DNA of 64,000 nt, from assembly GCA_023435925.1 (NCBI GenBank), contig JAEZLF010000135.1, positions 6,768 through 70,767 on the forward strand. The letters run 5' to 3'. The position numbers and the translations under genes were made by a program. This DNA is from Bacillota bacterium. Lineage in GTDB: Bacteria > Bacillota > Clostridia > Acetivibrionales > DTU013. Every line of letters begins with the position of its first letter. Positions within the stretch are counted from its first letter, which is position 1. The notes under the pieces are model-generated. The model was given only the letters and a program-made list of their open reading frames with translations. It had not been told where the DNA came from and did no database searches. This document shows, one piece after another, positions 1-64,000 of this stretch.

Positions 1-1284
1 GATATGAAGGGCAAGACGGATTATGAAGTAGAGAAGACGGATACCGGTTTAGCAGTTTATATTGGCGGAAAGAAGCCGAATACATTTGAGGTAACATTCG
101 CTTCGGACCAAAATAGTGAAACAGTTGCGTTTATCGTGAAGGATTATTCGAAGTATACAGTGAAAAGACTGACGGATCCGGAAAGGCTGATTGTGTACAT
201 ACCCAATGCCCAGTATGCCGGAACGAATAAACAGATCGAATTTGGCGGAAAGCAGGTTCAATCGATTCTATGCGGAGATTTTGATACCAAAGGCACAAAA
301 GTCACTATCCATCTGAACACCCAATCACAATACACGGTTACCGAAGAGGCAGGCAAACTGCTTTTGACGGTGAAAAAGCCTGAATTCAGAAATATTGAAT
401 ATCATAACAATGGCGACAGAGTCTATTTCATTTTGAATAATGCGATCCTTACAAAAGGCGATGAATTCCTTGAGAAGTTATATACAGGAACTTACGATGA
501 ATCAGGCAATAACTACACAATCACTTTTGAGACAGGTAGCGCAGATCTGGGAGATGGAGTATTGAGTATTAATGATCCTTATCTTAAGTCCTTTGAAGTA
601 ATGAACGATCGGGAGAAAAACACTACTCGCCTGATTTTTAACGGAACAGGAAAAAATACATATCTTGCATTTACCAGGAATGGTTCAGGGATAACAGCAA
701 TAACCATCATGAAACCGGCTGCTGATAAAGAAAAGCTTGTGGTGATTGATGCAGGGCACGGCGGAAAAGCTACCGGAGCCATTTACAAGGAGCTGACTGA
801 AAAGGAACTAAACCTGGACATTGCATTGCGACTCAACAAGTTACTCAAGGAAAAGGGTGTTAAAACATATATGCTCAGAACAGATGATACTGATATAGCC
901 AATTATGAGCGGGCATATATCGCCAATCACTTAAATGCAAGCCTGTATCTGAGTGTACATAATAATGCAATGGATAATAAAAACTACAGCGGTACAATGA
1001 CATTGTATTGCCCGTCTGATATTAACACCGGCTTTACAGGGAAAACTTTCGCCAATATCATTCAGCCGCTGATGGTCAAAGCATTGAAAACGGTTGACAG
1101 GGATGTAAGGCCGAGACCGGATCTCATTGTGCTCAAAGCGACCAATATGCCTGCGGCACTGTCGGAAGTTGCTTATATGACCAACAGTACAGATAGAAGT
1201 AATCTGCAGAAGGAGTCATTCAGACAGAAGGCTGCACAGGCGTTATGTGATTCCGTGGTGAAGGCACTGAAGCAGCTGAAGTAG
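1..1284 (+). CDS. N-acetylmuramoyl-L-alanine amidase (Amidase_3 domain), 5'-partial
   Basis: The frame-1 ORF is open to the window edge. The first Met (pos 4) is not followed by a signal peptide, so the N-terminus probably lies upstream. The C-terminal third has Amidase_3 hallmarks (VVIDAGHGG, LSVHNN, MPAALSEVAYMTN). Confidence 0.8.
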   Translation, partial: DMKGKTDYEVEKTDTGLAVYIGGKKPNTFEVTFASDQNSETVAFIVKDYSKYTVKRLTDPERLIVYIPNAQYAGTNKQIEFGGKQVQSILCGDFDTKGTKVTIHLNTQSQYTVTEEAGKLLLTVKKPEFRNIEYHNNGDRVYFILNNAILTKGDEFLEKLYTGTYDESGNNYTITFETGSADLGDGVLSINDPYLKSFEVMNDREKNTTRLIFNGTGKNTYLAFTRNGSGITAITIMKPAADKEKLVVIDAGHGGKATGAIYKELTEKELNLDIALRLNKLLKEKGVKTYMLRTDDTDIANYERAYIANHLNASLYLSVHNNAMDNKNYSGTMTLYCPSDINTGFTGKTFANIIQPLMVKALKTVDRDVRPRPDLIVLKATNMPAALSEVAYMTNSTDRSNLQKESFRQKAAQALCDSVVKALKQLK

Positions 1285-1344
1285 GGATGTTTTGTGGCAG
1301 GTCTATAGCAGCAAAAGCTAAATGTATAAATATCTCTAAAAAAA

Positions 1345-1380
1345 ATCAGTAGAATTTATCTATTCTACTGATTTTCTTTA
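1345..1380 (+). terminator. intrinsic terminator after the amidase gene
   Basis: Stem ATCAGTAGAAT (1345-1355) pairs with ATTCTACTGAT (1362-1372) and is followed by TTTCTTT. An A-run upstream could make it bidirectional. Confidence 0.6.
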
Positions 1381-1578
1381 GAGCTGTCATGTGGTAACAT
1401 TACTCATAGGCTTAGGATTAAGCTTCAGAAATAAGTAGATGTAGATTAGATGAAGATTTTGTAAATTGAAAACTGAATATTGAATATGAATTGGCAATAT
1501 ACTCGGGAAATACTAAATACCTTTGACGTTGTCCATAATTACCATAATAATGTAATTGTTGGTAGTTAGGAGGACAAT

Positions 1579-2874
1579 ATGAAAAGGTTTATTATTTTTT
1601 TACTGGTCATGCAGATTGTGTTGCTCTCAGCGTGTACATTCCCATTCGGTGGAAAATCTGAGGATCAGCCATCAGGAATTACTGAAGGTCAGGATATGGT
1701 CAAATTAGCAGATGGCGAAAATGATTACGATGAAGATTCCGATACAATGACCGGCGACTTATCAAATGGAACGGTGAACGCAACAACAAGTGAAGCAAAT
1801 ACCGGCACTATTCCGGAGGATATGGCTTCTACTTCACCATCGGGGGTATCAGGTGCAGCGATAACCTCATCTGTAACATCTTCAACCAACACATCTGATG
1901 AGAGTGAAGGACTGTCTGCAGAGCAGATAACCGATGACTTCGATGACAGTGGATCCGGTGTATTGGCTGAATCCATCCAAAGTGAATCGGATACGGAGTT
2001 TACAGAAGGCAGATACCCTGTTACAGTGTACTATCAGGATGGAGACGGATATCTTATCCCAATGACAAGATGGATACTATTTCAGCAGGGCGTTGCAAGA
2101 GCTGCTGTAAGTCTTGTGATTGATAGTGCGATTGCGCGGGAGGAAGTAGCATACTACGGTGTGTATCCTGTTATACCGGCAGATACGGAAATCTTAGGTA
2201 TAGACATAAAGGATGGAATTGCAACAATTGACTTTGACAGACATTTACTTGAATATAAGGACGCCGCATCCGAGAGGAATATCATGGCATCCATTATATA
2301 TACGCTTACGGAGTTTGAATCAATCCGTAAAGTACGTATTTTGGTCAATGGTTATCCTCAAAGTGTTTTGAAGTATGGAACAGATATTACGGAAGCATTG
2401 GGAAGAGAGAACATCACAATAAATACAAATGAGCCTTTGCTGGCTGAAAACCAAGACAAAGTAGATGTATTTCTTTTGAAAAAGGCCAATGAAGGCTTCA
2501 CCTATGTAGCACCTATTTCAGTGGATGCTTCAGATACGGGATCGGATCAGGCTGAAAAGCTTGTGAAACAGCTAATCAGTATGGACACTGATGACGGAAT
2601 GTTTAGTGAAGTTCCGGATGGAGTTGAGTTATTGGAATGCCGTACAAATAATGGAGTCCTGACTTTAAATTTTAGCGGCAATTTTACGGAGTACGGTGGC
2701 AATGCGAAGGAAGAAAGCATATTAAAGCAGCTTGCTTATACAGCCAGGCAGATTAAAGGGATCAGGCTGTTAAAGATACTGGTGGAGGGGCAAAAGGTAG
2801 AATTGCCCGAGGGGACGGATGTTTCCTCTGGATTGATGATCCCCGCCACCATTAATGATGTAATGGACAGATAG
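1579..2874 (+). CDS. gerM: GerM-domain sporulation/germination lipoprotein
   Basis: AGGAGG RBS. Lipobox LLSAC, a roughly 120-aa acidic S/T-rich linker, then two GerM-like repeats (YYQDGDGYLIPMTR..., VDVFLLKKANEGFTYVAPISV...). The order gerM-rdgB-phosphoesterase matches Bacillus synteny. Confidence 0.7.
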   Translation: MKRFIIFLLVMQIVLLSACTFPFGGKSEDQPSGITEGQDMVKLADGENDYDEDSDTMTGDLSNGTVNATTSEANTGTIPEDMASTSPSGVSGAAITSSVTSSTNTSDESEGLSAEQITDDFDDSGSGVLAESIQSESDTEFTEGRYPVTVYYQDGDGYLIPMTRWILFQQGVARAAVSLVIDSAIAREEVAYYGVYPVIPADTEILGIDIKDGIATIDFDRHLLEYKDAASERNIMASIIYTLTEFESIRKVRILVNGYPQSVLKYGTDITEALGRENITINTNEPLLAENQDKVDVFLLKKANEGFTYVAPISVDASDTGSDQAEKLVKQLISMDTDDGMFSEVPDGVELLECRTNNGVLTLNFSGNFTEYGGNAKEESILKQLAYTARQIKGIRLLKILVEGQKVELPEGTDVSSGLMIPATINDVMDR

Positions 2875-2912
2875 CAAAATTAGCAGAAACAACTAAAGAG
2901 GGATCAGACAAA

Positions 2913-3566
2913 TTGAGAAATAATGAGAATATACCGGATAAAAAGCGGATCAGGCTGATAGCAGCTACAAAGAACAAGGGCAAACTGGAAGAAATTGTGC
3001 AATTATTGGCCCATCTTCCGTTTGACGTTATTTCTATGACACAGGCCGGTGTTGAAGACGATATAGAGGAAAATGGAAGCACCTTTGAAGAAAATGCACT
3101 GATTAAAGCGAAAAACGTTTGGGAAATTACCGGAGATACAGTTCTTGCAGATGATTCGGGATTGGAAGTGGATTTTCTGGATGGAGCGCCGGGTATCTAC
3201 TCAGCACGATATGCAGGAGAAGGTGCTACAGATGCGGAAAAAAACAGGAAACTCCTTGATGCGTTGCGAAATGTACCGGCAGACAAACGAACAGCAAGAT
3301 TCGTATGTGTTATAGCTGTTATTTTTCCGGATGGCGGCAGCATAACAGTAAGAGGAACCTGCGAAGGTATGATAGCGTTTGAACCGGCAGGGGACAACGG
3401 ATTTGGATATGATCCGCTGTTCTTTGTGCCTGAAATAGGGAAAACAGTAGCTCAAATGAGTGCTGCATTAAAAAATAGCATCAGCCACCGTGGAAATGCT
3501 CTAAGAAAAATTACAGAGCAATTGGAAAAGTTTTGGTCTGATGTAGCTTGCAACTGCGGTTTGTGA
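2913..3566 (+). CDS. rdgB: XTP/dITP diphosphatase (Ham1/RdgB family)
   Basis: Family motifs IAATKNKGKLEE, ADDSGLEVD, GAPGIYSARY, FGYDPLF, SHRG. Confidence 0.9.
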   Translation: MRNNENIPDKKRIRLIAATKNKGKLEEIVQLLAHLPFDVISMTQAGVEDDIEENGSTFEENALIKAKNVWEITGDTVLADDSGLEVDFLDGAPGIYSARYAGEGATDAEKNRKLLDALRNVPADKRTARFVCVIAVIFPDGGSITVRGTCEGMIAFEPAGDNGFGYDPLFFVPEIGKTVAQMSAALKNSISHRGNALRKITEQLEKFWSDVACNCGL

Positions 3567-3587
3567 CAGAGTTTTACGGGGGTTATT

Positions 3588-4067
3588 ATGAAAATATTAG
3601 TAATAAGCGATACGCATGGAGATACAAGTAAGGCTGAAGAAGCCATAAGGTCCAATAAAGAAGTCGAACTCATCATCCATCTTGGTGACTATTTCCGGGA
3701 TGCACAGAAGCTGTCCGGTTTATTTCCCGGGATACCAATCGAATATATCTATGGAAATAGTGATTTCATGATTGATGATGTGCCAGCAGAGAAAATGCTG
3801 GATGTATGCGGAAAGAAAATTTTTATTACTCATGGGCACCGTTATTCCGTGAAATGGGATTATGAAAAGCTTTTTAAAAAGGCTGAGGAACTGCATGCAG
3901 ACTTGCTGTTGTTTGGACATACTCATATACCTGATATTATTCAAAGAGGCTATTATTATGTACTGAATCCGGGCAGCACCAGCGATCCAAGGGATGATTC
4001 CGACGAGTCCTATGCAATCATTGAGATCAAGGATGGCAAAGTAGCGCCAAGAATATGCTATTTGTAG
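3588..4067 (+). CDS. YfcE/MJ0936-type metallophosphoesterase
   Basis: Motifs ISDTHGD, HLGD, GNSD, THGH, GHTH. Follows rdgB as ysnB does in Bacillus. Confidence 0.85.
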   Translation: MKILVISDTHGDTSKAEEAIRSNKEVELIIHLGDYFRDAQKLSGLFPGIPIEYIYGNSDFMIDDVPAEKMLDVCGKKIFITHGHRYSVKWDYEKLFKKAEELHADLLLFGHTHIPDIIQRGYYYVLNPGSTSDPRDDSDESYAIIEIKDGKVAPRICYL

Positions 4068-4155
4068 GCATATAAAAGGGACGGAGGGACGGATAATCAC
4101 CGTCCCCTTCGTATGCTCGGCTAAAAAACACATTCGTTGTATAGAATGAGGCTTA

Positions 4156-5820
4156 CTAATCGCATTTCTTTTCGAAATTCTTGTGTCCGCCGGAAAGATT
4201 ATATACCTTCTTAAAGCCTTTGTTTATCAATATGTTTTGTGTTGCATTACCCGTTACACCTTTATTGCAGTAAGTGACAGTAAGGGCTTCCTTATCAAGA
4301 GAGTCGGCAGCAGCTCTCATTTTTTCCTGGGGAATGTTAATGGCACCTTCTACATGTGACTTCATATACTGACCTTCTGTTCTTGTATCAATAATACTTA
4401 TTTCTTCCCCATTTTCAATCTTCTCCTGTAACTCATGAGCAGTAATCAACTCTCTGTGACGGTTTATTGCGTTATCCAGAATCATGCCGGTATACATGAC
4501 AGGGTCCTTTGATGTAGAAAACGGCGGAGCATAAGCCAGATCCAGATGAAACAGATCCTCTGCTTTTGCGCCGAAGGTGAGGGCTGTGACAAATACATCG
4601 GTTCGTTTATCTACACCCGATTTACCGATGATTTGTGCCCCCAGCATCTTCCCCGTTTTTCTGTCTGCAACTGCTTTTATCAACATTTCACTGCCATGAA
4701 AGTAGTCAGGCTTGTCAGGTTTGATATTATGACAGACTTCTACATCATATCCTTCTGCAATTGCTTCTTTCTCGGTAAGACCGGTCTGAGCCACTGTTAA
4801 ATCGAAAATTCTGAAAATGCCTGTGCCAAGAATGCCTCTAAACTCCAGATCTTTTCCTGTGACCTGTTCGCCAACGATCCTGCCGGTTTTATTTGCGGTA
4901 GAGCCCAGTGGCCTGTAAAGCGGTTTTTGGGTAATCAGTGAGTAGCTTTCGGTACAGTCGCCGCAGGCGTATATGTCGGGGATGTTGGTTTGCATTCTGG
5001 TGTTTACTTGAATTGCACCTGTTGGCCCTATTGCGATTCCCGCATTTTTGGCCAACTCCACATTGGGCCTGATTCCGGCGGCAAGGACAACAAAGTTGGT
5101 GTTTATCACATTCCCACTTTTTAGAACAACTTTTCTGGCATCTGAATTTGCGGTCAATGAGCCACCTTCCAGCTTTACCACAGTATCATTTAGTACCAGA
5201 TTTACACCTTTATGCCTCAAATAGTCTTCCAAATAAATAGCGATATCTTTATCCAATGAGGCCATCACATGGTCAGCCATTTCAACGACAGTGACCTTTA
5301 TGCCCCTCGCAGTGAAGTTTTCCACCAGCTCAAGTCCGATAAATCCAGAACCCAATATCACCGCAGATTCTGGTCTGTTTTTTATGATGTAATTTCTGAT
5401 ATGATCGGCATTGACGACATTACGCAGGGTGAAAACATTGGGTCTGTTGACACCATCAATGGGAGGGATGACGGATCTGGCACCTGTGGCGATGACCAGC
5501 TTATCATAAGATTGGGAAAAGATCTGTTGTGTATCCATATTCTGTACAGTGAGAGCCTTATCGATTGGGTTTATATCCAGCACCTCATGACGTGTGAATA
5601 CGTCAACATTGTATTTTTTCTTAAAATAGACAGTATCTCTGGGCACCAACTGAGTTCTGCTCTCGATTTCTGTCCCGATGTAGTAGGGAAGGCCGCAGCC
5701 CGAATAGGATATGTCGCTGTCCTTATCATAGATGATGATTTCTGCATTCTCATCGTTTCTTCTCGCTTTTGCTGCAGCGGAAGTCCCGGCAGCTACACCG
5801 CCGATGATTACGATCTTCAT
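4156..5820 (-). CDS. CoA-disulfide reductase / NADH oxidase-type flavoprotein with C-terminal rhodanese domain
   Basis: FAD fold IIGGVAAG, redox Cys in SYSGCGLPYY, second dinucleotide fold ILGSGFIGLE. The C-terminal ~100 aa are rhodanese-like (TYCNKGVTG). Confidence 0.8.
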   Translation of the reverse strand: MKIVIIGGVAAGTSAAAKARRNDENAEIIIYDKDSDISYSGCGLPYYIGTEIESRTQLVPRDTVYFKKKYNVDVFTRHEVLDINPIDKALTVQNMDTQQIFSQSYDKLVIATGARSVIPPIDGVNRPNVFTLRNVVNADHIRNYIIKNRPESAVILGSGFIGLELVENFTARGIKVTVVEMADHVMASLDKDIAIYLEDYLRHKGVNLVLNDTVVKLEGGSLTANSDARKVVLKSGNVINTNFVVLAAGIRPNVELAKNAGIAIGPTGAIQVNTRMQTNIPDIYACGDCTESYSLITQKPLYRPLGSTANKTGRIVGEQVTGKDLEFRGILGTGIFRIFDLTVAQTGLTEKEAIAEGYDVEVCHNIKPDKPDYFHGSEMLIKAVADRKTGKMLGAQIIGKSGVDKRTDVFVTALTFGAKAEDLFHLDLAYAPPFSTSKDPVMYTGMILDNAINRHRELITAHELQEKIENGEEISIIDTRTEGQYMKSHVEGAINIPQEKMRAAADSLDKEALTVTYCNKGVTGNATQNILINKGFKKVYNLSGGHKNFEKKCD

Positions 5821-6118
5821 ATAAAACTCCTCCGATTCATAGTATAAATCAAAATGGGGTATTCCTCGGACTCCAGTCCTGTATGCTGGGGAAGCTTCTC
5901 GCTATGGTATTTACAGAAGCGTCCCCTCGCCTTGTGCGATGTCCCCTTATAATACATATACCCTTTATTGAAGTTTGTTAGCAATTATCCTATTAAATTC
6001 AGGTGAAAATATTTCAATTAAAGATCAGTGGCTGCAGGCACCACTGCACCTATGAGCATTGGAGGACAATAAAGCAGGAAGAATAGAAATAAATACTGCT
6101 TTACCTAAATTTGTAGAA

Positions 6119-6334
6119 TCAACTATGACTACAGCAACCGCCGCACTTATGAATGTTAGGGCATTCATTACTATTGGACCTTCTGGTTTGAATTATGTTA
6201 ACCTTTGAAAAGACAGCTTCCAATTCATCACTGCCGCATTTGGGGCACTTGATCTTCTTGTTTTCCCTGTCGCTCATGGAAGCCATAACATTAAATTCTT
6301 CTCCGCACTTGCATATTAAATCGTAAAATGGCAT
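6119..6334 (-). CDS. FmdB-family zinc-ribbon protein
   Basis: Pattern MPFYDLICKCGEEF...CPKCGSDELE. I place the start at ATG 6334 (AAGGGAGG 8 nt upstream) rather than the ORF-track start at 6418. Confidence 0.65.
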   Translation of the reverse strand: MPFYDLICKCGEEFNVMASMSDRENKKIKCPKCGSDELEAVFSKVNIIQTRRSNSNECPNIHKCGGCCSHS

Positions 6335-6604
6335 AAAATCAGCCTCCCTTATTGATATTGAACTATCTATTAGTTTATCATAAAGCATAGCTTTTTGCAT
6401 CTGGGAATCTGATTTCAACGTCAGTGCCTGCTTCGGGCCAGCTTTTGAAGGTTAGCCCATGTGATAATGGTGACAGTGGGGACGGTACAATTTTGACAAC
6501 TTGGGACAATGGGGACAGGGCAACAAGCGAGAAACATTAGCCTGTCGTAGTCTCCTACCGCCCTGTCGCATGTCACTGTGACTGCAGGAAATCTTGCAAA
6601 ACTA

Positions 6605-6633
6605 TTGACAAATGAATGTGAATATGGCAGAAT
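6605..6633 (+). promoter_or_regulatory. sigmaA-like promoter (TTGACA, 17 nt, TG-n-CAGAAT)
   Basis: TTGACA at 6605-6610, a 17-nt spacer, then TG at 6625-6626 and CAGAAT at 6628-6633. Confidence 0.4.
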
Positions 6634-6653
6634 ATTTCAAAAGAAAAAGCCAG

Positions 6654-6847
6654 ACACCGCCTGAAGGTGGATAATAAAAAGCAGCTTTGCTGCAAAAAAT
6701 TAAGGATGATTATACCACCTGAAGGTGGATAATAAAAGCAGCTTCGCTGCAATATTATAAGGGCGATTATACCGCCTGAAGGCGGATAATAAAAGCAGCT
6801 TTGCTGCATTAAATTAAGGATGATTATACCACCTGAAGGTGGATAAT
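6654..6847 (+). repeat. four tandem 57-58 nt units, each with one or two short hairpins
   Basis: Hairpin-1 cores CCRCC-TGAA-GGYGG lie at 6657-6670, 6715-6728, 6772-6785 and 6829-6842. Hairpin-2 GCAGC-TTY-GCTGC lies at 6681-6693, 6738-6750 and 6795-6807. Confidence 0.9.
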
Positions 6848-6921
6848 CGTAAGTGAGTATGCTTAAGAGACTAACTTGAGCAGCATAGGGGCGAAAGCCT
6901 TACACGCGGGATTACGACCTG

Positions 6922-6958
6922 CGGAGTCACTTTAATCGGTGATTCCGTGGGCTTTTTT
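6922..6958 (+). terminator. intrinsic terminator-like hairpin plus T6
   Basis: CGGAGTCAC (6922-6930) pairs with GTGATTCCG (6939-6947) in 8 of 9 positions. TGGGC then TTTTTT (6953-6958) follow. Confidence 0.5.
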
Positions 6959-7049
6959 ATTGTTGGAGTGCATCAGAATTTGGCCGCCAGGGCTTGTCAA
7001 GCCTTGATACTGCGGTGAAAAATTTATTATATATGGGGGAGTTGATCGT

Positions 7050-8120
7050 ATGCATGCAACGGATACCGGATTGGCTATTGAAGTTAGGAACCTAAAAAAG
7101 GTCTTTAGAGCGAAAACTAAAAAAGAAGGTTTCCGGTCTAGTCTGAGTTCTCTTGTCAAGCCTGAATACAAAGAAATTGAAGCGGTTCACGATATGGATC
7201 TGCAGGTTCACCGGGGTGAACTCCTCGCATTTCTTGGGCCGAATGGTGCAGGAAAGTCCACCACCATTAAGATGCTTACCGGCATTTTGCATGCGACCTC
7301 CGGAAGTATGTCCGTATTGGGATTTGACCCGCAGCAACAGAGAAGAAACCTCTCATTCCGGATAGGCAGCGTTTTTGGGCAGAAGTCGCAGCTGTGGTTT
7401 CATCTGCCGCCAATGGACAGCTTTAAGCTGCTGGGGGCGATCTATGAAGTAGACCGCACGGAGCTGGAACGGAGAATCAATGAAATTGTTGAACTGTTCG
7501 AAATTGGGGAACTCATGGAGATACCGGTCAGGAAGCTGTCTTTGGGACAGCGCATGAGATGCGAATTTGCAGCATCCATCCTTCACCGGCCGGAAATTAT
7601 CTTTCTGGATGAGCCGACAATTGGTCTGGATGTGCTGGTAAAGCAAAAAATCAGGGAGTTGATTGCCCGTCTCAATAAGGAGGAAGGGACCACAATATTC
7701 CTGACGAGCCACGACATAGGAGATGTAGAGCAGCTTTGCAGCAGAGCGGTCATTGTCAATCATGGCAGGATTGTGACGGACAGCTCCATAAAATTATTAA
7801 AATACGGATATCTGAATCGGAAGATTATTGATGTGAAATTTGACTCATTATCTGACCCGGGTAAACTGAGCGGGCTAAATGTACTTAAAACAAATGGTCT
7901 TTCCATGAAACTGGAGGTAGATGAGCGGGACGGTATACAGAATATCATGCTGCGCCTTATGCAGGCCGGCAGTATCCAGGACGTGACCATTTCGGATATC
8001 CCAATGGAAAAGATTATCGGTGATATATACAGAGATCAGGGGTTGGATAACCAATGTACGGATAACGGTATGAATGCCAAAGCGGGAGTAGAGCAAGATA
8101 AAGCGAGGTGTCAGGTGTGA
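7050..8120 (+). CDS. ABC transporter ATP-binding protein (ABC-2 subtype)
   Basis: Walker A GPNGAGKST, signature LSLGQRMR, Walker B IIFLDEPT. RBS GGGGGAG at 7035-7041. Confidence 0.9.
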   Translation: MHATDTGLAIEVRNLKKVFRAKTKKEGFRSSLSSLVKPEYKEIEAVHDMDLQVHRGELLAFLGPNGAGKSTTIKMLTGILHATSGSMSVLGFDPQQQRRNLSFRIGSVFGQKSQLWFHLPPMDSFKLLGAIYEVDRTELERRINEIVELFEIGELMEIPVRKLSLGQRMRCEFAASILHRPEIIFLDEPTIGLDVLVKQKIRELIARLNKEEGTTIFLTSHDIGDVEQLCSRAVIVNHGRIVTDSSIKLLKYGYLNRKIIDVKFDSLSDPGKLSGLNVLKTNGLSMKLEVDERDGIQNIMLRLMQAGSIQDVTISDIPMEKIIGDIYRDQGLDNQCTDNGMNAKAGVEQDKARCQV

Positions 8121-8908
8121 AGAGGCTGTATAAATACCTTATTGTGACCAAAACCAATATCAGCAGCAACCTGGTCTATGGAGCTGACTTTTTTGCCGGA
8201 GCGTTCTTCTTTGCACTGATTATTTTTGTGTTTTTAGAGCTCTGGGGTGCGATTTCGTTCAATAACGGTTCCATGGAGGGATACACTGTGAACAGACTTG
8301 TTTGGTATTATGTTGCTGCTGAAATGGTCATTCTGTCAAAAAGCAATGTCTTTCAGCAGATGAATCAGGAGATCCGGGGCGGGGGGATAGCATACAAATT
8401 AAACAAGCCTTATAATTTTGTGCTTTATCAGCTCTCTGAGGGAATGGGGCAGATATCGGTCAGGCTGATAATGAATCTTATGGTGGGTTTACTTGTAGGA
8501 TTCCTTTATGTCGGCGGGCTGGAAGGATTCAAACTGATTGCACTGCCGGTGGTAATCCTTTCGATTTTACTGGGGATACTGCTGAATTTTTTCATGGATG
8601 CTCTCATCGGTATGACCTCTTTTTGGACGGAGGACAATTCCGCATTTTACTGGATTGCTCAGAAGCTGTCCTTTATGCTGGGGCTGTTTCTGCCGCTGGA
8701 GTTTCTGCCGGGAGTTATCCGAGAGATTGCGCTCTACCTGCCATTCTCCTATATCGCATATGCACCTGCCAGACTGCTGACATCCTTTTCAATGGAAGAG
8801 GCATGGAACATTATTCCTGTTCAATTGTTTTACACAGTGGCTTTTGCGGCACTTTCAGCATTGATTTATCGGAAGGGAGTGAAAAAACTCAATGTTAACG
8901 GGGGATAG
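8117..8908 (+). CDS. ABC-2 family permease
   Basis: Polytopic membrane protein. A GTG at 8117 overlaps the ATPase stop (GTGA), with AGGTG 6 nt upstream. The track start at 8108 is also possible. Confidence 0.75.
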   Translation: MKRLYKYLIVTKTNISSNLVYGADFFAGAFFFALIIFVFLELWGAISFNNGSMEGYTVNRLVWYYVAAEMVILSKSNVFQQMNQEIRGGGIAYKLNKPYNFVLYQLSEGMGQISVRLIMNLMVGLLVGFLYVGGLEGFKLIALPVVILSILLGILLNFFMDALIGMTSFWTEDNSAFYWIAQKLSFMLGLFLPLEFLPGVIREIALYLPFSYIAYAPARLLTSFSMEEAWNIIPVQLFYTVAFAALSALIYRKGVKKLNVNGG

Positions 8909-9698
8909 AAGTGTTATAAAACATCTGAAGCTGGTTTGCTTATATTTTAAGTACAATCTGCAGGCTGCAATGGAATACAGAGTAAGCTTCATTTCGCAAG
9001 CGCTGGGGATGATGCTGAACAATGCGTTTTTTGTTTTCTTCTGGTGGATCTTGTTTGAAAAGGTTTCCTCCATCGGTGGATATACATTCAAAGAGGTGAT
9101 GGTGATATGGGCTCTGGCATCCTCCACCTATGGCTTTGTTCATATATTTTTCGGAAATCTGCGGGAATTGCCGGGAATCATTATAAATGGCGAACTGGAT
9201 ACATATCTTCTCCAACCGAAAAATGTCTATATTAATGTATATTGCTCCAAAATGCGTGTCTCAGCCTGGGGTGATCTGGCCTATGGAATTATTGTGATTG
9301 TGCTGGTATATGGCCTTGCGCCGGCAAAGCTTCTCCTGTTTCTACTGTTTACTATTGCAGGGGGGATGCTGGCCGGATCGGTTTTTGCCATTGCCGATAC
9401 GCTGACTTTTTACATCGGTAATTCATCAACGATATCAAGGCTTGTGATGGAGTTTCTGATCAACTTCTCCATCTACCCGGAGAGCATATTCCGCCGCGAA
9501 ATAAAGCTGGTCATGTATTCACTGCTCCCGGCGGGTTTCATTGTATTTGTGCCGTTCAGACTCCTTTCGGCCTTCAGTTGGTATGGTCTGCTGGGCTTGC
9601 TGGCCATTGATGCAGTTTACATTACGCTCTCTTATTTGTTTTTCAGGAATGGACTTAAAAAATACGAGTCAGGCAATTTGATAACGACAAAGCAATAA
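8892..9698 (+). CDS. ABC-2 family permease (second subunit)
   Basis: Polytopic membrane protein that overlaps the preceding permease by 17 nt, suggesting translational coupling. Confidence 0.75.
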   Translation: MLTGDRSVIKHLKLVCLYFKYNLQAAMEYRVSFISQALGMMLNNAFFVFFWWILFEKVSSIGGYTFKEVMVIWALASSTYGFVHIFFGNLRELPGIIINGELDTYLLQPKNVYINVYCSKMRVSAWGDLAYGIIVIVLVYGLAPAKLLLFLLFTIAGGMLAGSVFAIADTLTFYIGNSSTISRLVMEFLINFSIYPESIFRREIKLVMYSLLPAGFIVFVPFRLLSAFSWYGLLGLLAIDAVYITLSYLFFRNGLKKYESGNLITTKQ

Positions 9699-9717
9699 GC
9701 GGCATAAATATAGGGAT

Positions 9718-9750
9718 AAAAAAACCCTTGAAACCTAGTGATATCAAGGG
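9718..9750 (-). terminator. intrinsic terminator of the tRNA operon
   Basis: On the minus strand, CCCTTGA/TCAAGGG (9725-9731/9744-9750) is followed by T7 (plus-strand A-run 9718-9724). Confidence 0.65.
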
Positions 9751-9752
9751 TT

Positions 9753-9829
<77 letters not shown>

Positions 9830-9882
9830 ATATTCAATTCTTTGATCCGGTCCAACATCAAGTACCGGTATCAGGAACTACA

Positions 9883-9956
9883 TGGAGCGGGTGATGGGAA
9901 TCGGACCCACGCAATCAGCTTGGAAGGCTGATGTTCTACCATTGAACTACACCCGC
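9883..9956 (-). tRNA. tRNA-Gly(UCC), non-canonical T-loop
   Basis: Reverse complement: acceptor GCGGGUG/CACCCGC, D-arm GUUC-AAUGGUA-GAAC, anticodon loop CUUCCAA, T-arm GUGGG-UCCGAUU-CCCAU, encoded CCA. Confidence 0.9.
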
Positions 9957-9982
9957 ACGGTGTCTTGACTTCCGACTTCAAT

Positions 9983-10011
9983 ATTATACAGTCGAGTTTC
10001 CTGTTTGTCAA
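9983..10011 (-). promoter_or_regulatory. consensus sigmaA promoter for the tRNA-Gly/Arg operon
   Basis: The minus strand reads TTGACA (10011-10006), a 17-nt spacer, then TATAAT (9988-9983), about 25 nt upstream of the tRNA-Gly 5' end. Confidence 0.75.
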
Positions 10012-10172
10012 TGCCAGAAAAATGGTTTTTCATTTTACCAGTCCTGTCCTGTCATATATTCTGCTGAAGGTAAAAAAATTATAAAAAATGTACAAAACGT
10101 TATGTATTATTTGCAATAGTTTTTGTGTAATATGTAGTTGTTAGTAAAACCTGCACACAGGGAGATAACATC

Positions 10173-11120
10173 ATGAGAAACGATAATTCTTCTGTACAAA
10201 CCCTGCAGAGCACTGCAATCAAGAGTAATGCCGGATTGGCAGGCAGACTGATCAGACATAAGACAATACTGCTTCTGCTGATTCCCGGAATCATCTGGTA
10301 CATTATTTTCAAATACGTACCGCTTTTGTTCACTGCAACAGCCTTTACCGATTATGGCCTTAAGGCGGATGTCCACTTTATTGGTTTTGACAATTTCATA
10401 CAGCTATTTACTTCACCGGGGTTCTGGGGAGCACTGCGAAATACGTTGCTGTTAAGCCTGTATAATCTTTTATTTTACTTCCCGCTGCCAATCATTCTGG
10501 CTCTTCTGATGAATGAGCTTGCCCATGTGGCGCTAAAGAGAATTGCACAGTTCATTGTTTATATACCGCATTTTTTTTCCTGGGTTGTTGTTGGTTCTAT
10601 ATTCGTTTTGGTCCTTTCTCCCAGTGAGGGTATAGTAAATGCCATCATACAACGTCTCGGCGGAGAAGCGATTTATTTTATGGCTAAGCCGGAATGGTTC
10701 AGGGCAATTCTTGTCGGCTCGTATATATGGAGAGATGTCGGATACGGTACGATCATCTATATCGCAACCATCGCAACCATTGATGTTGAGCTGTACGATG
10801 CGGCAACAGTAGATGGTGCGGGGCATTGGGCCAAACTCATGAGTATCACTCTTCCGTCTCTTAAGAGCACGATTGCTACGGTTCTTCTGCTGACGGTTGC
10901 CAGAATACTGAATGTATTTGAACAGGTTCTGGTTATGTCGGGACCGACGGTTCTTGAAGTGAGCGAGGTTCTGAATACGTATTCCTTTACGGAAGGCCTG
11001 CTGAACGGAAATATTGGTTATGCTGTTGCAATCAGTGTATTTACTGCAGTCGTGAGCACACTGCTGGTAATTGGTTGTAACTCAATAAGTAAAAGATTCC
11101 TGGATGAAAGCATTTTATAA
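10173..11120 (+). CDS. sugar ABC transporter permease (LplB/YesP-like)
   Basis: Binding-protein-dependent transport inner-membrane component with six TM-like segments. EAA-like region ELYDAATVDGAGHWAKLMSITLP. Confidence 0.9.
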   Translation: MRNDNSSVQTLQSTAIKSNAGLAGRLIRHKTILLLLIPGIIWYIIFKYVPLLFTATAFTDYGLKADVHFIGFDNFIQLFTSPGFWGALRNTLLLSLYNLLFYFPLPIILALLMNELAHVALKRIAQFIVYIPHFFSWVVVGSIFVLVLSPSEGIVNAIIQRLGGEAIYFMAKPEWFRAILVGSYIWRDVGYGTIIYIATIATIDVELYDAATVDGAGHWAKLMSITLPSLKSTIATVLLLTVARILNVFEQVLVMSGPTVLEVSEVLNTYSFTEGLLNGNIGYAVAISVFTAVVSTLLVIGCNSISKRFLDESIL

Positions 11121-11150
11121 TACACACATCAATATTGAACATTCGAGGCG

Positions 11151-12008
11151 GTGGAGATTATGTATAAAAGCTCAGCAGGCAGAAAAATATTTACATTGAT
11201 AAATGGCACTATAATAACATTAGTTTGTGTGGCCATTGTAATCCCTCTTTTAATGATTATTGTTACTTCGCTGTCTCCTGATGATATTGTCGCAGAAAAA
11301 GGGTTTGTGCTAATACCCACAAAAATAACGTTTGTGAATTATAAAGCTATTTTGAACAGTGGTTATATGCCGAGCTTTCGCAATTCGGTATTTGTAACAG
11401 TGATAGCAACATTATTCTCCATGGCTATGACACTTGTGATGGGTTATGCGCTGTCCACCAAGTCCCTTCCGGGAAGAAACGCCATTATCCGGTTCGTTAT
11501 TGCGACCATGATGCTGGATGCGGGGATCATACCATTTTATATGGTAGTCCGGTATCTGGGAATGATTGACAGCTACCTTGCGCTGATTATACCATCTGCA
11601 ATTTCTACCTACAATCTGGTTCTGATGAAGAATTATATGGGATCTATACCGGATAGTCTGATGGAGTCTGCCAGAATAGACGGATGTACCGAAATGGGAA
11701 TTTTAATTAAGATCGTCATACCTGTTTCTATACCAATTATCGCAGCAGTAACTTTATTCTATACGGTGTCGCATTGGAATACATACTATCAGGTTGTAAT
11801 GTTCATTAACGACAGCAGCAAATACACGCTTCAGGTGTTACTGCGGCAGTTGATATTCCAGTCGGAATCGGCGGTATCCTCTGTATCAGCACTGAATAAT
11901 TTTAAAATGGCTGTCATGATTATGACGATGTTACCAGTCTTAATTCTCTACCCATTTATCCAAAAATATTTTATTTCTGGCATTATGCTTGGCTCTATCA
12001 AAGGATAG
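11151..12008 (+). CDS. carbohydrate ABC transporter permease (LplC/YesQ-like)
   Basis: Permease with the EAA-like motif LMESARIDGCTEMGILIKIVIP. The start could be GTG 11151 or ATG 11160. Confidence 0.9.
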   Translation: MEIMYKSSAGRKIFTLINGTIITLVCVAIVIPLLMIIVTSLSPDDIVAEKGFVLIPTKITFVNYKAILNSGYMPSFRNSVFVTVIATLFSMAMTLVMGYALSTKSLPGRNAIIRFVIATMMLDAGIIPFYMVVRYLGMIDSYLALIIPSAISTYNLVLMKNYMGSIPDSLMESARIDGCTEMGILIKIVIPVSIPIIAAVTLFYTVSHWNTYYQVVMFINDSSKYTLQVLLRQLIFQSESAVSSVSALNNFKMAVMIMTMLPVLILYPFIQKYFISGIMLGSIKG

Positions 12009-12060
12009 GAATATAATAGAAGAAGCAGTAAAATATTTTAAAGAATGGAGAGAAAGAGAA

Positions 12061-12501
12061 ATGAAAATGATTAAAAGTCTTAAGTACCTGGTTATTCTTG
12101 TTCTTGCTGTGACCCTTACCTTCGGGTTTGCTGCCTGTGGCAGGAGTGATTCCGTTAACGGAGAGAATTCGGATGTTGTTGAGGAGAATACAGCTCCACC
12201 GGAGCCGGATACCGTTGAGGAAGCATTACCTGAGGTTGATGCCAGTGCCAGTGTAGATGTGTTGGTTGGAAATTGGGTTGATATCAGTGATTCCACATAC
12301 TTTGCCAACATCACAAAAGATGGCGAAGTATACAAATATGAAGATAATGACGGAAAATATGACGCAACGTTTAAGGACGGCAAACTAATCGTTCCGGTGT
12401 CGGATGCGGAGGATGATTTTGCCGAGGTTTATGTTGATGCTGGGACCGGCCATTTATGTGTACTATATCAGGGTGGCATAGCAGAATTCGAGAAAAAATA
12501 G
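12061..12501 (+). CDS. small lipoprotein of unknown function
   Basis: RBS GGAGAGAAAGAG then ATG at 12061. Signal peptide with lipobox FGFAAC. I recognise no family. Confidence 0.55.
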   Translation: MKMIKSLKYLVILVLAVTLTFGFAACGRSDSVNGENSDVVEENTAPPEPDTVEEALPEVDASASVDVLVGNWVDISDSTYFANITKDGEVYKYEDNDGKYDATFKDGKLIVPVSDAEDDFAEVYVDAGTGHLCVLYQGGIAEFEKK

Positions 12502-12643
12502 GTTTGTGCAGGGAGAAAAGTGGGGAGGTGAACGTTTCTTCATAGAATAGCATGTTTTCTCGAGCCTGAAACAATGGGCATGCAATACCCTGTATATTTA
12601 GGAAACAGGTTGTACAAATTCTATGAAACATGGGAGGATGATC

Positions 12644-14347
12644 ATGAAAAAGCTAGTATCGCTCATTCTATGCATTGTTATTGTTCTGACGCTTGCTTTA
12701 CCTGTCGCAGCTTTAAGAGTTGTTACTGTGAAGTCAATCAGTCTCGACAAGACCAGTATTTCACTTGATGCAGGTAAAACCCACAACCTCACCGTAACTT
12801 TTACCCCTGCTAACACCACGCAAAAACTCCTTACATATACAACCAGCGACAAAAATGTTGCTGCCGTGGACAGTAAGGGAAAGATTACAGCTGTGAAAGG
12901 CGGAAAAGCAGTTATTACTGTTGCCAGTTCATCCAATAAAAATGTGAAGGCACAGATCGCTGTTACTGTAATCCAGCAAGCCCCGGTGAAGCTTTCCTTC
13001 TGCCTGTCACAGACCGGTTGGGGCGGTGAAGCTGTTGACCCTGAGCTGATGAAGGAAGTTCAGAAAGTCATTGAACAAAAAACAAATACGGAACTGGAAG
13101 TTATTGCACCACCCCAGAGTAGCTACAATGACAAACTGAACGTATTGCTTGCTTCCGGACAGATACCTGATATCTTTTCAATCAGAAAAGCAATGGATAA
13201 CGTACAGATCATGGCAGCCAGAGGATACACAATGCCTTTGGATACTGCAATCAAGAAGTTCCCTGAGATTACAAGCCAGGTCAGTAAGTTATATATGGAT
13301 TACATGAAGGTAGATGGAAAACTGATGGCCGTACCAATGTATGTGCCGCTGTCCAAGGTTATCTGGATGAGAAAGAGTACTCTTGATCTTTATGGAGTGA
13401 ATCTTTCTACAACTCCAACCACTGAAGAATTCTACAATGAAATGAAGAAGATTGACACCAAAAGGTTTATACCCTTTACATTCCCGAAATTCCTTGATAA
13501 TCTGCCGTTCTTCTTCAATCCCTTCGGAGCATACTTTGGAATCGGTGTAAACAACAGCGGTGATTTCTATGATGGTTTCAATACTCCGCAGGCTAAGGAA
13601 GCCCTTGCATATTGTGCAAAGCTTTACAAAGCAAAGATTTGGGATCAGGAATTTGTAACCAATGAAAATGCCGGAATGAGAGAAAAGCTCTTCACAGGTA
13701 AAGCAGTTTCTGCACTGGATTACTATAACAGATACATTTATTATGCATCTGAGAGTTACAGAGTAAACAAACCATCGGCCTTTGTACCTGTATATGAACT
13801 GAAGGGACCGAACGGATATTACGGTAACCTGAATGAAGCAATCCAGGATGCTCTTGCTGTATCCTCGAAGTCGCAGAACGTGGAAAAAGCACTGGAAGTT
13901 ATCAAATACTATATATACACTGAAGAAGGTTCTATGCTTAGAAATCTCGGTGTTGAAGGCAAGCACTACAACATCGAAGATGGAAAAATCGTTGCAACTG
14001 AAAGAGCCACCAATTCAGGGTATAAGTGCAGTGTAAATGGATTCTTTATGTACTTCCCACAGATCAGTGATTATGGTTTCAAATGGGATGACGTAACCGA
14101 AAAATTGCTTCCTGAGCAGGTGAAGTATAACATTGAGGCGAATAAGCACCTCGGACCAAAATATATCGTACCGGGTGGGAAATCAGATCTTTATGACAAG
14201 AATCAGCCTGCATATAAGAAAAAGACCGAAGAAATTTCTGCAAAAATTATCACAGGCGCAATATCCATTGATGCCGGATATGCAGAATATAATGCATTCT
14301 GGAAGAGCATCAAGGGTGACGAAATGCTGAAAGAATTAAACAAATAG
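12644..14347 (+). CDS. extracellular solute-binding protein (LplA/family-1 type) with N-terminal Big_2 domain
   Basis: RBS GGGAGG then ATG at 12644. A signal/anchor segment is followed by a Big_2-like repeat (VKSISLDKTSISLDAGK...ITAVKGGKAVITV) and then an SBP body typical of LplA-like proteins. Confidence 0.85.
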   Translation: MKKLVSLILCIVIVLTLALPVAALRVVTVKSISLDKTSISLDAGKTHNLTVTFTPANTTQKLLTYTTSDKNVAAVDSKGKITAVKGGKAVITVASSSNKNVKAQIAVTVIQQAPVKLSFCLSQTGWGGEAVDPELMKEVQKVIEQKTNTELEVIAPPQSSYNDKLNVLLASGQIPDIFSIRKAMDNVQIMAARGYTMPLDTAIKKFPEITSQVSKLYMDYMKVDGKLMAVPMYVPLSKVIWMRKSTLDLYGVNLSTTPTTEEFYNEMKKIDTKRFIPFTFPKFLDNLPFFFNPFGAYFGIGVNNSGDFYDGFNTPQAKEALAYCAKLYKAKIWDQEFVTNENAGMREKLFTGKAVSALDYYNRYIYYASESYRVNKPSAFVPVYELKGPNGYYGNLNEAIQDALAVSSKSQNVEKALEVIKYYIYTEEGSMLRNLGVEGKHYNIEDGKIVATERATNSGYKCSVNGFFMYFPQISDYGFKWDDVTEKLLPEQVKYNIEANKHLGPKYIVPGGKSDLYDKNQPAYKKKTEEISAKIITGAISIDAGYAEYNAFWKSIKGDEMLKELNK

Positions 14348-14388
14348 TATCAGAGTCTTTCTGCAGGAGCACAATTCAAACTCAATCT

Positions 14389-14416
14389 CAGGGGCCCGGT
14401 GCCCCTGGGATTTTTG
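14389..14416 (+). terminator. intrinsic terminator after the SBP gene
   Basis: CAGGGGC (14389-14395) pairs with GCCCCTG (14401-14407), followed by GGATTTTTGTTT. Confidence 0.7.
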
Positions 14417-14510
14417 TTTCGTGCAATATCTTTCGCAAGCGGGAAAATTGATGTAATATGAGAAGAGAAGATCATTTGTACAATACAAGTTTGTCCGGAG
14501 GAGCGCATTC

Positions 14511-16349
14511 ATGCTTGAAAATCTGAAGCTGGGCAATATCGGTAGAAAGTTTGAAATGGTTACTACCCAAAAGAAAATGATCATCTATTTTTTTATTGCT
14601 GTTATTGCAGTATTTCTTATCTTCAATACCATATTCTACAGACTCTATTCAGCAAATATTGAGCAGATTATGATCAGGGAAAATAGTGGAAGTGTAGCCA
14701 AGGCTTCAGAGTTTTCCGACATTATTTTGCAGAGCCTGGAGAACACTGCAGTGATTATCCAGGGGAATATGTCCATCCAGCAGGGACTGGTGCAAGAAGA
14801 GAAAGGCACTCCCGAATACTATCTTGCAGACGTGGAAATAGTTAATATACTGCAAAGTATCGCAAATAACTCAGTGGGGAACATTTCATCCATCGATTTA
14901 TATCTCGATGACAGCAAAAAGCTGATAACAACCGACTATGGGACAATAAACGGACTTGACGATGAAATCGCAGACTATTATTTGCAGCTGAAGAAAAGCA
15001 ATGAGAAGTTTATTCTTACCGATGAATACAGAAAAAAGCTAACTTTTATGTTAAACAGAAACTATGAACAGATTTCATTGATCCGGCCTTATTATGATTT
15101 GTATTCTGGTATCAGAATAGGTGTACTGGTTATCAACCTTGACAAATTTGTTATGAAAAACATCATTAAGAGAGATTCGGATACCAGCAACATCATTATG
15201 GATAAAGACAATCATCATATCATCAGCGTTCTTAGTGAATCACATCAAGGACTGCTTCAAAAACTGGAAGAGCTTTCGGAAATAGCGGAACAGGATAGCG
15301 GAGATATTATTTTCAGCTTAGGCAGGCAACAGCAGATTCTTGTTTTTTCCACTTCAGAATATGCGGGGTGGAAGTTTATAACAGTCGTTCCCGCCGGTGC
15401 ATCCATGCAACAGATGAACCAGCTGAGGGATTCCATATTAATACTCTTCCTGATGATGAACATCATAACGGCTGTGGTTCTGATCGTATTGCTGACAGAA
15501 AAGGTGTTCAGAAAGGTAAACAAGCTGATATCATCCATGAAAGAGGTGGAGAATGGAAATTTTGACATAGCGATCAAGCATGGGGATAAAGATGAATTTG
15601 GTTTTATGTACACCAGCTTTAACAATATGACGGGGAAAATAAAGTCCCTTTTCGGTGAACTGTACCAGCAGAAGCTACTTCAAAAGGATGCCGAGCTAAA
15701 GCTTCTTCAATCGAAGGTTAACCCACATTTCTTGTATAATATTTTTGACAATATGAACTGGCTGATTCAGCTTGAAAGGTATGAAGAGCTTGAACCTCTT
15801 GTGGATGCTGTCTCAAATTACTATAAAAAGAGCCTCAATGTAGGCCGTGATTTTATTTCCATTGCTGATACAATCGATCAACTGAAAAGCTATGTCGAAA
15901 TACAAAAAATACGATTTAAAGACCGGTTTACATGCACTTTTGATTTTGAGGATGAACTGATGGATATGCAGATATTGAATTTTATGCTGCAACCACTGGT
16001 TGAGAATGCAATATGTCATGGTATTGAGCCAAAATCTGAAAAATGTCATATTATTGTGAAAGGGTATCAATGCAGGGAAAACGTATGTCTAAGTGTTGAA
16101 GATGACGGTATGGGTATCAGATCGGATAAGCTGAATGAAATTAATTATTACTTTGAAAACGAACAAGCACAGACGGATGACTATTTTGCCTTAACGAATA
16201 TCAATAAGAGAATCAAACTTTTCTACGGGAAGAGGTATGGCCTTAAAATATCCAGTGTTCAAGCAGAAGGGACCATTGTCACAGTGACCATTCCATCAAC
16301 AACACTGGCAAATGCGGGGGTGAAAAATGATCAAGATGATGATTGCTGA
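14511..16349 (+). CDS. sensor histidine kinase (YesM-like: HAMP + His_kinase + HATPase)
   Basis: Two TM segments flank an extracellular domain. HAMP region present, NPHFLYN motif of the LytS/YesM His-kinase family, C-terminal GHKL ATPase (VEDDGMGI). Confidence 0.9.
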   Translation: MLENLKLGNIGRKFEMVTTQKKMIIYFFIAVIAVFLIFNTIFYRLYSANIEQIMIRENSGSVAKASEFSDIILQSLENTAVIIQGNMSIQQGLVQEEKGTPEYYLADVEIVNILQSIANNSVGNISSIDLYLDDSKKLITTDYGTINGLDDEIADYYLQLKKSNEKFILTDEYRKKLTFMLNRNYEQISLIRPYYDLYSGIRIGVLVINLDKFVMKNIIKRDSDTSNIIMDKDNHHIISVLSESHQGLLQKLEELSEIAEQDSGDIIFSLGRQQQILVFSTSEYAGWKFITVVPAGASMQQMNQLRDSILILFLMMNIITAVVLIVLLTEKVFRKVNKLISSMKEVENGNFDIAIKHGDKDEFGFMYTSFNNMTGKIKSLFGELYQQKLLQKDAELKLLQSKVNPHFLYNIFDNMNWLIQLERYEELEPLVDAVSNYYKKSLNVGRDFISIADTIDQLKSYVEIQKIRFKDRFTCTFDFEDELMDMQILNFMLQPLVENAICHGIEPKSEKCHIIVKGYQCRENVCLSVEDDGMGIRSDKLNEINYYFENEQAQTDDYFALTNINKRIKLFYGKRYGLKISSVQAEGTIVTVTIPSTTLANAGVKNDQDDDC

Positions 16350-17955
16350 TGATGAGCAGATCATACTCGACGGAATAAAAGACAGCATTGATTGGAACAG
16401 CTACGGGATAAAAATTACCGGAACCGCGACTAACGGTGCAGATGCCCTTGATATGGCTCTAAGCCATTGTGTCGATATTGTGATCACCGACATTAAAATG
16501 CCTGGATTGAGCGGATTGGAGCTGATACGGGAAATCCATAAAAGAAGACCGGAAATCAGAACGATACTCATTAGCGCATATGAGCAGTTTGACTTTGCTC
16601 AAGAAGCCATTTCACTGGGTGCCTTGTCTTATATAACAAAGCCTTTGAAAAAGCAGAAAATTGTTGATGAGGTATTAAAAGCCAGGGACAGCATATTGGC
16701 ACGAAGGCAGGATACGGATCAGAGAAATAGACTTGAGGAGCAGTATCGAGAGAATTTGCCTATCATCCGTGAGCATTACTTGAATAATCTGATCAATGGA
16801 AAAGCCATTCAATTCAATGATTTTAAGAAGCAATCGGATGCTTACGGCATTGACATTGGTGATACCGGAATTGGTGTATTTGTGTTTAAAATAGACAGCT
16901 TGGGCGACTTTATGGCGGAAGAACCTGAGAAAGGCACCCAGATCATTCACCTGAAAATAACGCAAATGATTAAGGAGCTTTTGCCCAAATGTTATAAAAA
17001 AGTAATATTTCAAAGCCATGATAATGAAGTGGTGACAATTTACAATACGGTAGAGCCGTTGTCGGACACCATACGGGATATTACTGTCTGTGCGGAAGAA
17101 ATTAAAAATGTATTAAGGAGGGAAACCGGCATATCTGCCAGTGCCGGGGTCGGCAGAACCTATCCGTCACTGAAGGATTCCATGCTGTCGTATCAGGAGG
17201 CTCTGAAGGCGCTGAATTATCGGCTGGTATATGGAAATAACACGGTAATGTATATTGACTATGTGGAGCTGAAGGAGTGGAACCACACCCGACTTTTCAG
17301 CAACATGAATGAGGTTCTCACGAATGTCCAGAATATATTATGGACAGGTAAAAGCGAGGAGATATTCAAACTGATCGATAAAACCATGTCCGGCATCCTT
17401 CACTACAAGGGCATACCGTATCATTATATACAGCAGGTATACTGCCAGCTGTTGTCCGTTTTGCTCAGAACCATTTATGAGATGAATATCATGCCGGAAG
17501 AGCTGTATGGTACATCGGTTCACCTCTATGATGAACTGCTGAAAAAAGATACCTTTGAAGAAGCCGATCTCTGGTATCGCGATCTTGTAATCAGAGTGTG
17601 TGCGGCCGTTAATGAGAAAAAGGCTGTAAGAGTGAGTAATGTCATCAGCAGTGCAATTGAGTACATTAAAAACAATTGCAGCAGGGATCTTTCGTTAAGT
17701 GAGGTGGCTGACAAGGTGAACCTGAATCCTTCTTACTTTAGCAGGCTCTTTAAGGAGGAAACGGGAACGCAGTTTGTAGAATATGTGAGAAATGCCAAAA
17801 TGGATCTGGCAAAGGAAATGCTGAAAAACAGCAACAAAAAAATATACGAGATATGTGAAGACCTCGGATATTTTAATGTACAATATTTCTCAACGGTTTT
17901 CAAAAACACAGTTGGCATGACACCCAATGAGTATAAGAAATCAGGGAAGTATTGA
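16327..17955 (+). CDS. response regulator with AraC-type HTH (YesN-like)
   Basis: Receiver domain (MIADDE...DIVITDIKMPG) and C-terminal AraC HTH (SLSEVADKVNLNPSYFSRLFKEETG). Overlaps the kinase by 23 nt. Confidence 0.9.
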   Translation: MIKMMIADDEQIILDGIKDSIDWNSYGIKITGTATNGADALDMALSHCVDIVITDIKMPGLSGLELIREIHKRRPEIRTILISAYEQFDFAQEAISLGALSYITKPLKKQKIVDEVLKARDSILARRQDTDQRNRLEEQYRENLPIIREHYLNNLINGKAIQFNDFKKQSDAYGIDIGDTGIGVFVFKIDSLGDFMAEEPEKGTQIIHLKITQMIKELLPKCYKKVIFQSHDNEVVTIYNTVEPLSDTIRDITVCAEEIKNVLRRETGISASAGVGRTYPSLKDSMLSYQEALKALNYRLVYGNNTVMYIDYVELKEWNHTRLFSNMNEVLTNVQNILWTGKSEEIFKLIDKTMSGILHYKGIPYHYIQQVYCQLLSVLLRTIYEMNIMPEELYGTSVHLYDELLKKDTFEEADLWYRDLVIRVCAAVNEKKAVRVSNVISSAIEYIKNNCSRDLSLSEVADKVNLNPSYFSRLFKEETGTQFVEYVRNAKMDLAKEMLKNSNKKIYEICEDLGYFNVQYFSTVFKNTVGMTPNEYKKSGKY

Positions 17956-19236
17956 GCCATCCACTGTGACGTCAGAATTTGCAAATTCAAACGGAGCGCC
18001 TTCCTGTCCCCTTATAAGGACTCTGTTAAAGGTAGACGCTTTTATGTTGCAGCAGTAGATGCCTTTGTTCTTCATTGGCTTAAGACCGGTCATCATGGCG
18101 GGTATTCCGGGCTCACCATCCTTTGTCATGTATACGGAGATATCACTGAAATGGACATCTTCAATCGGTGCCTCAGGAAGGCCGTAGATAAAACCTGCGG
18201 CTGCAGTTGCATCCACAGCGGATATATTACTCACATAAATCCTTCTGATAAACGGAGTGGTGTCATTGACTGGCTTCGGCTCCTTATCCCACACATGCTT
18301 TTCCTTGCCGCCTTCACCACAGAAATAGAACTCGTTGATGACCAGGGGACACATAACCCTTTTCATGACAAGATTCGAAATGCGCACATCTTCGATGAAT
18401 CCTCCGCGGCCTCTTCTGGTTTTTATCCGGACGCCTCTGTCTGTGCCTTCGAAAATGCAGTTGGATATAACGACATTTCGGATGCCGCCGCTCATTTCGC
18501 TGCCGATGACGACACCACCATGACCATGAACAAGCGTGCAGTTAATAACAGTAACTCCTTCGCAGCTGATACGTTTACTGTTGAATTCAGTACCGGATTT
18601 CAATGTAATGCAGTCATCCCCTACATCTACATAGCAGTTGGATATCCGGACATATTTACAGGAATCCGGATTGATTCCATCGGTATTGGGTGAATCTGCA
18701 GGATTTTGAATAGTTACTTTTTCTATTGTAATATTTTCACAGCATACCGGATTGATTGTCCATGAAGGGGAATTCATCAGCTTGATTCCTTCAATAACAA
18801 CCCGCCTGCAGTCCTCCAGACCGATAAAACGAGGCCTGGGGAATTCCAGCTTGCCGGTTTGGAGAAGATTCCACCAGTAGTCACCCTGTCCATCCAATAC
18901 ACCCTGTCCGGTAATGGTTACATTTTCAAGACCCTTTCCGTATATGCAGGGTGAATGTGCCATTCTCTCCGAACCCTCCCATCGTGTGGTTAACAGTGGA
19001 TATGCATGAGAATCCTTCACAAACAGCAGCTTTGCCCCGGGTGAAATATAAAGTGTTGTATTGCTTTCCATGTGAATCGCGCCGGTAAGGAAGGTGCCGG
19101 AGGGAATAAAAACGGTACCGCCTCCTATATTTTTACACTCCCTAAAAGCGGCCGCAATAGCATTAGTGGAAACAAGCTTGCCCGCCGGATCGGCTCCAAA
19201 CGCCGTAATATCAAAAATCGAACTCACTGTATTCAT
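17941..19236 (-). CDS. GH28 family glycoside hydrolase (polygalacturonase / rhamnogalacturonase-like)
   Basis: GH28 motifs NTDGINP, GDDCITLKSG, HGHGGVVIGSE, RGVRIKT. Confidence 0.85.
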   Translation of the reverse strand: MNTVSSIFDITAFGADPAGKLVSTNAIAAAFRECKNIGGGTVFIPSGTFLTGAIHMESNTTLYISPGAKLLFVKDSHAYPLLTTRWEGSERMAHSPCIYGKGLENVTITGQGVLDGQGDYWWNLLQTGKLEFPRPRFIGLEDCRRVVIEGIKLMNSPSWTINPVCCENITIEKVTIQNPADSPNTDGINPDSCKYVRISNCYVDVGDDCITLKSGTEFNSKRISCEGVTVINCTLVHGHGGVVIGSEMSGGIRNVVISNCIFEGTDRGVRIKTRRGRGGFIEDVRISNLVMKRVMCPLVINEFYFCGEGGKEKHVWDKEPKPVNDTTPFIRRIYVSNISAVDATAAAGFIYGLPEAPIEDVHFSDISVYMTKDGEPGIPAMMTGLKPMKNKGIYCCNIKASTFNRVLIRGQEGAPFEFANSDVTVDGSILP

Positions 19237-19245
19237 TGGTGTCTC

Positions 19246-19393
19246 CTATATCTGTGTCTTCAGAAGACGCTGGCCTCTGCAGGTCGGCGATGAATGAAGA
19301 CGAAATAATGAACTTCCTTGGTCAGGTGGAGTTCAATCTTCACCTGACTCCCGGAGCGATGCAAATTGACTATCAAGTTATTCTTAATGATTA
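19246..19393 (+). repeat. dispersed structured element, copy A
   Basis: About 150 nt alignable with 49595-49740. 20-nt arms at 19256-19275/19282-19301 (with an internal loop) flank a TCTGCA loop. A second hairpin is TCAGGTG/CACCTGA (19322-19328/19341-19347). Confidence 0.8.
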
Positions 19394-20509
19394 TTTCTGC
19401 ATTTCACTCAGCAGCTCCATCTCGGTACAGGCCAGTATAAATGGACCATAGCCCTTGTAATCGTTCGTTGCGACCGGTTCATTGACATAGTATTCAACAG
19501 ACCCGTCACGATAGGGATATCCCCCGAGCCCTGCCACGCTGCATACATTACTGAGGTTAATATAACCCTGCTCATCTTTTTGTGTCAGATGTTTCAGAAT
19601 TCCCAAGAAGCCTTTTTCAACGCCGGGTATGAAAGATTTATCAATGTACCCCATTCGGATAGCTTTTGCAAGGGAGTAGACAAACATACAAGATGCAGAG
19701 GCTTCCTTGTAGTTACCCTTTTCATTCTTCTTATCAAGTACCTGATACCAGACACCGGATTCTTCGTCCTGAACAGCCAGTATGGACATAGAAAGACTCT
19801 TTATGATATGTATGATGTCCTGCCGTTTGGCGTGCTCAGCCGGAAAATAATCAAGTGTGTCTGTCAGAGCCATAAAATACCACCCAATAGACCTGCCCCA
19901 GAAATTCGGAGAGCAGCCTGTTACATCGTCCGCCCATTTCATACCCCTGCTCTCATCCCATGCATGATACAAAAGCCCTGTATGTTGATCCCTGGCATGC
20001 TCCCACAGAAGTAAGGCCTGATGTGCTATTGTATCAAAAGCATCCGGTTCATGAAACATAGCTGCATATTCAGAGTAGAAGGGTGAGCTCATATACACGC
20101 CGTCAAGCCACATCTGATGGGGATAGATGCGTTTATGCCAGAAACCGCCGCTGTGAGTCCGTGGTTGTTTTTCTATCTGCAGGCGAAGTATATCTGCGGC
20201 CTTTTTATATTTTGCATTGCCTGTTTCCTTATATAGCAATAAAAATATTTTGGCAGGATTAATGTAGTCCAGGTTCATTTCTCCCATGTCATACCCTTTG
20301 ATATGGCCGTCCTCATCAAGAAACCTGTCCATGCTTGTTTTTATGTACTCGAATATTTTGCTGTCAGCTGTTAAACGCCAGACACCTTCAAGGGCTTTAA
20401 GAATCAGGCCCAGCTCATAGCAGTACTTGTCCATATAAGCCGAATGTCGTTCCATTGCAGATGCGGCAGCTCTCTGGGCCAATTCTCTGCCTGAATAAGA
20501 ATTTTCCAT
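19391..20509 (-). CDS. GH105 unsaturated rhamnogalacturonyl hydrolase (YteR/YesR-like)
   Basis: Alpha/alpha-barrel family pattern (MWLDGVYM, WDESRG, FWGRSIGWYFMAL), adjacent to GH28. Confidence 0.85.
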   Translation of the reverse strand: MENSYSGRELAQRAAASAMERHSAYMDKYCYELGLILKALEGVWRLTADSKIFEYIKTSMDRFLDEDGHIKGYDMGEMNLDYINPAKIFLLLYKETGNAKYKKAADILRLQIEKQPRTHSGGFWHKRIYPHQMWLDGVYMSSPFYSEYAAMFHEPDAFDTIAHQALLLWEHARDQHTGLLYHAWDESRGMKWADDVTGCSPNFWGRSIGWYFMALTDTLDYFPAEHAKRQDIIHIIKSLSMSILAVQDEESGVWYQVLDKKNEKGNYKEASASCMFVYSLAKAIRMGYIDKSFIPGVEKGFLGILKHLTQKDEQGYINLSNVCSVAGLGGYPYRDGSVEYYVNEPVATNDYKGYGPFILACTEMELLSEMQK

Positions 20510-20738
20510 AAAAAACCTCCATGAATGTTTTTACTATCGGTTCCAATAGCACTCGTGTCATATAGGTATTTTTTCAAAATAAAAAATGCCAAAGGGGGAT
20601 ATTTCTTCTTCTTATTATAGCATTTATTCGTTTTGTTGGCACACAGAAAAATGACGGAATTTGCAATAAGAAGTGACCATTTTGCTGTTTCCCGCTAATC
20701 GTGATGCGCATGGTGGTAAATTGGAGATAACGGCACTC

Positions 20739-20777
20739 AAAAAAGAGAAACCATCGTTCGTAAGAACGGTGGTTTCT
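20739..20777 (-). terminator. intrinsic terminator after GH38-1
   Basis: The minus strand reads AGAAACCACCGTTC-TTAC-GAACGATGGTTTCT followed by CTTTTTT. Confidence 0.75.
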
Positions 20778-20831
20778 ATGTAACTAAATGTCAGACGGAT
20801 ATATATGTCAGAAAACAAGAAGCTCCTCAAT

Positions 20832-23800
20832 TTATAAGCTTTTACTGATAATGCGGAAGCTTTTGATTTCATATGGCCCAAATGGGAAGGAGAAGGCTGC
20901 TCCGGCTGTCTGATCTCCTATTGACCGCTCCATTAGATCTGTTTCCACAATACAATCAGCGGGCACATTGAGCGTTACTTCAGCGGTTCCGCTATTGCCG
21001 TTTGCCTCATACAGCCGCACAATAATTCCATTCCCGTCCCATGCATCTTTGACAGTGTCAATGATGATGTTCTGATTATCTGTACTCATGAGTGAGAAAC
21101 CGTCCGGAAGTCGAGGGGTCGTATAGTGTCCGGTAAAGGCCATGAGAGGATTATTGAAATCATGTCCCTCACGGGCGGTAAGAGCGTCACGCCAGTCTCC
21201 GGCATGTGGGACCAAAGAATAGTTAATCTCATGATATCCCAAATCGGCTGTTTCATCCGGTGAAGAGGTTGAACGCAGTAATGAAATCTCGACACAGTTA
21301 TCTTGAATACTATGACCGTATTTGCAATCATTCAGCAATGATATGCCGTAATCGCCCTCTGATAGATCAATCCATTTATGTGCAACAAACTCAAACTTTT
21401 GCTTATCAAACGGAGTATTGGCCACTGTTGGGCGGCAATACGAGCCAAACCCTGTGTCGCAAACCATATATGGGGTAAGCACAGCCAGTGGGAAACCGAC
21501 CTTAAGCAGTTTATTGCGTTCTTGCCAGTCAATGGTTGTTGAAAAATCTATCCGATCGTTACTGTTATCCAGAATGATTCGCTGGTCGATTTTTATGCGT
21601 TCTGTTTGCTTACACAGATGAATGACTGTTCGAAGAGGATTGTTTTCCTCGACTTCCAGTTTGTTTTGCCACTGAGGGACGAATTCGCGAGCTCTGTATT
21701 CTGCATAGAGGTTCCATGCGTCTTCATCCTGCGGACCATCCAGATAAAGCTTGAACTCGTTGCCCAGCTTGGAAAGAACCTGTCTTCCGGCCCGTTTATC
21801 ATAAAGCGTATCGATTCGTCCATCGAGAGAAACATGCATACAATATTTTGCATTTTCAACATGTATCCCGTTTTCATCAGACCGTATGGACGCCGCCTCT
21901 TGTGTGTCGGAAGAAATCATTTGTTCACTGGCATATACGATGTCATATATACGCAAGCCGAGTGAAGGGACGTGTTCTGCGACAAAACGCAGATCTACTT
22001 CATTTTCGCTGACCGATACGATATGGGAGGGTGTCTGTCTGCCATCGGAATCCAGAACACGGGGCGACATACCGTTAATCCGGGGAAGCCGGAGCTGGAT
22101 GCTGCTGCTTCTTTCCCAGGACAGGGAATTCAAGACGACTACTTTTTGCGGACCAGCGATATCCCCATCGCCGGAGATGAAGCTTGCTGCCTGCTCCAGT
22201 GCCTGATTTCCGGAAGCAATAATTGTTTCATACATCTGGGTGGCATCTTCATAAACCTGCCGTATGGAACTACCGGGCAGAATATCATGGAACTGCAGCA
22301 GCAAAAGCTTTTCCCATGCGTCATTCAATACCTTGGCATCTGGGATATAGCCTGCGGAACGTGCCATAACGGAAAGTTTTTCAGCCATTTGTAGAAGATT
22401 CTCACTCTTGCGGTTTGCTCTCTTTTCGTGACCATGTGTAGTATATGTTCCCCGATGGGTTTCCAGGTATAATTCTCCATACCATACGGGTAACAGGTCG
22501 TATTTCTTTTCAAGATCGCTAAAGAATTCCGCAGCTTTTGAAAGTTTACAGCTGGGCAGTGAAGGATACTCTGTCATCCTGCGTATATATTCGACCATCT
22601 CGCGAGTCGGCCCTCCGCCACCGTCGCCCCAGCCGTATGTAAAAATTACATCATCCAGAGTTTCCTTCTGCAGATTTTCGTCCTGCACGTAACGCAGCTG
22701 TGCCGGGGTTGGTTTACCGTTATATCCGCTGTACAACTCTGGTATAGAGGCGATAACTTCGGAACCGTCTATCCCACGCCAGCGGAAAGACCCGTACGGG
22801 AAACGGTTGCGGGCTTGCCAATGGAGCTTGTAGCTAAAGAAGCTCTTTATTCCGCTTTTCTTAAGGATTTGAGGCATGTTTGGCTGAAAACCGAAGGTAT
22901 CGGGCAGCCAGCAGATATCGCTGCTTTTGCCGAACTCCTCCAGAAAAAACTGATGTCCATGTATAAATTGCCGGATCAGCGACTCGCCGGAGATCACATT
23001 ACAATCTGATTCTACCCACATGGGTCCGACCAGTTCCCAGCTTCCGGAGGCCACACGGGCTTTGATTTGCTCATACAGCTCAGGGTAGTACTTTTTCGTA
23101 TAGGCATAAAGCTGGGGCTGGCTGCATGTAAAGGTGAATTCGGGATACTCCTCCATCAGTCGAAGCACATTGGAAAAAGAGTGACCGCATTTGCGCACGG
23201 TGTCCTTTAGCTGCCACAACCATGCCACATCAATATGCGTATGTCCGATAAGGGAAATCTTTCCTTTTAGCTCGCCATCATTGATTGATGCTAAGGCTTT
23301 AGCCAGGATCTCCGAAGAATTCTGCACGGAACGGACAAAATCTTCACCACAGACAGATAAGTCGAGGTTGCGCAGAGATGCGTCGACGGCCTGCATGATG
23401 CGCGGTTTAAGGCTGCCGGTTGGAGCTGCGTTAATCGCACGCTGTGCTGCTTCCAGATTTCCTGAAAAACGGTTGACAATTGTTTCATCCAACTGTAGTG
23501 TTTCTGACGCCAGCAAGAGATCATAATAAAATGCTTCAATACGTTTATCTACGCGTACAATCTGCGAATAGGCAAAATAGGGCTGTTCACCAGTCCGGGA
23601 CTTCGTTTCTCTGGAAAACAGTTCAAGCTCAAGCTGTACCTCTGAGCCGATCCAGTCGGAATGGATCGGGATTTGCTCACGGTTGCGGTCCAGGCCGTGG
23701 TAGACCTCACCGTTTATGCGTAGATATCCCTCCAGATTTGGAATACGGATGAACAAATAATCTCTTTGCTCTCCGGTTGTCTTCAGATTATCGGGAAAGT

Positions 23801-24002
23801 AAAAAGAAGTGCGCATGAAGATCGTTTGCCCCAAAGGTAAAAGCTCCCGGCCTGTCACCGGTTGCCAGTCGCCTTTATATTCATAACGGCCGGGTTGAAT
23901 ATACTCTGCGATCTGGTATTGCCAGCCTGATATGGGGCAAATATGCTCCTGCGATTTTCCATGCAGCTTTTTAAGATAGGTGCTGATGATGGTTTTGTCC
24001 AT
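20832..24002 (-). CDS. GH38 alpha-mannosidase (copy 1)
   Basis: 1056 aa. GH38 N-terminal catalytic motifs GHTHIDVAWLW, WLPDTFG, GWGDGGGGPT, plus the FHDILPGS central domain. Confidence 0.9.
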   Translation of the reverse strand: MDKTIISTYLKKLHGKSQEHICPISGWQYQIAEYIQPGRYEYKGDWQPVTGRELLPLGQTIFMRTSFYFPDNLKTTGEQRDYLFIRIPNLEGYLRINGEVYHGLDRNREQIPIHSDWIGSEVQLELELFSRETKSRTGEQPYFAYSQIVRVDKRIEAFYYDLLLASETLQLDETIVNRFSGNLEAAQRAINAAPTGSLKPRIMQAVDASLRNLDLSVCGEDFVRSVQNSSEILAKALASINDGELKGKISLIGHTHIDVAWLWQLKDTVRKCGHSFSNVLRLMEEYPEFTFTCSQPQLYAYTKKYYPELYEQIKARVASGSWELVGPMWVESDCNVISGESLIRQFIHGHQFFLEEFGKSSDICWLPDTFGFQPNMPQILKKSGIKSFFSYKLHWQARNRFPYGSFRWRGIDGSEVIASIPELYSGYNGKPTPAQLRYVQDENLQKETLDDVIFTYGWGDGGGGPTREMVEYIRRMTEYPSLPSCKLSKAAEFFSDLEKKYDLLPVWYGELYLETHRGTYTTHGHEKRANRKSENLLQMAEKLSVMARSAGYIPDAKVLNDAWEKLLLLQFHDILPGSSIRQVYEDATQMYETIIASGNQALEQAASFISGDGDIAGPQKVVVLNSLSWERSSSIQLRLPRINGMSPRVLDSDGRQTPSHIVSVSENEVDLRFVAEHVPSLGLRIYDIVYASEQMISSDTQEAASIRSDENGIHVENAKYCMHVSLDGRIDTLYDKRAGRQVLSKLGNEFKLYLDGPQDEDAWNLYAEYRAREFVPQWQNKLEVEENNPLRTVIHLCKQTERIKIDQRIILDNSNDRIDFSTTIDWQERNKLLKVGFPLAVLTPYMVCDTGFGSYCRPTVANTPFDKQKFEFVAHKWIDLSEGDYGISLLNDCKYGHSIQDNCVEISLLRSTSSPDETADLGYHEINYSLVPHAGDWRDALTAREGHDFNNPLMAFTGHYTTPRLPDGFSLMSTDNQNIIIDTVKDAWDGNGIIVRLYEANGNSGTAEVTLNVPADCIVETDLMERSIGDQTAGAAFSFPFGPYEIKSFRIISKSL

Positions 24003-24345
24003 GTTTTATCTCCTTTTTTAAGATGCATAAAAAGTAAATTTGTATTATAGTTATATTATAAATATACTATATCTCATTTAATATAGCATGTCAATAATAT
24101 ACTTAATTACAGTTTTACCTTTTCCAAAAGAGTCTATATATATCAAGGAGAATCGAAATTCCTGATTAAAATAAGCAGCCTGATTTACCTGACTTTTGCA
24201 GGTAATATGAACAAATTCATACGGAGATTATTCGAGTAAGGGTATAGTGAGTATTCTGGATAAGCATGGTGTTTGGTATATTATCTTATGGTCTGCTGCA
24301 AAACCAGTCTATAAAAAATAATATAACAATAATACAAAAGATGTG

Positions 24346-24374
24346 TTGACAGGAGACAGAAATGCAAGTAGAAT
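24346..24374 (+). promoter_or_regulatory. sigmaA-like promoter of the mannoside ABC operon
   Basis: TTGACA (24346-24351), a 17-nt spacer, TAGAAT (24369-24374). Implies a leader of about 220 nt. Confidence 0.55.
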
Positions 24375-24600
24375 AAATTTGTATTAAAGTTACACTAAGA
24401 AGCTATAGCGTGTTATAGTAAGTTTATGGCAAGACTAGTCATACTCAATTCAAATGGTATCTGTACAGATATTCGCGGACAGGGGAGGAGTTTCGAACCC
24501 CACTTGATAGTAATCCGGGAGGTGGTTGAAAGCCAAAAGAATATAACCTGGTGGAACAATTCAGAAAGATTCATTAAAAAATTGAGTAGGAGGTCAAGAA

Positions 24601-26295
24601 ATGAGAATTAAAAGGTTCACACTATTTTTTATGGCTTTGCTCATGATCGTTATGTCGTTTGGTGCTTGTGCTCCAAAAGCAGAGACACCGGTTCAAACAG
24701 AACAGCCAACATCGCAAAACACAACTGCGGACACTCCAAAAGATTCAACTGAAGATGAAGTCGCTGGCGGATATAATCTTCCACTGGTGGATGAACCGGT
24801 TACGCTCGTTTTTATGAATGCAGACACGCAATCGGCAGGCGCAAGCTTTGGCGATGGTAAAGCGTTGAGTATTATCGAGGCGGAGAAAAAGACCGGCGTG
24901 AAAATCAAGTGGGAGCTTATACCTAATAGTGAGTATAACGATGTACTGAACCTAAGACTTGCCTCCCGGCAGGATCTGCCTGATATCATAAGGTTAAAAG
25001 GCGGACAGGAAGGTACATTTCTGGCTCAGGCACTGGACAACAAGACGATTATTCCTCTTAATGAATACATAGAAAAATATGGAATGGGCTATCGCCGTAT
25101 TATGGAGGAAAATCCTGTAGTTCGTACAGCTGTGACTTTGCCGGACGGAAGTATTGCCGGATTCCATAAAATCGATGCAACTCAGTATGCATATGCGGCG
25201 CAGATGATCAGGCAGGATTGGTTGGATAACCTGGGTATGGCTATGCCCACCACGCTGGATGAGTTCCTTGATGTTGCCATTGCCTTTACGAAGAACGACC
25301 CCGACAAAAATGGTGAAAATGACACCTACGGAATTCATTGTGCAAATCCGAGCGGCAACATGTTTGAGTACAACCAACTGGCTTCTGCATTTGGAATTGG
25401 TTTGTGTACAGGCTCAGGCTGGTCTGCCCGTGACGGAAAGATTACATACGAATGGGTGCTGCCGGAGGCAAAAGAATATCTGAAGTGGTTCCGCAAGGTT
25501 GTAGAAGCGGGCGTTCTTCCTCCCGACTATACTAGTGTGACCTATCCGGAGCATGACGCAAGAGTAGCCAGCGGAAAGGTTGGCCTTATCCCCAGGGGAT
25601 GGCCGATGAACATTATTGAATGGAACAATCCTCAACACTCCATGAAAATCAACCAGCCCGACGCAAGATGGGCAGTTGTTCCGGCTCTTAAAGCAGAGAA
25701 TGTCAGCCTTAATCAGGCTCGAATCATCAAAGAACCTACAGTCAGACGGAATAATGCTCTGGCAATTACCAGCGCCTGCAAAAACCCGGAAATTGCATAC
25801 AAGTGGTTGGATTGGGTCCATTACAGCGAAGAAGGTATCCTTCTTAATAATTGCGGTATTGAGGGCGAGACGTATGAGATTAACGGAGATGAGCTGGTAC
25901 TTCTTGATTCTGATTTAAGTACAAATAGACCTCGCGCAGATGGAACATGGTGGGGAAGAGAATATGTTGAGCTGTACAATGACAACAAAATTGTTGAGGC
26001 AGGCTTTAAGAGAGCAGGACTTAGTCTGGGGGATAATTCGATCCAGCAGATTTTGGCCAACAGTAAATATCTTGTTGAACCTTTCTACCCGGCTATTCCC
26101 TCTATTGAATCTGGTAAGGAATTAACCACTCTTCTAACCGAAATAGGCACTTATAAAGATGAAATGTGGGTAAAGTTCTGTAATGGTTCAATCTCTATTG
26201 ACGACAAGTGGGATGAATATGTTGACAGGATAAACCAGCTTGGACTTTCACGGGTTCTGGAGATATATCAGCAAGGTTATGACATGGTTAACTAA
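24601..26295 (+). CDS. extracellular solute-binding lipoprotein (sugar ABC, LplA-like)
   Basis: RBS AGGAGG. Signal peptide ending FGAC, then a Thr/Pro/Glu-rich linker and a family-1 SBP body. Confidence 0.9.
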   Translation: MRIKRFTLFFMALLMIVMSFGACAPKAETPVQTEQPTSQNTTADTPKDSTEDEVAGGYNLPLVDEPVTLVFMNADTQSAGASFGDGKALSIIEAEKKTGVKIKWELIPNSEYNDVLNLRLASRQDLPDIIRLKGGQEGTFLAQALDNKTIIPLNEYIEKYGMGYRRIMEENPVVRTAVTLPDGSIAGFHKIDATQYAYAAQMIRQDWLDNLGMAMPTTLDEFLDVAIAFTKNDPDKNGENDTYGIHCANPSGNMFEYNQLASAFGIGLCTGSGWSARDGKITYEWVLPEAKEYLKWFRKVVEAGVLPPDYTSVTYPEHDARVASGKVGLIPRGWPMNIIEWNNPQHSMKINQPDARWAVVPALKAENVSLNQARIIKEPTVRRNNALAITSACKNPEIAYKWLDWVHYSEEGILLNNCGIEGETYEINGDELVLLDSDLSTNRPRADGTWWGREYVELYNDNKIVEAGFKRAGLSLGDNSIQQILANSKYLVEPFYPAIPSIESGKELTTLLTEIGTYKDEMWVKFCNGSISIDDKWDEYVDRINQLGLSRVLEIYQQGYDMVN

Positions 26296-26427
26296 AGTTG
26301 TCTGCCTAACTGGTATCTAGGAAACGGATGCCGGATGAGGACAGATATTCTGGTTCCTGGCTTCGTCCGGCATCTTTGATTTATATCCCTTCAGTATAGC
26401 TAAACGGTAATGACTTTGGAGGTAAAG

Positions 26428-27378
26428 ATGGTTTACACAAAACAATCACGGCCAGATTATTTAAATGGCCGGTTTCAAAAACTAAAAAAGAGCCTGAAGA
26501 GCGAAATGCCACTCCATCTAATGGTTTTACCGGCCATCCTGTTTGTATTGATTTTTCATTACTTTCCGATTTATGGGGTTACGCTTGCATTCAAAGACTT
26601 TTCCTATGATCTTGGTATTTTCGGCAGTGAATGGGTTGGAATTAAGCATTTTCAATCTTTTTTCAGTTCTTTCTATTTCGGCAGGATCATGAAAAACACG
26701 ATCTTATTGAGCCTTTATACGATTGTATTCAGTTTTCCGATTCCGATATGCTTTGCTCTGCTGCTTAATGAATTAAAGAATTTAAAGCTAAAAAAAATAC
26801 TTCAAACGGTAAGTTACTTTCCGCACTTTGTCTCAGTAGTTATCGTGGTTGGTATTATGTATACCTTTCTTTCGCCGGCACATGGAATTGTCAATGTTCT
26901 TATTACAAAATTAGGCGGAGAGCCTGTGGATTTTTTGAGACAAGCGGAATGGTTCAGGTTTTTATATGTTGTCACAGGCATATGGCAAGGTTTTGGTTGG
27001 AATTCAATCATTTATATAGCTGCTCTTTCCGCAATTCCCGCTGAGCTATATGAAGCTGCCACAATTGACGGGGCGAATCGGTTTCAAAAGGTATTAAACA
27101 TCACCCTTCCGGGGATTATGCCGACTGCGGTGATTATGCTTATTTTGTCCATCGGAGGACTGATGAACGTTGGATTTGACAAGGTGGTGCTCATGTACTC
27201 GCCGTCTATCTATGATGTATCGGATATCATATCAACATATGTTTATCGCAGATCCTTGATAGGAGGAGAATTTAGCTTCGGTGTCGCTGTCGGACTGTTT
27301 AACAATGTCATCAACTTTATTTTAGTATATTCGGCTAATGTGTTAAGCAAAAAAATAACAGATGTTTCACTTTGGTAA
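26428..27378 (+). CDS. sugar ABC transporter permease (LplB-like)
   Basis: Start moved to ATG 26428 (GGAGGT RBS). Paralogous to 10173-11120 (ELYEAATIDGANRFQKVLNITLP). Confidence 0.9.
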   Translation: MVYTKQSRPDYLNGRFQKLKKSLKSEMPLHLMVLPAILFVLIFHYFPIYGVTLAFKDFSYDLGIFGSEWVGIKHFQSFFSSFYFGRIMKNTILLSLYTIVFSFPIPICFALLLNELKNLKLKKILQTVSYFPHFVSVVIVVGIMYTFLSPAHGIVNVLITKLGGEPVDFLRQAEWFRFLYVVTGIWQGFGWNSIIYIAALSAIPAELYEAATIDGANRFQKVLNITLPGIMPTAVIMLILSIGGLMNVGFDKVVLMYSPSIYDVSDIISTYVYRRSLIGGEFSFGVAVGLFNNVINFILVYSANVLSKKITDVSLW

Positions 27379-27390
27379 AGGAGGAAGAGG

Positions 27391-28284
27391 ATGCATAGGC
27401 GAGAGTCGAAGATCGGTAGTATTTTTGATATATTCAATGTCATTTTTCTCTGTCTGCTAGGGTTAATCACACTATATCCCTTTGTTTATATTGCGAGTGT
27501 ATCAATCAGTGATATCAACGCAATTATTCGTCAGTCGATATACCTGTGGCCTGTAGGGTTTTCACTTGACGCATACAGCCTGGTTTTTTCGGATGTGAAG
27601 ATCCTGATGGCTTATTTTAACACGCTTTGGTACACTGGAATAGGGACATTCATTAATGTAATTATTGTAACACTGGCAGCTTATCCTTTATCAAGGAAAT
27701 ATTATTCACAGCGCAACTGGATCATGATCTATTTTGCAATTACCATGTTTTTTAGCGGAGGTCTCGTTCCTACTTACCTCTTGGTCAATCAACTCGGTCT
27801 GTACAACACCAGATGGGCAATTATTCTTCCAGGTGCGGTAAGTGTATGGAATCTTGTTATAGCTAGAGTATTTTTTACCAACACGATACCTCAGGAGTTG
27901 ACAGATGCCGCAAAAATTGACGGGGCTGGGGAATTCATGATCTATCTGAAAATTGTTCTCCCCTTGTCAAAAGCAATTATGGCTGTTTTGGTGCTTTATA
28001 GCGGCGTGGCGCACTGGAATAATTTCTTCGGACCGCTGATATATCTGGTGGACCAGGATAAATTTCCTCTGTCACTGTATCTCAGACGCGTACTAATTAC
28101 TGGCATAAATATCGAAGCTGAAATGCGGCCGGATCTGTATACGGATAGTATCAAGAATCAAGCAATCCTTGAACAGGTAAAACATGCCACCATCATGGTA
28201 ACGATGCTTCCTATCATGTGTTCTTATCCATTTTTACAGAAATATTTCGTTAAGGGTGTAATGATAGGTTCGCTCAAGGGGTGA
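27391..28284 (+). CDS. carbohydrate ABC transporter permease (LplC-like)
   Basis: Paralogous to 11151-12008 (LTDAAKIDGAGEFMIYLKIVLP). Confidence 0.9.
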   Translation: MHRRESKIGSIFDIFNVIFLCLLGLITLYPFVYIASVSISDINAIIRQSIYLWPVGFSLDAYSLVFSDVKILMAYFNTLWYTGIGTFINVIIVTLAAYPLSRKYYSQRNWIMIYFAITMFFSGGLVPTYLLVNQLGLYNTRWAIILPGAVSVWNLVIARVFFTNTIPQELTDAAKIDGAGEFMIYLKIVLPLSKAIMAVLVLYSGVAHWNNFFGPLIYLVDQDKFPLSLYLRRVLITGINIEAEMRPDLYTDSIKNQAILEQVKHATIMVTMLPIMCSYPFLQKYFVKGVMIGSLKG

Positions 28285-28346
28285 TGCACGTGCTCATCTG
28301 CTATATTATCGGTAAATTCTAATTAGAAAACAGATATGGAGGAATT

Positions 28347-29099
28347 ATGATGCAAAGGTATGGATTGGCGCTTTTTACAATAAGAGAGGCAATGGCGCAG
28401 AATTGGAGAAAAACGCTTGAAAAGGTTGCTGATATGGGATACCGTGCAGTAGAGTTTGCCGGTTTCGGCGGTGTTGATCCCAAAGAACTGAAGAAAGCAG
28501 TTGAGGAGCTTGGGCTTGAGGCTCCGAGTAATCATAGCATCGGATTTGAAAACTTGGAGAAGGATCTCAGGTATACTTATGAAAAGGATGCCGAGCTTGG
28601 AGTGCGATTCTGCGTATGCCCTTGCGGTAAAAGCTTTACCCGTGACGAATATTTACGTGCTGCAGAACTGCTTAACCGTCAGGGAGAGACTGCCAAACAA
28701 TTTGGTCTTCAGCTTCTATATCACAATCATGCCCGGGAATTCACAAGCTTTGACGGGCAATACGGGCTTGATATTATTTTTGAAAATACTGATCCTGCGC
28801 TGGTGCAGGCTGAGATAGATACATATTGGGTGGCCTATTCCGGTGTAGATACCGTATCCTATCTTAAAAAGTATGCAGGAAGGTTGCCTCTTATTCATCT
28901 TAAGGATTTGAGCATTCATCAGGGAGAGAAAATCTACAGCGAATTAGGCGAAGGATGTCTGGATATACCATCTTTCCTTCATGCGGCAGAAGAATGCGGA
29001 ACACTTTACAGTATGGTCGAACAGGACGCATGTCTGCGTGACCCCATGGATAGCATATCCATCAGCATGAGCTACCTGAGGCGGATGGAGGAAAAATAA
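28347..29099 (+). CDS. sugar phosphate isomerase/epimerase-like protein (xylose-isomerase-type TIM barrel)
   Basis: 250 aa with the family pattern GYRAVEF...LLYHNH..E.....IDTYW......HLKD. Confidence 0.75.
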   Translation: MMQRYGLALFTIREAMAQNWRKTLEKVADMGYRAVEFAGFGGVDPKELKKAVEELGLEAPSNHSIGFENLEKDLRYTYEKDAELGVRFCVCPCGKSFTRDEYLRAAELLNRQGETAKQFGLQLLYHNHAREFTSFDGQYGLDIIFENTDPALVQAEIDTYWVAYSGVDTVSYLKKYAGRLPLIHLKDLSIHQGEKIYSELGEGCLDIPSFLHAAEECGTLYSMVEQDACLRDPMDSISISMSYLRRMEEK

Positions 29100-29125
29100 T
29101 GAAAGGGAATAAACGGTAAATTTGA

Positions 29126-30754
29126 ATGTATAAAGTGCTTTTAGTTCAACCGAATAATGATAAAAATGCTTCAAACAGTGCCGCTTCACTGCAGTCGGCC
29201 ATACGACGTGATGGGAGATTTACATGCAGGACTGCGGACCTATCTAGTTTTGGAAACAGCATGGATGCTGATGTTGACGTGATCCTTCTCAACTCTTTTG
29301 GCCAAAATGTTGAGTTGACAGATAAGCAAAAGATGGATTTTACTCAATGGGTTGAAAAGGGAGGGGTTTTGATTTGCTGCAACCGTTCCTTGAACATCAT
29401 ATGTGATGTTGCAGGTGTGAATGCGGATATATACAAGGTTGACGATGCAGGGGTCATGGAATGGATATCCAATGGGAGGGAGGAATTGACAGGTAATCTC
29501 CCGGGAATGTCTTTAAATGATTCCAACTATCTGATAAATCTTGATAAAAATACAGAAGGTATAGAAACACTTTATGAGAGCTGCTGGAGGATGAAACGGT
29601 ATCCTACGGTTTTTACCGTTGCAAGAGAACAGGGCCTTTGCATATATCTGGGAGCAGGACTGTCGGAATCGACATGGAAATCAGCTTCATTCGTCAAACT
29701 GGTGCTTCGTCTCGCAGCTTTCGGGTGCGGCTTTCACACAACGAAAAAACAGCTTAACTTTGGTATCCTGGGGTATGGCGGAGAATTCCGGATGGGACTG
29801 CTCCACTCCCAGTGGATCGACAGTGTGTCTGGACTCAGGACAGTAGCGGTGTGCGATAATGATCCATTAAGGATTCAGGCAGCGCGGCAGGAGCTTCCCG
29901 GACTTGAAGGATATTATACCGATTTGGATGATATGCTTAAAATGAAGGAAGTCGACGTAATCGTAAATATTCTGCCTCACCACCTGCACGCCCCGCTGTC
30001 TATGAAATGTCTTTTGGCGGGCAAGCATGTCATATGCGAAAAGCCGTTCTGTCTTAACCTCGACGAAGCAGACAAGATGATAGAATTAGCTGAAGAGAAA
30101 AACCTGATGCTTAGTATTTTTCATAATCGGCGCTGGGATTCCGACTATCTTACAATAAAGGAAATCATTCGTCAGGGACTGATCGGAGATATATTCCATA
30201 TAGAAGGATCCACGGGGGGGTTTAACCATCCGGGACATTCCTGGCGTTCTGACCCTGATATCAGCGGTGGAATCATGTATGATTTTGGATCGCATTTTGT
30301 TGATTGGATCCTGAATCTTGTTGATTCTCCCATTGAGCAGATTTTGGGCGATATGCAAAAAAGAGTGTGGCATTCCGTGGGGAACGCAGACTACGGCAGT
30401 GCATGGCTCCGTTTTGAAAACGGAGCAACGGCCAATCTCGAAGTATCAAACATCTCTGCCTGCAAAAGACCAAAATGGCGAATACTCGGAACAAAAGGCA
30501 GCATAGAGATTCCGGTAGGCGGGGAATTGATCATTCTGGTCAGCAATGTCAAGGGAATACGTCAGGAAACCAGAATGAAGGCATATACAAGTCCTGTGGC
30601 GGGTCTGTCTTATTATCAAAATATTGCCGGACACATGTTTTATGGTGACGCACTTGGCGTGACAGCACAGGACGGTAAAAGAGTGATTGGAGTTCTCCAG
30701 ACCATTCATGAAAGCTGGAAGCAGAAAAAGAGCTTGCCCCCGCTCGTCAGATAG
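29126..30754 (+). CDS. fusion of a ThuA-like domain with a Gfo/Idh/MocA oxidoreductase
   Basis: The N-terminal ~200 aa are ThuA-like (DVILLNS...LTDKQKMDFTQWVEKGGVLICCN, GLCIYLGAGLSESTW). The C-terminal ~330 aa carry the Rossmann motif GILGYGG and the VICEKP motif. Confidence 0.7.
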   Translation: MYKVLLVQPNNDKNASNSAASLQSAIRRDGRFTCRTADLSSFGNSMDADVDVILLNSFGQNVELTDKQKMDFTQWVEKGGVLICCNRSLNIICDVAGVNADIYKVDDAGVMEWISNGREELTGNLPGMSLNDSNYLINLDKNTEGIETLYESCWRMKRYPTVFTVAREQGLCIYLGAGLSESTWKSASFVKLVLRLAAFGCGFHTTKKQLNFGILGYGGEFRMGLLHSQWIDSVSGLRTVAVCDNDPLRIQAARQELPGLEGYYTDLDDMLKMKEVDVIVNILPHHLHAPLSMKCLLAGKHVICEKPFCLNLDEADKMIELAEEKNLMLSIFHNRRWDSDYLTIKEIIRQGLIGDIFHIEGSTGGFNHPGHSWRSDPDISGGIMYDFGSHFVDWILNLVDSPIEQILGDMQKRVWHSVGNADYGSAWLRFENGATANLEVSNISACKRPKWRILGTKGSIEIPVGGELIILVSNVKGIRQETRMKAYTSPVAGLSYYQNIAGHMFYGDALGVTAQDGKRVIGVLQTIHESWKQKKSLPPLVR

Positions 30755-30758
30755 AAGG

Positions 30759-33700
30759 ATGTTTGATGGGTTAAAAGCTTTGAATCAATATGACCGGATG
30801 TGGAAAATTGCTTTTAAAGGTGGTATTCAATTGCAGAATATTTTTGAGAAAATTAATCGAACCTGTAAAGATCTAAAGGAATTATTATTTGTTGATGATA
30901 ATTTTCAATGTGAGGTTGTATTTAAGCATGGTTGTTATTTGGATCCGACCCATGCGGAAAACGACGGACAGGAATGGGTGGTGTTCGCTCCAGGCCAATA
31001 CTGGGGTGGTCGGGATTGTCATGCTTGGTTCAGGACCTCGGTGCTCATACCGGACAAATTCAAAGGAAAGCCGGTTTGCCTTCAGGTTCTTACTTCACGA
31101 ACAGGGTGGGACGCCACCAATCCGCAATTCTTAATATTCGTAGATGGGGTTCCAACACAGGGTATGGATGTTCATCATACGGAATGTCTGCTGACCGAAT
31201 GTGCTGAACCAGGTCGGCGCTTCTGTATTGATTTACAGGCATACAGTGGGATGAGGGAAGAACCTTGCCTGCTGACACTTCGTCTTTTGGCAATCGATAG
31301 GGAAATTCAGGATATGTACTATAGTCTTTCGGTTCCTCTTGAGGTGGCGCAGCTTCTGCAGGACAATGACCCGCAGCGGTGTGACATGATGGCGGCCCTG
31401 GATAGAGCTTGTAATCATCTGGATTTCCGCTGCCCCCGCAGTGAGGAATTTTACCGTTCGCTGCGGAAGGCGAAGCAGATGCTGGAAGAAGAATTATATC
31501 AGCGGCTGGGCGGCTGGGATTTGACGGAAGCGGTCTGTACCGGGCATACGCATATTGATGTTGCATGGTTGTGGACGGTTGCACAGACACGGCAGAAGGC
31601 GGTTCGAAGTTTCGCAACGGTACTTAAATATATGGACGAGTATCCGGAATACCGGTTTATGTCCAGTCAACCGCAGCTTTATGAGTTTGTAAAGGAAGAC
31701 AACCCGGAGCTGTACCTGAGAATTAAGGAAAAAGTCCGTCAGGGACGCTGGGAAGCAGAAGGAGCCATGTGGGTAGAGGCTGATTGCAATGTTCCCTCCG
31801 GTGAGTCGTTGGTTCGCCAGATTCTTTACGGCGTCCGCTTCTTCATGCAGGAATTCGGCGTGCGCAGCCGTGTAGCATGGTTGCCGGATGTTTTCGGCTA
31901 TAACGCATCACTTCCTCAGATATTTAAAAAGTGCGGAATTGACTATTTCATGACAACAAAAATCAATTGGAATCAGTTTAATCGTTTACCAAACGATACC
32001 TTCTATTGGGAAGGCATTGACGGAAGCCGGGTGTTGACGCATTTGATTGTGACAAAGGATCCGGATTCAAAACGCCCATTTTTCAGCACTTATAATGGTT
32101 TAGCATGTCCAAAGGCTATTATGGGAGGCTGGGAACAATACCAGAACAAGGATATTAATAAAGATATTTTGGTTTCTTATGGGTATGGCGACGGCGGCGG
32201 CGGGCCGACAGTTGAGATGCTGGAAAACCTAAGAAGGATGAGCCGGGGACTTCCCGGATGTCCAAAGACACGTCAGGGATCGGTGCTTGATTTCTTCACG
32301 GGGCTTGAAGAGAAAATAAGAAGCTATCCTGACGCACCTAAATGGCGAGGAGAGCTTTATCTCGAATATCATCAGGGTACGTATACTTCGATGGCGAGGA
32401 ATAAACGAGCAAATCGCAGATGTGAAACGCTTCTGATGTGGGCGGAGATGTTCGGGGCAATCAACTCATATAATGCGGCGTACCCGCGGAGCGAGCTTGA
32501 ACGTGCCTGGAAGACTGTGCTGCTTAATCAGTTCCATGATATTCTCCCCGGAACCTCTATAGCCCAGGTATATGACGTGACGAAGCGGGAATACGAGGAT
32601 GTGGAACAGACAGTGGAGCGCCTTGTTGAAACCTCGCTTTCAGACATCAGCTCCCGCATATCCATAGAAAAGCCTTCACTTGTTGTGTTTAACAACCAGG
32701 GTTTTGAACGTTCCGGCATTGTTAGCTTCACCCTGCCGGAGGGATGGGACACGGTTAGTCTGGTTGATACCAGAACGGGAAACATTTTGGCATGCCAGAG
32801 AGACAGTATTGCCGGAAAATGTATTAGCTGGGTACCGCAGATTCCGTCTGTCGGATACCAGGTATTCGAACTGCAAAGAGCGCTGGGGGAGGAAAATAAT
32901 AAATCATTTGTTGCGAATAGCCACCTGTTGGAAAATGATTTTTATCGGATTACTTTCGATAATCGCGGGTTTCTTGCAAGTATTTTCGATAAAACAGCGG
33001 AACGTGAGGTGCTTCGTCCGGGTAGCTACGGGAATGTGATACAGGCGTTTGAAGATAGGCCCCGAAGCGGCGATAACTGGAATATTGAAATATTTTACAC
33101 GGATAAGATGTGGGAGATCGATGACGTTGCGGAGTTCGAAGTTTGCGAGATGGGGCCGGTGCGTTCGGGAGTATATCTGAAAAGGCGGTTCCTTGATTCC
33201 ATAATTGAGCAAAGAATCTACCTCTATCATAACGTGCCGCGTATTGATTTTGTTACGGATATTAACTGGAAACAGTCGCAGATTTTGCTTAAAGTACTTT
33301 TCCCGGTTGACCTTAACGCCGATCATGCAACCTATGATATCCAGTTTGGGAATATTACCAGACCGACGCATGTGAACACAAGCTGGGAGTTTGCTCAGTA
33401 CGAGGTCTGCGCGCACCGGTGGGCGGACATATCGGAATTTGACTATGGGGTGAGTCTTATGAACGATTGTAAATACGGGTATGACATAAGGGACGGGGAC
33501 ATGCGTCTTACCTTGCTCAAAAGCGGAATTTACCCTAATCCCAATACCGATCAGGAGAATCATCACTTTACATATTCAATTTTCCCTCATACCCAGGGAT
33601 GGCAGCAGGGTGGTACAGAGCAAATGGCAGCAGACCTGAACGATCCGATGCGAGCCGTTCTCAGGGAAGAGGGCAGTGGAAGCGGAGGGCTGTCGTCCAG

Positions 33701-33959
33701 CTTTTTGCGTATTGATCAGCATGGAATTTTTGTAGACTCCATAAAAATGAGTGAGGATGGCAGTGAAATGATTATCAGGGTACATGAGAACTGGAACAGA
33801 CACTGCCGGGCAACTATAAAATTTGAGTGGCCTTTGAGTTCTGCATCGGAATGTAATTTGATCGAAGAGGAACAGTTCAATGCTTATTGGACGGAAAATA
33901 CGCTTTCCTTTGACATGAGACCTTATGAAATCAAGACCTTTAAGCTTACGTTTTACTGA
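30759..33959 (+). CDS. GH38 alpha-mannosidase (copy 2)
   Basis: Motifs GHTHIDVAWLW, WLPDVFG, GYGDGGGGPT, FHDILPGTS. The start is uncertain: ATG 30759, or TTG 30831 preceded by AAAGGTGG. Confidence 0.9.
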   Translation: MFDGLKALNQYDRMWKIAFKGGIQLQNIFEKINRTCKDLKELLFVDDNFQCEVVFKHGCYLDPTHAENDGQEWVVFAPGQYWGGRDCHAWFRTSVLIPDKFKGKPVCLQVLTSRTGWDATNPQFLIFVDGVPTQGMDVHHTECLLTECAEPGRRFCIDLQAYSGMREEPCLLTLRLLAIDREIQDMYYSLSVPLEVAQLLQDNDPQRCDMMAALDRACNHLDFRCPRSEEFYRSLRKAKQMLEEELYQRLGGWDLTEAVCTGHTHIDVAWLWTVAQTRQKAVRSFATVLKYMDEYPEYRFMSSQPQLYEFVKEDNPELYLRIKEKVRQGRWEAEGAMWVEADCNVPSGESLVRQILYGVRFFMQEFGVRSRVAWLPDVFGYNASLPQIFKKCGIDYFMTTKINWNQFNRLPNDTFYWEGIDGSRVLTHLIVTKDPDSKRPFFSTYNGLACPKAIMGGWEQYQNKDINKDILVSYGYGDGGGGPTVEMLENLRRMSRGLPGCPKTRQGSVLDFFTGLEEKIRSYPDAPKWRGELYLEYHQGTYTSMARNKRANRRCETLLMWAEMFGAINSYNAAYPRSELERAWKTVLLNQFHDILPGTSIAQVYDVTKREYEDVEQTVERLVETSLSDISSRISIEKPSLVVFNNQGFERSGIVSFTLPEGWDTVSLVDTRTGNILACQRDSIAGKCISWVPQIPSVGYQVFELQRALGEENNKSFVANSHLLENDFYRITFDNRGFLASIFDKTAEREVLRPGSYGNVIQAFEDRPRSGDNWNIEIFYTDKMWEIDDVAEFEVCEMGPVRSGVYLKRRFLDSIIEQRIYLYHNVPRIDFVTDINWKQSQILLKVLFPVDLNADHATYDIQFGNITRPTHVNTSWEFAQYEVCAHRWADISEFDYGVSLMNDCKYGYDIRDGDMRLTLLKSGIYPNPNTDQENHHFTYSIFPHTQGWQQGGTEQMAADLNDPMRAVLREEGSGSGGLSSSFLRIDQHGIFVDSIKMSEDGSEMIIRVHENWNRHCRATIKFEWPLSSASECNLIEEEQFNAYWTENTLSFDMRPYEIKTFKLTFY

Positions 33960-33999
33960 GTGCCGGAGTGTAACTGGAAAAATACATGAGGAGGAGAAG

Positions 34000-36900
34000 A
34001 TGAATAATAGGATCTGCGAATGGGAGTTCATAGATAACAGACTTCAAATGCGTACGCAATCATTGAATATCCGTCTGTATTTCACAGATGAAAGGGTTTT
34101 ACGCCTGCAATGCACCAAACGGTCTGACGGGTCCGCCTGCGACATATCGATTCTCGATTCGCAGCCCGAACCCGTTGCAGTGCGATTTTATGAGGGAGAG
34201 GGCGAACTGCTCCTTTATTCAGAGAGCATTACAGCGAGAATTGGAATCTCGAATTTTTCCATCCGCGTTCAGACGAAGGATGGACGGGAGTTGTTTAAGA
34301 GCGCTGCTGAAAGGGCGCTGGAGACGGAAACAGGCGTGACGATCTTCCGTATGCATTACGGATCGGATGAGCGTATCTATGGCCTTGGACAGGATCCTAT
34401 GGCCAGGCTTGACCATAGAGACAATGAGCGCCGGATGTGGAATCGTACTGATCGCAGGCGACGCAGCGGGAATAACGGTATTCCGTTCTACAGTTCCAGC
34501 GCCGGATACGGTTTATTTCTGAATTCATATCTTCCTGCCCGCTTTGCGGTTGGACGGGCATATACGCCTGAAGCTCCAGAGCTCAGGACAGGTCCCGACG
34601 GAGAGGATCCAAATCCGGATCCGTGGCCGTATAATCAAAAAAATCCAGAAAGTCATCCGGATGAGATATCTGTGATTCACGATCATGATGGGCTGGATTT
34701 GTTTTTCTTATGTATGGAGCAGCTTGACGACATCCAGAGTAAATATTGCGAGCTGACAGGCCATGCTATTCTACTGCCTCGCTGGGCATTTGGACTGATT
34801 CAGAGCAAAAACCGTTATCGCAGCATGCAGGAGTTGATGATGATCGCAAAACGATACCGCGAAAAGGGAATACCTCTGGATTGTCTGGTCATCGACTGGC
34901 TCTGGTTCAAAGAGTTTGGCGATCTTTCATGGGATAATGAATTTTGGCCGGAGCCGGAAAAGGGAATAAAAGAGCTTGCTGAGCTCGGTATACGAGTGAT
35001 GCAGGCGCAGCATCCGTTTATTGACCGCCAGTCGATGAAATATCCGTCGATGCTGAAAAAAGGCTATTTAAGCCGTGTTCCGGAAAATTACCGTCCGACA
35101 TATGATTTCACAAATCCCGAGGCATCGGAGCACTGGTGGAACAATGAAGCTGCGCCGCTTTACAGAACAGGTATAAGGGCTTATTGGACAGATATGAGTG
35201 AGCCGGAGGATGACCATCCTCAGACAGGCTATTTCATTGGGGGGCGTGACAGGGCACACAACCAGTACGCCTTGCTGTGGAGTCGTGCTCTATATGAAGG
35301 ACAGCGAAGGGATTTTTCCGAGCGGGTCTTTATACTCTCCCGTGGCCTTTCTGCCGGAATTCAGCGATATGGGACTGCACACTGGTCCAATGATATTGAA
35401 GCAAGCTGGGAGGTGCTTCGGGATCAGGTGGTTATCGGACAAGGTGTCGCTTTGTCAGGACAGCTTTACTGGTGTACTGACATCGGAGGTTTTATGACTC
35501 TCGGTAACTTTTCATCCGAGCTTTATATACGCTGGATGCAGTGGGGTGTTTTTTGTACATTATTCCGTACACATGGCACTCGTGCAGATAATGAGCCGTG
35601 GTCTTTCGGAGAAGAAGCGGAGAGGATTATTTCCGAAACTATCCGTCTGCGGTATCGGCTTATGCCTTATATTTACAGCTGCATCCGCCAGGCTACTCTG
35701 GATGGAAGGCCGGTGCTCCGGGCTATGGCGCTGGATTTTCCCGATGATGATACAGCATGTGCGCAGACAGATCAGTATATGTTTGGACCATCGATTCTTG
35801 TCGCACCGGTTGTGGAGCATGGTGAGAGAAGTCGCAGACTGTATCTGCCGGAGGGATTATGGTATGATTTTTGGGAGGGTGTCGCATATGGAGGCGGCCG
35901 ATTTATAACGGTTCCGGCCCCTCTTGAGAGAATACCACTTTTTGTTAAGGCAGGGAGTATCATTCCCACGGTCAATCACCCTGTGCAGAATTCCATGGAG
36001 GTGCCCTGTGAGATCTTGTTGAAAGCATATCCAGGGGAAAAAGGCGCATTTTTACTTTACGAGGATGATGGGGTGAGTTATTCGTATGAAAACGGGGAGT
36101 ATGTACTTACCCGTATTGAAATGGACAGCGAAGGGAAGATATCGACAGAGGTCCTCCATCATGTGCCGGGGATTGTTCCCGAGAACAGGAAGTACTCAGT
36201 TGAACTGTCTTCCATTCCTTCTGAGGATAATCCCGAAATTTTTGTTGATAGTGATTTAACGGGTAATGGGATTTTAAATGTTTACCTCACCATTGTCGGG
36301 CATGGGAATGCCACTCAGAAAGCATCTGCCTCCGTTAAAATACCACAGGGTTGGGAAGGCCGGATGAAGGTGAAAGAAGCGGTATTAAATGATTTTTGTG
36401 TCTTGCATGCTGTCTTGCGTCCTGTTTCCGACTGCTTGCCGGTTCGCTTTCATAGTGAATTTCATCTGAAGCTGATATGCTCAGGAAGAGAAAAAATTAT
36501 GCAAATCCCCTTTAGTTATGGAAGCGGATTTGCAACACGCTTTCAGTTAATGGGGGATTTTGAAAACAAGGCCGGTATCAATACCGTAACGCCGGTAGAA
36601 GAAGATCAGGAGCTTCCGTTTTATGAGGCGGAAAGCCGGATGTTCTGGAATCGGAGGTATGAAGACGAATTTAATAGTATGGGATATGTGTACTGCTGGC
36701 GGAACAAGGTCGAGGAAGGTCCCCGGCCCGTGTCTTACGCCAGATGTACTGTGCTTTCGGATAATGAGAGGGAGGCGTATATCGAATGTTCGGGGGACAA
36801 CTCTCTTATGCTGTGGGTGAATAAAGAGCTTGTGTTTTCTTCAAGTTCCATTGTATACAGACAGGTCTTACAAAACCCGATCCGGCTTAAGGAAGGAGAA

Positions 36901-37029
36901 AATCTGATACTCATCAAGGTAGCCCAGAACCATCCGAAACCCTACAGTGGCCGGGAGCTTGGGTTTAGCTTCAGACTGGTGGACCGGAGCGGTAAACCAA
37001 TGGAGGATTTATTATATAATCCTAAATAA
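34000..37029 (+). CDS. GH31 alpha-glucosidase/alpha-xylosidase-family enzyme with a ~300-aa C-terminal extension
   Basis: Start at ATG 34000 after GAGGAGGAG. GH31 motifs IDWLWF, YWTDMSEPE (nucleophile region), HWSNDIEASW. Confidence 0.85.
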   Translation: MNNRICEWEFIDNRLQMRTQSLNIRLYFTDERVLRLQCTKRSDGSACDISILDSQPEPVAVRFYEGEGELLLYSESITARIGISNFSIRVQTKDGRELFKSAAERALETETGVTIFRMHYGSDERIYGLGQDPMARLDHRDNERRMWNRTDRRRRSGNNGIPFYSSSAGYGLFLNSYLPARFAVGRAYTPEAPELRTGPDGEDPNPDPWPYNQKNPESHPDEISVIHDHDGLDLFFLCMEQLDDIQSKYCELTGHAILLPRWAFGLIQSKNRYRSMQELMMIAKRYREKGIPLDCLVIDWLWFKEFGDLSWDNEFWPEPEKGIKELAELGIRVMQAQHPFIDRQSMKYPSMLKKGYLSRVPENYRPTYDFTNPEASEHWWNNEAAPLYRTGIRAYWTDMSEPEDDHPQTGYFIGGRDRAHNQYALLWSRALYEGQRRDFSERVFILSRGLSAGIQRYGTAHWSNDIEASWEVLRDQVVIGQGVALSGQLYWCTDIGGFMTLGNFSSELYIRWMQWGVFCTLFRTHGTRADNEPWSFGEEAERIISETIRLRYRLMPYIYSCIRQATLDGRPVLRAMALDFPDDDTACAQTDQYMFGPSILVAPVVEHGERSRRLYLPEGLWYDFWEGVAYGGGRFITVPAPLERIPLFVKAGSIIPTVNHPVQNSMEVPCEILLKAYPGEKGAFLLYEDDGVSYSYENGEYVLTRIEMDSEGKISTEVLHHVPGIVPENRKYSVELSSIPSEDNPEIFVDSDLTGNGILNVYLTIVGHGNATQKASASVKIPQGWEGRMKVKEAVLNDFCVLHAVLRPVSDCLPVRFHSEFHLKLICSGREKIMQIPFSYGSGFATRFQLMGDFENKAGINTVTPVEEDQELPFYEAESRMFWNRRYEDEFNSMGYVYCWRNKVEEGPRPVSYARCTVLSDNEREAYIECSGDNSLMLWVNKELVFSSSSIVYRQVLQNPIRLKEGENLILIKVAQNHPKPYSGRELGFSFRLVDRSGKPMEDLLYNPK

Positions 37030-37230
37030 CGAGGCGAAAGATGTCCCCCCGCTTCTATAAGTAGCGGGTACCGATTTGGTTTTCAGGCGGCGAGCATATC
37101 TCCCGCCCGATGCTTGCGACCAGCCTCGTTGAAACGCAGCAGCAGTAAGAAAATTTTTCTATAACCGAAAAATTTTCTTTGAACCGATGCGTTATAACGA
37201 AGCAGACAAAGGATTGGTTAGGAGGAAAAA

Positions 37231-39873
37231 ATGATGGATCGTAATGCTGTGGCATATCCCTATTGGGATCCTGAGGTGCCGGTTGGGGAAAGAGTAAAGG
37301 ATCTTCTGAGCAGGATGACGCTTCTGGAAAAGGTGCGGCAGATGGATATGTATAATGGATCACATTTTACGGATAAGATGGATCCGGTTACGCATAAGTG
37401 CTCAAAAGATAGTCGTGTCCGGTGGGATAAGCTGAAGGAAATCATTGGGGAGGAAGGAATCGGATGCATTCATGACTTATATCCCCTTGATTCGTCCGTA
37501 CCGAATGAAATACAGAGATACTGCAGAGAACATACCCGTCTTGGAATCCCGGTCCTTATTTCGGAGGAGGCGCTACACGGCTTAAGCAGCCCGGGAAACA
37601 CCATATTCCCCCAGATGATTGCGCTGGCATCCACGTTTAACCGGAAGCTGGCAGAAAAGGTGGGAAAAGCTATTGCGTCTGAAATACGCTCGAAGGGCAT
37701 CCACTTAAGCTTTGCCCCGGTACTGGAAATATCAAGGGACCCAAGATGGGGCAGGACAGAGGAGACCTTTGGAGAAGATACATACCTGGCGGGGGAAATG
37801 GGTTTGAACATTGTCCGGGGAATGCAGGGAGAATCGCTGGCGTCAGATACAAGTATCGTAGCAGAGCCAAAGCATTTTGCCGTTCATTCAAAATCGGATG
37901 GAGGTTTGAACTGCGGACCGGTTTCAATTGGCGAGAGGGAAATTCGCAGAGACTATCTCCCCGTGTTCCGAAAAGCGATCGTTGAGGGGGGAGCTCTTTC
38001 CGTTATGTGTGCATACCATTCCATAGACGGTATTCCATGTGCGTCCAGTGAATGGCTTCTCAAGGATGTTCTTAGAAAGGAATGGGATTTCAAGGGGTTC
38101 GTATGTTCCGACCTTGGTGCGATCCAAAGGCTACATACTGTGCATAAAACTGCCGACACGCACACCGATGCCATCTGGCAGGCGATATCGTCCGGAGTTG
38201 ATATGCAATTCTATGATTATCCGAACGCCGATTTTCAGCATAAGCTCATACAGATGGTACAGGCCGGAGAACTTGACGAAGCAGAGATAGACCGGGCTGC
38301 GGGATCAGTGCTGTATGTAAAATTTATGCTGGGGTTATTTGAAAATCCATTTGTTGATACAGAACTTGCCGGGAAACTGACAAGATGCCAGGAGCATCTT
38401 GATATTGCCTTACAGGTGGCACGTGAATGCATCTGCCTGTTAAAAAATGATGGAATACTGCCGCTGGATACGCAAAAAGTCAGAAAAATCGCACTTATCG
38501 GACCAAATGCCATGGATACAAAGCTGGGAGATTACAGTGCGGAGACATTTGGGAACCATATTGCCACCGTGTATGAGGAACTGTCTGCTTTATTGCCTCC
38601 ATCGGTTACCCTTGTGGCGGAAAAGGGTGTTGAGGTCATTGAAGGCCAAATGGAGGCAATAAGGAGCAATGCGCTTTTCTCACCGGACCTTGGAGCAAAA
38701 GGATTGAAAGGCGAGTATTACAATGATATGGAGATGCGAGGAGAACCCGACCTGATCCGTATAGACGAGCAGATTGATTTTAACTTTATCATGAAGGTTC
38801 CTGGTGGTGCCATTAATGGCAATGAATTTGCAGTCCGCTGGACGGGCAATATCATTCTCAGACAGGATAAGGAGTGCTTAGTAGGCATATCCAGCATGGA
38901 CCGGGCCCGTCTATGGATCAATGAGGAACTGATATCGGAATGTGGCGATGAAATGTCAGCCGCATCAGGCAGCCGCATGTATCGGTTCCGTGCAGGAGAA
39001 GCTTACAGGGTAAAAATTGAGTATTTCAAGAAAAAGGGTGGAGGCGAGATCATTCGTCTGGGATGGGCGAGTAACTATCAGCAAATCGACCGGGCGGTCA
39101 AAATAGCATCGGAAAGTGATGTAGCCATTCTTGTATGCGGAGAGTCCGGAGATGTGTGCGGCGAGTCCCGCGACCGAAGAGAGCTTTCGCTGCCGGGGAG
39201 ACAGCTGGAGCTTTTGAAAGCGGTATGTTCGACAGGAAAACCGGTAGTCCTTGTATTGATGAATGGAAGACCTCTGACACTTACATGGGAAAATGAAAAT
39301 ACAGCAGCCATTGTCGAAAGCTGGTATCCGGGGGAGTTTGGCGCAAAAGCGATTGCTCAAACGCTTTTGGGACAGTGCTGTCCGTCGGGTAAGCTGCCAA
39401 TCAGCTTTCCGCGCAGTGTCGGACAGCTTCCTGTATATTACAATAGACCGGAAATTCGTGGAAAGGGCTATGTTGATGGCGATGCAAAACCACTTTTCAG
39501 CTTTGGTGATGGCCTGAGTTATGCTTCATTCAGGTATTCTGACCTTGTTATACAAGCGGAGGACTATACTGAGAACAGAGAAGTATCGGTGCAGGTGTGT
39601 GTGGAAAATATTAGTGATGTGGAGGGGATGGAAACTGTCCAGCTTTATGTAATAGATGAATATTCCAGTACAGTAAAGGGCGCTGCCGATCTGAAGTGCT
39701 TTGAAAAAATTACCCTGAAGCCGCACCAGTCTAAAATAATTCGGTTCAAGCTTGGGGATGAGGCGCTTTCAACACTTGGCAAAGACATGGTATGGAGGGT
39801 CGAACCCGGATGGTTCCGTATACTGGTGGGGGGCAATCTGAATGACTGTCTGCAGGGACGGTTTAAAATATAA
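37231..39873 (+). CDS. GH3 beta-glucosidase-family enzyme with inserted PA14 domain
   Basis: GH3 motifs (RDPRWGR, KHFAVHS, GFVCSDLGA) and a PA14-like insert (GLKGEYYND...FAVRWTG). Confidence 0.9.
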   Translation: MMDRNAVAYPYWDPEVPVGERVKDLLSRMTLLEKVRQMDMYNGSHFTDKMDPVTHKCSKDSRVRWDKLKEIIGEEGIGCIHDLYPLDSSVPNEIQRYCREHTRLGIPVLISEEALHGLSSPGNTIFPQMIALASTFNRKLAEKVGKAIASEIRSKGIHLSFAPVLEISRDPRWGRTEETFGEDTYLAGEMGLNIVRGMQGESLASDTSIVAEPKHFAVHSKSDGGLNCGPVSIGEREIRRDYLPVFRKAIVEGGALSVMCAYHSIDGIPCASSEWLLKDVLRKEWDFKGFVCSDLGAIQRLHTVHKTADTHTDAIWQAISSGVDMQFYDYPNADFQHKLIQMVQAGELDEAEIDRAAGSVLYVKFMLGLFENPFVDTELAGKLTRCQEHLDIALQVARECICLLKNDGILPLDTQKVRKIALIGPNAMDTKLGDYSAETFGNHIATVYEELSALLPPSVTLVAEKGVEVIEGQMEAIRSNALFSPDLGAKGLKGEYYNDMEMRGEPDLIRIDEQIDFNFIMKVPGGAINGNEFAVRWTGNIILRQDKECLVGISSMDRARLWINEELISECGDEMSAASGSRMYRFRAGEAYRVKIEYFKKKGGGEIIRLGWASNYQQIDRAVKIASESDVAILVCGESGDVCGESRDRRELSLPGRQLELLKAVCSTGKPVVLVLMNGRPLTLTWENENTAAIVESWYPGEFGAKAIAQTLLGQCCPSGKLPISFPRSVGQLPVYYNRPEIRGKGYVDGDAKPLFSFGDGLSYASFRYSDLVIQAEDYTENREVSVQVCVENISDVEGMETVQLYVIDEYSSTVKGAADLKCFEKITLKPHQSKIIRFKLGDEALSTLGKDMVWRVEPGWFRILVGGNLNDCLQGRFKI

Positions 39874-40022
39874 AAGATGTAAACGGTTGTAATTGTTTGC
39901 GAAATGCTATAGAATAAAGGACATAGATTTGTTATATGTTTATTGGTCGAAAAGCAAGTTTTCCCTAGTATTTTATATTAATCCCGGGAAAATTGGGACA
40001 TAAATTGGGTGTGGGTGAAAAA

Positions 40023-41114
40023 ATGAGTAAGAACTTGAAGTATATGGTAGTGTACAATTATTTTCTGGGCCTGATCAAATCGGATGCGCTTAAGCCGGGA
40101 GACAGACTTCCTACGGAATCTGAAATAGAAGAGCAGTTCCATGTAAGCAGGATCACTGTGGTGAACGCTTTGAACAAGCTGGAAAAGGATCATTTTATCA
40201 AACGCGTGCAGGGCAGTGGGTCTTTTGTGATGGAAAAGGATTTTCAGACAGAGGATGTCATGAAGCTTGTTGCGCTGGTCATCTCTTTCAAAGGACAGGG
40301 TCGTGAGATCAATCTGATTGAAAGCATCGAGGATCAGTTCAGCCGTTCCGGATACAGTCTACTGATAAAAAACTCCAACAATGATCCGGAAAATGAGAGG
40401 CAGATCATTGAAAACCTCAAGCATACGGTCAGCGGAATTATTTTGTATCCGGCTTCTCCATTGGAAACCATGCCGCTCCACCGTGAACTGTTTCGTGAAC
40501 AATATCCGATTGTATATTTGGACCGTTATCCGCTTAGCGTACCATCCAGTTATGTCGTTTCGGATAATTACTCGGGCGGGTATGAAATAGGTAAATATTT
40601 GGTTGAGAATGGATGCGAGCAATTCATACTTATTTTCCACGACACGATGTTTCTGACGTCTGAGCGGGATCGCATAGACGGATTTATGAGAGCTATGTCC
40701 GAGAGCAATGTTTCAAAAAACAATATTGCAATTTTGGAAAGCGGTCTGAAAGGTATTCCTGAGATCAATAACGCTTGCGACCGCCTCGAGGAGTCCTTGC
40801 GCAAAGGGCACAAAACGGCAATCTTTACATGCAACGATACATTTGCTTACCGTATTATGAACGTGATAAAAGACAGGGAACTTGACCGGCTGGATTTATT
40901 TATCATTGCGGGATTCGACGATCTTGACAGCGAACCGGTTACCTTGCCTTTTGTCACGATCCGCCAGGATTATGCAATTATAGGGAAGCAAGCTTCGATG
41001 CTGCTTCTGAGGAAAATTGAAGATAATAATTTTTCCGATGAGCATCAAATTATTCCCGTCCGACTCATAACAAGAAGCTCCCTCAGGAAAACAGACAGAA
41101 AGTATAATTCCTGA
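40023..41114 (+). CDS. AraR-type regulator (GntR HTH fused to a LacI/PBP-type sugar-binding domain)
   Basis: N-terminal GntR HTH (LPTESEIEEQFHVSRITVVNALNKLEKD). The C-terminal periplasmic-binding-protein-like fold resembles LacI/GalR effector domains. Confidence 0.85.
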   Translation: MSKNLKYMVVYNYFLGLIKSDALKPGDRLPTESEIEEQFHVSRITVVNALNKLEKDHFIKRVQGSGSFVMEKDFQTEDVMKLVALVISFKGQGREINLIESIEDQFSRSGYSLLIKNSNNDPENERQIIENLKHTVSGIILYPASPLETMPLHRELFREQYPIVYLDRYPLSVPSSYVVSDNYSGGYEIGKYLVENGCEQFILIFHDTMFLTSERDRIDGFMRAMSESNVSKNNIAILESGLKGIPEINNACDRLEESLRKGHKTAIFTCNDTFAYRIMNVIKDRELDRLDLFIIAGFDDLDSEPVTLPFVTIRQDYAIIGKQASMLLLRKIEDNNFSDEHQIIPVRLITRSSLRKTDRKYNS

Positions 41115-41225
41115 TAGCAAATCCTAAGCAGAGGATGTCCTGATAGAGCTGGAAGCTGATTGAAATACTTTATACTGGAATAAAAAAATGAAATTGAAGG
41201 ATTAAAACAAATCAAAATACAGGGG

Positions 41226-41253
41226 AATGTATCATTGCAAAATATGATACATT
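41226..41253. promoter_or_regulatory. candidate operator: perfect 10-bp inverted repeat AATGTATCAT-N8-ATGATACATT
   Basis: Lies about 130 nt upstream of the lyase gene. A third TGTATCA half-site sits at 41261-41267. A TGTA...TACA core is typical of GntR/AraR-type operators. Confidence 0.5.
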
Positions 41254-41383
41254 TCAATACTGTATCAACATGAGTGATCTTCTTTATTAACGCAATATTA
41301 TCAAAAAACAATAAGAAATGCTTAAATCGCAGTAATACGCGCTGTATTCCGGTTTGAAAACTTTACTTAAACGAGGTAGAAAA

Positions 41384-42283
41384 ATGAGAAAATTATATGG
41401 AGTAACAACAGCGATGGTCACTCCGATCGACAGCAGCGGAAGGGTTGATCTGGAAGCGGTTTGTGCCTTAGCTGAGTTTTTGGTCGCCAAGGGAGTCAAT
41501 TGCTTATACCCGCTTGGCACAACGGGTGAGATGATAAGATTAAGTGTGCAAGAGCGCATGCTGGTTGCAGAAGCGGTTATAAAACAGGCTGCAGGCCGTG
41601 TAACAGTTTATATACATTGCGGCGGATTGCGGCAGGATGAAACGATATTATTGATGAAGCATGCGGAGAGTATTGGAGCTGACGGGGTTGGTGTGGTCAC
41701 TCCCATATATTTGGGGGTTGATTCTCGAGAAATGGAGCGCTTTTACATATCTGTATCTAACAGTGTTTCACAAAGCTTTCCTGTTTATTTATATAATATT
41801 CCTCAATGTGCGGCAAATGATTTACAAACCGGCAGCATAGAAAAGATTATAACGGAATGCCCCAATGTTGTGGGTATTAAATATAGTTATGCTGACATGA
41901 TTCGCACTCTGGAGTATTTAAATATAAACGGTGGCGGTTTCTCGGTATTGCACGGCTGTGACCGATTATTCTTACCAACATTATCCATGGGGTGCGACGG
42001 TGTTGTATCAGGCATTTCTGGAGTATATCCGGAACCGTTTGTCGCATTGTATAAAGCATGGCTTGCAGGAGATATTGAAGAATCGATGCGGCAGCAAAAA
42101 ATAGCCAACCGATTTATCAGTGCTCTTCGCAATGGAAGTAACATGGCTTATTTTAAGACAGCGCTTGAGCATCGCAATATCAGAGCGGGTCATATGCGTG
42201 AACCACAGTTGGATCTCACACAGGAAGAAGGCATGAAATTACTTACTGAACTATATGAACTGGAAGAAGCATATCTGAAATAG
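41384..42283 (+). CDS. DapA/NanA-family class I aldolase (N-acetylneuraminate lyase / KDG aldolase-like)
   Basis: Start at ATG 41384 (GAGGT RBS). Motifs GTTGE, Schiff-base lysine context VVGIKYS, Y-containing YNIP. Confidence 0.85.
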   Translation: MRKLYGVTTAMVTPIDSSGRVDLEAVCALAEFLVAKGVNCLYPLGTTGEMIRLSVQERMLVAEAVIKQAAGRVTVYIHCGGLRQDETILLMKHAESIGADGVGVVTPIYLGVDSREMERFYISVSNSVSQSFPVYLYNIPQCAANDLQTGSIEKIITECPNVVGIKYSYADMIRTLEYLNINGGGFSVLHGCDRLFLPTLSMGCDGVVSGISGVYPEPFVALYKAWLAGDIEESMRQQKIANRFISALRNGSNMAYFKTALEHRNIRAGHMREPQLDLTQEEGMKLLTELYELEEAYLK

Positions 42284-42335
42284 AGTCGCTGGCTGTACTG
42301 CCAGGATAGGAAAAACCTGAATATGGAGGAGTGTA

Positions 42336-44747
42336 ATGATGATTGACTTATCTAAAATAAATGTACTGTTGCCTATACATGCAAGCGATTTTGAAAAGCG
42401 AGTCACTGAGATGTTTGTGGAAGAGGTCCTGCTGCGTGCTGATGTGAAGCTACCCGTTACAACGGCATCTGTGCTGCCGGTAAACGGAAGCTATATCCTA
42501 TTCAGTACGTTTCATACATTAGACAGACAGTATCCCGGGTGGTCTATCAATCTTTCCGGCTTGCCACACCCGGGTGACGAGGGTTTCTGCGTTTATTTAT
42601 CCCATAATGCCGGCACACAAATAATCATTGCCGGTGCAGACGAACGAGGTTGTTTGTACGGAATGGCGCGTGTCTTGAGAAAACTCACCTTAAAAAATGG
42701 CAGAGTGGAGCTCCCGGATGATTTTTCATGTATCTCCGTCACGCCATCATTTCCCCTTCGCGGGCATCAGCTGGCTTACCGTGATAAGAACAATACTTTA
42801 CCGGCATGGGACGTGGAGGATTTTGACCGATATATCAGGGATTTAGCGCTGTTCGGTTCAAACGCCATAGAGCTCTTGCCGCCCCGCACCGATGATAACT
42901 TATTTTCACAGCATTTTAAACGAGACCCCTTTGAGATGATGATTAAACTTGCGCATATCATCCATTCCTACGGCATGGATGTATGGCTATGGTATCCGAA
43001 TGTTGGAGATGATTATTCCGACCCGGTCAAATATCAGGAGGAACTGGATGAGCGAGAAAAAATATTTTCTGCGATCCCTTACCTCAATGGTGTACTTGTA
43101 CCTGCCGGTGACCCGGGAGAATTGAACCCCGTAGATTTTTTCAAGGTTACGGGTGACAGCATGAAAATCCTTCACAAGTATCATCCGGATGCCAGGGTAT
43201 GGGTAGCGCCCGTATGTTTTGAACCGGAAGAGGATAAATGGCATCAGGAATTCTATGGGGAATTGGATAAACAGCCGGACTGGTTATATGGTGTCAGTCT
43301 GGCACCATGGATACCCGAAACACTGCAAGAGCTTTATGATCGCATTCCTCAACTGTATAAGGGACGTATCCGCAATTATCCTGATATTACACACAGCTCA
43401 AGCAGTATGTTTGAAATGCCTGATTGGGACTATCCCCTGGCGGCTACTCTTGGTCGCGAGGGATACAATGCGCGTCCGAATGCAATGAAGCAGATACATA
43501 ATTTATATGAACCCTACACGATCGGATCTATCACTTATAGCGAAGGTTTGAACGATGATGTCAATAAAATGATTTGGGGAGATCAGGATTTTTGCTTTGG
43601 CATGGATGTTCGTGAGACCCTGGAGGATTACGTAAGACTGTTTATCGATCCGGATATTGTAAAAGAGCTTTCAGGTCTTCTGCTTGCATTAGAGGATAAC
43701 TGGAAGGGGGAAATTACGAATAATGCAAATATTGATCAGGTATACGAACGTTTTATTGAGTTAGAGAAAAAGGTATGCCAGTCAACACGTGACAATTATC
43801 GGTTTAAAATGGCACTGCTGAGAGCAGTCAGTGATTATCAGACAAAAGTACGCTTTATTTATGACACGGAAATGGAAAGACTTGCCATAGATGAACTTGG
43901 AAGGGCTGCGGAAGTTGGTGCGGACTGTGCGGTTTATAAGGCAAAGAGGATACTGCTTAATACATTTGAGGAACCGATTCGGGAGGACCTGCGCCATAAA
44001 ATGCAAAAATTGGCGGATGAGCTTTTCGAAACTCCGAATTGCCATATACAGCTCACCACGGCCAGGCACGGAGGTCAGTCATGGAGACGTGGAGCTTATC
44101 TGGACTCGCTTGATTTTCCGCTCAATGATTATCAATGGTATACACAGCATTTCAAACGGATTCTGAAGCTTGAAAATGAACAGGAGAAGTTATCCTATAT
44201 CAATTGGCTGTTGAAACGTAATGACCCGGGGGAAGGCGGCTTCTATGCTTGTCTTGGTGATCTGGACAGTTTCCGGCAGCATGTTATAAGAGACTATACA
44301 TGGGAGCAGGATCCATCATTTTTGCGAACGCCTGTCGTGTGCATATGGCCTGGTGTGATCGGAAGGCACTTTCATCGCATGCGGGGCTGGTATGATGAAT
44401 ACCCGATGGCTGTATCGTGGCTCAAATGTGCCCGCGTATTGTATGGAACACCACTGAAGGTAAGGTTTGAGGGATTAGCTCCGGGTGCCTGTTACCGTGT
44501 TCGTGTAACATATCCTCTATTTTCGGTACCGAACGAGTTTGAACGTCTTTATTTTAATATGTATGCAGGAGATTCTCTGATTCACGAATACATAGACCGG
44601 GATAAGGAGAATAAAAACAATCCGATATTTGAGTTTGACCTTCCGCAAGAGAGCTATCAGGACGGTAATCTTCTGTTAACATGGCGCGCGCATAAGGTTT
44701 TGCTTCCGCTTAACGTGAGTGAGATTTTAATTTATAAGCTGCCGTAA
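42336..44747 (+). CDS. 803-aa putative glycoside hydrolase, family unassigned
   Basis: No signal peptide. An N-terminal alpha/beta-like region precedes a segment (RGHQLAYRDKNNTLPAWDVEDFDRYIRDLALFGSNAIELL) that resembles the start of TIM-barrel glycosidases such as the NAGLU/GH20b-associated folds. I see no confident family motif. Confidence 0.35.
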   Translation: MMIDLSKINVLLPIHASDFEKRVTEMFVEEVLLRADVKLPVTTASVLPVNGSYILFSTFHTLDRQYPGWSINLSGLPHPGDEGFCVYLSHNAGTQIIIAGADERGCLYGMARVLRKLTLKNGRVELPDDFSCISVTPSFPLRGHQLAYRDKNNTLPAWDVEDFDRYIRDLALFGSNAIELLPPRTDDNLFSQHFKRDPFEMMIKLAHIIHSYGMDVWLWYPNVGDDYSDPVKYQEELDEREKIFSAIPYLNGVLVPAGDPGELNPVDFFKVTGDSMKILHKYHPDARVWVAPVCFEPEEDKWHQEFYGELDKQPDWLYGVSLAPWIPETLQELYDRIPQLYKGRIRNYPDITHSSSSMFEMPDWDYPLAATLGREGYNARPNAMKQIHNLYEPYTIGSITYSEGLNDDVNKMIWGDQDFCFGMDVRETLEDYVRLFIDPDIVKELSGLLLALEDNWKGEITNNANIDQVYERFIELEKKVCQSTRDNYRFKMALLRAVSDYQTKVRFIYDTEMERLAIDELGRAAEVGADCAVYKAKRILLNTFEEPIREDLRHKMQKLADELFETPNCHIQLTTARHGGQSWRRGAYLDSLDFPLNDYQWYTQHFKRILKLENEQEKLSYINWLLKRNDPGEGGFYACLGDLDSFRQHVIRDYTWEQDPSFLRTPVVCIWPGVIGRHFHRMRGWYDEYPMAVSWLKCARVLYGTPLKVRFEGLAPGACYRVRVTYPLFSVPNEFERLYFNMYAGDSLIHEYIDRDKENKNNPIFEFDLPQESYQDGNLLLTWRAHKVLLPLNVSEILIYKLP

Positions 44748-44798
44748 CAGCAGAAAATCGTACTGTATAAAGCATACTATTGAAAATAGGAGGTAACG

Positions 44799-45806
44799 AT
44801 GCAAAGAATAATTAACGACCCGGACATGGTAGTAGAGGATATGCTAAAAGGGTTTCTGAAGAGCCGTAACGATATTGTCAGCATTTCGGAAAACGGCCGT
44901 GTTGTTAAAAGAAGGAATGCACCCATAACCGGAAAGGTCGGAATTGTAACCGGAGGCGGCTCCGGACATAAGCCCGCGTTTATTGGTTATATCGGAGAAA
45001 ACCTGGTCGATGCCGTTGCTGTTGGTGAGATTTTTTCATCTCCAACTGCCAAAGCTTTTTATGAAGCCTTCCGGGCAGCGGACGGCGGCAAGGGCGTTGC
45101 TTGCCTGTATGGAAATTATGCAGGAGACAACATGAATGTAAAGATGGCGATGAAACGTGCAGCTAATGATGGGATAGAAGTGAAATGCGTTATTGCAAAC
45201 GATGATGTTGCCTCTGCACCTAAAGATGAACGAGAAAAGCGCCGCGGCGTTGCGGGCGAAATTATGATGTGGAAGATCGGCGGAGCTAAAGCTTCTATGG
45301 GTGGAAGCCTGGATGAGGTTATCAGAGTATCCCAAAAAGCGATTGATAATTGCCGGAGCATGGGTATAGGACTCTCGCCATGTACTATACCCGCAGTTGG
45401 CAAACCCCACTTTTCAATTGAACAGGGGACGATGGAGGTTGGTATTGGACACCATGGCGAACCTGGTATTCAAGTGCTTCCGATCGGGACTGCAGCAGAG
45501 ATAGCTAAAATAATGACAGATACCATTATACCGGATTATCCGCTGGCGGGAGGAGAAGAGGTAGCGGTCATTGTATCCGGTCTTGGCGCTACCTCGCTCA
45601 TGGAGTTATTCATTTTATATCAGGAAATAGATGAAATTCTGGCGCAGAAAGATATCCGGATCTATCGGAATTATGTTGGCAATTATTTTACTTCATTGGA
45701 TATGATGGGTGTAACACTTACACTGATGAAACTTGACGATGAGCTAAAAACACTTCTGGATACTGAATGTGAAAGCATGGGAATTACACAGATAAAAAGG
45801 CGGTGA
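44799..45806 (+). CDS. dhaK: dihydroxyacetone-kinase family, DhaK subunit
   Basis: Motifs GGGSGHKPAF and the conserved Dak1 core. Confidence 0.9.
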   Translation: MQRIINDPDMVVEDMLKGFLKSRNDIVSISENGRVVKRRNAPITGKVGIVTGGGSGHKPAFIGYIGENLVDAVAVGEIFSSPTAKAFYEAFRAADGGKGVACLYGNYAGDNMNVKMAMKRAANDGIEVKCVIANDDVASAPKDEREKRRGVAGEIMMWKIGGAKASMGGSLDEVIRVSQKAIDNCRSMGIGLSPCTIPAVGKPHFSIEQGTMEVGIGHHGEPGIQVLPIGTAAEIAKIMTDTIIPDYPLAGGEEVAVIVSGLGATSLMELFILYQEIDEILAQKDIRIYRNYVGNYFTSLDMMGVTLTLMKLDDELKTLLDTECESMGITQIKRR

Positions 45807-45810
45807 AACC

Positions 45811-46446
45811 ATGGTAATACCGGCTAATAAAGGAAAACGTGTGGTACAAGCATTGATTCGTGCCATCGTCACCAATCGTGATTATCTAAGTCAGGTAGAT
45901 GGGCTGATTGGCGATGGAGATCATGGCGTTAATATGAGTAAGGGCTTTGAGATGGCAGGAAAAAGACTCACAGAGGACAGCTTTGAAAAAGCTTTCGAAA
46001 CACTGGGTTTGACTCTGCTGGATGATATCGGGGGGTCAATGGGGCCGTTATATGGGAGTTTATTCTTAGGTATGTCAGGTGTTGACACGATGGATGGTGT
46101 TAGCAAAGAGACTTTTGGCGAGATGCTCCTTGCTGCCCAAAGAGAAGTTGAAGCAATCAGTCCTGCTCGGCCAGGGGATAAAACCCTTATGGATGTGCTG
46201 GTACCTGCTGTGAAAGCGTACCGGGAAGCAATTAGCGTGGGAAAAGACTTTAGTGATTGTTTACGCCTCATGAAACAGGCTGCAGAGACAGGAAGGGATT
46301 CAACACGTGATATGGTTGCGAAGATCGGAAGAGCCAGCCGTCTGGGCGAGAGATCACGTGGAGTACTGGATGCCGGCGCGGCCTCCTGTTGTATTGTGCT
46401 TACTGTAATTGCAGGTGAATTAAACCAAATATTAATGGAGGGTTGA
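45811..46446 (+). CDS. dhaL: dihydroxyacetone-kinase family, DhaL (ADP/ATP-binding) subunit
   Basis: Dak2 motifs GDGDHGVNM, DKTLMD and the SRLGERS region. Starts 4 nt after dhaK. Confidence 0.9.
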   Translation: MVIPANKGKRVVQALIRAIVTNRDYLSQVDGLIGDGDHGVNMSKGFEMAGKRLTEDSFEKAFETLGLTLLDDIGGSMGPLYGSLFLGMSGVDTMDGVSKETFGEMLLAAQREVEAISPARPGDKTLMDVLVPAVKAYREAISVGKDFSDCLRLMKQAAETGRDSTRDMVAKIGRASRLGERSRGVLDAGAASCCIVLTVIAGELNQILMEG

Positions 46447-46448
46447 AA

Positions 46449-47858
46449 ATGATAAGAAGACCTAAAATCGGTGTTTTGGGATTTTCGGACGGTGATCCTG
46501 AAGTACATGAACAATTAAAAGATATTGTACAAAAGCAAATGGATGCGATTGTACAAGCATTGAAAGATAGTGGTCAGGTGGATATCGTTACCGGAAGAAC
46601 ATTGGTATGTTCGGCAGAAACAGCGAAATCCCAAGCGCAGTACCTTGCCAGCCAGAATGTAGATGGAACAATCTTTTCTTATGGTGTGTTTGCATTCCCG
46701 AATTTTTCTGCGATTGCGGCACAGTTTGGAAAAGGGCCGTTTTTGTTAGCTGCAAATCTGAACCAGGAGTGGCCGGGTATGGTATCAATGCTAGCAGCCG
46801 GAGGGGCGCTGCATCATCTGGGAATTGAACATTTTCGTGCCAGCGGCGATATAAATGAACCGGATGTATTAAATGAATATTTGAAATTTTCGCGCTGTGC
46901 AATGGTCGCGAGCGGCTTACAAGGGCAAAAATATGGTCTGATCGGCGGCCGCAGCCTTGGTATGTATAGCGCTGTTGTCAGTATGCAGGACTGGCAGAAA
47001 AAGTTTGGAATCGATGTTGATCATCTCGACCAGAGCGAGATATTGCGTATTGCTGCCGACATCTCTGAGGAGCAAGTCGAAAAGGCATACCAGTGGCTGC
47101 TGGACAATGTTGGAGATATCCGATTTGATGGAGACCGTCTGAAGCCGGAAAGCTTAAAGAAACAGATCCGTCATTACGAGGCGACGAAACGAATTATTGC
47201 ACAGCATAACTATGATTTCATCGGTGTAAAATGTCACTATGAAATGAGCCGCCATCATTGCACACAATGCTTGTCGGCAGCTTTTTGCAATGACCCTTAC
47301 GATTGGGATGGACCCAAAGAACCTGTTGTTATGGCATGTGAAGCCGATTCGGACGCAGCGCTTACAATGCAGATATTAAAGATGCTATCCGGGGGGCCGG
47401 TAGTATTTATGGATGTCCGTCATTACGACAAGGAGTACAATGTCATGGTATTTTGTAATTGCGGTTCTCAGTCTACATGGTATGCAGGCTGCTCGGATGA
47501 TCCGAAGGAAAATCTGAAAAATGTAACATTGTATCCTTGCCTCGAAATTTATGCAGGCGGCGGTGCACATGTTAACTTAATGACACGGCCTGGAAAAGCA
47601 ACCATAGCGCGCTTAAATCGTACAGAAGGCAAATATCGAATGACCATTATACCCGCTGAATTTGTTGAGCTTCCGCGGGAGAAAATGGCGGAAACTACAG
47701 AGGAATGGCCACACGTATTTGCAAAGCTGCCGTTTGATCACAAGGTATTTCTGGATAAATTTGATGCCAACCATTGTCATGCTATATATGGCGATTGGGG
47801 CAAAGACATTGAGATGATTTGTAAAATGCTGGACATAGAAGTTGAATGGCTTTCATAA
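46449..47858 (+). CDS. L-fucose/L-arabinose isomerase-family protein (short, ~470 aa type)
   Basis: ATG 46449 lies 6 nt after GGAGGG and directly follows the dhaL stop. The fold-family call rests on overall FucI-C-like sequence character and is weaker than the call for fucI at 50948. Confidence 0.7.
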   Translation: MIRRPKIGVLGFSDGDPEVHEQLKDIVQKQMDAIVQALKDSGQVDIVTGRTLVCSAETAKSQAQYLASQNVDGTIFSYGVFAFPNFSAIAAQFGKGPFLLAANLNQEWPGMVSMLAAGGALHHLGIEHFRASGDINEPDVLNEYLKFSRCAMVASGLQGQKYGLIGGRSLGMYSAVVSMQDWQKKFGIDVDHLDQSEILRIAADISEEQVEKAYQWLLDNVGDIRFDGDRLKPESLKKQIRHYEATKRIIAQHNYDFIGVKCHYEMSRHHCTQCLSAAFCNDPYDWDGPKEPVVMACEADSDAALTMQILKMLSGGPVVFMDVRHYDKEYNVMVFCNCGSQSTWYAGCSDDPKENLKNVTLYPCLEIYAGGGAHVNLMTRPGKATIARLNRTEGKYRMTIIPAEFVELPREKMAETTEEWPHVFAKLPFDHKVFLDKFDANHCHAIYGDWGKDIEMICKMLDIEVEWLS

Positions 47859-47896
47859 AATGATTTGTTTGCCCTAAATTGACATAAGGAGGTAGA

Positions 47897-48370
47897 GTGC
47901 CTGTGAAAATCGTGATTGGCTGTGATGAGGCTGCAATCGATCTGAAGGAGTCTATTTATACGCATCTTAAAAACAAAGGGATTGAGGTCTTTGATATTGG
48001 CGTTTATGACAAAACTCCGACATTATATCCGGATATTGCGGTAAAGGCTGCTCAAGCGATTATGCAGGATGGCTTTGAACGTGGAATCCTTTTATGTGGG
48101 ACAGGGATTGGTATGGCGATCTCTGCCAACAAAGTCCCGGGTATCCGGGCAGCAGTTTGTCATGATTCATATTCTGCAGAGCGTGCACGGCGAAGCAACA
48201 ATGCACAGATTATGTGTATGGGGGCTCGAATAATAGGGCTGGAGCTTGCGAAAAATCTTGTGGATATTTGGCTAAACTGTGAGTTTGACGGCGGGAGATC
48301 GGAGAAAAAGGTTAATAGGATCGGAGAATATGAGAAAATATTTTGCGAGTGTCAGAGGTGGGGCAGTTGA
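47897..48370 (+). CDS. RpiB/LacA/LacB-family sugar-phosphate isomerase
   Basis: KIVIGCDEAA, LLCGTGIGMAISANK and AAVCHDSYSAERARRSNNAQIMCMGAR are typical of RpiB. The start is GTG 47897 or GTG 47903. Confidence 0.85.
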   Translation: MPVKIVIGCDEAAIDLKESIYTHLKNKGIEVFDIGVYDKTPTLYPDIAVKAAQAIMQDGFERGILLCGTGIGMAISANKVPGIRAAVCHDSYSAERARRSNNAQIMCMGARIIGLELAKNLVDIWLNCEFDGGRSEKKVNRIGEYEKIFCECQRWGS

Positions 48371-48515
48371 TATACTTCAGAGATTCATTATATTTCCTAC
48401 CGTGATGCAAAAAAATATATGAGGGAACGAATTCATGATGCTATGTAACAATTTGTTGGTAATACTATAACTAATAGTACTAAGACAGATTGCTTCACAT
48501 GGGAGGAACAGGATC

Positions 48516-49499
48516 ATGAATAAAAATGGAAATATACAAAGTGAAGTGAAAAAAATATGGCTTGCAGGAGGTTGTTTCTGGGGAGTTGAGGCATATTTTG
48601 CTCAAATACCGGGAGTTTTGAAAACCAATGTTGGCTATGCCAATGGGAAAACTGCAAATCCATCTTACCACGATATCAATCAAACAGGCCACGCTGAAAC
48701 GGTGGAAGTAAGCTATAATCCACACAAGATAAGCCTTCAGACATTGCTGGAATACTATTTCCACATCATCGACCCAATCAGCATAAACAAACAGGGAAAT
48801 GATACCGGAACTCAATACAGAACCGGAATTTATTATGACGACACCGAGGATCTTGCCAGTATCAGAGCTGTAGTGGAAAAGATCCAGGGCAAATATCAGG
48901 AACCAGTTGCTACAGAGATATTGCCGCTGGAAAATTATTATCCTGCTGAGGAGTATCATCAGGACTATCTGAGCAAAAATCCCGGAGGTTATTGTCATAT
49001 CGATCTTTCATCAAAACCGGAGCTTGTCGGGGAAATCCATTCCTTGACAGCTCCGGTTGTCTATAAAAAGCCTGATGACAAGCAGCTTAAAGAGTCACTT
49101 ACACAGATTCAGTATAAAGTTACACAGCAAAATGGTACAGAGCCGCCTTTCAGCAATGAATTCTGGAATCACCATGCTCCGGGCATTTACGTCGATATAG
49201 TAACCGGAGAGCCGCTTTTTACATCGAAGGACAAATTTGATTCCGGTTGTGGCTGGCCAAGCTTCACCAGACCTGTCGACGAAGAAGCGATACTGGAGAA
49301 TACCGATGAAAGCCATGGCATGATACGCACAGAGCTGCGAAGCCGTTTCGGCGATTCTCACCTTGGACATGTATTTGACGACGGACCAAAAGACAAGGGA
49401 GGGCTGCGGTTTTGTATCAACAGCGCGGCACTGAGATTTATTCCCCTTGATAAAATGGAGGAACAGGGATACGGCGATCTTATTAAGCTGATTTTGTAA
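48516..49499 (+). CDS. msrAB: bifunctional peptide-methionine sulfoxide reductase MsrA/MsrB
   Basis: MsrA motif GGCFWG, then MsrB motifs ([27 protein letters not shown]). Confidence 0.95.
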
Positions 49500-49594
49500 A
49501 GCTGATAAAGCTGCGCCGTGAATCGGATCAATAACTGCCGTTTCTCATGTCTGAAAGCGACCGGGGCATATCATTCAATTCGGACCTGGTATTC

Positions 49595-49740
49595 GAATTT
49601 ATCTGTATCTTCCATCATCGCTGACCTCTACAGGTCAGCGATGATGGAAGACGAATTCATTAACTTCCTTGGTCGGGTGGAGTTCAGTATCCGCCTGAAA
49701 CCCGGAGCGGAGCGAATTGACTATGCGGATTAAGGATTAT
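49595..49740 (+). repeat. dispersed structured element, copy B (most intact)
   Basis: Perfect 19-bp stem at 49608-49626/49633-49651 with a TCTACA loop. Second hairpin TCGGGTGGA/TCCGCCTGA (49673-49681/49690-49698). Alignable with 19246-19393. Confidence 0.85.
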
Positions 49741-49846
49741 AGATATAAATATTTATCTCAAAATAATGTATTTTAAAGAAGGATTCTTTTATACGCACGT
49801 AGAATATTACATTAGTGCAATCGTGTGCATTGAATAGGAGTGCAAA

Positions 49847-50839
49847 ATGTCCGTTACGATAAAAGATGTGGCAAAGGTAGCCGGAGTATCCCCATCAACC
49901 GTATCAAGAGTAGTAAACAATGATGGACGGATTAGTGACGAAACCAGGAATAAAGTCCTCAAGTGCATGAAGGAGCTGGGGTATCAGGTTAACAATATCG
50001 CCAGAAGCCTGAAAACCAATAAGACCATGACAGTGGGGTTTATATCTCCTGAGCTCTCGAATGATGTTTTTATGAGCATTGCAAAAGGTGCAGAAGACGA
50101 ATTCCGTAAACATGGGTATAGCATGATTATATGTAATTCCAATGAATGTGTTGAAGATGAGAACGATCGTATCAGTCTGCTTTCTCAAAAATGTGTGGAC
50201 GGAATGATTATTATACCGGCCAGTTCTGAGGGAGAGCATTACAGTCAAATCAGTGCAGCAGGCTTGCCGGTAGTATTGGTTGACAGACTTGTGGAGCACT
50301 TTGAGGCGGATGCGGTTCTTGTGGATAACATCAATGGAAGCTATTCTGCAGTGGAATACTTGATCAATAGCGGTCAAAGACGTATTGGATTTATTGGAGG
50401 CGATATCAGGCTAACTTCAGCCGGAGAGCGTTTTGAGGGGTACCGCAGAGCATTGTCGGATTACTGTATTCCTCTGGAAGAGGATATTGTCCGGTTTGGT
50501 GATTATCATATAGACAGCGGTTACCGGATCATGGGCGAGCTTATGGAGATGGTAGATCCTCCTGATTATGTATTTATTTCAAATTACTATATGCATATAG
50601 GAGCAATGAAATACTTGCTGGAACGTGGAGAACCGATAACGAAAAGGGCGTCCATTGCGGCGTTTGACGACTTGGAATTCTCGGGGATTCTGGGATTCAG
50701 CAGTGTCAGAGTTGCCCAGCCCATGCTGGAAATAGGCAGTAGAGCAGCGCAAATACTTTTGGCACGCATCCATGGTGAAAAGATGCCGTTTCCGCAGATC
50801 ATAAGGCTGAAGACCAGCCTCAAGTCTGATTATAAATAA
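49847..50839 (+). CDS. LacI-family transcriptional regulator
   Basis: N-terminal HTH MSVTIKDVAKVAGVSPSTVSRVVNN followed by a PBP-type effector domain. Confidence 0.9.
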   Translation: MSVTIKDVAKVAGVSPSTVSRVVNNDGRISDETRNKVLKCMKELGYQVNNIARSLKTNKTMTVGFISPELSNDVFMSIAKGAEDEFRKHGYSMIICNSNECVEDENDRISLLSQKCVDGMIIIPASSEGEHYSQISAAGLPVVLVDRLVEHFEADAVLVDNINGSYSAVEYLINSGQRRIGFIGGDIRLTSAGERFEGYRRALSDYCIPLEEDIVRFGDYHIDSGYRIMGELMEMVDPPDYVFISNYYMHIGAMKYLLERGEPITKRASIAAFDDLEFSGILGFSSVRVAQPMLEIGSRAAQILLARIHGEKMPFPQIIRLKTSLKSDYK

Positions 50840-50873
50840 AAAAGCAGGATAGACTAAGCAAGGTAAGTCACTA

Positions 50874-50903
50874 TTGATGCAAACGTTTGCATCTTAGTAT
50901 ATA
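50874..50903 (+). promoter_or_regulatory. fucI promoter with embedded LacI-type operator
   Basis: TTGATG (50874-50879), an 18-nt spacer, TATATA (50898-50903). The spacer contains the perfect 16-bp palindrome ATGCAAACGTTTGCAT (50877-50892). Confidence 0.65.
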
Positions 50904-50947
50904 AAACAATGGAGACTGCAATGTCTCAATGAGGGAGGGAATTTTTT

Positions 50948-52762
50948 ATGGCAGATCTAAGCAGTTTAAAAGTGACCAAGGAAAGGAAAAGACTTCATGG
51001 TACATTGCCTAAAGTAGGAATAAGACCGGCAATTGACGGCAGGCGCAGAGGTGTAAGAGAATCACTGGAAGATCAGACAATGAACATGGCAAAAGCAGCA
51101 GCACGTCTTATTTCTGAAAACCTCAGACATCCGGACGGTTCTCCGGTTGAATGTGTTATAGCTGATACCTGTATCGGTGGTGTAGCAGAAGCTGCAATGT
51201 GTGCTGAGAAGTTTGCCAGAGAAGGAGTCGGCGTTTCACTTACAGTATCCCCCTGCTGGTGTTATGGTTCTGAGACCATGGATATGGATCCATTGATTCC
51301 AAAGGCCGTTTGGGGCTTTAACGGGACAGAGCGCCCGGGAGCTGTTTATCTGGCCGCGGTATTGGCTGCGCATAACCAGAAAGGGCTGCCGGCATTCGGT
51401 ATCTACGGAAGAGATGTTCAGGACGCAGGTGATACGGAAATACCGGAGGACGTAAAGAGCAAAATTCTGAAGTTTACAAAGGCCGGTCTTGCAGTTGCGA
51501 CGATGCGCGGTAAGTCTTACCTTTCAATGGGAAGCGTATCAATGGGTATCGCAGGCTCCATTGTGAATTCGGACTTCTTCCAGGATTATCTCGGCATGAG
51601 GAACGAATATATTGACATGTCTGAATTTGTCCGGAGAATGGACGAAGGAATCTATGACAAGGAAGAATACGAAAAAGCATTGAAATGGGCCAAGGAAAAC
51701 TGCAAAGAGGGTGAAGACCTGAATAGCCCGGAGCTTCAGGCAAGCAGACAGGAAAAGGACAAGCATTGGGAAACCGTTGTCAAAATGGCATTGATTGCAA
51801 AGGATTTGATGATCGGTAACCCACGACTGGCTGAATTGGGTTTCGGTGAAGAAGCATTGGGACATAACGCAATTGCATCCGGTTTCCAGGGACAGCGTCA
51901 GTGGACAGACCACTTCCCCAATGGGGACTTCATGGAGGCAATGTTGAATTCATCCTTTGACTGGAACGGCATACGTGAAGCTTTTGTTGTAGCAACGGAA
52001 AATGACAGCCTGAACGGAGTAGTTATGCTTTTCGGGCATCTGTTAACCAATACTGCACAGGTTTTTGCCGATGTCAGAACCTACTGGAGCCCTGAATCCA
52101 TTGAACGTGTCACAGGGAAAAAACCAACGGGTCATGCTGCTAACGGTGTTATCCATCTGATTAACTCCGGTGCTGCGGCACTGGATGGCGCAGGTCATCA
52201 GACCGTTGACGGCAAACCGGCTATGAAACCGTTCTGGGAGATTACGGCGGAAGAAGCGGGCAAGTGTCTGGATGCAACCTCATGGAGACCTGCAAATATG
52301 GGCTACTTCAGAGGCGGCGGGTATTCCTCGAAGTTCCTGACAAAGGGCGATATGCCGATTACTCTGATGAGACTGAATATGGTAAAGGGTCTCGGGCCTG
52401 TGCTGCAAATTGCAGAAGGTTATACGGGCGAACTGCTGCCTGACGCTACCACTACCATTGAGAACAGGACCGATCCTACTTGGCCGACGACGTGGTTTGC
52501 ACCAAACCTTACAGGCAAAGGCGCATTTAAGGATGTCTATTCAGTCATGGCAAACTGGGGAGCCAACCACGGTGCATTCAGCTATGGACATATCGGAGGA
52601 GATCTGATTACAATGGCATCCATGCTGAGAATACCGGTATGTATGCACAATGTTCCTGAGGACAGAATTTTCCGTCCGTCAGCCTGGGGCGCATTTGGAA
52701 CTGTTGATCTGGAGGGTGCGGATTTCAGGGCTTGTCAAGCTTTTGGACCGATATACGGATAG
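50948..52762 (+). CDS. fucI: L-fucose isomerase
   Basis: 604 aa. The N-terminus [30 protein letters not shown] closely resembles that of E. coli FucI, and the length matches. Confidence 0.95.
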
Positions 52763-52790
52763 TAGTGTTATAACGATAAATTCATAAGTT

Positions 52791-52851
52791 GCCGGAGCAG
52801 TGGGCCGGACTGGTTTGGACCGGTCAAGACCTTCCTGCCCCGGCTGTTTTT
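52791..52851 (+). terminator. intrinsic terminator after fucI
   Basis: GCCGGAGCAG (52791-52800) pairs with CTGCCCCGGC (52835-52844) in 9 of 10 positions, followed by TGTTTTT. Confidence 0.55.
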
Positions 52852-52886
52852 ATGGAACTGCAGAATGTAAAATTTATTTGCCTATA

Positions 52887-52915
52887 TTGACTTATTGATT
52901 TAATTGTACTAATAT
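52887..52915 (+). promoter_or_regulatory. sigmaA-like promoter of the V-ATPase operon
   Basis: TTGACT (52887-52892), a 17-nt spacer, TAATAT (52910-52915). Confidence 0.55.
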
Positions 52916-53168
52916 TGGTAGTATCGCATAAATTTGCTTTAAGTTGGTAGGCGGATTTTTCCTGTTTACTTGGGCGTTTTGTTTTGCGGGGAAATGAATA
53001 GTGGAGATAAAATGCAAGGTTGAAAGTATGCAAGTGGTAGAAAACTGCTATTTGGGCTTCCATAATATGGGGGTCTTTTACATTTGGCGGGAAATTGCCA
53101 AGCTGGATGATTATGGATACGTTGCTTGTATAGTTGTTTAGGGTACGTTATAGCAGGAGGTATTGAGT

Positions 53169-53501
53169 GTGAAGGAAATTATTGAACAGATTTCGCGGAT
53201 TGATGCAGTAGCATTCGAAAATGAGCAAAAGAATCGTAAAATTTTAGCTAATGAGAAGCAAAGACTTGAAAACGAGATAAAAAGATATCGTGATAAGAAA
53301 TTGAGTGCTGCAAATGAAAAAGCAAAAATCATATATCACCAGACCGTGGGAAAAACAAAAGCTGAATACCAGGTTCAGGAGGACGAAATAAAGAAGATAT
53401 CCGGGCAGATTGAAAAATACTATCAAAGTGCGGAAAAAGATATAATCCAGAAAATTATGGGGGAGTTGTTTGAACAACATCACAGTCCCCCAACTTTATA
53501 G
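53169..53501 (+). CDS. V-type ATPase peripheral-stalk subunit (G/H-like coiled coil)
   Basis: About 110 aa of charged coiled-coil sequence as first gene of the V-ATPase operon. The GTG at 53169 lies 8 nt after AGGAGG; the track TTG at 53163 is too close to the RBS. Confidence 0.5.
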   Translation: MKEIIEQISRIDAVAFENEQKNRKILANEKQRLENEIKRYRDKKLSAANEKAKIIYHQTVGKTKAEYQVQEDEIKKISGQIEKYYQSAEKDIIQKIMGELFEQHHSPPTL

Positions 53502-53540
53502 GCTCTTTTGCTGGTTACATTGAGGAAGGGAGGTTCGTGT

Positions 53541-54572
53541 GTGAATCCTTATATGGCTTATGAAGCAGTAGATACGAAGATAGCATCAAAAAAAAGAAAT
53601 ATTTTTGACAGAAATAAGCTTGACAAAATGCTGGAATGTAACACTGTTGAGCAAGTAACAGAGTTTCTCAGGAGCAAATATAACTTAAGAAATATTCTCT
53701 CCGATTCGAAGGGACATGCGCTCCACAGAGATGATCTGGAAACCCTGCTCAAAAGGTACCGCGTTACAGAAATAGAGAATTTGCTTCACTATTTTTCGGG
53801 ACCTTACAAAGACTTTCTACAGGGTATTCTTATGGAATATGAGATTTCCGATTTAATTATGATCCTGAGAAAAATGGCTAAAGGCGAATCTTCAAACGGT
53901 ATAGAGAGAAATTATATCCATTCGGAACAGTATTCTTCACTGAATTATGAAAAACTAGCAGCATCAAGAAATATTGCACAGTTTATGGATTGCCTCAAAA
54001 ATACTCCCTACTATAACTTTATAAAAACAATGACATTTACGGATGTGATAAAAATGGAGTTTCATATGGAGATGAAGCTCCAGTCGCTGCTTTATAGAAC
54101 ATTACTGCAGAATTCACTAAAGCTGAATGCTGAGGATCAACGTACAGTCAATGAAATCATCGGATTGAAAATAGATTTTCTTAATGTACAGTGGATTTAC
54201 AGAGCGCGCAAATACTACAATATATCTCCGGAGCAGATTTTGATATATTGTTTGAGAGGCGGTTATAAGCTGAGCTTTGAAAGGCTGCAGAAATTATGCT
54301 ATTCGAAAACAACGGATGAAATACGGAAGCTGTCAAATGAATATTTGCGGTATCATGTATTTACATCAAACAATGAAGCGGATATTGAAAGAAATATAGA
54401 CTTCTATATTTATATAAAAATAAAGGAAAGGAACTACCGGGGAACCATAGGATTCGTGTTGTTGTATCTTTATAGGCTGGAAATCATTATTAAAGATTTA
54501 ATCACGATAACAGAAGGGATAAGGTACAAACTGCCAAAAGAAGATTTGAAGAAGTACTTGGTTCATTCATAG
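53541..54572 (+). CDS. V-type ATPase subunit C (d / AC39 family)
   Basis: About 340-aa helical protein with AC39-like repeats (LLHYFSGPYKDFLQGILMEYEISDLIMILR). The GTG at 53541 lies 7 nt after GGGAGG. Confidence 0.75.
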   Translation: MNPYMAYEAVDTKIASKKRNIFDRNKLDKMLECNTVEQVTEFLRSKYNLRNILSDSKGHALHRDDLETLLKRYRVTEIENLLHYFSGPYKDFLQGILMEYEISDLIMILRKMAKGESSNGIERNYIHSEQYSSLNYEKLAASRNIAQFMDCLKNTPYYNFIKTMTFTDVIKMEFHMEMKLQSLLYRTLLQNSLKLNAEDQRTVNEIIGLKIDFLNVQWIYRARKYYNISPEQILIYCLRGGYKLSFERLQKLCYSKTTDEIRKLSNEYLRYHVFTSNNEADIERNIDFYIYIKIKERNYRGTIGFVLLYLYRLEIIIKDLITITEGIRYKLPKEDLKKYLVHS

Positions 54573-54596
54573 TATAAAGCAGAGGTGATATAACAA

Positions 54597-56594
54597 ATGG
54601 CTATTCAAAAGATGACTTTTCTTAAGATAGTGGGTTCAATTGAAGATATGCATGAGGTTCTTGGCAAATTGGTGCTGAGCGAGAATTTGCATTTTGATTT
54701 CGATGCAACTGATGCATATGACAATAGCTTTATTATTCATCAGTATGAGACTGGCATGACCAGCCCGTCTACATTCATACGGGAAGATAATGAAGCCATT
54801 GAAGCACATTGCAGCGAAATGGAGAAATCTCTTGAGCTTCTGTGTACAGGATTGGATATCAAGCCGGAGATTGATACGGAAGGCGTCAGGAAGCGCCAAT
54901 ACAATATTAAATATGCCAGCGAAGATATGTGCAAGCTGATGGAACTAATGGGCTCAAAAATCGTTGATATCAGTAAAAAGAGGGCTGAGATCAAGCAGCT
55001 GGAGCAACTTAATGAAAAGTTGAATTGTATCAAGTATAAGGATGTGGATTTTGAAAGCATTACACATCTGAACTATTTTACTTATGAAGTAGGTGCTTTG
55101 TCAACAGAGAACAGAATCCGCCTGCGGAAGAATTATGAAAATGTCAGTGCGGTTGTTCTTAATATTGGTACAATCAAAAATTCCGTTGAAGATCTTTATA
55201 TGATCATTTATCCGAAAAAGTTTGCGGATGAGACTGCAAAGCTGCTTAAATCAATGAACTGGGTAAAGATGGACATTCCGGAGAACTTAAAGGGCACTGT
55301 TTCACAGATGATCAGTGAAACCAGCCGCCGGATTAAGACTCTAAATGATGAGATCCGTATTTTGTCAGGTTTGCTGTTTTCAAAGAAGGAAGAAACAAGG
55401 ATACTGTTGAACCGGATCTATACGGTAGTGATGCTGGAGAAAAAGATCGTGGAGCTGGAACGTGAAATTGTATACGGGGAGAGCAGCTTCGTTCTCAACG
55501 CATGGATTAAAAAGGATGACAGGCAAAAAGTGGAAGATGCGTTGAAAGAATTTAAAGAAAGGATCATTATCGAAGAAAAAAACGCTGATGAAATAGAAAG
55601 GCAGGTGATGCCACCCACACAATTCAAGAATAACAGATTTTTCAGACCATTTGAGAACATTATTAAGCTATATGGTTTGCCGTCCTATCATGAAATAGAC
55701 CCGACACCGTTTATTGCAGTTACATTTTGCCTGATGTTCGGAATCATGTTCGGTGATATCGGACAGGGTCTGGTTTACTTAATTGCTGGTCTTTTACTAT
55801 ATAGAAAGAACACTGCGGTCGGGCAGATATTAACAAGACTTGGAGGCAGCTCCGTGGTATTTGGTTTTGTTTATGGAAGCCTTTTCGGACTGGAGCAGGC
55901 TGAGCTGCCATGGCTGCCAAGCCTGACGGGAAGACCGCTGGATCCCAAAAATATTCCGTCGATACTGATTGCAGGAGTAGTATTCGGCGTTGTAGTCCTT
56001 ACCATTTCCTTTATATTCGGTATTGTCAACTCGTTAAGAAAAGGCGATATCGAGGCAGGAGTTTTTGGTAAGAACGGTATAGCCGGGTATATATTTTATA
56101 TCAGTCTGGTGCTGTCCGCTGTGGCAGTTACCGGTGTGATTGGTCTGCCGCTGATGGTACCGGTTACGACGATGCTTGTGAGCCTGCTGGTATTGATCCT
56201 TAAGGAACCGATTACAAACCTTGTGATGGGAAAGCGTCCTCTTATCCATGGCGAGCTCAGCTCCTACCTGACGGAAAGCATTTTTGAGGGGGTAGAGACC
56301 ATCCTTGGAACGCTAAGCAATGCAATATCCTTTATACGTGTAGGGGCTTTTGCATTGAACCATGCAGGTTTATTCCTGGCATTTCTTGTGATGTCCGAAA
56401 TGATGCCGAATATAGTATTGAAGCTTATCATATTAGCAATAGGCAATGTGCTGATATTAACGCTGGAGGGGTTGATCGTCTTCATTCAGGGACTGCGTCT
56501 GCAGTACTATGAAATGTTTAGTAAGTATTTCCAGGGCAACGGTATTGCCTTTCGTCCTGTAAAATTAAGCGATAAAGATATTGCAGAAACATAA
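54597..56594 (+). CDS. ntpI: V-type ATPase subunit I (a-subunit, stator/proton channel)
   Basis: 665 aa. N-terminal cytoplasmic coiled-coil half and C-terminal polytopic half with a conserved Arg-containing helix (ISFIRVGAFALNHAGL). Confidence 0.9.
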   Translation: MAIQKMTFLKIVGSIEDMHEVLGKLVLSENLHFDFDATDAYDNSFIIHQYETGMTSPSTFIREDNEAIEAHCSEMEKSLELLCTGLDIKPEIDTEGVRKRQYNIKYASEDMCKLMELMGSKIVDISKKRAEIKQLEQLNEKLNCIKYKDVDFESITHLNYFTYEVGALSTENRIRLRKNYENVSAVVLNIGTIKNSVEDLYMIIYPKKFADETAKLLKSMNWVKMDIPENLKGTVSQMISETSRRIKTLNDEIRILSGLLFSKKEETRILLNRIYTVVMLEKKIVELEREIVYGESSFVLNAWIKKDDRQKVEDALKEFKERIIIEEKNADEIERQVMPPTQFKNNRFFRPFENIIKLYGLPSYHEIDPTPFIAVTFCLMFGIMFGDIGQGLVYLIAGLLLYRKNTAVGQILTRLGGSSVVFGFVYGSLFGLEQAELPWLPSLTGRPLDPKNIPSILIAGVVFGVVVLTISFIFGIVNSLRKGDIEAGVFGKNGIAGYIFYISLVLSAVAVTGVIGLPLMVPVTTMLVSLLVLILKEPITNLVMGKRPLIHGELSSYLTESIFEGVETILGTLSNAISFIRVGAFALNHAGLFLAFLVMSEMMPNIVLKLIILAIGNVLILTLEGLIVFIQGLRLQYYEMFSKYFQGNGIAFRPVKLSDKDIAET

Positions 56595-56617
56595 AAAATA
56601 AAAAATCGGAAGGGTGT

Positions 56618-57058
56618 ATGAATATGCAGTTTATATTATTTGTATTGGCAATAGCAATAGCGGCAGGAACAGTAATATATGGCCGGAGAGCTATGAAGAG
56701 GAACCAAAAGGGGAGTGTAAAGAAGGCAATTTTTGCATCAGTATCAGCTTTTGGCGTAGTCATGATTTCCATGATTGTAATAGCCATATCGGGCGATCCT
56801 GTATTTGCAGCCAGTGAAGCGGCAGGAGCAGCAGCTGGACTGACTCTTGGGGATGGGTTCAAGTATCTGGCAGCGGCACTGAGTACAGGACTTGCAACAA
56901 TAGGTACAGGCTTGGCGGTAGGATCCGTCGGCTCCTCTGCGATCGGTGCAGTTTCTGAGGATTCGTCCATCCTCGGCAAGACATTGATATTTGTCGGGAT
57001 GGCTGAAGGTATCGCAATCTATGGAATGATCATTTCCATATTGATACTGTTTGTGTAG
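56618..57058 (+). CDS. ntpK: V-type ATPase proteolipid subunit K with N-terminal extension
   Basis: The C-terminal ~80 aa form one c-subunit hairpin (GLATIGTGLAVGSVGSSAIG...GMAEGIAIYG). The N-terminal ~65 aa add two further hydrophobic segments. Confidence 0.85.
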   Translation: MNMQFILFVLAIAIAAGTVIYGRRAMKRNQKGSVKKAIFASVSAFGVVMISMIVIAISGDPVFAASEAAGAAAGLTLGDGFKYLAAALSTGLATIGTGLAVGSVGSSAIGAVSEDSSILGKTLIFVGMAEGIAIYGMIISILILFV

Positions 57059-57067
57059 GAGACTGGT

Positions 57068-57376
57068 ATGAAGTCATTTTTAGTCAGTGACAATAAGGAT
57101 ACCTGGGTGGGAATGAAACTTGCCGGAATAGACGGTGTTATCGTTCATACCCGTGAAGAAGTACTCAATGCTATAAAAAATGCCATAAAAAACGAGAAGA
57201 TCGGGATTCTGATATTAACTGAGAAAGCAATGGACCCAGTCAGAAAAGAAGTACTAGATTTGAAACTGAAATGTAAAAGACCACTTATTATTGAAATTCC
57301 CGACAGGCATGGCAGCTCGCATTCTCAGGACAAAATTACAGAATACATCAGAGACTCAATTGGTATTCGTATATGA
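57068..57376 (+). CDS. V-type ATPase subunit F
   Basis: 102 aa with the ATP-synt_F pattern (VGMKLAGIDGV...IGILILTE). Confidence 0.85.
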   Translation: MKSFLVSDNKDTWVGMKLAGIDGVIVHTREEVLNAIKNAIKNEKIGILILTEKAMDPVRKEVLDLKLKCKRPLIIEIPDRHGSSHSQDKITEYIRDSIGIRI

Positions 57377-57386
57377 GGTGAACTGG

Positions 57387-58019
57387 ATGGTAACGATTGA
57401 ACAGAAACTTTCACTTTTTTCAAAGCTTCTGCATCGGCAAATGAATGATAAATTGACAGAAGAAATGGAACAGCTGAAAAAAGAGTATGAAGTAAAGATT
57501 CAAAAAAATAAGGCCGCAGTCGACAAAGAGGCTGAGGAGATCATAAATAAGGCCCGCAGAAAAGCAGAGGCGGAAAAAACAGAACTGATCAGTAAAAACA
57601 GGATCGGCTTAAAGAGAGAATATATGTCTGTAAAAGAAAAGCAGGTTGCTGTGCTGATGAAACGTCTTTATTCCGAGATAGATAATTTTATGCAGTCGGA
57701 GAAGTACGAAGCATATTTGCTGTCGTTGGTTAGAAAGCTGGCAGACACGGAACAACTCTCTGAAAACCTGATTATTTACATGACTGCAGGGGATTCTGAA
57801 AAGTATGGAGAACGGATTAAAAATGAATTTCAGAGACTGCATCATGCTGCCTGCTCTTTACGAATAGCAGAGGATCATATCCTTGGCGGATTTATAGTAG
57901 AGGATCCCACAGCCAACACCAGAATCGACTCGTCTGTTGAAGCGCTTCTGGAAGACAGCAGGGCTTATATCATGCAAACGCTATTTCAGGCAATAGAAGC
58001 AGGTGATGGGAATGGATAA
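57387..58019 (+). CDS. V-type ATPase subunit E
   Basis: ATG 57387 follows GAGGTGA. The N-terminal charged helix and C-terminal globular part (GGFIVEDPTANTRIDSS) are typical of subunit E. Confidence 0.75.
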   Translation: MVTIEQKLSLFSKLLHRQMNDKLTEEMEQLKKEYEVKIQKNKAAVDKEAEEIINKARRKAEAEKTELISKNRIGLKREYMSVKEKQVAVLMKRLYSEIDNFMQSEKYEAYLLSLVRKLADTEQLSENLIIYMTAGDSEKYGERIKNEFQRLHHAACSLRIAEDHILGGFIVEDPTANTRIDSSVEALLEDSRAYIMQTLFQAIEAGDGNG

Positions 58020-59781
58020 AAACGAAGGCATTGTAAAGGAAATCAACGGACCTGTTGTGAAGGGTATCCAAATGGGTTCATTCAAGCTCAATGAAATGGT
58101 TACCGTCGGGAAGCAAAAGCTGATCGGCGAAGTTGTATCAATCGACGGTGATGTTGCCACAGTGCAGGTATATGAAGAGACAGAAGGCCTTCAGGCGGGA
58201 GAAAAAATTCTATATACAGGAAGTCCGCTTTCTGCAACATTGGGACCGGGAATGCTTGGCAATATATTTGACGGTATACAGAGGCCATTGGGAAAGATCA
58301 ACACCCTGTCAGAGAATTTTATTCCGGAGGGAATCGGTCTGTTATCTCTTGATGAGGAAAAGCAATGGGAAGCTCATATGACAGTGAAGCCCGGGGATGT
58401 TCTTCAGCCGGGAATGGTATATGCAACGGTGCAGGAAACCCTTAGTATTACTCACAAGCTGATGGTTCCCTGGCATTCCGGCGGAAAAGTAACTGAAGTA
58501 AAGCCGGATGGATTGTACACACTGAACGATACGGTTGTTGTGCTGGAAAAGGCCAACAAGGAAAAGGTATCCCTCACACTGGCCAGTAAATGGCCGGTTA
58601 GGTCACCCAGACCTATAAAACGAAGAATACCAATCTATAAGCCGCTGATCACAGGCCAGCGTGTCATCGACAGCTTTTATCCCGTCGCTAAGGGCGGAAC
58701 GGTGGGAATACCAGGAGGATTTGGAACTGGGAAAACTGTTACGCAGCATCAATTAGCGAAATGGAGCGACGCGGATATTATCATATATATTGGCTGTGGA
58801 GAACGTGGAAATGAGATGACGGACGTGCTTGAGGAATTTCCTGCATTGATGGATCCAAGAACGGGAAGGCCGTTGATGGAGAGGACCATCCTTATTGCCA
58901 ATACCTCCAACATGCCTGTGGCGGCTCGTGAAGCCTGCATCTATACAGGCATCACAATGGCAGAGTATTACAGAGATATGGGGTATGACGTGGCGATCAT
59001 GGCTGACTCGACATCAAGATGGGCAGAAGCTCTGCGGGAAATATCAGGACGTCTGGAAGAAATGCCTGCGGAAGAAGGCTATCCTGCTTATCTTCCGTCA
59101 AGACTTGCTGAATTCTACGAAAGGGCAGGCTGTGTTGAAACACTAAATGGACAAGAGGCGTCAGTCACTATTATTGGTGCGGTTTCACCTCCGGGCGGTG
59201 ACTTCTCGGAACCTGTTACAGAGAACACCAAGCGGTTTGTCACGACCTTTCTGGCTCTGGACAAGAAGCTTGCCTATGCAAGACATTATCCAGCTATTAA
59301 TTATCTTACGAGCTACAGCGGATATATTAACATGCTGGAAGACTGGTACAGTGAGAATGTTGCGCCTGATATGCTGGAATTGAGAGCAAAAATGGTAAAA
59401 CTTCTTCAGGAGGAGGAGAAGCTGAACGAAATCGTTCAGCTGGTCGGAGAAGATGTACTTCCGAATGACCAGGCACTGGTATTGGAGATCGCCAGGATTA
59501 TAAAAAAAGGCTTTTTACAGCAGAATGCACTACATAAGGAAGATACGTATGCAGTCCTTGAAAAACAGTATAAAATGCTTAAACTCATTGACGAGCTGTA
59601 TGAAAATGCTCTGAGGTGTGTAAAAATGGACATACCAATCTCTATGATAAAAAGCCAGGAAGTCATGCAGGATGTTTTGAAGATGAAATATGATATACCG
59701 AATGACAGGCTAGAGCTGCTGGATCAGCTAAGGGAAAGGATTGTAGAAACCTATTATAACCTGAGCCGGAAATATGAATAA
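58012..59781 (+). CDS. ntpA: V-type ATPase catalytic subunit A
   Basis: Walker A GGFGTGKT and the characteristic non-homologous insert. Possible starts are 58003, 58006 and 58012; 58012 has the best AGGTG spacing. Confidence 0.95.
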   Translation: MDKNEGIVKEINGPVVKGIQMGSFKLNEMVTVGKQKLIGEVVSIDGDVATVQVYEETEGLQAGEKILYTGSPLSATLGPGMLGNIFDGIQRPLGKINTLSENFIPEGIGLLSLDEEKQWEAHMTVKPGDVLQPGMVYATVQETLSITHKLMVPWHSGGKVTEVKPDGLYTLNDTVVVLEKANKEKVSLTLASKWPVRSPRPIKRRIPIYKPLITGQRVIDSFYPVAKGGTVGIPGGFGTGKTVTQHQLAKWSDADIIIYIGCGERGNEMTDVLEEFPALMDPRTGRPLMERTILIANTSNMPVAAREACIYTGITMAEYYRDMGYDVAIMADSTSRWAEALREISGRLEEMPAEEGYPAYLPSRLAEFYERAGCVETLNGQEASVTIIGAVSPPGGDFSEPVTENTKRFVTTFLALDKKLAYARHYPAINYLTSYSGYINMLEDWYSENVAPDMLELRAKMVKLLQEEEKLNEIVQLVGEDVLPNDQALVLEIARIIKKGFLQQNALHKEDTYAVLEKQYKMLKLIDELYENALRCVKMDIPISMIKSQEVMQDVLKMKYDIPNDRLELLDQLRERIVETYYNLSRKYE

Positions 59782-59813
59782 CGAGTTGAGAAAAGATTGA
59801 GGGATGTAGATTT

Positions 59814-61199
59814 ATGAGAAAAGAATACTTGAAGCTTGAAAAGGTGGAAGGTCCTCTTATCGTTCTTTCTAATGTGAAGGATGCCGCTTATGGCGAAATG
59901 GTAACCATCAAGGTTGATCATGAAGAAACGAGAAAAGGAAAAATTATAAAAATTGAAGGATCAAATGTCATTATTCAGGTATTTGAAGGAACTTCCGGCA
60001 TATCAACATATAATTCTGCTGTCACGTTCTCCGGTGAACCGATGACCATTCCTTTATCCAGGGAGATACTTGGAAGAACCTTTAATGGCGTAGGCGAACC
60101 GATTGACGGTGCATACCAGATCGTGTCATCCACCAGGCAAAATATCAATGGGCGGCCTATTAATCCGATAGCACGAAGATATCCGAGAAATTTCATACAG
60201 ACTGGGATATCCTCCATCGATGCATTGATGACCTTGATCAGAGGGCAGAAGCTTCCCATATTTTCTGGAAATGGTATAGCACATAATGATCTGGCTGCTC
60301 AAATTGTCAAGCAGGCTAAGATTGAAGGTGCCAACAGTGATAATTTTGCGGTTGTATTTGGAGCAATGGGTGTCCGGCATGACGATGCTGATTTCTTCAT
60401 GAAGAACTTCCAGTCTTCCGGCGTATTAGACCATGTTGTTATGTATATTAATACGGCGGATGCACCGATTGTCGAGAGAATATCCACTCCGAGATGTGCA
60501 CTGACTGCTGCGGAATATCTGGCATTTCAGAATAATATGCATGTGCTGGTCATTCTTACCGATATGACAAGCTATGCGGAAGCCTTGCGTGAGATATCTT
60601 CCGCAAAGGAGGAGGTTCCGTCACGTAAGGGATATCCCGGATATTTGTACAGTGACCTTTCTACTTTATATGAAAGAGCAGGAATGCTGAAGGGTAAGGA
60701 AGGCTCTATTACACTGATACCCATACTAACCATGCCCAACGACGATATTACACATCCGATTCCAGATCTGACAGGTTTTATTACGGAAGGCCAGATTGTT
60801 TTGAACCGTGAGTTTAACCAGAAGAGCATCTATCCGCCGATAGACATTCTTCCTTCATTATCGCGTCTGATGAAAGATGGAATTGGAGAAGACTACACAA
60901 GAGAAGATCATGCAGATCTTTCCAGTCAGATTTTTGCAGCTTATTCACGGGTGCAGGATGTCCGGTCATTATCGCAGATTATTGGTGAAGAGGATCTGAG
61001 CGATATTGATAAGCTTTATCTGGAATTCGGGCGCCAGTTGGAGAGTAGGTTCATTTCACAAGGCCGGAATGACAACAGGGATATCATTGATACGCTGGAT
61101 CTTGGATGGGAGATTTTGTCCATACTCCCTGCCAGCGAACTGGACCGGGTACAATCCGGGATGATCGAGAAATATTACCGGGGTGACGGGGAGAGATAG
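59814..61199 (+). CDS. ntpB: V-type ATPase subunit B
   Basis: 461 aa with the conserved B-subunit core ([28 protein letters not shown]). Confidence 0.95.
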
Positions 61200-61201
61200 A
61201 A

Positions 61202-61825
61202 ATGGCTGTGTTGATAGCACCGACAAAATCCAATCTCATAAAAGCAAAATCTTCTCTGGCACTTTCCAAAAAGGGTTTTGAGTTGCTGGATAAAAAGCGA
61301 AATGTTCTGATCAAGGAAATGATGAACATGGTCGACAAAGCAAAAGGTATCCAAACAGAAATTTATGCCATCATTGCACAGGCCTATCAGGCTCTGCAGG
61401 TGGCAAACCTCACAATGGGAATCCGGGATGTTGATGATATCACGAATAGTATCCCAAATGATGAATCATTTGAAGTGCTGCTCAAAAGTGTTATGGGAGT
61501 TGACATACCCATGGTGAAGTACAAAAGGCAGGAGATTTTACCCACATACGGATTCTTCAACACAAATACCTCTCTGGATCAGGCAAGGCATCAATTCCAT
61601 GAGGTTCGTTATAGAATTTATGAGTTGGCGGAAATAGAAAATTCTATATTTAAGCTTGCAAAAGAAATCGAGAAAACGAATAAAAGGACCAATGCGCTGC
61701 AGCATATACAGATTCCCAAATATAAGGAGCAGGTGAAGTATATTCAAGATGTCCTTGAAGAAAAGGAAAGGGAAGATTTTTTCAGGCTTAAAAAGGTAAA
61801 GAAAAAGATCAGACATATCAAATGA
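61202..61825 (+). CDS. ntpD: V-type ATPase subunit D (central stalk)
   Basis: 207 aa with N-terminus PTKSNLIKAKSSLALSKKGFELLDKKRNVL and C-terminus TNALQHIQIPKYKEQVKYI. Confidence 0.9.
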   Translation: MAVLIAPTKSNLIKAKSSLALSKKGFELLDKKRNVLIKEMMNMVDKAKGIQTEIYAIIAQAYQALQVANLTMGIRDVDDITNSIPNDESFEVLLKSVMGVDIPMVKYKRQEILPTYGFFNTNTSLDQARHQFHEVRYRIYELAEIENSIFKLAKEIEKTNKRTNALQHIQIPKYKEQVKYIQDVLEEKEREDFFRLKKVKKKIRHIK

Positions 61826-61969
61826 GAGATTCATGGGTTGTCTATGAACTGTCCATGTATTTGCTGTGCCAAACCTTTCTTTTGGTTGTATAATGGCAGG
61901 ATACGGTATATAATAGGACTAGACTTGCGTACCAATCGTCATTATTTTATTTTTTGGGGGAATGTAATC

Positions 61970-63154
61970 GTGCTGTTATTCTATGTTTGTGTTGCGGTCA
62001 GCATATTTTTCTGCCTTTTTTGGTTGGCACAGCTAGTTTTCTTTAAGCTTCACCTAAGCTGGACAAACCGGATAATTCCTTCCGGGGAAGAAGATGAAAA
62101 GGTCGGTGTCAGCATCATTCACCCGATCAAGGATCTTGACTTCGAGCTGGATAAGAACCTGGAGGCATGGTTCAATCAGGATTACAGAGGCCCTGTGGAA
62201 CATATATTCAGCTTCCAGACACCGGATGATCCCGCTATTCCCGTTGTTCAGTCCATGATGGAGAAATATCAGAAAATAGATTGTTCCCTTATCGTAAACC
62301 CTGTAATACAGGGACTTAACGGGAAAAGCTCCAATATGGTCAACGGTATGAAACAGGCTAAATATGATATCGTGATGTTTGGCGATAGTGATGTCAGAAT
62401 CAAGAGAGATTTTATCATCAAGATGGTAAGGCCTCTTAAGGATGAGAATGTGGGCATAACTACATGCGGACAGATCAACATTGGAGGCAGAGATTTCTGG
62501 ACCCGGTTCTTTACTTTTACCCAGAATAGTGAAACAGATTTTATATGGGCATTTTTGACAAAGTTGGGTATAGACGTTGGAGCTACCGGTGCGGCATTTG
62601 CCATGAGTAAGCAGCTGCTTAAGGAAATAGGCGGTTTGGAAGCCTTCGGCAGTTCGCTGCTGGAAGATCTTTTCCTTGGAAATACTCTTTATAAAATGGG
62701 ATATAAGCTTGTGCTCGGACCATTTCTGGAGTGCCACGTGCAAAAGCTTGATAAGGAGAAATCCTTTAATTATGCAAGGCGTCTGGCATCCGGCATTAAG
62801 GCGCATATAGCGGTTGAGCTTCCATCCTTTATACTTATGATGTTCTGGTATTGGTTGATATTGATACTGGGCCTTATCTTTAGAAATGAGAATGTCATGA
62901 TCCTTGGCATGATTTGCATGTTTTTGCGCATCATACAGGGGCTGGCTATGAGGGTGCTGTCCGATAACAAGCTCATGCCGCTGGACATTATTACACCGTT
63001 GTTCTTTGATCTATTTGCCACCTTCTATCTGATGTTTTCCTTCAGCAACCCCTATGTCACTTGGAGAGGAATCAAATATGAGGTGAAAAAGGGTGGCTAT
63101 ATTGAAGAAACGTTTGATGCCGACATACTGGAAGAAGAGCATGTAAAAGGCTGA
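61970..63154 (+). CDS. membrane glycosyltransferase, GT2 superfamily (ceramide-glucosyltransferase/GT21-like)
   Basis: An N-terminal TM segment, then VSIIHPIKDLD...GKSSNMVNGMKQAKYDIVMFGDSDV (DxD-like) and C-terminal TM segments. The start is uncertain: GTG 61970 after GGGGGA, or the track ATG at 61838. Confidence 0.6.
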   Translation: MLLFYVCVAVSIFFCLFWLAQLVFFKLHLSWTNRIIPSGEEDEKVGVSIIHPIKDLDFELDKNLEAWFNQDYRGPVEHIFSFQTPDDPAIPVVQSMMEKYQKIDCSLIVNPVIQGLNGKSSNMVNGMKQAKYDIVMFGDSDVRIKRDFIIKMVRPLKDENVGITTCGQINIGGRDFWTRFFTFTQNSETDFIWAFLTKLGIDVGATGAAFAMSKQLLKEIGGLEAFGSSLLEDLFLGNTLYKMGYKLVLGPFLECHVQKLDKEKSFNYARRLASGIKAHIAVELPSFILMMFWYWLILILGLIFRNENVMILGMICMFLRIIQGLAMRVLSDNKLMPLDIITPLFFDLFATFYLMFSFSNPYVTWRGIKYEVKKGGYIEETFDADILEEEHVKG

Positions 63155-63157
63155 TGC

Positions 63158-63221
63158 ACCTCGTCTTCATTCGTCACCAAACTGTAGAGGGTATCGTCTT
63201 CGGCAGATACAGATGAAATTC
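63158..63221 (-). repeat. dispersed structured element, copy C (truncated, inverted orientation)
   Basis: The reverse complement GAATTTCATCTGTATCTGCCGAAGACGATACCCTCTACAG...GACGAATGAAGACGAGG aligns with the first ~64 nt of copies A and B. Similarity stops 4 nt from the glycosyltransferase stop codon. Confidence 0.7.
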
Positions 63222-63232
63222 CATTGCAAAAG

Positions 63233-63257
63233 CAAAAAAAGGAGCTATAGCAGCTCC
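63233..63257 (-). terminator. intrinsic terminator overlapping the stop codon of the GNAT-like gene
   Basis: The minus strand reads GGAGCT-GCTAT-AGCTCC followed by T7. The TAG stop sits in the loop. Confidence 0.75.
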
Positions 63258-64000
63258 TTTTTATATATCCTGTAGGTTTTGTATTTCGTTGCGCCTGTTC
63301 CCTCAATATCGGCTCTCATCCGCAGATTGGTTTCTCCGATGGTAGAGCCCTCTCCCCAGGTGTAACCCTTATTTATACCATTTTTAAAGGCGGTATGATA
63401 GATCGCAAAGGATACTCCCTTGCTTCTGAATTCCGGTATCACAAACATGACAAACATGCGAGCGCTTTTAATCTTCCGCTTGTACCAAAGATATTTTAAC
63501 GCACCCCATGGTGTAATCCTTCCGTTCAGGTGAATCAAAACCTGATTATAGTCTGGAAGGGAGATTGCAAAGCCAATGGCTTCGTCTCCGCAGCGGGCGA
63601 TAGGAATCAACGACGGGTCTGCCAGCGGAACAAGCCTTTTAGCCATCTCGCGCACCTCATCAAGGGTGGGCGGTACAAGATCGGGCCATTCTTCCGGCAT
63701 CGCTTTATCCATAACTTGCTTGAGTGCCTTTATTTCATTTTCCAGATCATTTAAATTCAATGTATCAACTCTAAAACCATAGCGCTTCTGAGCATACTCG
63801 ATGACCTTTGAAGGATCCTTTTTAAACATGAGTTCCTTATCAAGATGATAGGCATAAACATCGTAGTATTTTGCAAAACCGTATTTTTCCATCAAATCAA
63901 CATAATAGGCGGGATTGTATGAATTCATGAGAACGGGTGGTCTGTCGAAGCAATCCACAAGCAAGCCTTTATTTTCATCTCCGTCTGTACCGGTTACCGC
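63245..64000 (-). CDS. uncharacterised GNAT-like acyltransferase-fold protein, 5'-partial (N-terminus beyond the window)
   Basis: The reading frame stays open from 63964 to the window end, and the track start is a TTG. The C-terminal part (IGFAISLPDYNQVL...FVIPEFRSKGVSFAIY) resembles a GNAT acetyl-CoA-binding region. Confidence 0.45.
   Translation of the reverse strand, partial: AVTGTDGDENKGLLVDCFDRPPVLMNSYNPAYYVDLMEKYGFAKYYDVYAYHLDKELMFKKDPSKVIEYAQKRYGFRVDTLNLNDLENEIKALKQVMDKAMPEEWPDLVPPTLDEVREMAKRLVPLADPSLIPIARCGDEAIGFAISLPDYNQVLIHLNGRITPWGALKYLWYKRKIKSARMFVMFVIPEFRSKGVSFAIYHTAFKNGINKGYTWGEGSTIGETNLRMRADIEGTGATKYKTYRIYKKELL

Follow-up and report, generated by a model that had tools for sequence, protein, structure and literature searches.

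A probable ykkC subtype 2a-type riboswitch leader with a short P1 stem-loop and a tandem hairpin insert upstream of a natA-like ABC-2 transporter operon

Within a 64,000-nucleotide stretch of DNA (the window), part of a metagenome scaffold that derives from an uncultured clostridial bacterium, an ABC-2 transporter operon is preceded by a promoter, four tandem double-hairpin units, a structured 3' domain and a terminator. Which of these parts carries the regulatory function, and does the RNA belong to a known family? A preliminary description laid its stress on the repeats, considered either a riboswitch-like leader acting in cis or an independent small RNA, and recognised no known RNA family. 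Comparison with orthologous leaders places the functional core in the 3' domain and relates that domain to the ykkC subtype 2a RNAs.

Layout of the leader and its orthologues

Positions 6605-7049 of the window are the 5' leader of a natA-like ABC-2 transporter operon. The operon (7035-9698, plus strand) comprises the ribosome-binding site GGGGGAG (7035-7041), an ABC ATPase matching ABC_tran (7050-8120) and two ABC-2 permeases (8108-8908 and 8892-9698), one of which matches ABC2_membrane_6. The leader opens with the sigma-A-type promoter proposed earlier, at 6605-6633 on the plus strand, with the -35 box TTGACA (6605-6610), a 17-nt spacer and the extended -10 box TGgCAGAAT (6625-6633). This site has 10 of 12 matches with the TG present, ranked first on the plus strand of the region, and the arrangement TTGACA-17-TGGCARAAT recurs upstream of the orthologous leaders. 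Transcription is predicted to start near 6640. Three plus-strand elements follow: a tandem array of double-hairpin units (6656-6848), delimited by repeat finding, hairpin patterns and comparison of orthologues; a short-P1 variant of the ykkC subtype-2, ppGpp-riboswitch-type aptamer (6851-6932), delimited by covariation, a covariance model and folding; and an intrinsic terminator (6918-6958). The last element had been described as a terminator-like hairpin and consists of a 14-bp stem (6918-6951) followed by six U residues (6953-6958). The folding energy of the plus-strand leader lies well below that of shuffled sequences (z = -7.8). Next to the -35 box lies a conserved palindrome, TGCAGGAAATCTTGCA (6583-6598), which is separate from the repeats; judged from this palindrome, the promoter is probably regulated by a protein as well.

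We collected homologues of the downstream ABC ATPase and read the DNA upstream of each. The promoter, the 3' domain and the terminator are common to all orthologous operons compared, while the number of repeat units differs. Units are missing from five leaders (L006, L007, L008, L010 and L012), in which about 10 nt separate the -10 box from the 3' domain that follows it. One unit is present in L003, L043 and L077, two in L044, L137 and L138, two and a half in L005, and at least one in L139, which runs into a contig end; the window has four copies of hairpin 1 and three of hairpin 2. Two further leaders, L140 and L141, carry a different insert of about 45 nt at the place of the array. Because the orthologues share this domain but vary in their units, it is the 3' domain that forms the conserved functional core, and the repeats are inserted between it and the transcription start. 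An account centred on the repeats is not sustained, since most orthologous leaders do without them. Both copy number and unit sequence vary among contigs with an identical ATPase: L137, L138 and L139 encode the same protein and differ in the sequences of their units, which indicates that the array evolves faster than the gene.

The position of the terminator bears on how the operon is expressed. In L003 and L005, the terminator is followed by a ribosome-binding site and start codon within about 15 nt. These operons must depend on read-through, because the terminator directly abuts the translation start. An extra stretch of about 90 nt separates the two in the window and contains weak promoter-like matches only; dependence on read-through, as suggested in the preliminary description, is probable there too.

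The aptamer and its relation to ykkC subtype 2a RNAs

The 3' domain was mapped on the ykkC subtype-2 architecture (PMC6031431). From the 5' end, the plus-strand element contains P0 (AAGUGA/UCACUU, 6851-6856/6927-6932), a single G between P0 and P1 (6857), P1 (UAUGCU/AGCAUA, 6858-6863/6882-6887), an internal loop (UAA/GAGC, 6864-6866/6878-6881), P1a (GAG/CUU, 6867-6869/6875-6877), P2 (GGGGC-GAAA-GCCUU, 6888-6901, with strands 6888-6892/6897-6901), the conserved block ACAC (6902-6905), P3 (CGCGGG/CCUGCG, 6905-6910/6918-6923) and a GAG linker between P3 and P0 (6924-6926). Covariation was assessed on an alignment of 82 distinct short-P1 homologues, in which this fold is 89.6% paired, as compared with 75% for shuffled controls and about 40% for slid controls. 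Pairing reaches 99.6% in P1 (three covarying pairs), 96.3% in P2 and 88.8% in P0 (four covarying pairs). The pattern used for retrieval allowed R and Y independently on both sides of P1. A-C combinations are absent although the pattern permitted them, which indicates that the covariation in P1 is real.

The earlier reading of this domain as a three-way junction holds in part. Its two inner hairpins are real and match the P1a and P2 helices of the ykkC architecture. The closing helix CGUAA/UUACG (6848-6852/6912-6916), possible in the window, is not conserved, with 37.6% of cells paired among the 82 homologues; we rejected it as a helix that arises only in the terminator-state fold of the window sequence. 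Another candidate, GUGAG/CACGC, reaches 85% pairing. Two of its four pairs never vary, however, and it is in competition with P0 and P3, for which the support is stronger. It is kept only as a possible pairing of the apo state.

The Rfam search proposed in the preliminary description gave no family at E<=10 around the leader, and the whole 64 kb yielded only two tRNAs at gathering score; the family relation was nonetheless seen through homologues. A degenerate pattern that combines the invariant blocks, GAGURURYYU ... GAGCRGYAYAGG ... YUACAC, was run against one genome for each species. The scan returned 117 genome stretches, nearly all from Clostridia/Bacillota, each with a promoter before the element and a hairpin and terminator after it. 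Where the ABC-2 orthologue is more distant, the member before it carries CUAGGGUUCCGG ... GGUCCGAGC; one such case is that of Clostridium rhizosphaerae, whose ATPase is 62% identical to that of the window. These canonical-looking members, found before orthologues of 61-62% identity, align over the full length of the Guanidine-I family RF00442 at 42-46 bits. The scores are below the threshold of 63, as would be expected for ykkC subtype-2 variants. Nearly identical to the C. rhizosphaerae element is one at 1044-1134 of locus L133, upstream of the ATPase P0112 (61% identical to the window ATPase), and this element is the published pppGpp-specific aptamer C101 (PMC9881157). C94 and C101 are natA-associated (p)ppGpp aptamers (PMC9881157), and the ykkC subtype 2a RNAs are the ppGpp riboswitches (PMC6003355, Sherlock et al. 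2018).

To relate the short form to these aptamers we used a covariance model, R1, seeded with short-P1 sequences only. Its sole match in the window is 6846-6935, at 78.6 bits. Outside the seed, the model recovers canonical subtype-2a RNAs, with C101 at 47 bits (E 6e-11) and the glutamate-synthase (gltB-type) aptamers at 33 bits. The recovery of canonical members that were not in the seed indicates that the short-P1 form and the canonical aptamers are homologous. The leader is cis-regulatory and does not represent a new RNA family; the statement that it matched no known family gives way to homology of its 3' domain with the ykkC subtype 2a/(p)ppGpp riboswitch. Judged from its sequence, the window element is a P1b-less architectural variant of that riboswitch in the known natA-operon context. 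It has 82 distinct, strongly covarying short-P1 relatives in Clostridia; Tissierella simiarum, Lutispora thermophila and Alkaliphilus transvaalensis are examples of cultured carriers of the short form. Among the 114 distinct aptamers retrieved, the P1 stem-loop measures 25-32 nt in 81, and canonical P1a/P1b occur in only 13. Current models miss this widespread variant; our literature search found no paper on a short-P1 ykkC variant, on an association with GNAT genes or on repeats of this kind.

The features that define the published subtype were then compared with the window element. The signature of subtype 2 is a C (C49), not an A, at the last GAGN position between P1 and P1a (PMC6031431); GAGC at 6878-6881 is invariant in 82 of 82 homologues. 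Subtype-2 aptamers also form P0 from their 5' and 3' tails, a helix used by the expression platform (PMC6031431). P0 is present here, and the terminator overlaps its 3' strand. In subtype 2a, the first C of the ACAC that follows P2 pairs with the ligand guanine (PMC6031431, PMC9881157), and UACAC is invariant among the homologues. Every base reported as contacting ppGpp (PMC9881157) is kept, namely the AG that precedes P1, the G of GAGC, and ACAC. The element further shares with the (p)ppGpp riboswitch the helix order P0, P1, P1a, P2, P3, the blocks GAG-U, UA/GAGC internal loop, AYAGG, YUACAC, GGA...CC and GAGUC, and a clostridial host. The gene class agrees as well. The ppGpp riboswitches control operons of natA with COG3694 and COG4587, one of three published gene classes next to branched-chain amino acid (BCAA) genes and glutamate synthase (PMC6003355). 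The window operon, with ABC_tran and ABC2_membrane_6, resembles the ABC ATPase plus two ABC2_membrane_6 permeases associated with C94 and C101.

Several features depart from the published class. Unlike the (p)ppGpp riboswitch, the window element lacks P1b and the CUAGGGUUCCG/GGUCCGAG boxes found across ykkC RNAs and has UAAGAG-loop-CUUGAGC instead. Its P1 stem-loop is 30 nt, whereas that of all aptamers tested in PMC9881157 is at least 41 nt. The P3 loop is AUUACGA rather than AuAAAAG. The P3-P0 linker of published (p)ppGpp aptamers has 4-5 nt, of the form ACGAG or (A)NARG/NAGG, with no equivalent of G96 of the PRPP aptamers (PMC9881157, PMC6031431). In the window it is GGAG or GAG, 4 or 3 nt depending on whether C6905 pairs with G6923, with no match to (A)NARG. 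Those published aptamers that have 3-nt linkers were poor (p)ppGpp binders and have been suggested as possible pGpp sensors (PMC9881157). A G directly follows P3, as in the guanidine-I and PRPP aptamers, and could act as the G96 that specifies PRPP. The window element also differs from the (p)ppGpp riboswitch in escaping RF00442 and in being preceded by a tandem hairpin array.

The overall scaffold is shared with PRPP (subtype 2b) and guanidine-I (subtype 1, RF00442) riboswitches. In alignment, P0 and GAGC...ACAC resemble those of the PRPP aptamers, which lie before purine-biosynthesis genes, retain P1a/P1b and have a long AGGUAGG linker; the contexts found here are without a pur gene. Guanidine-I RNAs have GAGA and no P0, in contrast to GAGC and P0 in the window.

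Switching mechanism and ligand

The 5' arm of the terminator, CCUGCGGAGUCACU, comprises the 3' strands of P3 and P0 together with the GAG linker between them, and this arrangement is repeated in all orthologous leaders. When 6846-6935 was folded alone, the minimum-energy structure was P0 with P2 and P3. Addition of the 3' arm of the terminator shifted the optimum to the 14-bp terminator (-21.6 kcal/mol), with P0 and P3 broken. Because the terminator arm overlaps the 3' strands of P3 and P0, we infer that the element would act as an ON switch in vivo. Published ppGpp and PRPP riboswitches, which activate their genes, have the same design (PMC6003355, PMC6031431). The ykkC-type core and its overlap with the terminator bear out the earlier suggestion of a riboswitch-like leader acting in cis.

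In the mechanism that we propose, the RNA would start near 6640, its first 200 nt or so forming self-contained array hairpins, and the aptamer (6851-6932) would follow. Binding of the ligand would hold P3 and P0 together and make the 5' arm of the terminator unavailable; with the terminator blocked, RNA polymerase would read through into the transporter genes. When the ligand is absent, the 14-bp terminator would form and transcription would stop near 6958. The array would be an accessory insert, expanded by tandem duplication in one small clade, and not the sensing part. We hold it highly probable that the leader as a whole is an ON switch of the ykkC subtype 2a type with an accessory tandem insert.

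What is the ligand? Two sequence variants of the short form, types A and B, differ in the P3-P0 linker and in the sequence after GAGUC (GGAGUCRC vs GGAGUCUUA). Type A, the form in the window, is associated with natA-like ABC-2 operons (21), two families of GNAT acetyltransferases (25), MFS transporters, methyltransferases and GlnRS. The contexts of type B include ilvE and leuA, and purine-biosynthesis genes were not seen among any of the contexts found. GNAT acetyltransferases, MFS transporters and methyltransferases lie outside the published ppGpp-riboswitch gene classes. In orthologous natA-type operons, either a canonical (p)ppGpp aptamer or the short form occupies the same position. The BCAA and natA contexts favour (p)ppGpp, and the linker and the new contexts leave room for another ligand. 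The most likely ligand would be ppGpp, pppGpp or a close nucleotide alarmone, and (p)ppGpp itself is, in our judgement, somewhat more probable than all other choices together.

The chief alternative is that the short-P1 aptamer forms a separate class on the ykkC scaffold, which senses pGpp, another nucleotide derivative or a PRPP-like compound and switches the transporter on. The scaffold is known to change its ligand by one or a few substitutions (PMC6031431). The departure of the linker from the ppGpp motif, with a 3-nt linker suggested to fit pGpp (PMC9881157), the G right after P3 and the new associations with GNAT, MFS and methyltransferase genes would all fit such a class. It is opposed by the retention of every ppGpp-contacting base, by the interchange of canonical and short aptamers at one and the same place before natA-type orthologues, by the occurrence of type B before ilvE and leuA, which are classic ppGpp targets, and by contexts free of purine-biosynthesis genes. 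We regard a separate class as unlikely. It is slightly less probable still that the short-P1 form is an unrecognised subclass with its own ligand preference, such as pGpp or another alarmone, and that the array of one clade may let the terminated leader act in its own right, for instance by sequestering a protein or by tuning how stable P0 is.

The preferred reading as a (p)ppGpp-type ON switch makes a testable prediction: the stringent-response alarmone should turn on the transporter operon through a minimal ykkC scaffold. If the short-P1 form binds (p)ppGpp, P1b and the conserved boxes would not be needed, a large share of the switches in Clostridia (the 81 of 114 with the short stem-loop) would escape current covariance models, and acetyltransferases, MFS transporters and methyltransferases would join the (p)ppGpp regulon. 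Should the ligand be another one, a further specificity would be added to a scaffold known for ligand switching.

The tandem double-hairpin array

Tandem Repeats Finder detected one array, at 6656-6847, with a period of 57, 3.4 copies and 85% matches. Repeat finding gave four copies of hairpin 1 spaced by 58, 57 and 57 nt, in agreement with the four tandem units first described, and three full 57-nt units. Hairpin 1 (6657-6670, 6708-6734, 6765-6790 and 6822-6848, plus strand) has a lower stem GAUUAU/AUAAU(C), a 1-nt bulge, an upper stem CCRCC/GGYGG and the loop UGAA, and its CCRCC-TGAA-GGYGG core was recovered in all four units. Hairpin 2, GCAGC-UUY-GCUGC, was likewise recovered at the three places where it had been reported (6681-6693, 6738-6750 and 6795-6807, plus strand). 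As noted previously, the central pair of hairpin 1 is G.U, A-U, G-C and A-U in copies 1-4. The G.U of the first copy would be a mismatch on the other strand, which argues for pairing at the RNA level, on the plus strand.

Comparison across genomes covered 12 distinct units from eight leaders; the units are not independent, and the evidence from covariation is correspondingly thin. In this small sample both hairpins are 93% paired, and four pairs show changes on both sides. The arms of hairpin 2 are GCAGC/GCUGC or GCGGU/ACCGC, and those of hairpin 1 are CCACC/GGUGG, CCGCC/GGCGG or CAGCC/GGCUG. The loops vary (UGAA, UUU, GUU, UAU, UUCG, UUAC, UCU), and hardly any change is seen in the linker UAAGG or in the lower stem GAUUAU/AUAAU. 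Viewed as a minisatellite, the array has a copy number of 0-4, yet the four pairs changed in a compensatory manner, again in a small sample. Among the sequences searched, units turn up only in the small clade of leaders to which that of the window belongs. No others came to light in the remainder of the window, the 141 loci, viral contigs or plasmids, and we rejected a mobile or REP-like element on these searches. A scan of JGI metagenomes with the unit pattern gave no match, a weak result since the collection evidently lacks even the contig of L005; a second metagenome scan, with the aptamer pattern, returned only three loci, none with units.

On the comparison of the orthologous leaders, the array appears as an accessory insert that expands and contracts rapidly. 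Our best guess is that its hairpins would be tolerated spacers that fold locally and may add stability to the 5' end or stack on P0. At the least, selection maintains the local fold of each unit, perhaps sparing the folding of the aptamer from interference, and a positive role as a 5' stabiliser, by stacking on P0 or as a protein platform is possible. Could the array instead be a functional RNA module in its own right, either a protein-binding sponge or a riboswitch-tuning element that works as a 5' stabiliser or timer, with the terminated leader of about 320 nt perhaps acting in trans? The compensatory changes that maintain both hairpins between genomes, the G.U pair that suits only plus-strand RNA, the nearly unchanging UAAGG linker and lower stem, and the last hairpin, which adjoins P0 and could stack on it, are in line with such a module. 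However, most orthologous leaders have no units and work with only about 10 nt between promoter and aptamer, the units vary in number and sequence where the ATPase is identical, neither the hairpin loops nor the GGA motif is conserved, and the covariation comes from 12 non-independent units of eight leaders. We consider this role doubtful. The particular idea of a CsrA sponge, raised in the preliminary description, fares poorly: GGA occurs in four of the 12 distinct linkers, the others having GGU, GGG or UGU, and the motif lies in the linker, not in a hairpin loop.

An action at the DNA level, as palindromic operators (roadblock sites) downstream of the promoter, or a neutral minisatellite, would suit the 26-bp near-palindrome of hairpin 1 (GATTAT-A-CCGCC-N3-4-GGCGG-ATAATC), the variable copy number and the separate palindrome beside a probably protein-regulated promoter, but is very improbable, because symmetric positions covary rather than hold fixed bases, the spacer is 3 or 4 nt and one copy has a G.U that is a mismatch in DNA, all signatures of RNA pairing, and the compensatory changes argue against a purely neutral array.

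Repeated structured modules upstream of a single expression platform are known from tandem riboswitches (glycine, guanine-PRPP) and from riboswitch-terminated RNAs with protein-binding hairpins (EutX/Rli55). The window array resembles both in this respect. Unlike tandem riboswitches, its units are not aptamer copies and lack conserved loops: a unit as a degenerate duplicate of the 5' half of the aptamer was rejected, local alignment being no better than with shuffles (p 0.75-0.99). Tandem inserts that vary rapidly yet preserve their structure and lie right before a riboswitch are rare, and the array could be used for studying how upstream RNA affects the co-transcriptional folding of an aptamer. 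A leader peptide, AUG-AUU-AUA-CCA-CCU-GAA-GGU-GGA-UAA, can be read in units 2 and 4; it was rejected, since neither unit 3 nor other genomes conserve it. Beyond the array no true copy of hairpin 1 lies in the 64 kb, over which the hairpin-1 pattern, with both strands of palindromes counted, gave 11 matches against 0.75 expected.

Palindrome and repeats 5' of the leader promoter

Directly 5' of the -35 box (6605-6610) of the leader of the natA-like ABC-2 operon lies the palindrome TGCAGGAAATCTTGCA (6583-6598). The palindrome TGCAGGAnnTCCTGCA is found at the matching place in at least eight orthologous leaders (L003, L010/L036, L043, L053, L099 and L106 among them), and its half-sites are present in three leaders (L007, L044 and L140). 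The palindrome at 6583-6598 looks like a transcription-factor site, and this resemblance would imply a second control layer on the ABC-2 operon. Farther upstream, the direct repeat GACAGTGGGGACGGTACAA / GACAATGGGGACAGGGCAA (6472-6523), with copies 33 nt apart, lies in the spacer that separates the leader promoter from the divergent zinc-ribbon gene, and a complementary CCCTGTC is located near 6562.

Pairing, strand and database matches in the window

At its 5' end the leader carries GAAAAAGCC (6643-6651), which is complementary to the terminator end and U-tract, GGCUUUUUU (6950-6958), and the two segments are paired in the minimum-energy fold of the full-length leader. Pairing of this type was seen in none of the other leaders, and the complementarity is probably a matter of chance. 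On the minus strand, every hairpin 2 (GCAGC-UUY-GCUGC; 6795-6807, 6738-6750 and 6681-6693) is followed by UUUUAUUAU and was flagged as terminator-like. A repetitive minus-strand ORF of 78 aa (6573-6809) was rejected as an artefact of the array repeats. The fluoride riboswitch match at 5698-5751 was weak and sub-threshold (18.4 bits vs 34, E 0.07) and fell inside a CoA-disulfide-reductase-like ORF on the opposite strand; this match, too, probably arose by chance.

The interval between promoter and aptamer

The interval between promoter and aptamer seems to be an insertion-prone site. Where the window has its array of tandem double-hairpin units (6656-6848), the L140 and L141 leaders have an insert of about 45 nt (1010-1057), which is unlike that array and contains an internal repeat, GCCAAU..GAUACAA.

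Aptamers in several copies and in tandem

At least two copies of the aptamer per genome, preceding different genes (GNAT, MFS, ABC-2), were found in several cultured species, namely Oceanirhabdus, Alkaliphilus transvaalensis, Lutispora saccharofermentans and Tissierella simiarum; the multi-copy loci are L021/L072, L026/L032, L052/L074, L042/L062 and L016/L120. Such cultured species would be handy organisms for experimental work. In the Clostridiaceae MAG CTOTU50225 (L117), two complete short-P1 aptamers (4653-4700 and 4805-4853) are arranged in tandem 5' of a single ABC-2 operon; the first aptamer has its own terminator, and none is obvious for the second.
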